From: Adineta vaga
Taxonomy: Eukaryota; Animalia; Rotifera
Reading direction: 5' to 3'
DNA: 64,000 nucleotides
Assembly: GCA_021613535.1 (NCBI GenBank)
Contig: CP075492.1
Span: forward strand, 15,066,001-15,130,000
Every line of letters starts with the position of its first letter. Position 1 is the first letter of the stretch. Made by a program: the position numbers and the translations under genes. The notes under the pieces were generated by a model. That model saw only the letters and a list, made by a program, of their open reading frames with translations, did not search any database and had not been told where the DNA came from. This document shows positions 1 to 64,000 of this stretch, in pieces.

Positions 1-347
1 AGTGTATTTTGTAAAATACGTTGTCGTTGTTCAACTAAGACATGTCCTTTTGGATCCAATGGATTAATAGCAATGGTTGTTATACGTCGATTGATGACTG
101 CAAATATAGCAAGTAAAAAAGGAAAACAATCGATAAATAATAGTTGAATAGTAAATATTAAACGTTTTTCTAATGCGAAAGTTTTTGTATTATTATCGAT
201 TGTGATTGTCCATGGAAATTTATCAAATAAAGCCATTGTTAGGAGAATGGTAGTAATAACGATTGATATGATCATTAATGGAAGAACTCGCCGTTGATAT
301 TTACGAAGTCCTACTTGTTTAGTTTTCTTTTCTGTTTCCGTTGTCAT
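1..347 (-). CDS. TMEM79-like (MAPEG superfamily) membrane protein, 5' part; runs off the window start
   Basis: Manual translation from ATG 347: MTTETEKK...LMIISIVITTILLTMAL...LEKRLIFTIQLLFID...INRRITTIAINPLDPKGHVLVEQRQRILQNT. It has two TM helices and the R-x-LQNT motif of TMEM79/MAPEG proteins. Absent from the ORF track because there is no stop in the window. Confidence 0.7.
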   Translation of the reverse strand, partial: MTTETEKKTKQVGLRKYQRRVLPLMIISIVITTILLTMALFDKFPWTITIDNNTKTFALEKRLIFTIQLLFIDCFPFLLAIFAVINRRITTIAINPLDPKGHVLVEQRQRILQNT

Positions 348-573
348 TATTTATTTTATTCAACAATAACAAAAAAGCTGTTTATGTACTGGTTATGTTA
401 TCTTATCTAATGTGTATGACTAAACATTCACAAATGTATGTATAGTTATACTATTAAACAATCCAATGAATTTAAAGAAAATATATAGATCATAATAGAG
501 GCACATAGAATCGCATGATGACAACTAAGTTTAATGAAAAGAGAGGGCTTGATTTTTATTTAAGACATGCTAT

Positions 574-1543
574 TCAAAGATTAGGAGCCAGAAGTTTTGC
601 AATGATTTCATCATTTTTACATCTATAATTGATAAAGAAAAAACTATATTCAAATATGGATCGATAATACAATAAAACATACCCTTTAATAAATTCTTCT
701 TTGCTTACTTTCTTATCACCATTAATATCGAGTTTATCAATCATTTCTTTTGCACGTTTGTGTGGATCTTTCTCACCATGACGATCTTTTACTCTAGCTC
801 GATCATACTAGAATGATGAAAGATCAAATTATTAATGAATAGAATGAGAAGAAATTTAATTGTACCATAGCTGAAATCAAGTGACCCAATTCATTCTGAT
901 CGAGTTGTCCATCTTCGGAAATATCCCAACTAAATATTTGAAATGAAATTTTCGTTTTGAAAAAGAAAATTTTCTTAAATTTACAAATCAAATATGAATT
1001 CAAGTCGATGATCAAGATCACCACGAAAATTATTCACAGCGGTAGCAAAAAGATATTCATTGAAATCAACTGTTCCATCACTATTTTGATCCATATTTTT
1101 AAACACACTCCTATAGAACAATTAAGTCAACATATATATATCAATCAATCATATTAATCACATACGCGCATATTTCTGTATCAGTATCCGGATCAAATTG
1201 TTTGCATACATTAATAAATCTATCTTGATCAAGTTTACCTGATGGACACATTTGAATAAATCCCTTCACAAAAAAAACGCAAATAACTATAGAGTTCTAT
1301 TCGTTGAACATACTTCATAACATATCTTGATTTCTTTTCAGAAAAAATAAAAAAATAGTTTAAATATAATATAAACGATCATTTACCTTTATCACTCAAC
1401 TTAGAATTTGTTCGGAGTACAGCCAATTCTATGAGAAAGTTCATATAAAAGAATCTTAGATCAAAAAGTTTAGCAAAAACAAGTAAACCTTTCTGTGTTA
1501 AATACGTCGTTTTTCGTTGTTTACGAATTGATTTCGTATCCAT
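574..1543 (-). CDS. EF-hand calcium-binding protein, neuronal calcium sensor (NCS/recoverin/KChIP) family, multi-exon
   Basis: Spliced pieces GFIQMCPSGKLD, VFKNMDQNSDGTVDFNEYL, WDISEDGQLDQNEL, KLDINGDKKVSKEEFIKG and CKNDEIIAKLLAPNL*. Short GT-AG introns; ATG 1543, TGA 576-574. Confidence 0.85.
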
Positions 1544-1768
1544 TTTTTGATATTATTGCAATCGTCAAAAACAAAAAGTGTGTATTCTACTGTTAGATTA
1601 AACGACATGCTTCATTGAGAACGTGAATAAATAAAGAATAATCAAGCATGTAACACTCCGAAAACAATAACTGAAATGAAACTTTATTACGACACTATAA
1701 AAAAAAAAGAAAAGTTTTGTTTGAAGATGTTTGAATGTTGTTTAAAGCAGATGCATATACCCACATCT

Positions 1769-2831
1769 TCAAGATTCAAATGCATTGTCAGAAGTACGCA
1801 GTATAGTGCTTACAGGACCAATTTGATTGTAATTAAAACAAAACAAATGTTTTTTACATCGGTGCCAACATTTTTTTATGAGAATATATCTGACTTGTTG
1901 ACGATAGCGAGATGATGTTGCTGTAAATATATAAAAATTGCTCTAAAATAAATACATATTTTTCAAAATTGTTGAAAAAGAAAAACAATACCGCAAAATT
2001 CATGGTGAAAAATGAAACGAAAATCGTTTGAATCAATCGTCTAATAACATTTTGTAGAGAATTTGATGGTGTAATTGGAGTATTGATTCCATAGACACGA
2101 TATATGGCAAAAGGCAATGAAAATATTACGAAAAAAAGAATTCGTATCAACACCATGGATGTCATTTGTCGATCGAATCGACGACGAGCAATAGGTATTT
2201 GTCGACGAACAATACGACGAACATTACGATAAGCTAAAAGACCAAAAGTTGCCGAAAACATAATGGGTAAAAGACCATATAAAATAGGATAGAAAAAAAC
2301 TGTTGAATACGATGCCCATATTGAATTGGAAATAACACATCCGACAGATGGTTGAATATTCATAAAAAGACCAGAAACAATACTATGCAGAAACCATAGA
2401 GAACTAGCGACAATTGTTTGATATCGAGCTAATTTAAGTGTACATATATGTCTCAAATTCAATCGATAGCATGTTGAAAAGAATTGATCACAAGCAGCAA
2501 AGCATATTGTCGATAATGAAATGAGTATACATGTTTGAAAAAGTATTAATCTTAATCGACACCAAATCAATGAATACGTACCGAGATCGTATCCATATAT
2601 GATTTGTATAATAGCATTGATAGAATAAGTACTTACATAGATTGTATCAACAATTGCTTCAACAGTTAAATAGAAAGCGCATCGATGATTACGAAAAATG
2701 CTAAGACGAGTAAAAACAAGAATAGTAAGAGCATTGCCAATTATACCAGCAAGAAATATGATATACCAACTATGAAGGGTATATTGTGTATTAATATTAA
2801 GAATGAACACAATTGTCGAAGTAGATGCCAT
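1769..2831 (-). CDS. Class A (rhodopsin-like) orphan GPCR, 2 exons
   Basis: GN in TM1, CFAACDQF at the DRY position, seven hydrophobic segments. Intron 1991-1943 restores SNFYIFTATSSRYR and a stop at 1771-1769. Confidence 0.85.
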
Positions 2832-3182
2832 GCGAATATTCTTTGATTTAAATTATACCAACGCGTTGAACTTGTCTAATTTTTCTTCATCTTACAACAT
2901 GTCAAAGCTGCAGATTAAGGAAATAGAATGAAATAGAAAAAAAAAATTGTTATATCAATGGATATCGTGCAGGAGAGATTTTGTTGTCACTTTGTCATAG
3001 CGTCAAATTATGTTCGAGAAAAAAGAATATAATCATCATGGAATAAGCTATATAGTTTCTCAATCTAAAAGATAGGCAGTAAGTGTTGCATTTAAATATC
3101 AAGCGAACTTTAATTGCATTCAATTCTCATTTAACTTTGTTCTTTTGTGCAAATCTCAAAATAGAATTTTTTGAAGATGATT

Positions 3183-4546
3183 TTATTTACGTTGTAAAAA
3201 TTTACTGATTGTACATAGTAATACGAAAAATGAAGATAGTTTAATGATTGTTCTTGTTTCAGTTAGATTAGAGAGAATATCAGTAATTCGTTGGAGCAAT
3301 TCCGTTTGATTTCGTGAATGTAATAGAATTTCATGTAATGTCTCTTGAGAGTTATTATTCTCAGTTGAAGGTAATTGTAAATTATTAGTGAATACACGTT
3401 GACGTAAATAGTTGATAAATTGAGGAAATTCTTCTTCTGTCATTGGTTGAGCATCATTATAAATCCGATTACCAGATTCTCTAAACTCACGGATAATAAC
3501 TCGAAGAGCATCTGGTGAAATTTGTTCATCGGCAGATGTATCCGTAGGACAACTTGCTTCTAATGTGCACATATTTAAAGCTAAAATAACAATCAAAAAA
3601 TTAATAAAGAATAAAATGAAGACATTTTACTTACAAGATGATATCTGTAATCGAGTTTCAACAGCTCGGATCTCAGCAAGTAATTCATTATAATTTGCAT
3701 CAAAATTAACTGATGAAGAAAAATCAACATATAATCGATCTCGAATTACTATACCTAACCATCCACGAGGTTCGTAGGATGGTTCCAGAAGACACGGAAT
3801 GAAATCAATACGTTTCTTATCAGTATACAAAACTTCTACGAAAAAGATTTCGTAATGAATAATAGAGTTACGAAAAAGTTATGTATTACCTTTTTGACAA
3901 AATTCACTTCCATAATATGCAGGATTGATAAAAAACAGAACAACAAAGGCATTTTCAATTGCTTCAGCCATTCCTTGATGTATAAAACCATGTAAATCAT
4001 TTCTATCCATCCAAACTCTATAACCTATAGCCTATACACATAAAACAAATATAGACTTTAGTTTTATACTATCGATTCACAAAGTTTTAGCAATACGAAC
4101 TCTTAGTCTAGCACAGATTTGTTCACAAATTTCATATGATGAATCATGATGATAGCTCATCATAATATGTTGTTTTAAGTTGGATGTTGCTGCCTCATTG
4201 TTATCTTTCGTAACCACTGTACAAGATTGTTCATGATCTTTAATAAAAACGAAATAAGAAATATTTGGATTTGAATTGCATTCTAATAATACTGTCGTGC
4301 ATATCAATTAATGTTGAAGATCCTAACTCAGTAGAACTGTTATCATTCGTATCGACTCTCGGAGATATGTTAATTTCATTATCTATTGAAGACAACAAGT
4401 TTTCGAGGTTACCAAACTCTTCGACAATTAATGTTCCTATAAAAATATAAAAAATAATGACTGTGATCATATGATGTTCCTACCTGTTGCTTCTGAAGGT
4501 TGTTCAGACGACAGTGAACTATTATTTAAGGTACTTACTCTTCCAT
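3183..4546 (-). CDS. TIR-domain (TIR_2/SARM-like) protein, multi-exon
   Basis: Spliced HIMMSYHHDS...LR/AIGYRVWMDRNDLHG...MAEAIENAFVVLFFINPAYYGSEFCQKEVLYTDKKRIDFIPCLLEPSYEPRGWLGIV; weakly hydrophobic C-terminal tail. Confidence 0.8.
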
Positions 4547-5847
4547 TTTCAACTATATTCGACAGAAATAAATCTGAAGTAATAAATAAACATGATAAAA
4601 ATATTATTTACGAGGACATGAGACGGCATTTTGTGTAATGTTGTCAGTGCCATTCAATAATTGCTCCTACAAATCATCGATATATTTTGCTATCCAATAC
4701 TTTATTATATATAATTTTACTTGTAGTGCATCGGTAAGCATAGCGGTAAGAGGTTCCAGTGTTTTTGAAGAAGTCATGTATTACTATTGTTGCTAGAATA
4801 ACGATATATTTTATATTACTTTCTATCCACTCTTCTACAAAACTTTGAAAGAAAGCGTGTAACAGACACAATAGTATGATTTCTGATGCTTTTCAACGTG
4901 TTTCTGTGATAAAAAAAGACATATTTTTACCATTTCTTTTCTCTCCCACAAAATAAATAGTAATTGCACAAAAATTATACAAAATGATCATGCAGGTTTT
5001 CTTTTTTCTTTCTTCGTATCCGTTGCTTTTCTTTCTGCAGTGCTTCTACGTACTTTGTATTCGAAATATCTGGATTGCTGAGGGATGTAAGAAAAAAAAT
5101 ACACCTGTTCATCTTTCTTTCATTCTTATTGTGAGCAAAGGTGAAATAAAGATTTGCACCTCCAAAAGATGAAAACGTAATACTAATTTTACTTAGAAAA
5201 TATTAAATAAATAAGGAGAATATAAGATATCGGACTGATCGATTAACGGGAAAATCCTATTAGATTTTGTCTGAACGGTTTGAAACTTTGTTTGCAGAAG
5301 ACCAGATCTATATCTCAAAAGTGGTTCGAAAATTTATCCAAAATTTGAATTTTTTAGTAAGAAAAATACGTACAAATTCTTTGAAGAACCAGGAAATACG
5401 TAAAGGAAAGCTAGCTGTAGAAGATATTCTTAGATATCTGATAAAATTTTCAATTCGATCGAATTATAAGTTAAGACTGGGTTGATGTTGTCATAATCAA
5501 AAGCTTTCGACGGATAATGTAACAAGTGTCCACATAGTTTTTTTATATTGATATATGAATGTGGTATTATCTAATAGAAAAGAGAGAAATATTACTTTTT
5601 CACGAAAAAGAAAAACATTTTTTTCAAACATTCTTTCTGCAAGTAACCAACATTACGAGAAAAGGACATTTAGCATACGATCTCATCATATTCTATTAAA
5701 TAAACAAACATCAGTAGCAAATTTTTTCCTAAAGAGAAGTAACACCAATAAATACTTCTAAAACTGATAATACACGTAAAAGGACAAATGTTTCGAATTT
5801 TCAATATTGAAAGTCATTTTTTCCATTTAGTTTTACAAAAGAACCGA

Positions 5848-6579
5848 ATGATTTTTGTTCCAACAAATGAAAATACGATTTATATACCTACAATTAACAG
5901 TAAAAGCATGTTCTTATATTGATGTTAATTATCTATGAAATAATAAATTTCTTTCAGAAGGATGTTTGAAGAGAGAATTTGATTCAAAATATCCAAATCG
6001 TCTAAATGGAATAATAACAGCAAATCAATTCAAAGAATCGATGAATAATATTAATAAAATAATATCATCAAGAGTATTTAAAATAATCGCTCGTCTTATT
6101 TTGTTTATATGCGTTCTAGGTGGAATTCTTTTGATAATTCTTAGTAATACTGCGTTTCCAAAACCGAATCTATACGGATTTCCTATAATAGTTTTTGCTG
6201 GAGTAGGTTTATTTATTTTGGGATTGTTAACTTTATTTATTGGAAAACATTTCATTCGATTTCAACTTGCAATGCAAATATCTCGTTAGATATGGACGCT
6301 GTCAAGTAACTAAAATCGATTATTATGTAAGTTTTGATTTTCTATTGAAAAAAAGTTCATTTTAATCAAAACGATTGAATTTAGTTGATGATTGTAATTG
6401 CAAATAATATTGTTCATGAAAATTATCGATTTAATCCAATCATTCCTCAATCATCAACACCACCACCACCGTATAATAGTTTATCTTTAAAAAAAATATG
6501 TTCTCAATGTGATGCATCAACACAAAATGATATGGATCGGTTTTGTACAGCTTGTGGTTTACCATTTCATAGATATTAA
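5848..6579 (+). pseudogene. Small 2-TM protein with Pro-rich (PPPPY) tail and C-terminal CxxC...CxxC zinc ribbon; reading frame appears broken near 6287
   Basis: FDSKYPNRLNGII...two TM helices, then TAG at 6287-6289 ahead of the donor near 6327. The last exon encodes PPPPY and CSQC...FCTACG. Confidence 0.5.
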
Positions 6580-6757
6580 ATGTATTTGAGGATAGGTACA
6601 GATCTGAGTGTTAGAGCATTAAAGAATATATGAAATCACTTTCATCTTTTCTATATTATTTTATTTTATTTTTGATTGATGGTAAAAGAATTTTTGTCTT
6701 TACGACTTTGTTCGAACATAAGTAGATTTCTATTCATGTCGATAAATAATTGTCATT

Positions 6758-7564
6758 TTAATCACTTTGTTTCTCGTTTGAATCATCAGCGACGATTTGA
6801 TAAAATTTTCGACATGTATGACAACAATTTCCATGCATATTTGGTAGAGTATCTTTCATTCTATTTGCAGTACGTTTCTGAACTTTTAATCGATCTTTAT
6901 AAAATTGAATAAAATAATCATTTTGATTGAGTATTTGTGTACTTTTATCTATATCAAATCGATTAAATAGTTTCACAATATCATAACAGTTATCGTTCCG
7001 TGATGAATTCATAATCGCTAAATCTAATGCTGTATAACCATTAAAATCTTTAATCATTGTTGAATTCATATCCATCTTTTCTAACAATAATATTACACAT
7101 TCAATATGACCATATTCACATGCAAAATGTAAACATGTTTGACCACCAATTAAATATATAGGTGTCTGATGATCGACAAGAAATAATGCATCAAAATTTC
7201 TCATATTTAAATTAATATCAGAATGTTTAATCAATAGATTTACACATTCAATATTATTTTCTAAACATGCCCAATGTAATGGTGTATGTCCATATTTATC
7301 AATGATATTTACATTAATACTAGAGCAATTATCAAATTCATATAATATATATGATAATAATTGATCGTAACCACGCAAAGCACAAATATGTAATAAACCA
7401 GTTCCACTATTATCGATGATTTCATTTATATCTAAGTGATCAGTTTGAATTTTGAATAATAATTCTTTGACTTCTAATTCATTACTATAACACGCTGTTA
7501 ACCATCCATTTTCAGTAGTGATTTCTTCTTCTTCTTCCATACTTTCAATCGAAGCTAATGACAT
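6758..7564 (-). CDS. Ankyrin-repeat protein, intronless, with C-terminal CxxC
   Basis: GLLHICALRG, GHTPLHWACLEN, GQTCLHFACEYG, GYTALDLA. Confidence 0.85.
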   Translation of the reverse strand: MSLASIESMEEEEEITTENGWLTACYSNELEVKELLFKIQTDHLDINEIIDNSGTGLLHICALRGYDQLLSYILYEFDNCSSINVNIIDKYGHTPLHWACLENNIECVNLLIKHSDINLNMRNFDALFLVDHQTPIYLIGGQTCLHFACEYGHIECVILLLEKMDMNSTMIKDFNGYTALDLAIMNSSRNDNCYDIVKLFNRFDIDKSTQILNQNDYFIQFYKDRLKVQKRTANRMKDTLPNMHGNCCHTCRKFYQIVADDSNEKQSD

Positions 7565-8134
7565 TTGTGTAAAATATGTATATATAGATGAAATAACTTA
7601 CTTTCGAAATATGTGCACGTTTTGTGTAATGGTAAGAAGAATGTCAACGCGCGGGTAGAATAGTCACATATCCTCACCTTTACTCGCATGGTCATAGAAG
7701 TGAAAGAAACAGAATTGTGTTTTTTCTTTCGTTTTTATCAGTTTTCTGTACATACATTATTATGCATATGATATGAAAAAGTAAAAAAACAAGATTTAAA
7801 AAAGAAATGCATGCATCAGTAGAGAATAGTACGACAGATGAATTTAGTTTTCATTTCAGTATCAAAAATTTCTCTTTTCTCATTTAACAAGAATATTTGA
7901 AAACGTGACTTTTGTGAATGTACGTCAATCAATGTTGAATAAAAGAAAACATCTGCTCGAAAATATCCATTTTGTTGACGTCAATAACGAGACTTTACTT
8001 TTATCAAAACGGAACACACCATTCTTTACCTTACAAAAAAGGATTTTTTTAAATTTGATGGCATAAAGAAAATCTCTAAAACTATATAAATATCCATTTT
8101 TTCCTCCCAGTATATTTCATATACAAAAAAATAA

Positions 8135-11100
8135 ATGTTCCCTATGAAATATCTTTTCTATTTCAATTCTATTTACTCGATCATAGCTTTACTCCAAACC
8201 AATCTTTATTTTACCAATCAAGTAAGTGAAAATGAATATAATGATCAAATAGGAATACGATATAATTGTTTTCGACTTGCTTCATATATCAATAAAGAAA
8301 ATCTTATTCGAGCAATCTCATCGTATTGTCTAAGTGAATCAGCATTGAAATTTCCAATTGAAAATGATACTTCATTACAAACATTTTCATTTACTAAACT
8401 TGAAAAAATGAATATTACAAGTGAAGATTTATATATCTGGTCAACACCAATCGATATCATTGAACAATATCAAATCTATTTAGAAACAAACGATTTATCT
8501 TTAGCAAAACAGATCTTTTATAATTGTACATTACCGAGATTTGGACCCATGTGTCAATATGAATTATATTATTTCGATGAAAATCATGCATCATTATATG
8601 AACTCATTTATAGTTATTATGATGAATATTTCCATATTCCAATTAATTTAACTTGTTATACACATGTGAAATGTTATCGTGGTTATTCATCGGCATGTTT
8701 AGATTGGACAGAGATTTGTGATGGTAAAATTGATTGTCTCGATGGAAATTACGACGAAGAACATTGTTGGCAACTTGAATTTATTGAATGTCAAACAAGT
8801 CAATATGTATGTGATATTGGAGAATGTATACCATCTGAATTTGTTCGAGATGATGAAAATATTTTTGATTGTGTCGATCGATCTGATGAAAAACAATCAG
8901 ATCTTGGTCAGATTCCCTCAGACATTCATTATGAACCTGCATTTGGATATGATGATATTAGATGTGAAAATCAATTTTTGACGAGTTCATGTCTCATTTT
9001 TCGTCATTATCTCATAGCAGAATCAATGTTTTCAGTCAAAGATGAATCTATATCAGATAAATGTTGGTTAGCTTTCAAATGTTATTTTGGCTTTCCACAT
9101 CCAGAATATCCAGAGATAGACAACGATATTTATCGAGAATGTATACCTACAATAAATGAGACCTGTCCAGATATATTATATATTCCTAATATACCAGTTT
9201 TCTTTGGACATATCTATACAGCTTTTAAGAATAATTATACATTATTTGATGGCAATTATATTTTACCTTATTTATGTTCGAACAAATCTTTTACTTTTGC
9301 ATCATTTGATCTAGTTTCAGACATGCTAATAAACAATACAATGTGTTTTGATATTTCTCAATTCGCATCTACAAGCGTAGATACTAAATATCATTGGATG
9401 GATCGCTATTTTGCACCCATCAATGAAATCTATCGACAAATAGAAGAAATTAATTCGATAAATAATTTTTCTTTACATCGATGTAATGAATCCAATTTAT
9501 ATCAATGTTTAAATTCATCCAAATGTATTTCATTTCATCGTATTATGAATGATGTATACGATTGTCCTTATTATGATGATGAAAATATATTTGAAGATAA
9601 AAATCCTCAATTATTTGCCCAATTACAATATAATTATTATAAATGTCATACGACGAATAAATATATTTCTCTAGCAGCAATTAACAATCAAGAATGTGAT
9701 TGTGGATATCTCGAAGATGATCTTTGCGAAGACGAAAATGAATTGAAAATCTTTATTCAAACAACGATACCTTTTCAAACAATTTGTGATAGATATCGGG
9801 AATTATATCCAATAACAATCAATGGAAAAAATGAAACGGATGAAACTGAATGTGAACTATGGGAATGTAATAATATCTATACTCGTTGTGATAACATATG
9901 GAATTGTTTCTATGGTGAAGATGAAATCGGCTGTGATTCAACACCATCAATGTTTAATTGTTCTTCAGATCATCGAATATGTGTTACGCGAGACACATCT
10001 GAATTTTCTTGTTTACCAACTAACAAAATTAATGATGGTCAAATCGATTGTCTCGGAGGTACTGATGAACCATTGCTTTGCCGATCTCACTCACCTCATT
10101 TAACTGGAGAAGGAGGATTTTACTGCAGGAGTAACGATACTTCAGCATGTCTCGGGAATTATCAGTTATGTAACGATCAGAAAGATTGTCCATATGGAGA
10201 TGATGAACAATTTTGTCAAAAAAATCGATCAATTACTTTAAATGTTGAAAAGTTCTTACGTCACATTTCAATGCATCATCGGAAGATGGAAATTAAACAT
10301 TTTACAATCCAGGGATTCCATGAATCGTTTGGAAATGAAGAAAAAGACGAGGAAATATTAAATGTAGTAAATTCAAAACGTTACACACGAACATCTCTAT
10401 TGAATAATTTTCGTTGTCATCGTGGTCTTGATCTACGTGTTTGGTTAAATAAATCCTCCACACTTTATACAAGTACATGTCTTTGTCCGCCAAGTTATTA
10501 TGGAAATCAATGTCAATATCAAAATCAACGTGTCAGTTTAGCAATCCGATTTCATGCTTCAGCTCAATCAAGACAAACTCGATTTGCAATCTTAACTATG
10601 CTTATTGATGATACAAATCAACGAATCATTCATTCATACGAACAATTTACTTATTTATCTATTCGAGATTGTAAAATTAAATTTAATCTCTATTTACTTT
10701 ATTCGACTCGACCCAAACATCTAAATCGAACTTATTCAATACATATTGATATTTATGAAAAATCTTCTCTTACATATCGAGGAAGTTTTCTTTATCCAGT
10801 AAAATTCTTCTTCTTACCAGTTCATCGATTAGCATTCATTGTGAATATTCCATCAGAAGATGATTCTTATCGACGTGAGACATGTTCAGATAAGAAATGT
10901 CTTCATGGCAAATGTATAAATTATTTCAATACAAAAGAAACTTTTTGTCAATGTGAACAAGGATGGTCAGGACAACATTGTGATATTTCATATAATTGTA
11001 CTTGTTCATTATCGAATTCATTATGTATTGGTTTATCAAGTAATAATCGATCAATATGTATGTGTCAACAAAATTATTTTGGTCCACTATGTTATCTTCG

Positions 11101-12853
11101 AAATCAAATATGTGAAAGTTCTCCATGTGAAAATAAAGGTTCATGTATTCCACATGATGATTTGATGTTGGGAAAGAAACAAAGATACTTTTGTATTTGT
11201 CCTAAAGGTTATAGTGGAAAACGATGTGAAGTAATTGATACTCAAATTGAGCTAATATTTGATAGTAATATTCATTTATCACATTCAATTTTTATTCATT
11301 TTATAAAAATTGTTCTACATGAACAACATGGAAATACCATTCCAAAACCCTCACCGGCCAGATTAACAACTTTACAAACCATCTCTCAAGAAACCAATTC
11401 GATTCGAATCTATTGGTCACATCCATTTCATTTGACTTTTATTGAAACATTAGATAAAAAATATTATTTAGCTGTTATTCAACCAATTTATAATTATTCA
11501 ACAATAATTATTCAAAGAATTAATTCATCTCATCGTTGTCCCTCGATTAATGAATTAATTAATCAAATATTTTCTCAACTTCATGTTCTTCATCGAATAA
11601 AATCTTATCATTTAATTTGTCAACAATATTCTCCTCATTTACAATGTTTTCATGATGATACTCATCTTTGTTTATGTTATGATTATCAAACAAAACGTCT
11701 AGCAAATTGTTTTTATTTTAATCATGCAATGAAATTTGATTGTTTTGGACAAAATCATTGTGAAAACGATGGTCAATGTTTTCAAGATTCATCCGATTGT
11801 CCCAAACGATCCATCTGTATGTGTCCTTCATGTTATTATGGAAGTCGATGTCAATTTAGTACAAGTGAATTTGGTTTATCATTGGATGCTATCTTAGCAT
11901 ATCATATTATTCCAAATATAAATATATTTCATCAAACATCAATTATTAAAATAAGTTTTTCATTAACAATAATCTTTATGATTGTTGGATTAATTAATGG
12001 TATTCTTTCATTAATAACATTTAAAAATAAGAATGTACTTGAAGTTGGTTGTGGAATTTATTTATTAGGTTCATCGATAACAACAATATTAACAATGATT
12101 TTCTTTGGATTAAAATATTTTCTTTATCTTTCAACACAAATCTCAATATCATCAAATCGTTTACATTTAAAAATTCAATGTTACTCATTAGATTTTCTTC
12201 TTCGAATTTGTCTCAATATGGATCAATGGTTAAATGCATGTGTAGCATTGGAAAGAGTAGTGACGATTGTTCAAGGTACGCAATTTGTGAAAAAGAAAAG
12301 TAAACAATTAGCTAAAAAAGTTTTAATTATTCTTTTAATATTGATAATTTTTACATCGATTCATGATCCAATTCATCGACAATTATTTGAAGAAGAAGAT
12401 AATGAAAATGAGAATAAGAAGCGAATCTGGTGTATTGTCAATTATTCTTCAAAGATGCATATTTACAATCGAACTGTAAATACACTTCTATTTTTTATTC
12501 CATTTCTAATTAATTTCATTTCAACAATTATTTTAATAATCAAAAAAACTCATCTAAAAAACCATCGATCTTCTAAAACAACATTATGTAAACAAATTTT
12601 TAATCATCGACACTTATTAACGGCACCTGTCATATTATTTATTCTTGCATTACCACGATTAATTCTTTCTTATTCAACCAAATGTATGAATTCAATAAAC
12701 GATTCATGGATATTTCTTGGCGGATATTTTATTTCATTTATTCCTCCAATGATTACTTTTCTCATCTTTGTTTTACCATCGAAATTTTATAGAAAAGTCT
12801 ATAAAAGCACAATTAGTAGTCGCTCAAACATCATCTATCCTTTTTCTCAATGA
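8135..12853 (+). CDS. Large LDLa-repeat/EGF-repeat 7TM receptor with class A GPCR C-terminus, intronless
   Basis: 1572-aa ORF: hydrophobic N-terminus, LDLa motifs (CDGKIDCLDGNYDE, DGQIDCLGGTDE, QKDCPYGDDE), EGF motifs (CPPSYYGNQC, CPKGYSGKRC), 7TM with CVALERV. Confidence 0.9.
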   Translation: MFPMKYLFYFNSIYSIIALLQTNLYFTNQVSENEYNDQIGIRYNCFRLASYINKENLIRAISSYCLSESALKFPIENDTSLQTFSFTKLEKMNITSEDLYIWSTPIDIIEQYQIYLETNDLSLAKQIFYNCTLPRFGPMCQYELYYFDENHASLYELIYSYYDEYFHIPINLTCYTHVKCYRGYSSACLDWTEICDGKIDCLDGNYDEEHCWQLEFIECQTSQYVCDIGECIPSEFVRDDENIFDCVDRSDEKQSDLGQIPSDIHYEPAFGYDDIRCENQFLTSSCLIFRHYLIAESMFSVKDESISDKCWLAFKCYFGFPHPEYPEIDNDIYRECIPTINETCPDILYIPNIPVFFGHIYTAFKNNYTLFDGNYILPYLCSNKSFTFASFDLVSDMLINNTMCFDISQFASTSVDTKYHWMDRYFAPINEIYRQIEEINSINNFSLHRCNESNLYQCLNSSKCISFHRIMNDVYDCPYYDDENIFEDKNPQLFAQLQYNYYKCHTTNKYISLAAINNQECDCGYLEDDLCEDENELKIFIQTTIPFQTICDRYRELYPITINGKNETDETECELWECNNIYTRCDNIWNCFYGEDEIGCDSTPSMFNCSSDHRICVTRDTSEFSCLPTNKINDGQIDCLGGTDEPLLCRSHSPHLTGEGGFYCRSNDTSACLGNYQLCNDQKDCPYGDDEQFCQKNRSITLNVEKFLRHISMHHRKMEIKHFTIQGFHESFGNEEKDEEILNVVNSKRYTRTSLLNNFRCHRGLDLRVWLNKSSTLYTSTCLCPPSYYGNQCQYQNQRVSLAIRFHASAQSRQTRFAILTMLIDDTNQRIIHSYEQFTYLSIRDCKIKFNLYLLYSTRPKHLNRTYSIHIDIYEKSSLTYRGSFLYPVKFFFLPVHRLAFIVNIPSEDDSYRRETCSDKKCLHGKCINYFNTKETFCQCEQGWSGQHCDISYNCTCSLSNSLCIGLSSNNRSICMCQQNYFGPLCYLRNQICESSPCENKGSCIPHDDLMLGKKQRYFCICPKGYSGKRCEVIDTQIELIFDSNIHLSHSIFIHFIKIVLHEQHGNTIPKPSPARLTTLQTISQETNSIRIYWSHPFHLTFIETLDKKYYLAVIQPIYNYSTIIIQRINSSHRCPSINELINQIFSQLHVLHRIKSYHLICQQYSPHLQCFHDDTHLCLCYDYQTKRLANCFYFNHAMKFDCFGQNHCENDGQCFQDSSDCPKRSICMCPSCYYGSRCQFSTSEFGLSLDAILAYHIIPNINIFHQTSIIKISFSLTIIFMIVGLINGILSLITFKNKNVLEVGCGIYLLGSSITTILTMIFFGLKYFLYLSTQISISSNRLHLKIQCYSLDFLLRICLNMDQWLNACVALERVVTIVQGTQFVKKKSKQLAKKVLIILLILIIFTSIHDPIHRQLFEEEDNENENKKRIWCIVNYSSKMHIYNRTVNTLLFFIPFLINFISTIILIIKKTHLKNHRSSKTTLCKQIFNHRHLLTAPVILFILALPRLILSYSTKCMNSINDSWIFLGGYFISFIPPMITFLIFVLPSKFYRKVYKSTISSRSNIIYPFSQ

Positions 12854-13227
12854 TATCTTACAATCATATATCAAACAACAAAATTATCGATTTCTTTTGT
12901 CTCTATATCTTTCTTCATTCAATAAAATAATTGACTTACATATTAATTTCTTTTGAAAGATAAGTTTCTAGATAATATTAGATTCAACAGAACTTTCAGT
13001 TCATCTCACACATTAAAGCAGCTCTACATTCACTCTTCATTCAGAGAGTGCCTTTGAGTATGTGTGATATGTTCGATTGTCACCAGACAATGCATGTGAT
13101 TTTCTCTCGTATTCGTTCGAATATTGATAAATACGAACGAGAGCATACATTGTTGGTGACAATTGAAACCAACATCATCGACGATCACTACAAATATCTT
13201 CAAACTAATCGGTACATTATTTCTAAG

Positions 13228-14182
13228 TTAATAATTAGTAATGTTATGAGGCTGTATTCGTGTTGTTCGTTGACATAATATTTGTAGTCTGTTGAGTAAA
13301 TATTTTCGAAGTTTGTCTGTAAAAATCAAATTGAGTAACATCCATAAACTGTATCCAAATGTGAGTGAAACAAAACCAACACGTTGTGCGTAAGGTAACG
13401 GTTGAGCATTAGGGAAGAATTGAGCACGAAGAAAGAAAATTAAATATGGAATACTTATAAAGAAGATTACACAAACGATGATCAGAAGTCGACGAATTAA
13501 ACGCAAATCACGATGTTGTCGATGTTGCGTATTGATGGGAAATGAATGTTGTCTTGTAAAATGTACGATTCGAACATAAATTGGAATAATCATAGAAAGT
13601 GGACAAAAATAGATAAACATTGCCAGATAGAGAAATATAACTAAATCATTCAATGATGCCTAAAATAAAGATCGATATCTATATTTCTCAAAAATTATTC
13701 TTATTTATTTACAAATCTACCTGACAAATACGACTGCCCGATTGATAAACAATACGGCCAGCTATTAGAGCAGGAATGGCAAACATGATTGAAATTAACC
13801 ATTGAATGATTAGTATGATTATCATGACTTGTTTTGATCGAAGATAACGTTTTGCTGGAAAAACAACAACAAATAATCGATGAAGTGCTTGAACGCATAG
13901 TGTTTGATATAGAAGACCGCTTGCCGCATGAAGAAGAAAACCTCGAAATGAACACAATCGATCATTTCCATCACTTAGCAATTGATAAATTGCCTGACAA
14001 GCAGATGTTACATTGATAATGAAACCAGCTATTGCTGAATTGAAAGAAAGGATGATTGTTATTGTATGAAATTGCTGATAAAAAATCACAATAATGATAA
14101 AGATCAGAGCACAAAAAATTCCAAAAATACTACTGAAAAACATCAGAAGAGATGAGAACGTCTCAAGAAATGTCATATTCAT
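13228..14182 (-). CDS. Class A orphan GPCR, 2 exons
   Basis: ORF 13709-14188 (TM1-4, QALHRL) and ORF 13228-13653 (TM5-7) joined by an intron of about 60 nt near 13660-13720. Confidence 0.8.
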
Positions 14183-15940
14183 CAACAAATGATATGTAGT
14201 TTTTTTCTCTCTTTCATATGAAGAAAATCTTTTTTGCTAATGGAATTTTAAATCTGTCAACTGAAACTTACTCATCTCAAGGCTGTGTTTTGTTATTATA
14301 TTATCATTCGTACTGTCTATCTCGCTTAATCTTTCTTGATAAATATGATGACGATTCTCTGTAGTCAGTACAATGCAGAAGATTTGACATAAAGTTCTAT
14401 AAATAGTTTTGATTCATGTACTGAATAACTTATGTGCAAATTGCAGTTAGAATCAGTTAAATCATAGAATAAACGATGTTCACCGAGATTTATTGTAAAA
14501 TATGGTAAAGATCAAAATATTACAGGAAAACGAAGGACTTTTCGCTCGATGTGTCCTTGTCAATTCGTACTGTCAAAATTGAATACAATATCCATTCGTG
14601 TTCTACAAGGTTCATTTTGTATTTCTGTAGCGCTATGAATTCGTACTATTCAGATATTTTATAGCAAAGTTCGTTCAATGGTACAAAAAGTAAATTATTC
14701 TTGACTTCAAAATCATCGTAAGAATCTGAAAATTCCATGGTAGGAAAACGAAAGTACATAGTGGTTCAATCCGTTTCGCAATACCAGGGTATAGTATCTC
14801 TTTCATTGATGAATTTATGTTTATCATCATCATCTATCAAGTGTTTCCAAATAGTAGTATCGAATGGTACATTTCTGATACTATTCACAATCTCGTGTTC
14901 AATAATATCCTAGAACATTAGAGTTTGATTTTAAAAATCTCCAATGCACAAAAAATTATTGAACTTCGTATTGAACAAAGTATTAATTATATCTAGACGA
15001 TAATAATTTGGTCTGAAGAAATTAATCTATTGAAAAATCTACTTTGAATCAAATTCAAAGTCATGTTAACTTTAATTATGATTATTCTATTTATTAGTTA
15101 TTGTACTTTTACATCTTCTCGTTTGGATATTGTTCTTATCATCAGTTTAATGGAATAACCAGTCCCAGAAATTATTCTAGAACTTCAGTATAAACGGTGG
15201 GTGAAAAGTTACTTAAATTCTCTTTTTTAAAAGGATGCTTAACATTTTCCAGAATCTGTGAATAAGAATAACGATGAGCATACATATTAATTCAATTTTT
15301 GTTCAATATTGAAACAAGTTAATGTATAAATGAATGCATTTCAAAAGAAGATTGTTTCAAAATTTGTCGTCATAAGCTTTAACCTCTTTACTTCCTTAGA
15401 AGTAGTTGTCATCGTACGACATTTTTATATTTGCAAATTATCTTTTTTGCAATTATGCATCGACAGTCATACTGTCATATAATCAATAAATTCTTCTGTT
15501 TACATGTCATTATAGATGAGTAATAACGTTATATTTATTGCTTTTTACATTTCTTACTTTACGTGGAAGAGCGAAACACATGTTTACCTGTAAGTTAGTA
15601 TATTGCGTTCATGGAACCCACGCGTGCAGGGAGAAAAACAGACGGTTATGCGTCAATAAGCATTGTAACAAGAGAAAGAGAAAATAACGTACTTTTTCAT
15701 CATCGCTCATTCTGATATATTTGTATTATCTTAGTCTATTAAAATTTTATCATAGTTGCTAGCAGGTTAGAAGGAGGAGAAAGGCGTCATTTATTCATTT
15801 GTGTAACATATGTAATGTACAAAGTCATCCGTTGACTTTAACTTGAGTCTCTAACAAATGCATTCGATGATTTTTCTCTTCGAAGAACTAAACATATATT
15901 TAATTTCAGAATAGTACGCGTAATCTACTGATTATTTATC

Positions 15941-17134
15941 ATGACTGGCTCTGGTGAACGTTTCACAGACATTGATGTGACAAATAAACGTTTACCAGCG
16001 TGCTATGGGTACATCACGTGGAATTTATTACCTATCGAACAAACTGTGACGGGCTTGACTGAGTGGCTGCCCGAAATTATGAGATTTATTAAGCTTGCCA
16101 AGAAACATTGTATGTTTCCAAATGAACATCAATTGAATAAAGATGAAGCGGCTGCAATTTATCTTTATACCATGGAACTGTCGGAAGATGAATGCATCTA
16201 TCGCACATTAAATCAAACTCTTCGTCTCGACGATCGGTCGAAAATTCGTCCATGGTTTCCGTATTTAAGGCTATTAGATTCAGCAGTATCCAAATTACCA
16301 AACGTTGAAGATGTTGTCTGGCGTGGAGTTGATAAAGACGTCAGTGAAGCATTCAAAAAAGGTCAAAAAATAACTTGGTGGAGCATAAGTTCATGTTCAA
16401 CATCGATAGATGTTATTTCAATATTTTTGGGCAACGCTTCTCAGAGTACTCTCTTTAGCATTAAGTGCTTGAATGGAAAATGCATCGCAGCCTACACATG
16501 CTTTCCAAATGAAAATGAAGTTATCTTAATGCCGGGTACAAAGTTTGAAGTTGTAGCAGATCCGTTACATCATCATGGTGGTTTACATATAGTTCATTTG
16601 AGGGAGATTGATGAAATTGAAAATAATTTGGAACAAAAAGAATTCATAGAATCAGCAGATCCACAGCCTTTGGCTGCTGCTTCTGTAGCAAAACAACTCA
16701 ACAAATTGAATTCAGGTAAGGAAAATGCATTACAAACGCTCTATAGAAACGTTGTGTGTGTGTGTTGATTTCGTCATCTATGTATATTCGTTTTAGACTA
16801 TAAAGTATTTGCGAATCCTTGTATTCGCAAAAAAATCCATTGTAAAGGTCGTCCTTGTTCAATATGTCACAAGTGTTGTGATTGGCATTTTAGTGGCGAT
16901 TCATCCGTTTGGAATTGGATATGTAATTACGAAAACTGGAGTGAGGCTGATAAGGATTTGTGGTACGGTGGTCGTTATAAACTTTTCACAAAATGTGATG
17001 CTGCAACTTGTGACCTACTTGTTCGTTTTGGCCGTCTGCTCGCTGGTCTTGGTCGTGATCTTGATGGTCGTTATGCTCGTCGTGGTGCTGCTTATGTACT
17101 TGCTCGTCATGTATGCCTATGCGAAATGCATTAA
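15941..17134 (+). CDS. ART-family (R-S-E, cholera-toxin clade) mono-ADP-ribosyltransferase with C-terminal Cys-rich domain, 2 exons
   Basis: AAAIYLYT, VWRGV, WWSISSCS, FPNENEVIL. Intron 16716-16796; exon 2 reads DYKVFANPC...CLCEMH* with TAA at 17132-17134. Confidence 0.85.
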
Positions 17135-17515
17135 CAAATTCAAAATGAATCGATGAGTGAGACTGTGAGTGTCAATGTAGTGCTCATGTGAAATTACAAA
17201 CGACTAAATCTAATAGTTCCATGTCTTATGATGTATTTAAAATAAAACGTGAGATTTTTCTATGCATTGTAATGCTTTATTCAATGTCACGATAGAAAAC
17301 GGTGCTGCGGAAGAACACGTGGTGAATGTAGCGCAAGACATTTTACATTCATTTACTTTGAGTTGCTAACGCATTTAAATGTGTTGTCAAATGCAATTTG
17401 CAATAAATAACTCATAGAAAAGAAAAAAAGTGACTGCTTATATGTAGTATGCATTCATCATATAAGTAAAATCTTTAATTGAAGCTTCAATCCACTTGAT
17501 AATATTCAACTGATT

Positions 17516-19061
17516 ATGCTATTATTTTTGGTCCTTATTTTTACATCGACGTTTATCTGTTCATTAGCAAATACTACCAATAAAACTAGAAATATTGGTC
17601 ATATAGTATTAATTACATCACCTTTCTATGGTCACATGATTCCAATTCTAGATCTTGCTAAACGATTAGCTGTTCATCATCATGTAACTTATATTGTATC
17701 AGCTTCAAAACTTGATATACTTAAACGTCGTGGATTCATTGATGGAAATGAAAAGAATGATTCCAGTCAATCAAAATTAGAAATTATTGGTTTATTCGAT
17801 GGCAACAATGATGATTATGAAGTAGGTTGAAGCATACTTCTATCATAATATTGCAAGAGTCTTTTTTTTTGCCCTAGGCTACTGATTCTACTGCTATCAA
17901 TCATATCCAATTAATACTCGATCGAATGCGTCAACCATTGCTACAACTACTCTCTCCAACATCGACTAAACCGACTTCCTCGTCGTCTCTTCCGTTCGCC
18001 ACTGGTTCGATTACTCGACCTATCAATTTAATCATTTCGGATCTATTTATTCTCACACCAGTATGGGAAGGTTACAAGAGAAATATCATCACATATTTCT
18101 TTGTACCTAACAATTTAAAAGCTTACATGACATATATCAGTGTATCGGTAGAAAGAATCAAAACTAACGAAGTAGGCTTGGACTTTGATCGTCTTTTACA
18201 TAAAACAATCTCTCTTTCCAATGGACTTATTTGTAATTCTATGCGTGAACTAGATAAACAATCATTAAAAGAATTAAGACAACAAACAGTACCTGGTTCA
18301 GATAAACCTATTCTATTTGTCGCACCACTCATGTCCGAAGATTTTCATCAAAAACAACATGTAAGTATCATTCTAATTCGTAGATAATCATTACCATTGA
18401 TTTGTTCATTCAGATTAGTGATGTTGATACGATCAAACAATGGTTAGATAGTCAATGGGAAAAAGCCAATCAAACTCCCTCAGTAATCTATATTAGTTTT
18501 GGTTCATGGGCTTATCTTCAACCAAAACAGCTCAAAGAAATTATTCGTGCTCTCAAACAATATCCTTTCATTTGGTCATTAAAATCAAATCTACAAGCAT
18601 CAATTTCATCATCATCATCGATCGATAAAGAGAAACATCTTCTTCTTCGATGGGCACCACAACGATTGATTCTTTCACATCCTGCAATACGTTTATTCAT
18701 TTCACATGGCGGTTGGAATAGTTTACTTGAAGGTATGTTAGCAGGAAAACCAACACTTATTTGGCCTTTATTTGGTGATCAGATCATTAATGGACAACGA
18801 TTAGAATATGAACTAGGCATGGGTCGATGTTTACAATCGACAGATCTTTCAAATGGTCAACGACTTGTTTCAAGCGATGAACTTGGACGATACGTAAAAG
18901 AAATGTTCGATCACGAGAAGGATTATGTTGAAAAGGCTCGAAAAGTTCAAAAGATGATGATTCGTGCACGTGAGAATAAATCCCGAGTAGACTTCGAGAA
19001 AATCATCAATATTGTTGATAATCAATTGGTTAGTCAGACGAACCGGCGCACCGAACTGTAA
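17516..19061 (+). CDS. UDP-glycosyltransferase (GT1), plant/fungal-type, with signal peptide and C-terminal RTEL; 3 exons
   Basis: GHMIPILDLAKRL, LIISD, VIYISFGS, WAPQRLILSHPAIRLFISHGGWNSLLEG...WPLFGDQ. Introns 17822-17877 and 18361-18413. Confidence 0.9.
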
Positions 19062-19099
19062 CTGTGTCTTTAACTTAATGTTAATAGCCAATATGTTTT

Positions 19100-20435
19100 T
19101 AATAAACGGATAAATTAGTAATACAAATTATTCTATAGAATTGAATGAAAAAAACAAATTGTATTTGATCTGAATTCTTACAATAACAAAAGGTAATTGT
19201 GATCCTATTGTCATTATTCAGAATAGAATTCGAATGATTGAAACGTGTTTGTAGTGTTTCTAACCATCCCATTGTTAATATTTTTGTTCCTGATGATAAA
19301 CGAGATTTTCTTGAAGTATAAACACAAAGATAATCCAATGAAGACATATGTGATAAAATATAATCAATTGAATACGTTTTTGTATCAACACCTATGGTTG
19401 AATTTTCACATTTCTTACCAAAAATTGATACCGCGTTTGTTCAAGTTGATATCTATTCAAACATTTCAAGATATTTTCATAGGATTGAAATTTCAATATC
19501 CGAATCTTTTGCTTTCCACAATCATCAGTTAATTTAACCAATTGACGTTTTCTTAATGTTAATGAATATAATCGAGATGTATGTTCTAATAAAAGTCGAA
19601 ATTGTTCCGTGGAAATATATTCGAAATCATCAATATGTAGTTGTTGTAATTTCATTAATGTGTGTAACCAATGTAGCGATTCAAATCGAGCATTAACTAC
19701 TAATTTAGTTCGATCAAAGTCATGATTTGGTGGACTAAAATTCTCGAATACTAATATTTTTACATTCCGATAGTTGGTTACATGTTCATCGCATGATAGA
19801 GTGAACATGAGTTTCGTGAAAGAATGTTTGCAAATTGTCAATTTTTCAATTGGACATGGTAATGTATAAAATATCGTATGTCTCCGACGATATTGATGTC
19901 CATCATAAGCAAATTTATGGCAATTAACAAACCATTTCTTTTCTTCCAGATAGAATGGTATTAAATATGATTTCATTAATCGTTTGATATCTTGTAATGA
20001 TATGGGATGAAACATAAAATAAAATTTAAATGTTTTCAATAATGCACATGATGAACAAATGAGTTGTTTTCATATGTGACCTAGCAAAGGCATTTTTCTT
20101 AATTGTATTTGTTAGATTTCAAGAGTGATTAATTGAGATAAGGAAATAAGAGAATCCATGATTAATAAATAATCTAAATCAATCATTAAAACAAGTTTAA
20201 GACGTTGGATTGTCAATGGCCAGATGAATTCGTTTTTCGTCTCGCAGACATGATTAATTGTATATTCAATTGTTGCAATTTGAGAGAAATTCTAAAAGAA
20301 ATAATTTTCAATTATATAATCCATCCAACATGATTTTTGATCGTTATTCAATATTCTCAATGATATCCACTGACTTGTATCATGTATTTGATAGACAAGA
20401 TTTCAATGAATAATTCATTAGGAAATCTTTCGAAT
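19100..20435 (-). pseudogene. Decayed F-box/LRR-like gene
   Basis: F-box-like FERFPNELFIEILS near 20435-20395 and fragment LKTFKFYF...FYLEEKKWFV...FYTLP; multiple frame breaks. Confidence 0.55.
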
Positions 20436-21093
20436 GAGGTTATTTCACTTTCCATTTTCAAAAAAAGAAACTTTTTCTTCTTGTTTTTCTTTATATTCTA
20501 TACATAACAAAAAGAACATTACTTTCATGAGCAACATCATATTTCCTTATTGCTTATTTCTTCATTACATTCTCGTTTTCATCAAGTATTTTGAAACTAA
20601 AAATATCCGACAACTCTGATTACGAATGAATAGAGATTAATTGAAATGGTTCTTTTCTACTATATGACCTTTTTTTTATTATTTTTGATTGACTTACTAT
20701 AAATAACAGCAATAATCTTTGAAAAATATTCAAATATACAATTACCGGTAAGAAAAAACTAATTGAACGAAAATAGGTAAATAACTTCCTTCGAGATAAT
20801 TGCTTTCTGTCATTCGACAATCTTCTTGTCTTTCTTGATCTCGAATGCTTTTAATACATGTAATCAATCACAACATAGAATACTATAATTATCACTAAGT
20901 CATCAGATATAGATTTAATGGAAACATCTGGCGTGTGTTTTTAGAAACATTTAGTGATTAAAAATGTTCACATGAGAGATTCCACATAAATTATATATAT
21001 ATAAGGAAAAAAGAATGTCGTTTTTCTAACACTTCACATTTTCTTTTCTACTCTATAACTAAAGAGAATTTCATTTGTGTTCATTTCTAAGGA

Positions 21094-22242
21094 ATGGAAT
21101 CCACTATTGTTTCATCAACACAACTTACTCGAAAAATATTAATTTGTCGTATTTGTGGTGATGTTGCACGCGGAATGAATTTTGATGTTATTACTTGTAT
21201 GTCTTGTAAGAATTTTTTTCGACGAAATGCTTTACGACCAGTCGTATGTGTTTCATCGTATTAAGATCATTATTGAATTGATTTATGTATTAGGGAACAT
21301 TACGATGTTTACGACGATTCAATTGTGAAATTAACAAAGAAAAACGTACTCAATGTGCCGCCTGTCGTTTAAAGAAATGTTTAACATTCGGTATGAAACG
21401 TCAATTAATTCAAGCATTTCATCAAGTAAAATTATCACAGATAAGATGAATTCTATGTTTAAATCAAATTCGTTTGTTTTTAGCCTCGTTCACTTGATCT
21501 TTTACAAAATGATCGTTCAACGTTGACAAGTGATCAGTGGACTCTTATTTCAAATATTATGAATTTACATGATACTGAAATACTTATGATTCAACAACAA
21601 GCATTACTTACGCAAGATTCAACACTTCCCATTCGACGACGAGCAAAACCAAGTTTAACATTAGATTTCTTTCATAATTGTCTTCAATGGGTACAATCTT
21701 TATTAAAACGATCAAATCATTATCAATCTCTATCCATTGATGCTCAACAAATTCTTCTAGAACATAATGTACGTTCTTGTTCAAGTCTTAATGGATTTCT
21801 TATTACACGTAAACTAATTATTTTAAATGATCCATAGTTACTTCAGTCTTTTATTACAATATTCGGTGAAGAATTACTGATAAAAATTTTTAAAATCCAT
21901 CAAAATTTAGATCATAATGATAGTTTAGTTAAACTTTTCTTATTTGTTATGTTATTTTCAAGTAATTGTTCACCATTAACATTGAATTCATCGTATTATA
22001 GTGAATCAGTATCAAATTCACTTGAACTTCTTCATATTCAAGATATTTTTGTTACGATATTATGGAAATATTTAGTTTATCAATATGGATCAATAGAAGC
22101 AACCATTCGATATGTTTTATTGGTGAAAACTATTGTTGATTTAATTTCTGTCAAAGAACAAATGTCGTCGGTTCCAATTTATGAAGAAATGATGAATGAA
22201 ACAATGTTAGAAATTAAACATTCATTGATTATACACAACTAA
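21094..22242 (+). pseudogene. Nuclear hormone receptor (NR1-like), 3 exons, one in-frame TAG
   Basis: C4 fingers CRICGDVARGMNFDVITCMSCKNFFRRN and C...C...RTQCAACRLKKCLTFGM. Introns 21244-21293 and 21426-21483. TAG at 21835-21837, with the frame continuing to 22242. Confidence 0.85.
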
Positions 22243-22939
22243 ATCAAAATATTAGTAAAAGACCTCATTAGCATTGATTAAGTCAATATACATACTGAGT
22301 GGTGATGAACGAGACAATTGATAAACCTTATTCTTTGTTTTTTCTTTTTGTATGCTCAAAAACTTTGCACTCGAAAACCTAAGTGCATCATTCACGTAGT
22401 AATTTGATCTATTTATTTTACTAATTTAACTTCCTTATGACATATGGTGTATTAATTCTGTCTTTGTAACATAAAACACTGACTTAAGATTATTAATGTG
22501 TAGTTATCCTTATTCGATTTGTTTATGGACTATCAAATTATGAAGACTTCCTTCTTTTTTTGAATAAAACTAAGACCTAGATTGACAAAAATAAATATTT
22601 TTGTATGAACCATCACACAGAGGGAACAATATAAAGTACAGATTTTGGGCGAGTAGCACACCAATATTCTATCTATCATTTACTGTATTCTGGTTGCTAC
22701 TGCTACACCTTACTCTCAATGTTAATGAAGAAGAAGCCATGAAATGAAATAGTTCAATTCCATCTATCGTTGTATTTCGTTTGAATGATAAAAAGTATTA
22801 TTAAAAAGTATTATTGGTATTATGCAAACAAGAACAAGGTGAAACATCTACAGATGATGAAGAAATCATTTTGGAAGACAATGCTGAACCTGTTTCTACG
22901 ATTGAAACTACATCAAGGAAACAGTGATCAATCTATTGA

Positions 22940-23104
22940 ATGGACTTGAATTTCGACAAATCGGTGAAACGTATGGGTATTGAAAGTGCTTGCCATACTG
23001 CCTGTCTGTTTACAGCTTTATTGGGATGTCTAGTTTGTTTAGCAGGTGAAGCTGGATTTGGTTTAGGTGCTTCAGCGTCTTGTGCTGTGGCGAGTTGGGA
23101 ATAG
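22940..23104 (+). other. Short ORF encoding KR followed by a Cys/Gly/Ala-rich hydrophobic peptide; possible relic of a prepropeptide gene
   Basis: MDLNFDKSVKR-MGIESACHTACLFTALLGCLVCLAGEAGFGLGASASCAVASWE*; acidic and hydrophobic segments lie upstream. Confidence 0.35.
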
Positions 23105-23559
23105 TAAAAATATTATATTCACTTGTTTAGACTTTTAAAAAAGTACTGTTTCCTTTTCTGTGCAAGTTCGAAAACTTTGATCTTTGATCTAATAAAACAA
23201 ATTTGTGTTGAAACGTAGTTTAGTCTTGCATCTGTATGTCTTCGGTGCATATCTTATTCACATTTGCCTATGTTCTAAATATTCGAGAAGATCTCTATAG
23301 AATATATATTTTTTAAATCTTTTCCAAAAAAACCTATTCGCCAGATCTAATTTAGTGTCATTGTTAAAACTACCTAAGCTGATGCTTGACTGATCATCAT
23401 CAACGGGATATTTTTATTGTTTCTTGAACGTACTACCAACGTAAGCGACTACAGAAGCAGAATGTAATGCATTGTTTGATTCTGAAATGTAAAAACTCTA
23501 TTACCGAGAAAGATACTAGTACTTTGTGGTTTATAGTTATCTACTATTAAATCAGATCT

Positions 23560-23580
23560 ACACCCACACCCACACCCTCA
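23560..23580 (-). repeat. Interstitial telomeric repeat tract TGAGGG-TGTGGG-TGTGGG-TGT
   Basis: Plus strand reads ACACCCACACCCACACCCTCA, matching the hexamers reported for bdelloid telomeres. Confidence 0.7.
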
Positions 23581-24049
23581 AGTTTTAATTAATACAAAGA
23601 TGCGTTGTGAACCTATATGTCTCTATATTAATGTTCCTCTTTGGTTGAAATTCTATGATTCATATGTGAATTATATAGCTCCAGTTCTTCTAATTGCCAT
23701 TTGTAGTCTTACACTTTTATTACGATTTATCAAACAAAAACAACGTATACAACAAGCAGTCTTATGGCGACATTGCCGAAAAATCACTTTTCAACTTGTA
23801 TTGGTATCTTCAGCTTATAATATTTTTGATTTACCTAGTATTCTTATTTCCATCGTACAAACATCGGGTTATCCAACATTTGCAAGTAATATTTATTCAC
23901 CATTTTTAACACGGATGACATTGGTTCCTTCCATTATTGTACCATTTTGTGTTCTATTAGTAATGCCTAGTTTAAAAAAGAAAATCTGGACTTTATGCTT
24001 TTGGCAACGAAATCGGCGAACTATTATTCCTAAAACAACAATGAATTAA
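23581..24049 (+). pseudogene. 5'-truncated class A GPCR (ECL2 to C-terminus only)
   Basis: CEPICLY...NYIAPVLLIAICSLTLLLRF...RKITFQLV...VPFCVL; no TM1-4 upstream, and the frame begins at the telomeric tract. Confidence 0.75.
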
Positions 24050-24296
24050 AATTTTAATTATAATATATTGAACTAGATTTTAAATGTTGTCTTGTAATGT
24101 ACGTGAAACAATATCGTAATCGTTTTAGTTAGCAAAGAGCATGTGAAACTGTTGTGTCAATTGAGAAAGAATGACACGTTCAGTAAGCATTTGACGTAAT
24201 CATTTTTTTTTCTAACCTATATTCATAAAAGAAAAAAAACATGTACTATTAAATAAATCATTTATTTCTTTCCAACAGTTGACACGCAAGGAGAAA

Positions 24297-27200
24297 ATGA
24301 CTAAATGGATATATTTCATTTTATATACATACAGTCTTTGTCTTGTTATTCATACATATATTCTTCTGTATGATACTGAAACAAGTGATTCTACACAGTA
24401 TGCATATTGTATCTATTGGATGACAGATGCAACGATGAAATATTGTATACGGACAAATCTATCAGAAATATTTGATTTGGACATCAGTAATGATTGTTTT
24501 GATGGAAGTGAACGATGGTTGTTTCATGATGCTATTCAACATAATATTTCACCTTCTCATGTACTTACATGGAGTTCAAGTATTGAACTTGCAGATCGTT
24601 ATGCTGGTTTCTATTATAATGATTATTTAGTCATTAATCAGAAGGAATTTGTTTGCAATTGCAAATTACCTTGGACATTTGGACCACGATGTGAATTTGA
24701 ATTACTTCATGGAACTGTAACTTTTGAAGATGCTATAAAATTTCAATTCAAACAAAAAGAAAATGATCGATGGGGAATGCAGCGACATGGCGAAATTTTA
24801 TGTTATCAAACGATAGTTGAATGTGATTATGGACTTCTTTGTTTAGATTGGCGTAATATATGTGATGGTGAACAACAATGTATGAATGGAACCGATGAAA
24901 ACAATTGTGATCTACTTGAATTCAATGAATGTGAAGAAAATGAATATCGTTGTGTAAATGGAATGTGTATTGCTGAAGAATACTGGCTTGATGGGAAGTA
25001 TTATAAGGTTACATATGATTATAAGAGAAGGAAATATATTTCGTTTCGTTGTAGGTGATTTTGATTGTATGGATCGAAGTGATGAGCAACGAACAAAAGA
25101 TACGATATTCTGTCCATATACATCAGGTTCATTTCAATGTGAAGAAAGTTTATGTCTTCGTCAACAATGGTCATGTGGTGATGGACAATGTATTTGGGGA
25201 TTTTATCGATTGAGTTATAAACGAGATGCTAAACAATATTGTATAAATCTGCGGGAATTTAATTATATATGTGAAATTCATCCAAACATTGATCTTTGGT
25301 CACGATCAAATGGTTTATGTTGGAATTTAAATGGATATGTGGATATAAGAAATATGAACAATGAACATTTAAGTAATGCATCGAAATGTATCTATTTGAT
25401 TCGATGTGCATTATCAAATGGATTTGAATATCATTGTCCTTGTAATGAAAACAATTGTTCATCAATAATGCCCACTGTATGTCTAATTGGTATATCATAT
25501 GGATATCCCCTTGGAAATTTAATTCGACCATATATAGCTTTATATTAAGTTGGGATCGTGCATGGATTTCATCGGAACCGAATTCGGTTTATATGGATGG
25601 TAGCATTAAATGTCGAGGTTTTCTTGGTAAAACAGTAGAAGATATAGGACTCAATGTAAAAGATCGATATAAACTCGATAGATTTCCATTAATTGATCAT
25701 CTTTTCTGTAATCATGATGAAATTATTCGTGATAATCAATCAGATGTTCAATATCATCATTCATGTTGGAATGAATCATTGACATTCAATAATCAATCTT
25801 ATGCTTTTGTTGAAATTTGTAATAAATCATACGAATGTATTTCACAATATCGTATTGGTGATGATTATTCGGATTGTGGCGAAGATGGAAATGATTTACT
25901 CATGAATAATGTGAATATTTGTTCGAAACTTCAAAAATATCGTTTTCAATGTTCAAATGATCAATCAACTTGTCTACCAGTACGAGCACTTGGTGATCAA
26001 AAGAAAGATTGTAACAATCGACGTGATGAATTCATTGATGGAATTCATGAACCACTTGCTGAAATCGAATGTAAATATCGAAATGATTACGGTTGTCGTT
26101 TCTTAAAAGATTATATAAATCTTGATTCTCATTTTAACTATACTAATGGTTCTTCAGTCAGTTTCTTGGACAAACAAATACTTACGTTTCGATCATATTG
26201 TGATACATTCTGGGATTTACCATTTCATTTCGATGAAGTAATTGAAAATTGTCAACAATGGATATGTCAACGTCATCAGTATCAATGTCAAACAGGACAA
26301 TGTATCGAATATGATTGGTTTTGTGATGGTGAATGGGATTGTCCAGATGCTTCAGATGAACAAGCAGCACATCTGAATTCAAAACGTTTATCTCATAATT
26401 CATACTACAAGATTATGAAGTTCGATTAGAAACATGTCGAAAGCGTAATAAACAACAACCATTTGTACGTCGATGTAATGTAACAATTGAATATCCATGC
26501 CTTTTAGCTCATGTAGATAATCCTTTGAACATTGATTTACATCGTCCTTGTATTAATCTAACACAAATCGGTGATGGGAGAGAAGATTGTTATGGTGGTC
26601 TCGATGAAAAGAATACATTGGAGAATTGTGACGGATCCATGTTAGGTCCTTCATTTCGATGTCAAAATCAAGAATGTTTCGATTTTGAATCATTATGTGA
26701 TCAACAAATATCACATTCATGCAAAGATCCAATTTTATGTTTTCATAGAAGTCAAAATGAATCTTGTTCGGATAAAATGGATGTGTTGTGTCTTAATGGT
26801 GTATGCATGAAAGATGCGCGTTGTAATGGAATCTTCGGATGTTTGTATGGAGAAGATGAATATGCATGTCCTTCAATTGAAGCGATTGGAAATAAAAATT
26901 ATCGATATAGAAACAATAAACAAAATCAAATTATATATGGAAAACTATTCTGGCCAACGTTTCCTTCACCCATTTTCAAGATTTCCAACGAATTTCATGA
27001 TCAAAACATTGAATCACACGTGATCAATTCTACAGAGACTATGAATAGAACGCATAGAAATACTTCGTATTCTGATTCATATATATGCAATCGAGGTGTT
27101 GCTATAGCATATAGAAAACGAGATATTCCGATTTGCTTTTGTCCACCTTCGTATTATGGACGATGGTGTCAATATTTTAGTGATCGTATAACAATCATTA

Positions 27201-29460
27201 CTCATCTTGATTTAACTTCATTACCAAGATATTTCAATACAAGTCAATTGTATTGGTTCAAAATTGTTGCTTCACTTCTTTATTTTGAACATATAGTCGA
27301 TTTTTATGAATTCGATGTTAATTCAGAAATTGAATTGAAAAATTATATCAAACATAAATTCTATTTATTATATTCACTGTCGAGCAATATGAAAAGCACA
27401 AAGAACAACGTCATTTCAATCGTACAGATATTCTATATAATCATCCATATTCCGTTCGATTTGTTATCTGTCTATCGACTGAAGACGAAGTTCAGGAACT
27501 TGGATTATGGTTTTATCCAATTTATTTCGACTTTTTACCATCATTTCGTTTAGTAACCGTTTTGAAATTTCCTACATGGTACAAGAATATAACTTTAGAT
27601 CCTTGTATGAATAACAACATTGTATGTCCAAATAATTCTATATGTCAATCTATCTTCAATCATAAATATCCTAGTTTCGTATGTTCATGTCAAAGTGGTT
27701 TTTATGGTAACAACTGTGAGAATTTTGATTCAAATTGTTCATCATACTGTTTATCAAATGCATTATGTAAACCATTAGGTCGTGGTGAAATGACTAATAT
27801 AAATAATCCATTATGTATCTGTCCTCTTCATCATTTTGGTCCACATTGTTATTTACATCATGATGAATGTCATTCGCAACCATGTCGTAATAATGGAACT
27901 TGTCTTCTTACAAGTGATCCAAGTGGTCAACGATTATTTGTTTGTAATTGTTCAGCTGATTATCATGGAGATTACTGTGAAAAGAATAAGTTTACAATTG
28001 AAATCAATTTAAATATGAATCATCATGCACTCGCTTCTATTGTTCAACTTTATGATATTCGTCCTTATGATTTATATCTTCTAATTCAATATCAACAAGT
28101 AATGTATGACATTCCTGTTTCTATTCAATTTCATCTCTCAAAACCGATTGCACCCGCACTTGGAATTCTCAAATTATATGATCTATCATTCAATTTTCAA
28201 TACTATATCTTATATATTCAAGACAATGAAATGAGTATTAATATTAATACAACTCCTAAGCATTGCTTACGTATTACTACTACAAAGACGAGTGTTTTTG
28301 ATTATCATCTACTCTGCCGTGATAATACTGAACTATTATGTTTTCATGATAATAATTATTTATGTATATGTGAACAAAATCATACTCGTGTTGATTGTTT
28401 CGGTCTTGATTCATCGATAGATCAATGTAACTATTGTTTTTTCAATGGAAAATGTCTTCGAGGTGATACGAAGAATTCCGATGACTTTTTATGTTTGTGT
28501 CAAAAATGTTCTCATGGTCAACTATGTGAATTTACTACATATGCATTTGGTTTTACATTAGATTCATTGCTCGCAAATGATCAATTAATTATTCAAATAA
28601 TATACATATGTCTCGTTAGTTTTCTTTCTATGTTTGGTCTTCTGACAAACTTATGTTCATTAGCAGTATTTCGACGGCCTCAACAGCGTAAAGTTACAGC
28701 AGGAAATTATTTATATAGTGTTTCAATTCTTAATCAATGTGCACTGTTATTTTTACTTTTGAAATTTATTCATATTATAGGTGGTTTTACTTGGCATTAT
28801 CATGTCAATTTAATCTCTTGTAAAATCATATCCTATCTTCTCTTTGTAACAACACGAGCAACATTTTGGTTAACTAGTTGGATTACTTGTGATCGTCTTC
28901 ATATCGTTCTTTTTCCAAGTTCAACTTTATTCAAACGACCAAATACTGCGATCAGAATCACAATTATTACTCTTATCATAATAGCAATCATGCATATTCC
29001 TGATATCGTATATACTACAACTTCTAATAATAAATGTATTATTAATTTTGAACATCCGCTTATTTCTCTTTATAATCGTTTCAATACACTTCTTCATTAT
29101 CTTGGAACGTTTACCATTCAAACATTATCGATTACAATTCTCATTATTTTAGTAGCTCGAAGTCGCAAAAGAGTCACTGGAGATGAGAAAAATTTTCTAC
29201 AAATGTTTAAAACAATGTTTAACACGAAAAAAGAATTATATGTTACACCGATTATCATTGTTCTTAGTGCAGTACCTCAAACAATTCTATCTTTTAGTCT
29301 TTCATGTTCAGAACTATTCATATGGCAACGACATATACTTTTACCTGCTTATTTACTTTCATATGCACCACAAATACTTGGTTTTATTCTCTTTGTTTTA
29401 CCATCGAAGGGATATCGAATAGAATTTCAAAAAACAAAACTTGCACGAACATTTGTTTGA
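24297..29460 (+). pseudogene. Second LDLa/EGF-7TM receptor with three frameshifts
   Basis: Same architecture as 8135-12853 (CLDWRNICDGEQQC, CDGEWDCPDASDE, CPPSYYGRWC, WITCDRL). One intron near 24996-25054; frame changes near 25545, 26405 and 27390. Confidence 0.85.
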
Positions 29461-29482
29461 TAATAAAAGTTCATTTATTTAA

Positions 29483-29674
29483 CCTATAGAACGACCAACC
29501 AGGGTCCAAGTGGATCCTGTTTTTTAAAAGCAAGAAAATACTATGAAAGAAATGCATGTTTGATATGTAAAAACAATTTGGTTTTAATCGGATACTTGTT
29601 GAAGAGAGAAAAAATATCCTTCTCAAAATACATTCTATTTTTTATCGCTAAAAATAGGCTTGGGAATACTAGGG
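29483..29674. mobile_element. piggyBac-type MITE with TTAA target-site duplication
   Basis: TTAA(29479-82)-CCTATAGAACGACC...GGGAATACTAGGG-TTAA(29675-78); imperfect TIRs; related copy at about 41315-41505. Confidence 0.6.
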
Positions 29675-29979
29675 TTAAATAACTCTCGAATTAATAATAA
29701 CATGAAAATCTTAGTACCAATATGTTGTATGTTGACGAAGAGATATGCAGGATAAACATTTTTCGTAACCTAATCCTACTCTGTTCTATTACAGAGGTGT
29801 GAAAGAGAGACACCCTCAACATGTCATTGAAATAGAATTCAATTAGATAATTTTCGATATGCTATTACATTTATGTGTAAATTGGAATGCATCCCTAATT
29901 AGCTATGATCGAAATGTCTACATTATGGACTATTTATATATTCGAACATTTTCTGTTCGTACATGAAGAGTAGAAAAAA

Positions 29980-32266
29980 ATGATTCTTCGCACAATCGGA
30001 GCAAGCAAAACAAAACGATGGTTCAATAACATCATACATCGTCAATTTCATCGAACATCTCGATTACATTGTGGTGTTCTTTCATATATTTATAACTCAC
30101 CATCTTCAACTATTCGTTCGGATGAAGATTATCGATCGTTATTAAATGGTTTAAATACTTTGAAACATCGTGGTCCAGATGGACCACCATCGTTATGGCA
30201 AAATGAAGAAAAAACTGTTGGTCTTGGTCATACACGTTTATCAATCATTGATTTAAGTGATCGTGGTCGACAACCATTACATTCTTATGATAAAAAATTA
30301 CATTTATCAATGAATGGTGAATTGTATGATCATGATCGAATTCGTCAACAAGGCATTGAACAAGATCAATACCATTTTCTAAGTGAAAGTGATAGTGAAA
30401 TCGCTCTATATTTATATAGAAAGTATGGTTTAGAATTTGCGAAATATCTTCGTGGAGAATTTGCAATAACAATGTATGATGAAGAAAGAAAAGTATGTAG
30501 ATTTTGTTTCGTATTGATTAACTAACGATTCTTATCTTCGTTTGTAGATATTCATTGCTGTTCGAGATCGTTTTGGTATAAAACCATTATATTATACATA
30601 TTATGATAATAAACTTTTATTCGCTTCAGAAATCAAAGCTCTATTTGCATTTGGGTAAATTTTCTTTTGATAACATTTGAAAATCGAATAATTCGTTTTA
30701 AATTTTGTTCTAGTGTACCAGCTATTTGGAATGAAGAAGTTATTTATAATGTCGGACAATTACGTAGTTTACAAACTATTTTTAAGAATATTCAACAAGT
30801 TCCACCCGCTCATGTGTTAATAGCAACAGAAAATGGTACAATAAATTTATCGAAATATTATGAAATTTCATATATAACTCGTGAAGAAGAAAAAACTGAT
30901 CAACGTACTGAAAAAGAAATGATTGATGGTGTACGTGAACATCTTATTAATGCAATTCGTCTTCGTATGCGAGCGGATGTTAAAGTTGGAATTTTTCTAT
31001 CAGGTGGTTTAGATTCTTCTACTGTCTTAGGCATAGCAACAACGCTTACAGATCAATCAATTGATACATATTCAATTGCATTTAAAGAACACAATGAATT
31101 CAATGAACAGAATTTATGTATTGAAACAAATAAACATTTTGGTTCAAATAAAACAACACCACATATTGTTGAAATAACTCATGATCAATTAGCCGAATAT
31201 TTTGATGATTTTGTTTGTCAATATGAATATCCATTGATGGCAACAAGTCCAGTTGGAAAATATATTTTATCAAAAAAAGTTCAAGAAAATCATGGAAAAG
31301 TTGTTTTAACAGGAGAAGGAAGTGATGAAATCTTTTCTGGGTATGTTTTTCTCTATATCATATCTATATTGATTAATTATTTCCATTTTTAGTTATTCAC
31401 CTTTTCGTCAAGATTATCTTTCATATGATTTTCCAAAGGATCCATCAATTTGTCATTCAATAACAGATAAACAACGTGAAAAGATATCTGAAGCTTTATC
31501 AAGGAATATTTTAAGTGCCGTTAATGATCGTGATCAAAAATATCGAGAATCAGATTGTATTCAAACAATGGGTTATTTTCCAGCTCAAGAACGTTCATTA
31601 ATGTTTGCATGGGAGGGCATTTTCGCCGATGAACTGAAAGATAAATATGAACATTTTCGTTTAAATAGTTTTTATTTCAATGATTCATCGCTTTATGATT
31701 ATCATATTAAACAACAAATGATGAACTATGAAATTTCACGTGTACATTCAAGTCAATACATGATAATGAAAACGATTCTTCTCAATGTTCTTCTTAAAGC
31801 TTATGGTGATACGGCAGAAATGGGACATGCAATTGAAGGACGTTTAGCTTTTCTTGATCATTATTTAGTTGATTATGTCAATCATTTACCAACGAAAATG
31901 AAATTAAAACTTACAAATGATTCAATTATTGAAAAATATATTTTAAAAGAAGTTGCTCGACCATATATAACTGAAAATGTTTATCAAAGAGAAAAACATC
32001 CATTTGTTTCGCCACCATCATTACTGAATCCAAAATCGAAAATTTATCAATATATTCATGATACATTTAATTCGAAGGATATAAATCAATTAAAATATCT
32101 ATTTGCTATCGACCGATTACGTGAAAAATTAAATAATCTACATAAAAATCAAGAATATATGAATAAACAATATCTATGGGGAGAATTAGCGATTATGGAA
32201 GGACATTATTTAATGATATGTAGTTGTTTAGCATTGGCTAAACGTTTTCATGTTAAATATGATTAA
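29980..32266 (+). CDS. asnB: Asparagine synthetase B-like glutamine amidotransferase, microbial-type, with mitochondrial presequence; 4 exons
   Basis: CG start, HRGPD, LGHTRLSIIDL, NGELY, SDSE, RDRFGIKPLYY, LSGGLDSS, LTGEGSDEIFSGY, EGRLAFLD, REKHPF. Introns near 30493-30547, 30655-30713 and 31341-31392. Confidence 0.9.
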
Positions 32267-32425
32267 AACTGTATCGAATTGATTATTGTAAATAAAATAA
32301 AAAAACTATGTATTGTAAACCTGTTCTAGTATGGGCACCATCGTGACCAAGAAATAGTGTTCACTCGAAAGAGGTGCTCATTATCGAGAGATTTTTACTG
32401 TATTTGTTTTATAGTAAAAGTTAAT

Positions 32426-33794
32426 TTATTTAATTAAGATAGGTTCAATAAATGTTAATGAATCAACTGCAGCTTCACTTGATTGAGCCATTCGTACAAT
32501 GGCATTTATCGTATCATTAGTTGCTTTATATTTTGCTCTAATACTAGCAATCACTGTTCCTTCATCATCAATAAATAGATCGCTGACTTGTAATTCATTC
32601 AATCCGAATTGAGCTCCGTAATCAATATAAATCGCTTCCGCCATGTTACATTCAACAGTTTGACATATGACAAACATATATAAAGGAATATTCGATGGAT
32701 ACATGGAACCTGTTAAATGAAAGATGGGCAAATCAGTACGTGGATTTATTACAACTTGAACTTTTGTCACTGGAGATCGCGTTGGCAATGGTCGATTAGG
32801 AATAGTCAGTTGTAATTGAATGGATTCAGTACAATCAGCATCAATACAATGAATATAAGTGATATCTGAAACAAACAAAAAGAACATTTCAGACATTAAG
32901 AAAACCATGCAAAAATCGAAATATTCTACCAGATTGTGGTGTTTGTCCAGTAGTAGTAATTGTAAAACGAAACTGTGAATCAACCGTTAAATAAACGAAA
33001 TAAACAAAGTTACGATCAGTTTTAAATTGATTGACTAATGTTTCATTGCATGATACAGTTAAACAATGAATTAAATTCAGTTCATTATTGCATAAAGTAA
33101 GCCATGATGGAAAACCATGTCGATTGATAGCTACATCGATACTTGTACCTAAACAATTGGCATCTCCCGTTAAATTAAATGGTAAGGAAACAACTGAACG
33201 TGATAATTGACATAACGGATCTTGACAGGTTTCAATTGTATATCCGGTTACTCGATTATCACGTGAAGCATATTTGGCTTCTGGAATTAACATTGTTGGT
33301 AAGCCCTGCGATTGAGTAAATGTTAAACGTAGACCAGCTTGACCAAATCCAGAACTATCAACCGTATTCATTACTCGAGGTTTTGAACAATTGGAATCTT
33401 CAGGTGCACAAACAATGAGTTCTGTATCACGATTTGGTTTTGCATATCCAGTTGATAAGAAAAACTGAGCATTACTAATCGTAGGAGATTGTTGATAGAT
33501 TCGACGCGGTGATACACCACCGTATGCTAATCGGGCAACATTCAAACCAGGCATTGGTATCATATTTACTTGACTACAATCACGTGTTTTACATGTAAAT
33601 ACTGTCGATTTATCATGAAAAGAATATTGAAAGATTGATGGTTGGAAAGTGATCGGTATTAAACTAGCTGAAAAATCTGGATAGAGTGACATAGGTGTTG
33701 TAATCCATGCCGTAGCAGAGATAATTTTGTATGTTGATGATGCACTCCAAATAAGTTTTATAATACTGATTAAAAAAAGAAAGACTGCTTTCAT
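32426..33794 (-). CDS. Secreted protein with six C-x(4-6)-C repeats (possible beta-propeller), 2 exons
   Basis: Signal peptide MKAVFLFLISIIKLIWSA; intron 32929-32866 joins the two ORFs in frame. Confidence 0.7.
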
Positions 33795-35115
33795 TTCGTT
33801 TCTATATTCTCAATTTAAATCAAACGTCAGTCTTTGCTTCAGCACAATGAATATATATATATATATATAGATTATTTTATGAGAATATTTGACAGATGGA
33901 TGCATATGACTAAATAGAATAACAACGATTATATAGCTCATTACTTTTTACAGAGTATTCTTTCAAAATATAATACTTATTAATAATTATTTAATATATA
34001 AGTTAACTTATTCTTTGGTCAAGTAATATCATATCGATTTATCGATTAAAAAGATAACAAGTATTGGTAATCAACCGCCTGCCTTTCCTATCATTGTTAG
34101 ATCAACCAGTGAATGAATAAATATACACAAATAAGATTGAGATGGGAATATGTCATTCAAAAGATTTTCAAGTTATTATAACGGAAACTGTGTTAATTCT
34201 TTTATGAGTACATAGAATTCTCATATCTCTGTCACAATATTTTGCTCGTCGAACGGTTTTTTACTATTAAACTTTTCATACAAATTTTTAATAATTCAAG
34301 ATAACAAAAGCAATAGGAAACGATTCGATTGTTTTATTTCTATACATTTGTATTGAGAATTTTCTCATCAAGGTTAAATCAGGTACATATTAACATCTCT
34401 ATATTTTAAATGTACCCATAACCTACATGCAGATATAGATCTAGGTACTGTTTTTTTTCTTTTTCTGTTGTTTTGTCCTTGTCTTTTTTCATCTACTGAT
34501 CGTTATTTTCATGTTCATGTTATTATGTGATGTCGGCTTATAAAAAAAAGAACGTTCCCATTTCCACCATCACCAAACTTATAAATTAAATTTTCAATAA
34601 ATAATTTAATTGGCCAGACAGTACGAATTCGCACTTCCCATTTCGTTTATGCAATGTATTACAACATAGTTAATTTGGTCATGCTTCATATACAGGTATT
34701 GATAAGAGAAGAAGAGAAGGGAAAAAAATCACCTTTTAAATGTGAAACTTCTTTTCGCGTCTTTTCTCCTCGCAATATATGAAAATAACCTTGTACATCA
34801 TCATCTACATATCTACCTGTACATATAAGTATGAACCACGTGTTAATCAAAATACTCCCTAATAAGAATGGATATTTTGTTTTATGTGTTAATATTGTTA
34901 TTGACATAATTTTTTTTCACTCGAGCGATTGCTACTCAGGTAGAGCTGTCTTATTTCTTTTCACTCATTTGAATTTATTGAGAGAAAAGACATCAGCGGA
35001 TAGATATGTATCTTTACACATTTCTTTCCTTTATCTCCGAGAATAGAAATCAATTTAGAGTGCATAGCATTTGTTTTGTACTGTATTTTTTTATTTAGTC
35101 CAATTATTCAGAACA

Positions 35116-35883
35116 ATGAAAGATTCATATCGTACGCCAACTACAATATCTTTCTATTCAAAAAAGAAAAATACATTTCTCATTTACATTCTACGAAATG
35201 GTTTAATTCGTTCGATTCTATTATTTCTCTTAATTCTACTTCTTTCACTTGTTTTTATCTTGGAATTCTATTATCAATATGGTCATTGTTCTGTTGCAGA
35301 AAAATATTCCAAGAAAAATATCAAATTAACTCATCGAACAATGGATATGTTAGATGATCTATCCATCATTTATTGGCCTGATTGTCAATCATTATTAAAT
35401 GTTCTCAGAAATGAAACATATAATCCATGGGATCAAGATGTTGATTTATCAATTCAATGGCCATTAGAATCCAATCATGTTCATTCAGAACTCAATAATA
35501 TTCAACTGTTTATTGAAAAATTAGAAGAATATGATTTTGGTGTTGAATATTATCCAGAGAGAAAATTATTTTCATTATCATCTCATAATGGAAAATCCGA
35601 TCGACAGCCACATGTTGATATTTGGTTATGGAATCGACAATATAAAAATATAAATAATGAAGAAAAAGAAGTATTAGAATTATTTGATCATAGTTTTAAA
35701 TATCAATCAAGATTAATATCAGATATTCATCCATTAAGATCTGCGATATGGTTAGGAAGAATGGTGAAAATACCGAATGAAGCACATGAAATTTCACGTA
35801 AAGAATATGGCGGATCATATATGAAAGCTCTTATATATCGAGGCAATTGTTTTCATAACCTTTTTGATGGTCGATGGTTTTAA
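35116..35883 (+). CDS. LicD/fukutin-related nucleotidyltransferase-fold type II membrane protein, copy 1
   Basis: N-terminal TM, SLLNVLRN...PWDQDVDL, PHVDIW, KIPN...EYG; 255 aa. Confidence 0.8.
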   Translation: MKDSYRTPTTISFYSKKKNTFLIYILRNGLIRSILLFLLILLLSLVFILEFYYQYGHCSVAEKYSKKNIKLTHRTMDMLDDLSIIYWPDCQSLLNVLRNETYNPWDQDVDLSIQWPLESNHVHSELNNIQLFIEKLEEYDFGVEYYPERKLFSLSSHNGKSDRQPHVDIWLWNRQYKNINNEEKEVLELFDHSFKYQSRLISDIHPLRSAIWLGRMVKIPNEAHEISRKEYGGSYMKALIYRGNCFHNLFDGRWF

Positions 35884-36993
35884 TCATCGTTAAACAAAAA
35901 TAGAGTAGTTTTGTCTCTTACTTATAATTGAACTAATCAATAAAGTTTATTCACATCCTCAATGATTTACCAAAAATCGTAATAAACTACTGTTTTTATC
36001 CATGCATAATAATCGTATAGTTTTTTTTGTGCTTTTAACATGTGACAATGGTTTATAAGGCAGCTTTTATCGACTGTTTTTATTTATTGTATGATGTTAT
36101 GTTTTTCAGTTGTAAAGGAGTAAAATTTCTGTAATATGAATACCATGGGGATCGACGGAAATGTTTATTTTAGAGCAGTGATTATAATAGATAAGATTTA
36201 GCAACAATAAGCCTGCACATTCTTTTAAGAACATGAGGTACATTTCTAATAGAAACATAAATTTTTTTTTTCATTCTTATTGAAAGACATACTGTTTCGT
36301 TGTTTCGAGGTTACATCAATTCTAGACGTCATGTTTAATTTGACGAATATTGAAATAAAATTTATGCTCTGTTTTCTCTTCTATGTTTTATTGATTGAAT
36401 GTAACTCTACAACAAGCAAAGTTCGTAACACTGAATTTCACATCATTATCTATGACTGTGCATAATTATAAAGTTAATATATATATATACAGATTGGACC
36501 TTAAATTGCGTTCATATTTTTGAGTAAAGAGATGTTTATATAAAGGAAAGATACAAAACGAGCTCAGGGATATCCCAAACATGTTCAGTAAGCGATGTTT
36601 TACTATATTATCACGAAGATATAATCAGTGAACTTTCAAAATGTCCAATATGCACACGACCTCTGATTGATTCTGTATCAGTCAAAACTAAACCTAAATC
36701 ATCTATATTTTGTCGATCATGTTATAAGAACGGCGCAGTTATTTTTTCTTTTGACTATTTTCAAGAGATACGATTATTCTTATTGGTAATATTAAACATT
36801 TCCAGTGATCTCTGATACACAGCCATCATATGATCGATTCGAATGTTGATTTTTATTGTTTTGTCGAAAGTCATCTCAACTGAAATACGGCAAACTGTAA
36901 CGTATATCCATAATAATTCTTGATGTACAGATGAACGAAGAATAGAATGTTTGAAACGATTACTAGTACGTAACTATATTTTACCATTGATTG

Positions 36994-37947
36994 TCACAAT
37001 ATCTGTTTGATAAAGATTCTTCTCAACATTTTCATACATATTTGTTGAACTTCTAGTCGAAATGTTCGTGATGAACAAAAATATATCCAGAATGAAACAC
37101 TATTGTTGAAATAAATCAAGAATGTTCCATTCAAATAACTAAGAAATGACTCAATGATTTGTCGATCGGCACTTTTTACTACTGTTTGTGTTGCTGCTTG
37201 ATATAACAGATTCACTGATAATGGTACTGTTGTTATGATATAAAACATCGTTTCAATCAATAACATCTTCATCATATCACGATCACGCTTATGAATACGA
37301 TGAACATTCGAACCTCTTGCTGTACTTGGTTGTATACGAGTACGAATCTTCTTCAAATTTTTAAATATTAAAACACCAAATGTGATCATAAAAAATAGAG
37401 GAATAATACCAACGACTATAGTTATATATGATGATAAGATAATTGATGATAAACCTCGTTTTCCACCACATCGACCATTTTCAAGTGAATTTAATGTATA
37501 TGGCCATATCGCAAAACTAAACCAAAAGATTGGAACACAAATAACAATCAAAATCGTTGTTCGAAATCGACTAAATGATCGAATACGAAGATGATCACTT
37601 GAAATAACATACCGATCAATACAAGCACAGATGAAATATGTTCGCATTATTTGATTAAATGAATGACGAAAATAGAATTGAAGTTCACAAAATTGAACAG
37701 AAATTATCGATGGATTTGGATGATATAAGGAATAAACAACAGGAATTGTTGAAATATTCAAACCAATCAAACCACATAATGATGCTGCAAATATATAGAT
37801 TGAACAACTATTTCGACGATATGCTGGACAAAAGAAGACTAACATATTCAATAGTAAACCAATATTGCCAAGAACAATGTATGTTGTCATTCCATATCGT
37901 GTCAAATCTCGTTGTAGAGATGGCAGGTAATTGACAATCCATGACAT
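36994..37947 (-). CDS. Class A orphan GPCR, intronless
   Basis: LGNIG, CACIDRY, FWIYFCSSRTFR; seven hydrophobic helices. Confidence 0.9.
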   Translation of the reverse strand: MSWIVNYLPSLQRDLTRYGMTTYIVLGNIGLLLNMLVFFCPAYRRNSCSIYIFAASLCGLIGLNISTIPVVYSLYHPNPSIISVQFCELQFYFRHSFNQIMRTYFICACIDRYVISSDHLRIRSFSRFRTTILIVICVPIFWFSFAIWPYTLNSLENGRCGGKRGLSSIILSSYITIVVGIIPLFFMITFGVLIFKNLKKIRTRIQPSTARGSNVHRIHKRDRDMMKMLLIETMFYIITTVPLSVNLLYQAATQTVVKSADRQIIESFLSYLNGTFLIYFNNSVSFWIYFCSSRTFRLEVQQICMKMLRRIFIKQIL

Positions 37948-38745
37948 GTTTGTGTTTTATTCTCATAATAAATTTGTCTTAGTTCTGAGAATGTTCTTCA
38001 TGTTCTTTTTAGATTTATCAAACAACGAATCTAAGTAGATTAAGATTTACGCCTAAAAGATTATCTCATTCTTCTCAAGAACTATGATAAAATGACGTCT
38101 TTCGTTCTATTTTTACCTGATATCTACACCTACTCATTTCTATAATTACTATTTAAAAGCCCTATTCTTAATTGAATAATTAAACAACAAATACTTTACT
38201 AGATGTGTCTCATCAGTTTGTTTTAGCTATTAAGAATGTGAAAGTATATTATATTATTTTTGTATTTATATAAGTCGTATTTCTTTTTAACATTTGTTAT
38301 TTTATTCAATATTGTGAATAGGCGTAATTTCATTTCGACGATTCTTCAATCATTCACAAATCTTCCTATATAAAACACTATTTCTTTCGACATGTTAAGG
38401 AGGTGAAGAGATATAAGTACTATATTGATAGACGTAATTAATCGTCTCAAACAAGTTGAATTATAGAAATATTCAAATGTTCAAAGGTAAAGAACATCAA
38501 CAGGCAAACAACTAAAAACAAAAAAGACCTATGAAAAGAGAGATTTTGATATAAACTTCACGTCGAAATATATAGTAAGAGTGCGCTGTGTTGATGAAGT
38601 ATCACATGAACATAATCATTTTAATGTGATCCGATAAAAAAAGTTTAACAAAAATGAGAGTAGATAAAATAAGTGCTTTATTAGAAATCATACATTCATA
38701 TTCATGTGTGCTCAATCACGATCAAACGATGTTTTCCATATTTCA

Positions 38746-41223
38746 TTACATAATACACCATTTTTTCTTCGTCGGTTGATAACAGTGCGTTATCAAGTTT
38801 AAATTCGTCTCTTCAATAATACCTAGCATATTTTCTCTATCATTGAAACTTGTGTTTTCATTTCGTTTTGCAAGAATAATAAGATTTTCGATCTCCTCAA
38901 TATAATTATGATTGATATTAATATTTAATTTAAGTAAAATCATTGCCTTTTCGAAATAATTAATAGAATCTTGCCATTTTTGCATATTATAATACAGTCG
39001 ACCAATATTTTCTAACGATATAATAATTTCTGCGTGTTCTTTTTGTAAAAAATTTTCCTGCTTGTTCAACGCTTTTAACTGATAATTTAATGCATCAGTA
39101 AACATGTTAGATTTCCATAGCAAACGACTGATATCAATTAAGCAATGAATAATTATAGAATCAGTTGAATTTAATGATCGTTCAAAAATAGTCAACGCTT
39201 TTTCATAATAATCAATTCCTTCCGTGATATTTGATGTAATATCACCCATATTTTTAAGAATATGACCGAGAAGTAGATTATCTTCTTGTTTATTTGCAGT
39301 TTTTTGACAAAATTCCATCGCACATTTATCTTCATTCTTTTTCATGTAAATATCAATAATTCGATTGAAATCATCGATTAAATTTGGATGAGAACATGGT
39401 AAAAGTTTTTCATCGATTTCAAATGCACGACAATAATAAACAAGAGCTTGTTCATAATCTTTAAGATCTTCATAAACTAAACCAATATTTCCCAAACAAC
39501 ATGCAATATTAGGATGGTCTAATGGAAGCAATCTTCGATACATAGCCAATGCTTGATTCAAATATTCTAATGCAGTCTTAAACTCATTTTTATCTCGATA
39601 AAGCAACCCGAGACCATTCATTGCTATTGCTTTCATCTGATAATCATCATGAAAATTATTCTGAAAAATCTTAAGAGATCTTTCAAGATAAAATAAAGCT
39701 TTGTTATAATTTCCTTTTAGATGATAAACTAAACCAATGTTCATAAGTGATGCTGCAGTTGCAGGATGCTGTGCATGTAAATTTCGTCGACGTAAAATAT
39801 ATGCTCGTACATAGAATTCCAAAGCTAATCTTAGTTGACATCTTCCATAGAAAATAATACCTAAATTATTATAAACGGATGCAAAATCTTCATGGTTAGG
39901 AGGTAAAGTTTTCAATAGTTTACGAAAATATTTGTCACCCTTATCTAATCGTCCAAATTCAAAAAATAATAAACGACCAAATAAAATTTGTGGACTATAA
40001 TCATCTATTTGTCGCCGTTTTGCATTGAGATGATCTTGAATAATGATTGATCCTTCATCTGTTGCTGTCATTTGAATTTTGCAACTAGACATTGTTGGAT
40101 CGTAAATAACATTATCAATTTGAAAAACTGATCCTAAACTAAATAAAACTTCTTTTTCACCTTCTATTTGACTACAAAGATCAATATCAGCAAAAACGAT
40201 CGTTTGAAGATTATGAGGAACTTTAATTTCAAATAAAATTGTTTTAAATTCTTCGGAATGTGTTTCAAGAAATTTTAGAGCGACATTTATATCTTTTGTG
40301 GTGGAAAAAAATCCATTTGTTGAGATAAGATTTCCAATATTATGAATTAATTTATTATATTCTTCAATTGACATTCTTTGTCCACGATATAGTGTTAAAA
40401 CTTCCTCATTTTTCTTATTAGATTGTTTCCATATATCTTCTAATTGTGAACATAAATCGATAATAAAGAATCGAAATAGATAAAGTATTTCCACATCTTC
40501 TGTTCTCAATGCTTTATTAACCAACCGATAAACAAATGAATCACGTGTATACCATTCAATAGCTTTATCAGCAGTATATGTTAGTTCAAATTGATCAATT
40601 TTTCTCATTTCACTTTGATTTAATGCATAATATTCTCGACATTTTCCGAGCATATCTTGTTTTGATCGATCTGTTTGAGGCAGCTTTCTTAATATATCGA
40701 TTAATGATTGAAACCATGTGAACGAGCCTAAATCTTTGGATATATCACGAGTTGATTTTTGTTTTTGATGATTAAGTAAATTGAAAGCCATACCTTGTTT
40801 TCTTATGAAATACATGCTTTTTCGTATGGCCTCAACTAAGGATTGCTGATCGGTGAATATATCGGTAATTTTCGGATATTTGCTCAATAATGGAACATAA
40901 CTTTCACGATGAGCACAGAAGATAAATATCACAGTAATTGTTGTTAACGATTGAATTTGAGGAAGAATAGATTGCGATGATGCGCCGGAAACAATGAGAA
41001 ATATCCTTTCTTTGGTAACTCCTCGAATGTAAGCTATACAAAGTTCAGAATCTGTATAGAAAAGAACACAATTGGTTAAATTCTCTAACGAAGTTTGTGT
41101 ATGATGATAGTCCAAAGAATCACTCATATTTGAATCCAACCAAATTAATGTAATATCTTCAAGATTTTCCTCAACTTCGTTTGGTTGTCGATCATGTCTT
41201 CTTACTACATTATTATTGTTCAT
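38746..41223 (-). CDS. Receiver-like domain + ART (intact R-S-E motifs) + TPR-repeat protein
   Basis: LIWLD...IFLIVSG; WYTRDSFVYRLVNKALR; LYRGQ; GFFSTT; EGEKEVLF; 42-aa TPR repeats. Confidence 0.9.
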   Translation of the reverse strand: MNNNNVVRRHDRQPNEVEENLEDITLIWLDSNMSDSLDYHHTQTSLENLTNCVLFYTDSELCIAYIRGVTKERIFLIVSGASSQSILPQIQSLTTITVIFIFCAHRESYVPLLSKYPKITDIFTDQQSLVEAIRKSMYFIRKQGMAFNLLNHQKQKSTRDISKDLGSFTWFQSLIDILRKLPQTDRSKQDMLGKCREYYALNQSEMRKIDQFELTYTADKAIEWYTRDSFVYRLVNKALRTEDVEILYLFRFFIIDLCSQLEDIWKQSNKKNEEVLTLYRGQRMSIEEYNKLIHNIGNLISTNGFFSTTKDINVALKFLETHSEEFKTILFEIKVPHNLQTIVFADIDLCSQIEGEKEVLFSLGSVFQIDNVIYDPTMSSCKIQMTATDEGSIIIQDHLNAKRRQIDDYSPQILFGRLLFFEFGRLDKGDKYFRKLLKTLPPNHEDFASVYNNLGIIFYGRCQLRLALEFYVRAYILRRRNLHAQHPATAASLMNIGLVYHLKGNYNKALFYLERSLKIFQNNFHDDYQMKAIAMNGLGLLYRDKNEFKTALEYLNQALAMYRRLLPLDHPNIACCLGNIGLVYEDLKDYEQALVYYCRAFEIDEKLLPCSHPNLIDDFNRIIDIYMKKNEDKCAMEFCQKTANKQEDNLLLGHILKNMGDITSNITEGIDYYEKALTIFERSLNSTDSIIIHCLIDISRLLWKSNMFTDALNYQLKALNKQENFLQKEHAEIIISLENIGRLYYNMQKWQDSINYFEKAMILLKLNININHNYIEEIENLIILAKRNENTSFNDRENMLGIIEETNLNLITHCYQPTKKKWCIM

Positions 41224-41314
41224 ATTAGTCTTGATTAATCAGTTCTATAAAATCTAGACAACAAGTGTTATTTTTATTTTATTAATATGAATTCTATTAA
41301 GCAATGCTGTGCTC

Positions 41315-41505
41315 TTTAAAAGCAAGAATTTTTTTTATCAATGAAAGTATGAAATACACTGAATGATATAAAATCGTAAGTTTTTATTAACTAATCCATA
41401 CAAACCATTCGGTTTCAATCAGATACTTATTCAAAAGAGAAAAATATATCCTTCTCAAAATATATTCGATTTTTTTAGCTAAACATATGCTTGGAAGTAC
41501 TAGTG
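41315..41505. mobile_element. Diverged second copy of the piggyBac-type MITE
   Basis: Shares AATC-GATACTT...GAGAAAAA...TATCCTTCTCAAAATA...GCTTGG-A-TACTAG-GTTAA with 29586-29678; right end CTAGTG-TTAA. Left end not clear. Confidence 0.6.
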
Positions 41506-41878
41506 TTAATAAATATACGTAGCTGATTTGAAATCTTGTATATAAAGCAGACAGCACAAATAAAATCTGCGAGTGAAAAGAAATCGAATGCACACTGACA
41601 GCAAACGATATTATTCATACGCTGCAGTGAAGCCGTATTCATGTCATACTCTCAATTCTTTTTTCTTTCGATATTCTTTGTGAGGTTTTGGATAGAAATT
41701 GAATTATATTAAATATCAAAAGCATTTTGCAGGATTCGAATAGATTTTATGATAATTTTTTTTATAGAAGTCGATTTCTAAAGCGTTAATCGAATCTTAC
41801 TGATAGAAACCGATTAAATTCTAAAACAAATCAAATCAATGATAATCTTATTCAAAATCAGTACACATTCGTCTACAA

Positions 41879-42355
41879 ATGGCCACATCGATTGATGAAT
41901 ATACACCTACTGACGTTAACGATCCTCTGCTTCTTGAACTTTGTCGATTATTTATAGATTCTTTCTATAATTACTATCAATTCATTGTACCTGAACTTAA
42001 TCTATCCGAAAGCAAACAAGTAATTCCAACACTTGGACAATCTCTTGAAAAAACAATGTCATTTTTTTGTTTTGCGTGATGAATCATCGAACACAAACTA
42101 AACAACACTATTTATATTGCTCAACTAGCTGTTCATTCATCCTTCAAACGTCAAGGCTTCGGTAGTTTATTTATGCATTATCTGAAAGAGAATTTCGGAT
42201 CCACAATGACCTATGAAGTTTTAACTCGACGAGTGAATCAACCTGCATTACAATTTTATTCAAAATATAATCCTCTAATTATGAATGATGAACGTACCGT
42301 CAACTATGGGTATGATCCGAAGGACTTCATTGGTTTTCGACTAACTGCTATATAG
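41879..42355 (+). pseudogene. GNAT-family acetyltransferase relic
   Basis: IYIAQLAVHSSFKRQGFGSLFM (motif A) and NQPALQFYSK (motif B), in frame with ATG 41879 but separated by TGA-TGA at 42077-42082. Confidence 0.65.
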
Positions 42356-42952
42356 TAAGTTTTGTCTTTAAACAACATATATTCACTGCTTATATTACCT
42401 AGTTCATAGAGCACAAATATTAGATCTGAGTATGAACATAGGATAAAAAACGCTTTTTCTGTACTTTTCATATCCATCCATTGTATAATTTAATAATTTT
42501 TATACTCAAATTTACTTTCTCAATAAAAGCAATCAATGCAGTAAACGATTCTCAACTATTATTGATAAGACTCAACAGTTGTCGATGACACATTAGAAAG
42601 CATGCGTCATTTACGTTAGCTTGTTTTTCTTATTGTAAAAGAATGAAAAAAAATAATATTTCAACTTGGTTTTTTCCAACTTACGAGTACAATGGCATCG
42701 CACTCATGAAAAATCGCATGGAGTATGCAAAAAAAAAATTTTCTATTCGCCTTTTCCTGTCAGAAAATAATTGTGTAATTCAATAAAAATAATCAGAAGA
42801 AATAAACATATTATTCATTTTCTCGGTTAATCGGGTTTTTCTCCAATTCAATAAGGTTTACCCTCCGTGGGAAAAAACCCATTCTATGTTTGTAGATAAG
42901 AGTAGACTTTTTCATTCTTTATTGAAATTCTATCAACATAACAAGGATCAAG

Positions 42953-43604
42953 ATGATGCCTTTGGTCGATACATTACCGATTGTTCATTTGTCTAAAGAT
43001 ATTTTACAAATTGATCGATTATCACCTCGAAATGAACAACAATCTCAATTAATTATTGACAATAGTAAGAGAATAAATCTACTAAAGAAAATTTTTCAAG
43101 ATATTTTCTTGGCTCTTCCTTCTAGTAAGTTTAGAAGATGTCATTGTTGTTTGGTTGGGTAGGAATGAATCATCATTGAGAAGGAGTCTTATTGAATATT
43201 TACCTTCTCAAAATGTAACTTTAATTCTTTTTTCGAGAAAAGAACAATTATATTCTTGGTTAAATTCAAATTCTTCACTAACAGTTGCTTGTTTGATTAT
43301 TGAAACGAATGAAAATCTTGAAGATTTGATTTGTCGTTGTAATACATATTCATCAATTCGTTCGATACTTATTCGTTGTTTTTCGAATGAATTAAATTAT
43401 TTTCGACGATTATTCAGATCGTATGTAAAAATAAATGGTATCTTTGCTGATGATACACGTTTATCAATCAAATTACTCATTGATCTCGCTCTTTTCTCGG
43501 AAGAAATTGCTGATCATCAGGCAGACAATGAAAATAAACAAATATATGTTCAAAAGAATTACGATCGTGCATTGAATCTATGTGCATTAGCGAAAAGATT
43601 ATAA
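42953..43604 (+). CDS. Uncharacterised protein: stand-alone receiver-like domain with C-terminal helical hairpin, 2 exons
   Basis: Intron near 43126-43182; VACLIIE...IRSILIRC...KINGIFADDTRL parallels the N-terminal domains of the neighbouring ART-TPR proteins. Confidence 0.6.
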
Positions 43605-43795
43605 ATTGAATCGTATTATTCATTTCAAAATTGAGTTTTAGATGATTCACTAAAATTCCCAGTTTCAATAAATTAACCCAGAAACATATTTTATAAATGC
43701 GGCTTTGTCATTGTGAAAGACCTTACATTTTCAAAGTAAAATACTTCTTTTTTTCATTTGTAGATTTAATAAATATAATCAAAGATTTTTAATTA

Positions 43796-45409
43796 ATGGC
43801 ATTGTCCAAAGTTCTCTTGATATGGTTAAGCCCAATGCCAGATGAAATAGTAAATCGATTTACAAACGTATCTTCTAACTTGCCTGAATTGATTCAATAT
43901 GTAGCAACAAATGTAATAACAACCAATTCGTTTCATTTAATAATTCCATCCGATTATCTGGAAGATTTACTTAAAAATCCAATTTATAAATTTTCACAGA
44001 TTCAACGTATTGACGTGTATTGTGACGATTTTGATGCATTATTCGAAATACAACACCGTTTCAATCTTCATGGCGATGAAAGAATTCAATTTCATCTTAT
44101 ACGTGATATACCACAATATTTAAATAGAATAACATGTGATAATATTTTGATCCAAGAAGGTTCAATTAATCAACATATGATCAATGCACTTGTTTCTTCA
44201 ATAGAAGATCGAATCATTGCTAAAAAATCTGTGATCTCACTTCGCCATTCGCAGATATTAAAAAAATTTCCCGCGTCTAATCTCAATGGTTTCCCAGTGA
44301 AGAATTCCGGTAAAATTCATGTCTGCTTCATGTGTACATCTTGCAACTTAATGTCCCCACAATTATATCGACTTTCATGTGGACATCGAACATGTTCCAA
44401 TATGTGTAACGATTCTAAAAGGGTAACTACTCTGCTTTTGCTTGTTATATTCTTCTCTACGTTGCTTAATTAAATTAGATGTACAGTTTGCTCAAAAGTC
44501 ATTACAAAAAGCAATCAGGTAAGTATAAGAAATAGTTAAGACAAATAATTATATTTATTCGTAAAGGGATTTATTAATAACGATGGACAAATGATCATGC
44601 AGACTCCTGAAATCGTTTGTTCAAATTGTGACTGGAGTGGGTTATTAGCGGATTATTCAGTATGAATTTTTCTCTTCGAAGGAAGTGTATCTTCATTGTT
44701 TATCTTATTTTTAGAAGCATTTCACAGAGAATCATCAGTATTTGTTGACATGTCTGATTGATAATCTAAGATGTGATAATCATTCAGGGCTTAGTTCAGA
44801 TGATTTATCAATGCAATCTATGAATGGAACGTGTATATTTGAGATTTCTGATATTGAAACAATGCTAAGTATGTAAATCAAAAGAGATTTAATTTCGTTT
44901 CTATTTGTCTTATTTATTTCAAGAAATAGAGAATGCAAATAAATCGGTTCATTCAATTCCATTTTATTCATTTCCAAATGGATATAAAATGAATATTCGA
45001 TTTTATCCAAATGGCGATACTAGAGCAAGACGTACACATATGTCATTGTATGTTGTCATACTGCGAGGTAGAAATGATGAAAATCTTCAATGGCCATTTC
45101 AACATAAAATAACCGTTACTTTACTCAATCATGTAATACCTCATGAAAATCTCTCACATTCTTTTCGGCCTGTGAGTGCATCCATTGCCTTTCAACGACC
45201 AACAAGTAACATGAATGATCCATATGGTATATCCACATGTTTTCCTTTGGCTTTATTTAATAAACATCGAGATCATTATGTACAAAATGATAAAATCTAC
45301 ATCAAAATTCAAATTGATTTCTCCGCTGATATACCAGGTAATCTAATTTTGTTGAAAATTAAATTTTATAGTGACGTAATTAGAATCTTTGAGTACTTTA
45401 CACAAATAG
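43796..45409 (+). CDS. TRAF-like protein: receiver-like N-terminus, RING, partial zinc finger, MATH domain; multi-exon
   Basis: CTSC...CGHRTC...CTVC; CSNCDWSG; SMNGTCIFEI; FYSFPNGYKMNIRFYPNGD...HMSLYVVILRGRNDENLQWPF. The last exon is uncertain (stop 45409 if spliced, 45420 if not). Confidence 0.8.
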
Positions 45410-45591
45410 AAACTCGATGACTATATCTTCTTAAACAGTACTGATGGAGTCTTAAATACGTCACTATGATTATATTACATGTATGATTTTTATCTTTTAG
45501 TTTCGGCGTTGGCACCTGAAATAGTTGAATAACTCATCGAGGAGAAAGACGTCGATCTATTATATTCTAATCGTGATCTTTTCTTATCCAG

Positions 45592-45852
45592 TAAGATTTG
45601 TTAGTTTGAAAAATAAAGAGAGTATAATCTAAGGTTATTCGTAAGTATATTTATCAAGAACAGAAGACAACGTACATCAGCTATAACTTTCTTTGATCAT
45701 AAATTCTAATTTTCAGTGACTCTAAATAATTTTGTGTTGATTTATCGGATTTAATATATGACGATAAATTTTAAAAAGCTATCTATTTCTTCTTAATCAA
45801 TAAAAATGAAAAATTAAGAAATCTATTTGTTTTTCAAACTAACAAAATCTTA
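45592..45852. mobile_element. MITE-like element with about 23-30 bp terminal inverted repeats
   Basis: TAAGATTT-GTTAGTTTGAAAAA at 45592 and TTTTTCAAACTAACAAAATCTTA ending 45852; TA at both ends; non-coding interior. Confidence 0.55.
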
Positions 45853-46379
45853 TTTGATTTTATTCAAGATAATGTTCTACTTGTTTGTTTTTGTTTTTGT
45901 TCAATAAAATGAAGACCTTGTTCGATAAATCGTGTTCACCTTGTATGCAAAACTCTTTTTTTATTGTTTATGATTTTCGTAACAATTGTCGATATGACAA
46001 AAAACGAGAAGAATGGTAAATGTATATACCCATGGACACAATCGAATCATTGAAGATGCTTAGAATACAGAAAGATTACAAGTAGAAATCAATAACGAGC
46101 ATATAGAATCGATTTAGAACACTTTTACTTCAGTATAACTATATCAATGTTAAAGTAAATAGACTCAATTTTCTTTAAGTTTATATAACGTAAGTATGAG
46201 AAACACACTGCTCATGATGGATTTAAATGTTAAAGATCTTGAGTTGGTTCACAATATTCTTCGTAGTGCTGATATTTCAGCTTTTTTGTAGTTTTCTGAT
46301 GAAGGAGAATTTCTGATTTAGTATTCCGCAGAATTGGAATGACATCACTTTCTTTCATGTTTGAATGTGATACGTAAAT

Positions 46380-47344
46380 GTGGTATATGCGATAAAATCA
46401 ATGGTTCCCATTGATAAAGATCTGATATGTCCGAATCCATCGAAAAATGTAACGTTTGAAGATTTGATAGATGTTCTGAAATAAATTATATAAATTGAAG
46501 AGATTGTATTTGACCTAAACGAATGGAAGCATGTAATAGATGATTTAATATAACAGAAGATGTTTTAGATTGATTTTGAGCATCTGCATACAATTTATTA
46601 ACCGATAGATAACGAAGTTGAGGAACGTACGATAAAATAGATGAAAGTATTTTCAATTGACATTTACCTTCTAAATGAAGATATTTAATTGGACTGTATC
46701 TGTTATCGTAGGCAAGTGGTAAATCAGCTTCGAAACCATTTTTGAAGGTCATTTTGCAACGTTTTAAGATAGGTAATCAAAAGATTAAATCATAAATAAT
46801 GGTTTTAGATAAATCAGGATCATCATAGATAATATTTAATGAAGAAAGACATGGAGAAATAATTAAAGCAAGAAGAAGATTTTCAAGATAAACGTATTCA
46901 ATTCGATCGAGAAGAAGATAAGTTAATCGATGGAATTTGGATGTATTTTGTAATAATAAAATAACAAGAGCCATTGGAAATGAATTTAATAGACGAAGAG
47001 AATGAATTCGATGTAAATTATGTAGAAGAAATTGAGTATAATAGTGATGGAATGATTGGTTCGAAAATAGGAACATATCAATTTGAAAGGGAAAGTTTGA
47101 ATTGAAAACAAGATTTTGAAAACGTGTATTCAAATGGCGAAAGGTTATGTAAACATGGTAAGCATCGAGATATTCTAAGATTTCACAAATAATTTCATTT
47201 GGAAGATCATCAAATCGTTTTTTTGTTACTACAGAAAAACAGAAGACGATAAGATGAGTTAAGAATTAGAGTAGATGACTTACATTGAAGTTTGTTTGTA
47301 TCATTCCCATTTGAATCAATTCGTTGTCGTTTCGATCGATGCAT
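46380..47344 (-). pseudogene. F-box/LRR-like pseudogene
   Basis: RFDDLPNEIICEILEYLDAYHVYITFRHLNTRF; in-frame TGA at 46779-46777 and a frame break near 46490. Confidence 0.75.
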
Positions 47345-48529
47345 ATTATCAACGCTGAAAAACTTAAATATTCATTGTTGTATGTCAATAATTCGAATTA
47401 CACAAACATAAAAACAGAAAAATCAACAATCGAGAAATGAATAGCATCATATGCGTAGTTAAACTACCAACAGAAATGTATGATACACCTCTATAATGTA
47501 AAAATAACAACTAATAGTACATTGAGAAGCGGCGCTTTACTACATACGTCACAATGATTCAAATAAATCATAAGTGATGAAACAACTGTTAAAAGTATCG
47601 ATATGAGTATAACAAAGGATCAATGATAGTAATACTCAGATGTATGCTGACAATCCTTTCGAATGTGTTGAAGTTTTAAGTTTGAATTAAAAGAAAGTGG
47701 GAAAAGATCATTTGATACTTCTGTAACTATCGCTCATCCGATATGCATTACCTAGTAAGACTTCGTATAGAATGCAGTACAGATCAAAAACAGTTATTTT
47801 ATGAGAAAGTTATCTCATCTCATAGGAAGAAGAATGTTGTCCCATATGTGATTGTGTATGTAATTTTCGCAGAGATCATATTTGTATAGTAATGGACTTT
47901 CTGCAATACTATACAAACAGGTATTGCCAATAAAGACAAACGTGAAAAAACCCACTCAATATTATTTTTTGATTTTGATTCATCGCATGACTAAACGACA
48001 TTGCTGCTTTCCGTTAAAAATTGTTCGAGAAAAGTCCTTTGTCATTTGTATATTGACATTAACAAAGGGTAAACAAACTTTTTGAATTCATGATTAGAGA
48101 AATATTTTAAATGATCAAATATTTTCTTCAATTACATCGTATTTGCAAGAACGGTAATGAACGAATGGCAAAAGAAGAATTAAGGAACTACGATGCAATT
48201 TTTGAGATTTTTTTATTGCGTATATCAATAGTATATTCATAAGTGTAGGCAAAGAGAGCGGAAGAAGAACGAGTGCATCATAATTTAAGGTTTTTTTTGT
48301 ATTATCTCTTTCTCTATGAATACATGATAACGACCTTGTACATTGTAAAGTATCGTCTACGTATTTACCTGTACATTCGAGCATCAAACACGTGGTAAAG
48401 AAAATATTTTCTAATTAAGTTTCATTGCTCGTTGTATATGTTATCGTTATAAGAATAATTTCTATTATTCAAAGGAATTTATACAAAATTTCTCATTTAA
48501 CTTGTTATTTAATTCAATTTTTCAAAGCA

Positions 48530-49297
48530 ATGAATAATTCATATCGTATACCAACTACAATATCTTTCTATTCAAAAAAGAAAAATACATTTCTCATTTA
48601 CATTCTACGAAATGGATTAATTCGTTCGATTCTATTATTTCTATTATTTCTACTTCTTTCACTTGTTTTTATCTTGGAATTCTATTATCAATATGGTCAT
48701 TGTTCTGTTGCAGAAAAATATTCCAAGAAAAATATCAAATTAACTCATCGAACAATGGATATGTTAGATGATCTATCCATCATTTATTGGCCTGATTGTC
48801 AATCATTATTAAATGTTCTCAGAAATGAAACATATAATCCATGGGATCAAGATGTTGATATATCAATTCAATGGCCATTAGAATCCAATCATGTTCATTC
48901 AGAACTCAATAATATTCAACTGTTTATTGAAAAATTAGAAGAATATGATTTTGGTGTTGAATATTATCCAGAGAGAAAATTATTTTCATTATCATCTCAT
49001 AATGGAAAATCCGATCGACAGCCACATGTTGATATTTGGTTATGGAATCGACAATATAAAAATATAAATAATGAAGAAAAAGAAGTATTAGAATTATTTG
49101 ATCATAGTTTTAAATATCAATCAAGATTAATATCAGATATTCATCCATTAAGATCTGCGATATGGTTAGGAAGAATGGTGAAAATACCGAATGAAGCACA
49201 TGAAATTTCACGTAAAGAATATGGCGGATCATATATGAAAGCACTCATATTTCGAAGAAATTGTTTTCATAATTTTTTTAATGGCCGATGGTTTTAA
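48530..49297 (+). CDS. LicD/fukutin-related protein, copy 2
   Basis: Same 768-nt length as 35116-35883 and near-identical sequence. Confidence 0.8.
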   Translation: MNNSYRIPTTISFYSKKKNTFLIYILRNGLIRSILLFLLFLLLSLVFILEFYYQYGHCSVAEKYSKKNIKLTHRTMDMLDDLSIIYWPDCQSLLNVLRNETYNPWDQDVDISIQWPLESNHVHSELNNIQLFIEKLEEYDFGVEYYPERKLFSLSSHNGKSDRQPHVDIWLWNRQYKNINNEEKEVLELFDHSFKYQSRLISDIHPLRSAIWLGRMVKIPNEAHEISRKEYGGSYMKALIFRRNCFHNFFNGRWF

Positions 49298-49517
49298 TCA
49301 TCAATAAATTACGTAAATAAAAGTTGTTTTACTCGTGCACTTTTCTTCCAAGACATATCTATTTTTGTCTCTTTTATTATTAATAAATACATATACGGAC
49401 GAAAGAGAAAAAAGGAATACCTGTATGTATAATTGAGAAAAGACAATAGCTCGATTAACGAAGTGTAACTAAACATCAATAAATAAAGAAATAGTCATTT
49501 TGTTTAAGGACGTAATA

Positions 49518-52500
49518 ATGAAACGTGATTTTATCCTTGTTTGGCTGGATGAAACTATCGACGAAACGGATGAGACATTGATTAAATTTCGAGGTATAAC
49601 AAATACTGTCAAAGCAATTAACGATATCGATGTTTGTGTTCAATTTGTTCGTAATAGTGAACTGTATCGAATTGTTCTCATTATATCAGGTAGTTTCGTT
49701 CAAAAAGGAATACCTCTTCTGCATGACCTTCAACAAGTTTATGAAATTTATATATTGGCAAAGAAGAAAGAACTATATACAGAATTAATGAAACAATGGT
49801 CGAAAGTCAAGGATATTTACGTCGATAATAATTCACTCTACGAAGCATTATATCAAAATTATATGGAATGGGTTGGAAATCCTGTCGCCATACACATCTT
49901 CAATGCAAATACAAAAATTAAATTCTATCAATTATTAAAAGATATCTTATTAACAATTGATTACAGTCCAAGACATTTTCATCAATTACAAACCGAAAAT
50001 TCCACCGAAACTTATCTTTCCCAAATGTCAATTTGGTTGTATATTAACAATCGACTTCATACTCCATTACTTTGTCAAGCATTATATTCGATGAATATTG
50101 AAATGATAGTAAAAGTTGCTTGTTTTATTCGTGATCTTCATCAACAAATCGTTGAACTTCATTCGAAACAATTTGGAAAACATCAACAAAATTTTACTAC
50201 TTATTTCGGACATGTTCTATCTAAAAATGAATTCAATCAATTAAAAGCAACAAAAGATGGTTTAATTTCATTTCAAACTTTTCTTCTAACAAATCAAACT
50301 CGTCAAATATCTCTCGATTTCGCTCGGCGATATAAGCAAAAGGATGATCATATTGGAATTCTCTTTGCCATACGCATCAATTCATCCATTCAATCAATTC
50401 CATTTGCAAATATTAGTCACGTTAGTTCGACTTCATCTCGAGATCACATTCTATTCTCGCTGTTTTCTACATTTCGTATTCAAAAAATCAAACGATTGGA
50501 AAACAACGATCGACTTTGGCACGTTGATTTGATACCAATCGAAAAAGAAGAAGTTTTATTTTCTGATAAAAATGGTATCAATCGATTAGCATCATTACTT
50601 GCTGAAATTATTCAAACAGACGAAGGGCAAAAACTATTTGACGTTTTATTTGAACAAACCTTTAATGACGATGAGAAAATAACGCTTTATTATCAACTTG
50701 GATCCATTCGAATGAAAGAAAACAAGTATACCGAAGTCATTCAATTCTATGAAAAATCCATTAAAATTCTTCCGAAAAATTCTCTGAAATTAGCCAATTC
50801 ATATAAAAGAATTGGGTTCGTATATCACCATATAAACAATTATACTAAAGCGCTTTATTATGCTGAAAAATCACTTAAAATCTTACAAAACATACCTTCA
50901 GTAGATGATGAAGCTCTTGTTGTTGCGTACAATTTTATCAGTGTCAACCATGCATGTTTAGATAATTATTCGCAAGCAATTGAATCTTTAGAAAAATTAC
51001 TGGAAATTATTAGAAAAATCTATCAACCTAGTCACCCATCGTTTATTCTAACTTGGTTCAATATCGGACGAATGTACGGTTATTTAGGTGAATATGATAA
51101 AGCAATTTTGTATCATGCAGCAGCACTTGAACATCAACAAGATAAATCCTTTTCAGTATTGCCCAATAGAATATTATTATGTACAAACCTCGCTGAATTG
51201 TGTGAGAAAACAGGGAGAGTGGCATATACAATTGTATATAATAAAGCATTATTGGAATTCTTACAAGAATTTCGTCCTGTAAATTGTCATGATCTGATTC
51301 GTGTCTATGAGAAACTCGTTGGTTTATACGAACAACTTTATTTACCAGCACATGCATTTCTTTATTACGAAAAAATATTCAATTTAAAGAAAATGATTCT
51401 TTCACCTAATGATATCGATTTAGCTGTTTGTCAAATCTCAATAGCGCAGACATTGATCAAAATGAAGCAGTACAAAAAAGCATTATCTTATGCGCAAAAT
51501 GCCATGGAGATCTATGAAAAAATGAAGGCATCAAATATAAGAAAATTAATTGATATTTACAATCTTATTGGTGTTATTTATGCACTAGATGATAATCATT
51601 CAACTGCTGTTTCCTTTTTCGAAAAAGCTCTGAAGATCCAAGAAAGAATTCTTTCTCCAATGAATAATACTCTAATTCATTCCTATGATAATTTATTTAC
51701 TTCATATCTTGCAATGGATCAAATAGAGAAAGCAACTTTCTATTTCGAAAAATCAATTGACTTAAACAGAGAAATTGACCCATACGATTGTTTCAGTCTG
51801 ATTGCTGACTTCGTTTCCATAGGAAGACTCCTTATACAAATAAAAGACTATGAAAAAGCGCTAGTACATTTAAAAGACGCAATAACAGTTATCGAAGGAG
51901 CAGAATATTTCGATCATCCTGATTGTATTGAAGCTTATAATATTATTAGTAAAGCTTATTACGAAACAGGTGATTATCCAAATGCATTAAAATATCAAGA
52001 AAAAAATCATGAATCTGTTATCAATCTTTCTCCGCCAGATTACGAAAGTTTGATATCTTCCTATGATGACATGGGAGGAATATATGGGAAATTAAATGAA
52101 AATGAGAAAGCAATTTCATTTTATAAAAAAGCAATTGAAATTAAACAAGCAAATCCATCAGTAGATCAATCAGATTTACCACTTTTTCATATAAAAATTG
52201 GTGAATTATTGGAAAAAGATCAAGATTATGCCAACGTATTTATTGCCTATCAAAAAGGATTAGACCTACTTCAAAATGATCTTTCTCCTGATCTTACATA
52301 TCTATTTTCATTCTTCGCAAAATTCGGTTCACTATATGAACAAATAGAAGATTTTACTAATGCACTCTTATGTTATAAAGAAGCATTAAATATGCAACTA
52401 AAACTTTTTACAGTAGATAATTCCGAATTACTAATTACGTATAAAAATATTGTTCGATTGTATGACAATATGAATCAACCATTACAAGTACTTCCATATT

Positions 52501-53609
52501 ATGAAAAAGCTATTAATCTTATTGAAACGATTGTTCCTGTTCAGCATGATAATTTGATGATTTTTTATTTAAAAATGGCAATGGCATTGCATACTCTTGA
52601 AGATTATGCGAAAGCTTTGATATTTTATGAGAAAAGTTTCAAAATTCAACGAAAATATTTTCGAACAGATACTTTGCATTTAACAAAATGTTATACGAAC
52701 ATAGCAAGAATTCATTATAATATGGGGGATTATGTCAAAGCACTTACACGGTATAAAGATGTTATCGCAATTAATGAAAGATATCCTCCTTCAAATGATT
52801 TAGATTTAGCGAATTCTTTTAATAATATTGCTACTGTACATGAAGCAATTGGAAAATACCCTCAAGCATTTTCGAATTATCAAAAAGCAATAGATATTAA
52901 TCGAAAAGCTATTCCATGTGATCTATTAAATCTAGCAACGATTTATAATAATATTGGTTTATTAAGTAATAAAATGGGAGAATATTCGCAAGCATATTCA
53001 TATTATCAACAAGCAATTGAAATAAGAGAAAAAAATCTTCCTACATTAGATGTGGATTTGGCAAATTCATATACAGGTTTTGGTGTAGTATTGACCAATA
53101 TGAATGAATATGAAACAGCAATTTTATATCATGAAGAAGCATTGAGAATTTTAGAATCAATTCTTCCATCGACGCATCAGTATTTAGCTATTACTTACAA
53201 TAATCTCGGTGTAACATATAAGAAAATGGGTGAATATACAAAGGCACTTTATTATTATGAAAAAGATTTGGAAATTTTAAAGGCAAATCTTTCTTCGAAT
53301 CATCCTGATTTAACAGTTTCATATAATAATCTTGGTGGAATTTATTTTAAAATGAAAAATTATCCACAAGCATTGACGTATCATAGAAAAGCATTAGAAA
53401 TTCGGCAGAAAATTTTTCATCCAAAACATCCGGCTTTAGCTCAATCTAAGAATAATCTTGGTTTAGTCCATGCTGCTATGAATAATGTTTCAAAAGCCAT
53501 GAGATTTCACAAATCTGCTTTAGAAATTGCTCAACGTTCATTATCAATAGATCATCCTGATCTTCTCATTTATAAAGAAAACATTAAACCAACAAAATTA
53601 AAATCATAA
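49518..53609 (+). CDS. Receiver-like domain + degenerate ART + long TPR array, intronless
   Basis: LVWLD...IVLIISG; ART motif positions read TYFGH, FLLTN and SRDHILF; about 20 or more 42-aa TPRs. Confidence 0.85.
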   Translation: MKRDFILVWLDETIDETDETLIKFRGITNTVKAINDIDVCVQFVRNSELYRIVLIISGSFVQKGIPLLHDLQQVYEIYILAKKKELYTELMKQWSKVKDIYVDNNSLYEALYQNYMEWVGNPVAIHIFNANTKIKFYQLLKDILLTIDYSPRHFHQLQTENSTETYLSQMSIWLYINNRLHTPLLCQALYSMNIEMIVKVACFIRDLHQQIVELHSKQFGKHQQNFTTYFGHVLSKNEFNQLKATKDGLISFQTFLLTNQTRQISLDFARRYKQKDDHIGILFAIRINSSIQSIPFANISHVSSTSSRDHILFSLFSTFRIQKIKRLENNDRLWHVDLIPIEKEEVLFSDKNGINRLASLLAEIIQTDEGQKLFDVLFEQTFNDDEKITLYYQLGSIRMKENKYTEVIQFYEKSIKILPKNSLKLANSYKRIGFVYHHINNYTKALYYAEKSLKILQNIPSVDDEALVVAYNFISVNHACLDNYSQAIESLEKLLEIIRKIYQPSHPSFILTWFNIGRMYGYLGEYDKAILYHAAALEHQQDKSFSVLPNRILLCTNLAELCEKTGRVAYTIVYNKALLEFLQEFRPVNCHDLIRVYEKLVGLYEQLYLPAHAFLYYEKIFNLKKMILSPNDIDLAVCQISIAQTLIKMKQYKKALSYAQNAMEIYEKMKASNIRKLIDIYNLIGVIYALDDNHSTAVSFFEKALKIQERILSPMNNTLIHSYDNLFTSYLAMDQIEKATFYFEKSIDLNREIDPYDCFSLIADFVSIGRLLIQIKDYEKALVHLKDAITVIEGAEYFDHPDCIEAYNIISKAYYETGDYPNALKYQEKNHESVINLSPPDYESLISSYDDMGGIYGKLNENEKAISFYKKAIEIKQANPSVDQSDLPLFHIKIGELLEKDQDYANVFIAYQKGLDLLQNDLSPDLTYLFSFFAKFGSLYEQIEDFTNALLCYKEALNMQLKLFTVDNSELLITYKNIVRLYDNMNQPLQVLPYYEKAINLIETIVPVQHDNLMIFYLKMAMALHTLEDYAKALIFYEKSFKIQRKYFRTDTLHLTKCYTNIARIHYNMGDYVKALTRYKDVIAINERYPPSNDLDLANSFNNIATVHEAIGKYPQAFSNYQKAIDINRKAIPCDLLNLATIYNNIGLLSNKMGEYSQAYSYYQQAIEIREKNLPTLDVDLANSYTGFGVVLTNMNEYETAILYHEEALRILESILPSTHQYLAITYNNLGVTYKKMGEYTKALYYYEKDLEILKANLSSNHPDLTVSYNNLGGIYFKMKNYPQALTYHRKALEIRQKIFHPKHPALAQSKNNLGLVHAAMNNVSKAMRFHKSALEIAQRSLSIDHPDLLIYKENIKPTKLKS

Positions 53610-53966
53610 TTTTTTTGTTTGAAATAAATTAACTGAATATATGAGAGTAAAGAAAACTCAGCTGTATATCGTATGATTATTTTGTTGGATCTATTTTAAC
53701 TGCGATATTCATTGTGACAAAGAATAAAACGTTTTGAAAAACAGATAAGAACGATTCATCCACAAACTCTTCCACACCCATTCTTTCTTCCTTACGAACA
53801 AAATTTTCATGTTATCATCGCACACTTTCAATGTGTGCACTCTTTCGTTCGTTTGTTCTTTGATAACATTTAAAGAACGGTACGTGCGTACTGTCGTTAT
53901 ATAAACTTTTACTTTCAACATCTTTTAAATTGAATATATATCTATTCGTCCTATTTGGATCCGACG

Positions 53967-55239
53967 ATGATGAGTCACCTTGGAAAAAATTATTCGATGT
54001 CACCGTCTCTCACTGATCTTGTGACTGATATGTGGCATACAGTTAAATGGTATTATGCACCAGATATGTGGCATGATTATGTATTTCCTGAATCGTTTAT
54101 TGATGAATTTGTTGCGCATTACTATTTTGCATCTCAAGAACTCTATTATGTAATATATATTGCCGTTTTTCTTACGTTGATTCGCCCTCTATTCGAACGA
54201 ATTCTATGCAAGGTTTGCTATTTTAAATAATTTAAATGAGAAAAGACATTCTTTTTCTTTTAGCCTTTGGTCAATTGGTTAGAATTAACTTCTGAAAATA
54301 AGAAGAAATTTCCTGAATCAGCATGGAAATTTTTTTGGAGTGCATGCACATGGTTCTATTGTGCATATTTGCTTTCCTATCGTTACAACTATTACCAGGA
54401 ACCTTATCTCATATGGGATGGTGAATAAAATCTTTTCCTGCATTATATTCAATAATTCATTAAAAAAAACTTTTAGATTGGTCATCCGGTATGAAAGTTC
54501 CAAATGACATTAAAATAATGTATTTTGGCCGATGTGCTTATGCTCTACATTCCTTTTATGCTATATTCTTTGTAGAGAGTAAGCGTAAAGACTTCTATGC
54601 AATATTCGTTCATCACATACTGACTATGATGCTTATTCTTGTCTCTTATGCCATTCGGTAAGAATAAAGTATCTCCATTTGTTTTTTCGAATCTTTGTTT
54701 CTCTCGTCTAGGTATCATAAGATTGGATTGCTCGTTCTCTTCGTGCTCGATATAGCCGATGTATTACTTGAATTGACGAAATTATTACATTATTTGAGTT
54801 CACGTCAAGGTGGTAAAAAATATCCTCAATTTGAAAATGCTGCTAATGGTACTTTTATTCTATTTGCTCTCTGCTGGTATTTTAAAGTTATACTGTGATT
54901 CAATTGTTTTTAAATACATGTACGATCTATTTAGGTTTGTGTTTCGTCTTTATTTATATCCATTGAAAATATTGTATTCAACGAGTGTTGTCTTTCCCTA
55001 TCGAACATATGAGAAAGGCTGTAATTTGTATGGATTTTTTAATTTACAATTATGGATATTACTCGTGCTCAATGTTTATTGGGTTATTGTAAGTGCTTTT
55101 ACACTCTTCCGAAATATACTTGTTGCTCTATGTTTATATTTAGTTTCTTGTTCAATTCCTTTACAAACTTGCGACCGGTGCCTTGTCAAGCTTACAAGAT
55201 ATTCGCGAACATGAATCTAATGCTGCAAAACAGTCATAA
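53967..55239 (+). CDS. Ceramide synthase (TLC/Lag1 domain, CerS1-like, no homeodomain), 6 exons
   Basis: KKFPESAWK, RKDFYAIFVHHILT, IGLLVLFVLDIADVLLELTK, FRLYLYP, LNVYW, QDIRE; TAA 55237-55239. Confidence 0.9.
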
Positions 55240-55989
55240 ATTGTATTTCTCGTAAGTTTCATAATCGAACAATCTTCTTTGATGAATACCAATAATGACA
55301 CCGATTGTATCATCTTTGAAACTAACTTATATATATTTGTTAATAGATTTACGCAAATCAACATCGAAAATCGTGTAACTGACTTTTATTCTCCAATCGA
55401 CAATTTTTCACGTTCATCTTGATGGCATTACTTACTGATATGAATGATAGAATATTTTATATTTCTTGAAATAGTAACAATAAAATAATGTCATCGGTTA
55501 TCCTTTAAACTTTTAGACACGTCCGTTTTTGAATAGTCAATGTTTATTTGAACTATATCCTTAGTTTAGCATTTCTTGATACTAGAGAGTGTGGATAACA
55601 TATTCACACATCAATCGCACTCAAACCCTCAAGTAAACTCTGTCATGTCTGTTCTTGTCAGCTAAATGAATGTATTGATACATATCACGTCAAATGACCG
55701 GCGAATGTTTTCGAAAACAAAACATGTTTGTAAATATTACTGATGAAAGAAAATAGTGGTAGTCATTTTTGCTGTTCTGTTAATGTACACCTACATCTGT
55801 AAATTTTTTGTTTTAAATTACGCACTTCTATCATTTTCTTAGTTGCGTATGCCGTGTTGCTGAGAATTCTGGTTAAAATCCAATGAATGCTTTGCGTACC
55901 TGAGTGCATTGGATATATTTCATTCATTTGATCAATTAAACAATCGTTTGAATAGATTAATTCGAAATAGTCCATTTACATTTAAATTC

Positions 55990-56780
55990 TGAAGATGTTC
56001 GAAAAGCAATCTTCGATCCTTATTATTGGTTGATCCTGAAGGAAATAATAGAATAGTATTGACATCAATATTACCATTCCTATCTCAATTACGGTTTTCA
56101 TTTAAGCAGCTTTAACAATAAATTCAACAAAGCACAATGTGCTCTACCAGTATCTGAGTTACGAACTTTATCATAGTACCGAAACTATGGCATTTGATTT
56201 TACATCTACGAACCAAATTTCTTCATATTGGAATATTACATTTATACGAACAGATGAACAATATTTCGTCGATAACCAATGACAATTCTGTTGCTGTTCA
56301 TTTAAAAAAAATTAATTATAGATGATTTTCAGGATCAATTCGAATGCATGGAAATATTTGATTGGAACTTCATTACCTTATCTAAAGAATTTCATGTGTA
56401 AATTCGACATTTATCATGGAGGACAAAAGAACATAACGAAATTATTGATATGTTCAAACAATTTCAAACTGATTTTATTCTGCCCTTATTTTTACAATAC
56501 CTTGTTGTTTTAATAACTATGATTTAGTATGGTATACGGATAATTATTCCAATAGATCGGTAAATCATTTCAATGTACATGAGAAAGTAACAAACTTAAA
56601 ACTGTATGATAGTTTATCGATCAATAAATATCCATATTATTTTTCAAATGTCACAGAACTATTTATAATGGGTCAACCATGGCCTCTCAATGACCGTTTG
56701 TTCAACAATGGAAAGCTAGATTATCTTATAGGAAAGGTTAATTTATCAAATACTAAAAGAATCACCACAATTATCTGAAA
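55990..56780 (+). pseudogene. Highly decayed F-box/LRR-family remnant
   Basis: INSNAWKYLIGTSLPYLKNFMCKFDI resembles the W...I...LP.L..F.F segment of the other F-box relics; many breaks. Confidence 0.4.
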
Positions 56781-57743
56781 TGACTGTGAGGACTGATCTT
56801 ATTCGATCATTTCTCCAACAAAGTGATCAAAAGATTACAGCTAAAACAATCATAATGGTTTTCATCAGATGGAAAACTCTTCTTGTGGCTTTGGTTGTAT
56901 GCTTTCGGAAAGTTCTTGGGAATTTTGCGTATCGTTAATAGATCATATTGCACAATTTTCGGTCATAAATATATGCAATTTATCGCCTAGATCGATTCAT
57001 CATCAAACGTTTTTTACTCAATTGTAAGATGGAGCTTCAAAACGAAATTTTATATATATATCGACTTATACCTCCTGATGTAGATAAGAGTCAAAATGTT
57101 TGCACACAATTAAAAATATAGATTGATGAAAAGACAATTTGATTTTATGTTCCCTTTTGTTTAATTATAGATCTTGAGGATATGCGCTATCAGTGGAATG
57201 TCGTCACCCATAAACTTTGAGATACTTCTAGCTGTCCTACATGAATGAAGTTATAGCGCTAAATTTAATTCATGTCGACTGCGATCCATCTGTAGCAATC
57301 TATTTCAGAAGTTTGACTTCTATTTGAAACATAAATCGATGAGATCTATTCACCAGCACCAGTAGATTCCTTAGTATTCATATTATAGTTGCCAGACTTC
57401 AAGTATTTCAACATAAGATAGTTATAATTATGCACGTGACTAATATAAAAATAATCGCTAGTCTGGTTTTGATCATGGTACTGTGAACTTGTTGTTAATG
57501 GGATGTTTTATAACGAATTTCAAAAATATTGTTTTATTTCTTGCTTACTGCGAACAAGAACAGAACCTAGCTGATCATTATGTTTCAGTCAAAGCAGGTG
57601 AACAGATTGAATTAAATGAAAGTAAAGTTAAACAGTTTCTTCAGCCTGAACAACATCTTATTCAAACTTTTTGAAAAGCTGATATTCATTTTTTAACTGA
57701 AATATTTTTCTTTTGATGTCTTTAAAATCATAAAAATAAACCA

Positions 57744-58209
57744 ATAATGAAAACTGAACTGTCTTGGTGTCATAAATTGACGAACAATATCCATTGTAAC
57801 TTCTTTTCGTCGTTCTTGATGTTTAGTGAATAAGGTTTGTACAACTTCGATTAAAATCGTTTTCAATTCACCGGTTAATAATTTTTCCGATGTGTAATCC
57901 TTGAAATTAAACGAATCATAATTTAAGTTTTTGAAAACGAAAATAAAAGAATTTTACTTGACGAATTTGTTCAAGTCTTTCCTCATCATCCATAAAATAT
58001 CGAAGATATTGATATGAAACATCAACTTCACAATCACCACCTTTAACCCGATGTTCTTCAACTGTGTCCTTACCACCATTGAATGCATGTATTACTTTGC
58101 CTGTGATTTGTTCTGGTGTATCAGTAAGAAAAATAGCTGAATTCGCATCTGATGCAGACATTTTAGATTTTGCACCTTGAAGTGCTGGAAAAAAAGTCGA
58201 ATGTATCAA
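57744..58209 (-). pseudogene. WARS1: 3' fragment of cytoplasmic tryptophanyl-tRNA synthetase
   Basis: [20 protein letters not shown]...AIFLTD...HAFNGG...DVSYQYL, an intron near 57956-57900, then [12 protein letters not shown]...HQERRK...FMTPR. No upstream exons. Confidence 0.9.
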
Positions 58210-59475
58210 TGTACTGGTGGTGAATTCAATGCTTTATACAGTACACCACGTGCTGCATTTCTTCGTCGAGTATTAAATTATGGTATTAATCAAGCTGATA
58301 TTTGTTCGAAATGTCATGCAAAAGCGGCTTTCTTAGCTGTATCAGCTGCAATGACATATGATTTTACTAGTGACGAAGCTATTAGTACTGATGAGCAATT
58401 TGTCGAAGATGACGATCAATATGGAAATAATCAAGAAGGTGATGGTTCAAGATATCGACGACGAGGTTTCTTTGGTCTTCGAGGAAAAGAAATGTATAAA
58501 CGATTACGAAACTTAATGCCTCAATATGATAGTATCAATCGGCCAGAATCAGTAGCTATCGTCGAAAATAGTATGTCAATTATTGCACAACAATGGAATA
58601 ATCCAAATTTACTAGATACAATGAATAATTCTCACTCTGATTTTATCGAAACATCATTAACACAATATGCTGATGGAACATTTTATGGATTTTCTATGTT
58701 ATGGTTAGTATTCCTCGGATGTATCTCTTTTCATTTTGAAACTTGCTTTGTTTCTCTATGTTTCTAAAGGTATAAACTCGGTGGTGATCTATCTCAATTA
58801 ACAGATGGTATTCAACATTATATAAAATTTCTTCGAGTAATGAAATGTGATGGTAGTTTACATCAAAATCAAGGATCCACATGTCGATACAATGCTACAC
58901 ATAATGGTATTTGTACACCTAGCTGTATTGAAAGTATTGGTGATTTTGGCGAATATTGTGGTTGTTATGGTGAGCAAGGAGAACAATGTCCAAATAGCCC
59001 TGCACATATTTGATGTTGCTTCGATATACATTCAGAACCAATTGTGATTACACCAAATGTAACTGTTCCTGGTGAAATTAGTAAAGATAAATATCTGTTT
59101 TTAAAAATCAAAATCAAAACTGTTGGTAACAAGATATTGATTACTGTAAAATTATCGTATGGAAATGTGAAATTATTCTTTTCTTTTACCAATCGTAATC
59201 CAATAGGTACCGATAAATCCGAAATAGGATATCAACGAAAAGGTCAAGATAATAAAGAAGTCAACTTATTAATTGATTTACCACAGACAAAACCCGACTT
59301 CGTATTCATTGGTGTCCAAGGTATTGAACAAGATAACAAATTTCAAATGAAATATGATGATTGTGACCATGTAAATTGTAATCTAAATGATGCATCATCA
59401 TCATGTAATATAAAACTAAACATCATTTCATTTTTTGTATTATTAATTTTATTATATTTCAACTCTATTCTATAA
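58207..59475 (+). pseudogene. 5'-truncated GH19 (chitinase/lysozyme)-like protein with Cys-rich region and C-terminal GPI/TM signal
   Basis: AAFLA...YGNNQEGDGSRYRRRGFFGLRGKEMY...RPESVA. Intron near 58703-58769; in-frame TGA at 59011-59013; hydrophobic C-terminus. Confidence 0.65.
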
Positions 59476-61503
59476 TCTTTTTTTACAATTTTCTATATTT
59501 TCTTCTGTAGTTTTCATATCAGGATGATCGATCGGTAAAATGTGTTTGCGAATCTCTAATGTGCGTTGAAAATAGTCGAGTGCTTTTGAATAATCTTTTG
59601 TATGTACATAAACATAAGCCATGTTATTATAGAAACTAGCCAAATTGGGATGATTTGATGGAAGAGTTTTTTCTAGAATTCCACTTGCTTTTTGATAGAA
59701 TGCAAGTGCTTTGAAATAATCATCCGTAGAATAATATACCATAGCAATATTATTATACGATGTGGCTAATGATGAATGATCGGAAGGTAACGATTTTAGT
59801 TGAATTTCCAATGCTTTTTGATGAAATACAAGTGATTTAGAATAATCTTTCATGTTTTGATATGTCAAACCTATATTATTGTAAATGTTGCCTAATAAGG
59901 AATGATCGGAAGGAAGAGTTTTTTGGTAAACATGAAGTCCTTTTTCAAACGAAGCAAGTGCTTTGGTATATTCACCCATATTTTGATATAGCAGACCGAT
60001 ATTATTGTAAGAAATACCTAAATCAGGATGATTTGAAGGAAGATTTTTTTCTTTGATTTCTAATGCTTTTTGATGAAATGAAAATGCTTTTGAATATTCT
60101 CCCATAGATTGATACACTAAACCAATATTACTGTACGAAGTAGCTAATAATTCATGATTTGACGAAGAAGATTTTTGACAAATTTCCAAAGTTTTCTCGA
60201 ACAATTCTAAAGCTTTCGAATATTCTCCTAACTTTTCATATATCATACCAATATTATTATATGAAGTAGCTAATTCAGGATGATCAGAAACAAGAATTTC
60301 TTTTCTAATTTCTAATGCTTTTTCATTGAATATAAATGCTTTTGAATAATCTTCTAAACTACAATAAACCATACCGATATTACAATAGGTATTCGCCAAT
60401 TCTTGACGACTTATTGGAACATTTTTCTGCCAAAGTTCAACGGATTGTTCATAATAGGATATAGCTGTTCGATAATCACCTTGATTATCTTTGATATATC
60501 CAAGTTGATTATAATAACAAGCTGTTTCATATTCATTTGATGTTTGTTCAAGTAAGATTTTATAAAATTCTTCTGCTTTATTGAACTGACTTAATTTAAA
60601 TAACATACGACCTAATCGTTCCCATTGATTAACATGAGAACTTTCTTCTTGTATACATTTGACTAGTGTGATAAGCTGAGAATCATCATTATCAATGGAT
60701 TTTATTTGTACTTGATAAAGTAAATTATTATTATCTATTTTTTGAATGGTTTCGATACGAAATATGGCATGCATTGAAAAGAGAAGTTCGCCTTCTGTTT
60801 GAGAATAACTCATCTCTTGAATGGAAGCAAATGGGGTTGATTTGAGAGATGGATCAATCGATATTTGAAAGAAAACACCAATGGTATTTGATTTTGTTAA
60901 AGCACTTTTAGCGAAATCGAGAGAAACTTTCGGATTTTTATTTGTAAGTAGACAATTATTGAACGATATGAATTGACCTTGTGTTTTTAATAGATTTTCA
61001 AGATTTTTAGTAGATATATGTTGGGCTTGAAGACATTAAACGATCTTTTGACAATTATCAATCTGTTGCTGATGTAATTGTTCAATTTGATGATGTAGGT
61101 CACGAATGAAGAAGCCCATTTTGATCAACGTTTTGGTTTCTAATGTTTGAACAGCTTGATCGAATAATTCAAATACGAAACATGGACGTGTATACCACCA
61201 GATTGATTTTTGTGATTGATAATCACGTTCAAATTCATTGATAAGATCTAATTCTACTTTATTCTTATTATAAATTTGACGACAATAAATGGTAAAATCT
61301 TTTATGACGTTTTCATTCGTTTTCATATCGATAACAACCTCTTTGTATAGTTTCGTGTATATAAACGACAGTTCCAATTGATCCAAATTCTGTTCGGAAC
61401 TTGGTTTACCTATGGCAACAAAATTTACACCATTTTGAGTACTAGGTTGCTTGGAGTCTATTAATGGAGAATGAACATTTTCTTTTGAGTTTTCACAACC
61501 CAT
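59470..61503 (-). pseudogene. ART-like + TPR protein with one in-frame TAA
   Basis: MGCENSK start, SIWWYTRPCF, TAA at 61038-61036, then the frame continues FNNCLLTN...EGELLFSMHAIFRI and about 9 TPRs. Confidence 0.8.
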
Positions 61504-61834
61504 ATATTTTGCCAAATGAATTGTTGATGAAATTATATGGAAAAAAAATAATAAAGAAGGAAAGAAGAAAACGTTGTCAACGACAGAATCGATCGAAGAA
61601 GAAACAGTGTTGTAATCAAGTTGTGTTTCTGTTTCTCTTTTACATAAAATGCTGACGTTGTATGATGTATTGTTTGTTTTTCATCGATTCTCTCAATGTC
61701 ATTTATTCATGACGTCAATTTCAAATTATGTCCTACTAACGATAATATCAAAATAAGTAAGGCATATGTGATAATTCACATCAACAACAAAAAAGGACAT
61801 TTTTTTTACTAAACGAATAGCCGATCTAGATTAA

Positions 61835-63153
61835 TCATGATGTTCTCTTTCGATGACAATTTGACATCAATGTGGGCCGATTGATGTAATCTTCTACTCG
61901 ATAATTGAACAGTCGAAAATCATCTTCATATAGATCTATGAGTTGACAGATTAAATCATCTGGTAGTGTTAAGTAAAACTTCTGATAATCCCATGTAGTA
62001 AGACCTGATGCACCATTTCTTGCCTGGATATTCCAATCAGATAAATTGAAAAGCTTGAGAAAATGAGTGACATGTTTGGTAAATGTTTCATATTTACCAA
62101 TAAAATTATATTTAAATTTACAGACTTGACAAAGTGTAGAATACGGTTGCCAATGATAGTTCATTTGAGCAATTCTTGCAGATGTTTGACTGTCAATAAG
62201 AATATACCGAATAAATGCTTCAAACGAAGGATTAGATCTTAGACAGGAATTTTCTGTTGGTAAGGATGAGCCAGCTATCCTCTGCAGATGCATCTGATAA
62301 TGGCAGATCGCCACACGCATCGCATCGTATTCGGGTTCTGAGTGAATTCTATCTTGTCTAGTGTTGCAATTCTTTCTTTGTAAGCTGATGCAAGACGTTC
62401 GAATGGATGACGAACAAAAATAACTCGAGTGAACGATGGAGAGAATATTTCGGATAAATTAGAAAGTCTATTAAGGCGAAGATAAGGAAATGCAAATGTA
62501 AAACTAAGTCGCCAAGGATTGAGTGGTCGAGAAGGAAATGTTACATTGATACTACCGAATCGAAGAACATTGAGATAGATGCGAAGAAATGCGGCAAGAG
62601 ATTTTGGTGTTTCAGTTTTAGGAATAACAATTCCATTCTAAAAAAAGATTCTTCACGATAATATCACTATTTTTTGTCATACCTGTCGAAGCTCGTCAAT
62701 GAATGTAGAGAAATTGATCATTTGCTCTATTCGAGTTCTTTCCAAACTAATATTTGTCCAATTGTTATCAAGATGTTTATTGATATCAAGCACATGCATG
62801 TAAAGTATAACAGTAAGAAGAGTTTTGGTTGCTACCTTCGGAACAGAACAATACATTAGAGAACGAGATTGTAATACGAAAGTAATCAAATTGACTAACT
62901 GATTTTTCTGTACCAAAATGTCTAAAGATGAATTATTCCTTTTGCATGACGATAAATACGAATAATTTGAGCTTTCGTTAAATTTTTCAAACCAATATGT
63001 ACTTGTTTCTATCATTTTAGTTACTGGTAAATCCACATTCTGCTTAGTGAGAAAATGATCTATGCTACCTTGAAATACAATGATAACAGTGATTAAAGCG
63101 ATTATATATATGTAATATCTCTTGTATAACCCAATAAATATCTTTACAAACAT
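61835..63153 (-). CDS. Carbohydrate sulfotransferase (HNK-1ST/CHST11 family), 2 exons, apparent 1-nt frameshift near 62355
   Basis: Type II TM, YCSVPKVAT (5'-PSB), FVRHPFERLASAY (3'-PB), HWQPYSTLCQVC, FIGKYETF, LYEDDFRLFNY. Confidence 0.85.
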
Positions 63154-63463
63154 TGTACAGACTACGTCGATTTCATAACAATAGTCTTAATTCAGATATC
63201 TAAAAATTGAACGGTTACAAGACTATACTTGCAAACTGATGTTGATGAAAGTGAATTACGATCGTTTTACTACAGTCAAACCGGAGAACAAACAGAATGT
63301 GTACATTTTTAAAGCATGCGGTTTTATTTATTTATTTTGACAATGTTGCGACACATGAGCTCTTCTCATGGATGATGCAGAAATGTCAATAAGAGAAAGA
63401 AATACTTCAATTCATGTTACGAACATAAAATATTGAAAAATTAAAGTACAACAATCATTTGTT

Positions 63464-63933
63464 TCACACAATTGTCTCTGACTGCATCGAAATCTGACCT
63501 TGAGTTGATGATGATGATGGTGCATTGACATATACAAATCGTTGAATAACTGGTTTACGTTTTTTAGATAGTTTCTGACGTCGAAGTCTTTTCCGTTCTT
63601 CATCAACTGGATCAATACCAAAACCGTATTTTAAAATATCCATGACAATAATAAATATTCCTACAATTATCATCGCAATAATTCCAATATAAGCAAATGA
63701 TTTTGAAACAATTCTATAAATAATCATTTTCATTGCAATTATTTCACAATATCGACCATAATAACTTTTACTCAGACATTCACATGTATAATTCAATAGC
63801 ACTGGTCGACAAACACCATTATTTAAACATGTTACATTCTGACAGTAATTGATTTTTGTTTCACACTGTTTCCCTTGCCAACCAAGTTGACATAGACATT
63901 TGAATGTTTCATTAAATACTTCTGTACAAATAC
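63464..63933 (-). CDS. Last exon of a single-pass EGF-repeat membrane protein; upstream exons lie beyond the window
   Basis: Acceptor tttgcag at 63934; CLCQLGWQGKQC and CLNNGVC...YYGRYC, one TM, basic tail. Confidence 0.75.
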
Positions 63934-64000
63934 CTGCAAACGAAATAGATATCTTTAGTTCGATAATGAAAATGCAAATGAAATATACCATCATTCCAAC

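Follow-up and report, generated by a model that had tools for sequence, protein, structure and literature searches.

An AsnB-type amidotransferase of the bdelloid rotifer Adineta vaga with its catalytic cysteine behind a predicted mitochondrial leader

The catalytic cysteine of a class II amidotransferase must be residue 1, and the locus described here raises the question of how an enzyme of this class could become active when the gene places that cysteine at codon 31, behind an arginine-rich leader. The window, i.e. the whole stretch of 64,000 nucleotides that was analysed, corresponds to positions 15,066,001-15,130,000 of contig 3 of the 100.8-Mb six-contig Adineta vaga assembly. The gene model read from the sequence occupies 29980-32266 on the forward strand and comprises four exons, 2118 nt and 706 codons. 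Its product is identical to the deposited protein I4U23_015748 (P0214, 706 aa), in which the four exon translations sit at offsets 0, 171, 207 and 416; the exons were searched singly, and P0214 was the sequence used wherever the full length was needed. Two paralogues, one of whose proteins is P0063 (I4U23_016645), are found on the same contig at 13.98 and 18.20 Mb, with introns at the same three positions and without stop codons in those introns. The features of the gene are the following.

29971..29973, + strand: in-frame TAG stop upstream of the start (sequence)
29980..30492, + strand: exon 1, 171 codons, phase 0, with the Pfam GATase_6/GATase_7 matches (sequence, P0214 match)
30493..30547, + strand: intron 1, 55 nt, GT..AG, at a position common to both paralogues and to Rotaria-like exon-1 ORFs
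30548..30654, + strand: exon 2 (sequence, P0214 match)
30655..30713, + strand: intron 2, 59 nt (sequence, P0214 match, paralogues)
30714..31340, + strand: exon 3, with the Pfam Asn_synthase match, the PP-loop SGGLDS at 31000-31017 and E408/D411/E412 at 31315-31329 (Pfam, mapping to E. coli AsnB)
31341..31392, + strand: intron 3, 52 nt (sequence, P0214 match, paralogues)
31393..32266, + strand: exon 4, with the stop TAA at 32264-66, the family insert and a conserved motif at 31805-31858 (sequence, Pfam)
32291..32296, + strand: AATAAA, a putative polyadenylation-like signal 25 nt 3' of the stop (sequence)

Because of the in-frame TAG at 29971-73, the ATG at 29980 is the first possible AUG in frame.

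Profiles and alignment assign the gene product to the AsnB-type class II (Ntn) glutamine amidotransferases. The matches to the Pfam families GATase_6, GATase_7 and Asn_synthase all passed, as did that to TIGR01536 (382.1 bits, cut-off 267.1); the AsnB equivalog profile NF006949 was failed, with 261.9 bits for a cut-off of 499. When the window protein was aligned by MAFFT with E. coli AsnB (K-12 record) and 35 relatives, Cys31-Gly32 fell in the Cys1 column, and the C-G pair was invariant across all relatives aligned. The glutamine-site residues R49, N74, G75, E76 and D98 (E. coli numbering) are kept in the window protein and 36 aligned relatives, and SGGxDS, E348, D351, E352, E398, R400, K429 and K449, in the same numbering, are all kept as well; the roles of these AsnB/ASNS residues have been described (PMC6748925). 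An AlphaFold (AF2) model, built on a 40-sequence alignment (pLDDT 86.9, pTM 0.90), has its first strand at residues 32-38, directly after Cys31, and its residue 31 superposes on residue 1 of AsnB (1ct9), ASNS (6gq3), GlmS (1xff), PurF (1ecb) and GltS (1ofe). Cys31 is the Ntn nucleophile, as an earlier note on this DNA had proposed, and the invariant column and the structural match to Cys1 of solved enzymes agree with that proposal.

E. coli AsnB (1CT9), to which 480 residues were aligned with Z 35.5, has a two-domain fold like that of the window protein; the latter differs by a 30-residue leader in place of the initiator methionine and by an insert of about 100-130 residues after E. coli residue 381. 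Human ASNS (6GQ3) has the superfamily and fold in common (Z 32.2), but the window protein scores just 95 bits against it, whereas the paralogue P0063 reaches about 470 bits to microbial-type relatives. A separate canonical A. vaga ASNS, starting Met-Cys-Gly-Ile-Trp, is present on contig 6 at 11.008 Mb. The C-terminal motif quoted in the earlier note as a mark of bacterial and fungal AsnB-like enzymes was located at 31805-31858, in exon 4.

The leader itself is composed of 30 codons with seven Arg/Lys, no Asp/Glu and no second Met, and it reads directly into TGT GGT at 30070-75; the earlier description of an Arg-rich, acid-free stretch of 30 residues with no Met before the cysteine was thus accurate. 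Its elements, of which the cleavage sites are predictions, are given below.

29980..30069, + strand: leader, codons 1-30, a predicted mitochondrial presequence (basic, acid-free sequence)
30040..30045, + strand: R21-Q22, with Arg at -10 and a predicted MPP cut after Q22 (sequence and the rule in PMC7996597)
30046..30069, + strand: F23-H30, the predicted octapeptide, with F at -8 and T at -5, a candidate for the piece removed by MIP/Oct1 (sequence)
30070..30075, + strand: Cys31-Gly32, the Ntn nucleophile of the glutaminase domain (invariant column, structural alignment)

Counted back from the mature N-terminus, the R-10 rule asks for R at -10, F/L/I at -8 and S/T/G at -5 (PMC7996597). In the window leader R21 (30040-42), F23 (30046-48) and T26 (30055-57) stand at -10, -8 and -5 from Cys31, exactly where they had been reported, and the rule is obeyed provided that Cys31 is the mature N-terminus. 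The AF2 model gives residues 1-29 a pLDDT below 50 and draws a helix at 2-19.

Such an arrangement might arise from an error in the gene model, the true mRNA having another first exon or start that yields Met-Cys. Bdelloids use trans-splicing, which lends this explanation some substance; no AG acceptor occurs in the sequence just 5' of the TGT at 30070, both paralogues, together with 40 distinct sequences drawn from many species, have an open leader of comparable length, and the independent deposited annotation has the same start. A mis-modelled 5' end is consequently regarded as extremely improbable.

The mature part is, as judged by codon comparison, under purifying selection. Between the three A. 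vaga paralogues, at a dS of about 0.55, dN/dS in exon 1 was 0.11-0.23 for the codons of the mature part; leader codons 2-20 gave 0.6-2.0 and codons 21-30 gave 0.4-0.6. These values bear on a further possibility, namely that the leader is retained and the glutaminase unused, the protein using free ammonia or having another role. The glutamine-binding and nucleophile residues are all invariant, the domain shows the low dN/dS just given, and the AF2 model assigns the leader no packed structure, all of which make this explanation very unlikely.

The conservation of the leader was followed in a set of 40 distinct leaders, 24 from bdelloids and 16 from other eukaryotes, many of which are closely related, so that the counts overstate independence. 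The full motif, with R at -10, [FLI] at -8 and [STG] at -5, was found in exact register in 27-28 of 40-41 leaders, compared with about 0.3 expected from within-leader shuffling; bdelloids contributed 20 of 24 and the other eukaryotes 8 of 16. F/L/I at -8 is the most widespread element (24/24 bdelloid and 14/16 other leaders, 38/40 in total), R at -10 occurs in 21/24 and 11/16, respectively, and S/T at -5 is common among leaders. The R-10 motif is kept in at least six deep lineages, and in both contig-3 paralogues the leader likewise spans 30 residues and keeps the R/F/T register. Most of the inspected exceptions, namely P0016, P0229 and P0280, have Arg at -2, and therefore the MPP cut alone could expose the cysteine in these proteins.

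A word search with exon 1 yielded 17 bdelloid exon-1 ORFs, all 17 with a leader and none with a Met-Cys start, and full-length Adineta and Rotaria proteins were also found by a HMMER scan and two more searches. Outside rotifers, leader-bearing proteins 36-41% identical were recovered (P0064, P0065, P0066, P0083, P0099, P0159 and P0167, and further P0219, P0229, P0280 and P0331-P0333). Two of the non-rotifer leader-bearing genes are uninterrupted ORFs on eukaryotic, fungus-like contigs of 28-46 kb, which carry ubiquitin, Zn_clus, P450 and kinase fragments and many G-alpha genes; this gene content suggests that the hosts of the leader-bearing relatives are fungi. The close bacterial and Dikarya/Mucorales relatives all begin Met-Cys-Gly. 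Orthologues starting at Met-Cys or lacking the spacing had been named in advance as what would speak against a two-step processing site, and the spacing proved to be kept in 28 of the 40 distinct leaders; since the R-10 register is kept in orthologues, this comparison fails to refute the idea.

It has also to be considered whether the leader is mitochondrial at all, as it could be the propeptide of a cytosolic or other zymogen matured by self-cleavage or by another protease. Propeptide-bearing class II amidotransferases do exist outside organelles (B. subtilis GltA, 7mfm_G, matched from residue 22), and a comparison of 18 leaders with shuffles showed no significant excess in hydrophobic (amphipathic) moment. 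Against such a propeptide stands the composition, which is typical of matrix presequences: in leaders of 17-37 residues, 19% of the positions are basic and 18% Ser/Thr, and Asp+Glu amount to 0.8%, compared with 13% in the mature parts (binomial 1e-51). Moreover, the sequence varies freely while the composition is kept. Codons 2-20 are near-neutral between the paralogues, leader length and composition being maintained, and this dN/dS profile fits the pattern expected of a presequence, in which the sequence is free and the composition and the cleavage region are constrained. The R-10 or R-2 sites are in exact register with the cysteine. Finally, a secretory signal is a poor fit on inspection, the leader having no hydrophobic core, and the PTS2 peroxisomal pattern is a poor fit as well. 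A non-mitochondrial propeptide is thus considered quite unlikely.

The reading towards which we lean, with modest confidence, is that the precursor is inactive, that the leader directs mitochondrial import, and that MPP and then MIP/Oct1 would free Cys31. The AsnB-type enzyme would be made as an inactive precursor with its catalytic cysteine at residue 31 instead of 1; the first 20 or so residues would act as a matrix-targeting presequence and residues 21-30 as the R-10 site. MPP would cut after Gln22, leaving Phe23 as N-terminus, and MIP/Oct1 would remove the octapeptide Phe23-His30, making Cys31 the free N-terminus inside mitochondria. Only then would the glutaminase function and its ammonia reach the ATP-dependent, adenylating PP-loop domain, where a carboxylate, possibly aspartate, would be amidated. 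We infer import, both cleavages and the substrate from the sequence.

The last step of this scheme has a main rival, in which mitochondrial targeting and the MPP cut are followed by self-cleavage of a short propeptide, which exposes Cys31 without any part played by Oct1. The propeptides of eukaryotic and many microbial GPRATs are reported to be cut autocatalytically to give an N-terminal Cys, and recombinant AtGPRAT2, whose catalytic residue is Cys87, lost residues 75-86 in E. coli (PMC7056826), and therefore the last cut need not be that of Oct1. In the fold search the match to 6lbp started at its residue 87 and that to 7mfm_G (B. subtilis GltA) at its residue 22, so that there, too, the cysteine follows a leader. 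Arabidopsis GPRAT2 and the propeptide-bearing PurF and GltS thus resemble the window protein in having the catalytic Cys behind a removable N-terminal extension; those enzymes belong to other subfamilies, occur in plastids or bacteria and are said to lose their propeptide by autocatalysis, whereas the window extension has the mitochondrial R-10 form and is carried by an AsnB-type enzyme. What weighs against self-cleavage is that R at -10, F at -8 and S/T at -5, with exactly eight residues before the cysteine, is the recognition rule of MIP. PurF propeptides, unlike the window leader, are acidic and end in Glu-Glu, and no AsnB-family enzyme is known to process itself. Self-cleavage after the MPP cut is accordingly judged unlikely.

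The proposed two-step removal by MPP and MIP/Oct1 has its closest parallels in R-10 precursors such as mouse Prx V, whose presequence, like the window leader, is basic and free of acidic residues and shows R at -10, F at -8 and S/T at -5. In R-10 substrates known so far, loss of a destabilising N-terminal residue through the second cut is believed to make the protein more stable (PMC7996597); the predicted second cut of the window protein differs in that it would create the catalytic residue itself. The leader-masked enzyme brings together known things, namely the AsnB family, R-10 presequences and leader-masked Ntn amidotransferases. The literature search for bdelloid or Adineta together with asparagine synthetase or synthase found no paper.

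As to the proteases of A. vaga, M3 peptidase loci were found on contigs 2 and 4, and the contig-2 gene (3.057 Mb) has an intact M3A zinc-site signature, which in its published form is common to all M3A enzymes and so is not MIP-specific. MIP and thimet-like enzymes were not told apart by PDB and Atlas look-ups of the M3 exons, and the literature search for a MIP-specific motif found nothing. MDH2 is a classic R-10 substrate in mammals; the two A. vaga MDH2-like genes have an R-2-like leader site, not R-10, and therefore cannot serve as a positive control for R-10 sites in this species. That MIP/Oct1 is the activating protease across a whole clade of eukaryotic AsnB-like amidotransferases, in bdelloids and fungus-like eukaryotes, is a tentative proposal which we hold to be plausible but short of probable.

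The origin of the gene was approached by a tree of 66 sequences (IQ-TREE quick search), for which the sequences were aligned without their leaders. In it the proteins of rotifers are monophyletic (SH-aLRT 100) and lie inside a eukaryotic clade (SH-aLRT 100), whose further members are the other proteins with a leader and a fungal clade with Met-Cys starts (100); this eukaryotic clade is nested among bacterial enzymes of about 640 residues. Sister to the rotifers is the pair P0066+P0219 (SH-aLRT 91). The proposal that the enzyme is a relative of microbial-type AsnB and not animal ASNS was upheld, as the tree places it with fungal and other eukaryotic sequences nested among bacterial ones and gives no grouping with metazoan ASNS.

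When the leader-bearing sequences were constrained together, the likelihood was slightly better (p-AU 0.556). A single origin of the leader is not rejected and is compatible with the data, so that the leader probably predates the rotifer gene and is probably not a rotifer addition.

Bdelloids are known for abundant foreign genes. Among the best 120 matches to the paralogue P0063, obtained by a word search of a collection of 5.8 billion proteins, the sole animals were Adineta and Rotaria, and the next matches after the bdelloids were non-animal and about 40% identical. Because the gene was found among animals only in bdelloids, the explanation preferred for its origin is horizontal transfer from a eukaryote that had the leader, and we regard horizontal acquisition by bdelloids as fairly likely; the donor, if there was a transfer, was probably a leader-bearing eukaryote, since the non-rotifer eukaryotic relatives have the same leader and motif. 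The alternative, which concerns the origin only, is vertical descent from an early eukaryote or opisthokont with loss in all other animals. The nearest relatives are indeed eukaryotes with the same leader, and a single leader-bearing clade was not rejected; the restriction to Adineta and Rotaria among those best 120 matches, the roughly 40% identity of the non-animal sequences that follow and the fungal look of the relatives' contigs (Zn_clus, many G-alpha) argue against it and leave it a rather unlikely option. With horizontal acquisition as the preferred reading, the view of the gene as horizontally acquired and domesticated by introns can be kept in part: it has three short introns, the GC content is host-like (29% in the gene versus 30% in the window, the contigs of the leader-bearing relatives having 39-43%) and transfer is likely, but the leader does not stand as a feature of domestication in rotifers.

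With regard to the substrate, the amino-group pocket formed by E348, D351 and E352 is kept (the equivalents of the E364/D367/E368 pocket). At the aspartate side, to which E. coli R324, D384 and R387 belong (human D400/R403 network), the MAFFT alignment shows for the whole family of about 640 aa a gap at E. coli I323-R324, a hydrophobic residue at D384 and Lys/Arg at R387; the alignment at these residues is uncertain because the region borders the large insert. Within the block at 31805-31858, where the alignment is likewise uncertain, the Arg of the family G-D-R is replaced by Thr in 3/5 and by Lys in 1/5 of the aligned rotifer proteins, and the Pro before F-L-D by Ala in 4/5. The best structural match of the window protein is the AsnB-like hydroxyamidotransferase TsnB9 (7YLZ), of similar length (Z 35.9, 556/576 residues, 23% identity), the match starting at residue 2, so that TsnB9 has no long leader. 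TsnB9 is presumably a bacterial enzyme of secondary metabolism that does not act on aspartate, and the match shows only that the AsnB-like fold serves other substrates. The gene neighbourhoods of two bacterial relatives had no shared context hinting at a substrate. A substrate other than aspartate, as suggested earlier for this enzyme, is possible.

The leader-masked cysteine is, on comparison of sequences, a real and well-conserved feature; what goes beyond this pattern is prediction, in which import may switch the enzyme on. The usual explanation of MIP/Oct1 action is quality control, in which a destabilising N-terminal residue gives way to another. With a substrate whose second cut makes the catalytic residue, MIP/Oct1 would have a direct activating role, and glutaminase activity would offer a simple read-out of its action. 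If the proposed activation is true, the enzyme would be on only in the matrix, a MIP/Oct1 cleavage would be needed for catalysis and not for stability, which would be without precedent, and a mitochondrial pathway of glutamine-dependent amidation would be defined. The data suggest that bdelloids and some other eukaryotes have a glutamine-dependent amidotransferase, probably mitochondrial, that had escaped notice and is predicted to stand alongside the ordinary cytosolic asparagine synthetase. Among the foreign genes of bdelloids it would be an example in which gene and targeting signal seem to have been acquired together, with no later addition of the signal.

The focal amidotransferase gene (window 29980-32266, + strand), in which a 30-residue leader precedes Cys31, has the following neighbours in the window.

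Window 26525-29460, + strand: two long ORFs, directly upstream of the focal gene.
Window 32426-33794, - strand: two ORFs of 185 and 301 aa in overlapping frames, downstream of the focal gene and on the opposite strand.
Window 35071-35883, + strand: an ORF of 270 aa that scores 23.7 bits against the LicD family, marginally above the cut-off of 22.6.

One ORF of the upstream pair is Cys-rich; in the other (632 aa), weak matches to EGF precede hydrophobic segments that look membrane-like. They possibly represent a receptor-like gene. A Pfam search with the 185-aa and 301-aa ORFs gave no match.

Elsewhere in the A. vaga genome, the genes relevant to asparagine synthetase type and to leader processing were located as follows.

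Contig 6, 11.008-11.010 Mb: multi-exon ASNS gene of the canonical metazoan type (L014), N-terminus Met-Cys-Gly-Ile-Trp.
Contig 2, 3.057 Mb: M3A peptidase gene (L023-L027), zinc-site signature intact.
Contig 5, 14.644 Mb: MDH2-like gene (L031).
Contig 2, 2.661 Mb: MDH2-like gene (L032).

Weaker Asn_synthase matches were also present at contig 1, 8.14 Mb, with internal stops, and at contig 6, 8.967 Mb. The signature of the M3A gene, a candidate for MIP/Oct1, reads F-H-E-F-G-H-A-I-H-S and then R-T-R-Y-Q-H, similar to that of mitochondrial intermediate peptidases. Exon 1 of each MDH2-like gene encodes a short leader with Arg-Tyr-Ala-Ser, an R-2-like site, unlike the leader of mammalian MDH2, which carries an R-10 site.

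Leader-bearing relatives also came from JGI samples, loci L017-L019 being from samples 3300062526 and 3300062135. In one low-complexity sample, fungus-like contigs with many G-alpha genes carry two distinct paralogues with leaders, P0213 and P0159.

The introns of the two contig-3 paralogues, L015 (13.97 Mb) and L016 (18.20 Mb), were shown to be present by exon mapping. In both, the intron at protein position 417/418 is free of in-frame stops, and the six-frame search therefore returned a 525-aa open frame across it. Public assemblies supplied further bdelloid exon-1 ORFs. Two of these, P0013 and P0014, stay in one unbroken frame between the leader and the far side of the exon 1/2 junction, and thus both lack intron 1. 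In P0009, intron 1 is stop-free and the ORF continues through it. Intron 1 is therefore variable across bdelloid lineages or copies.
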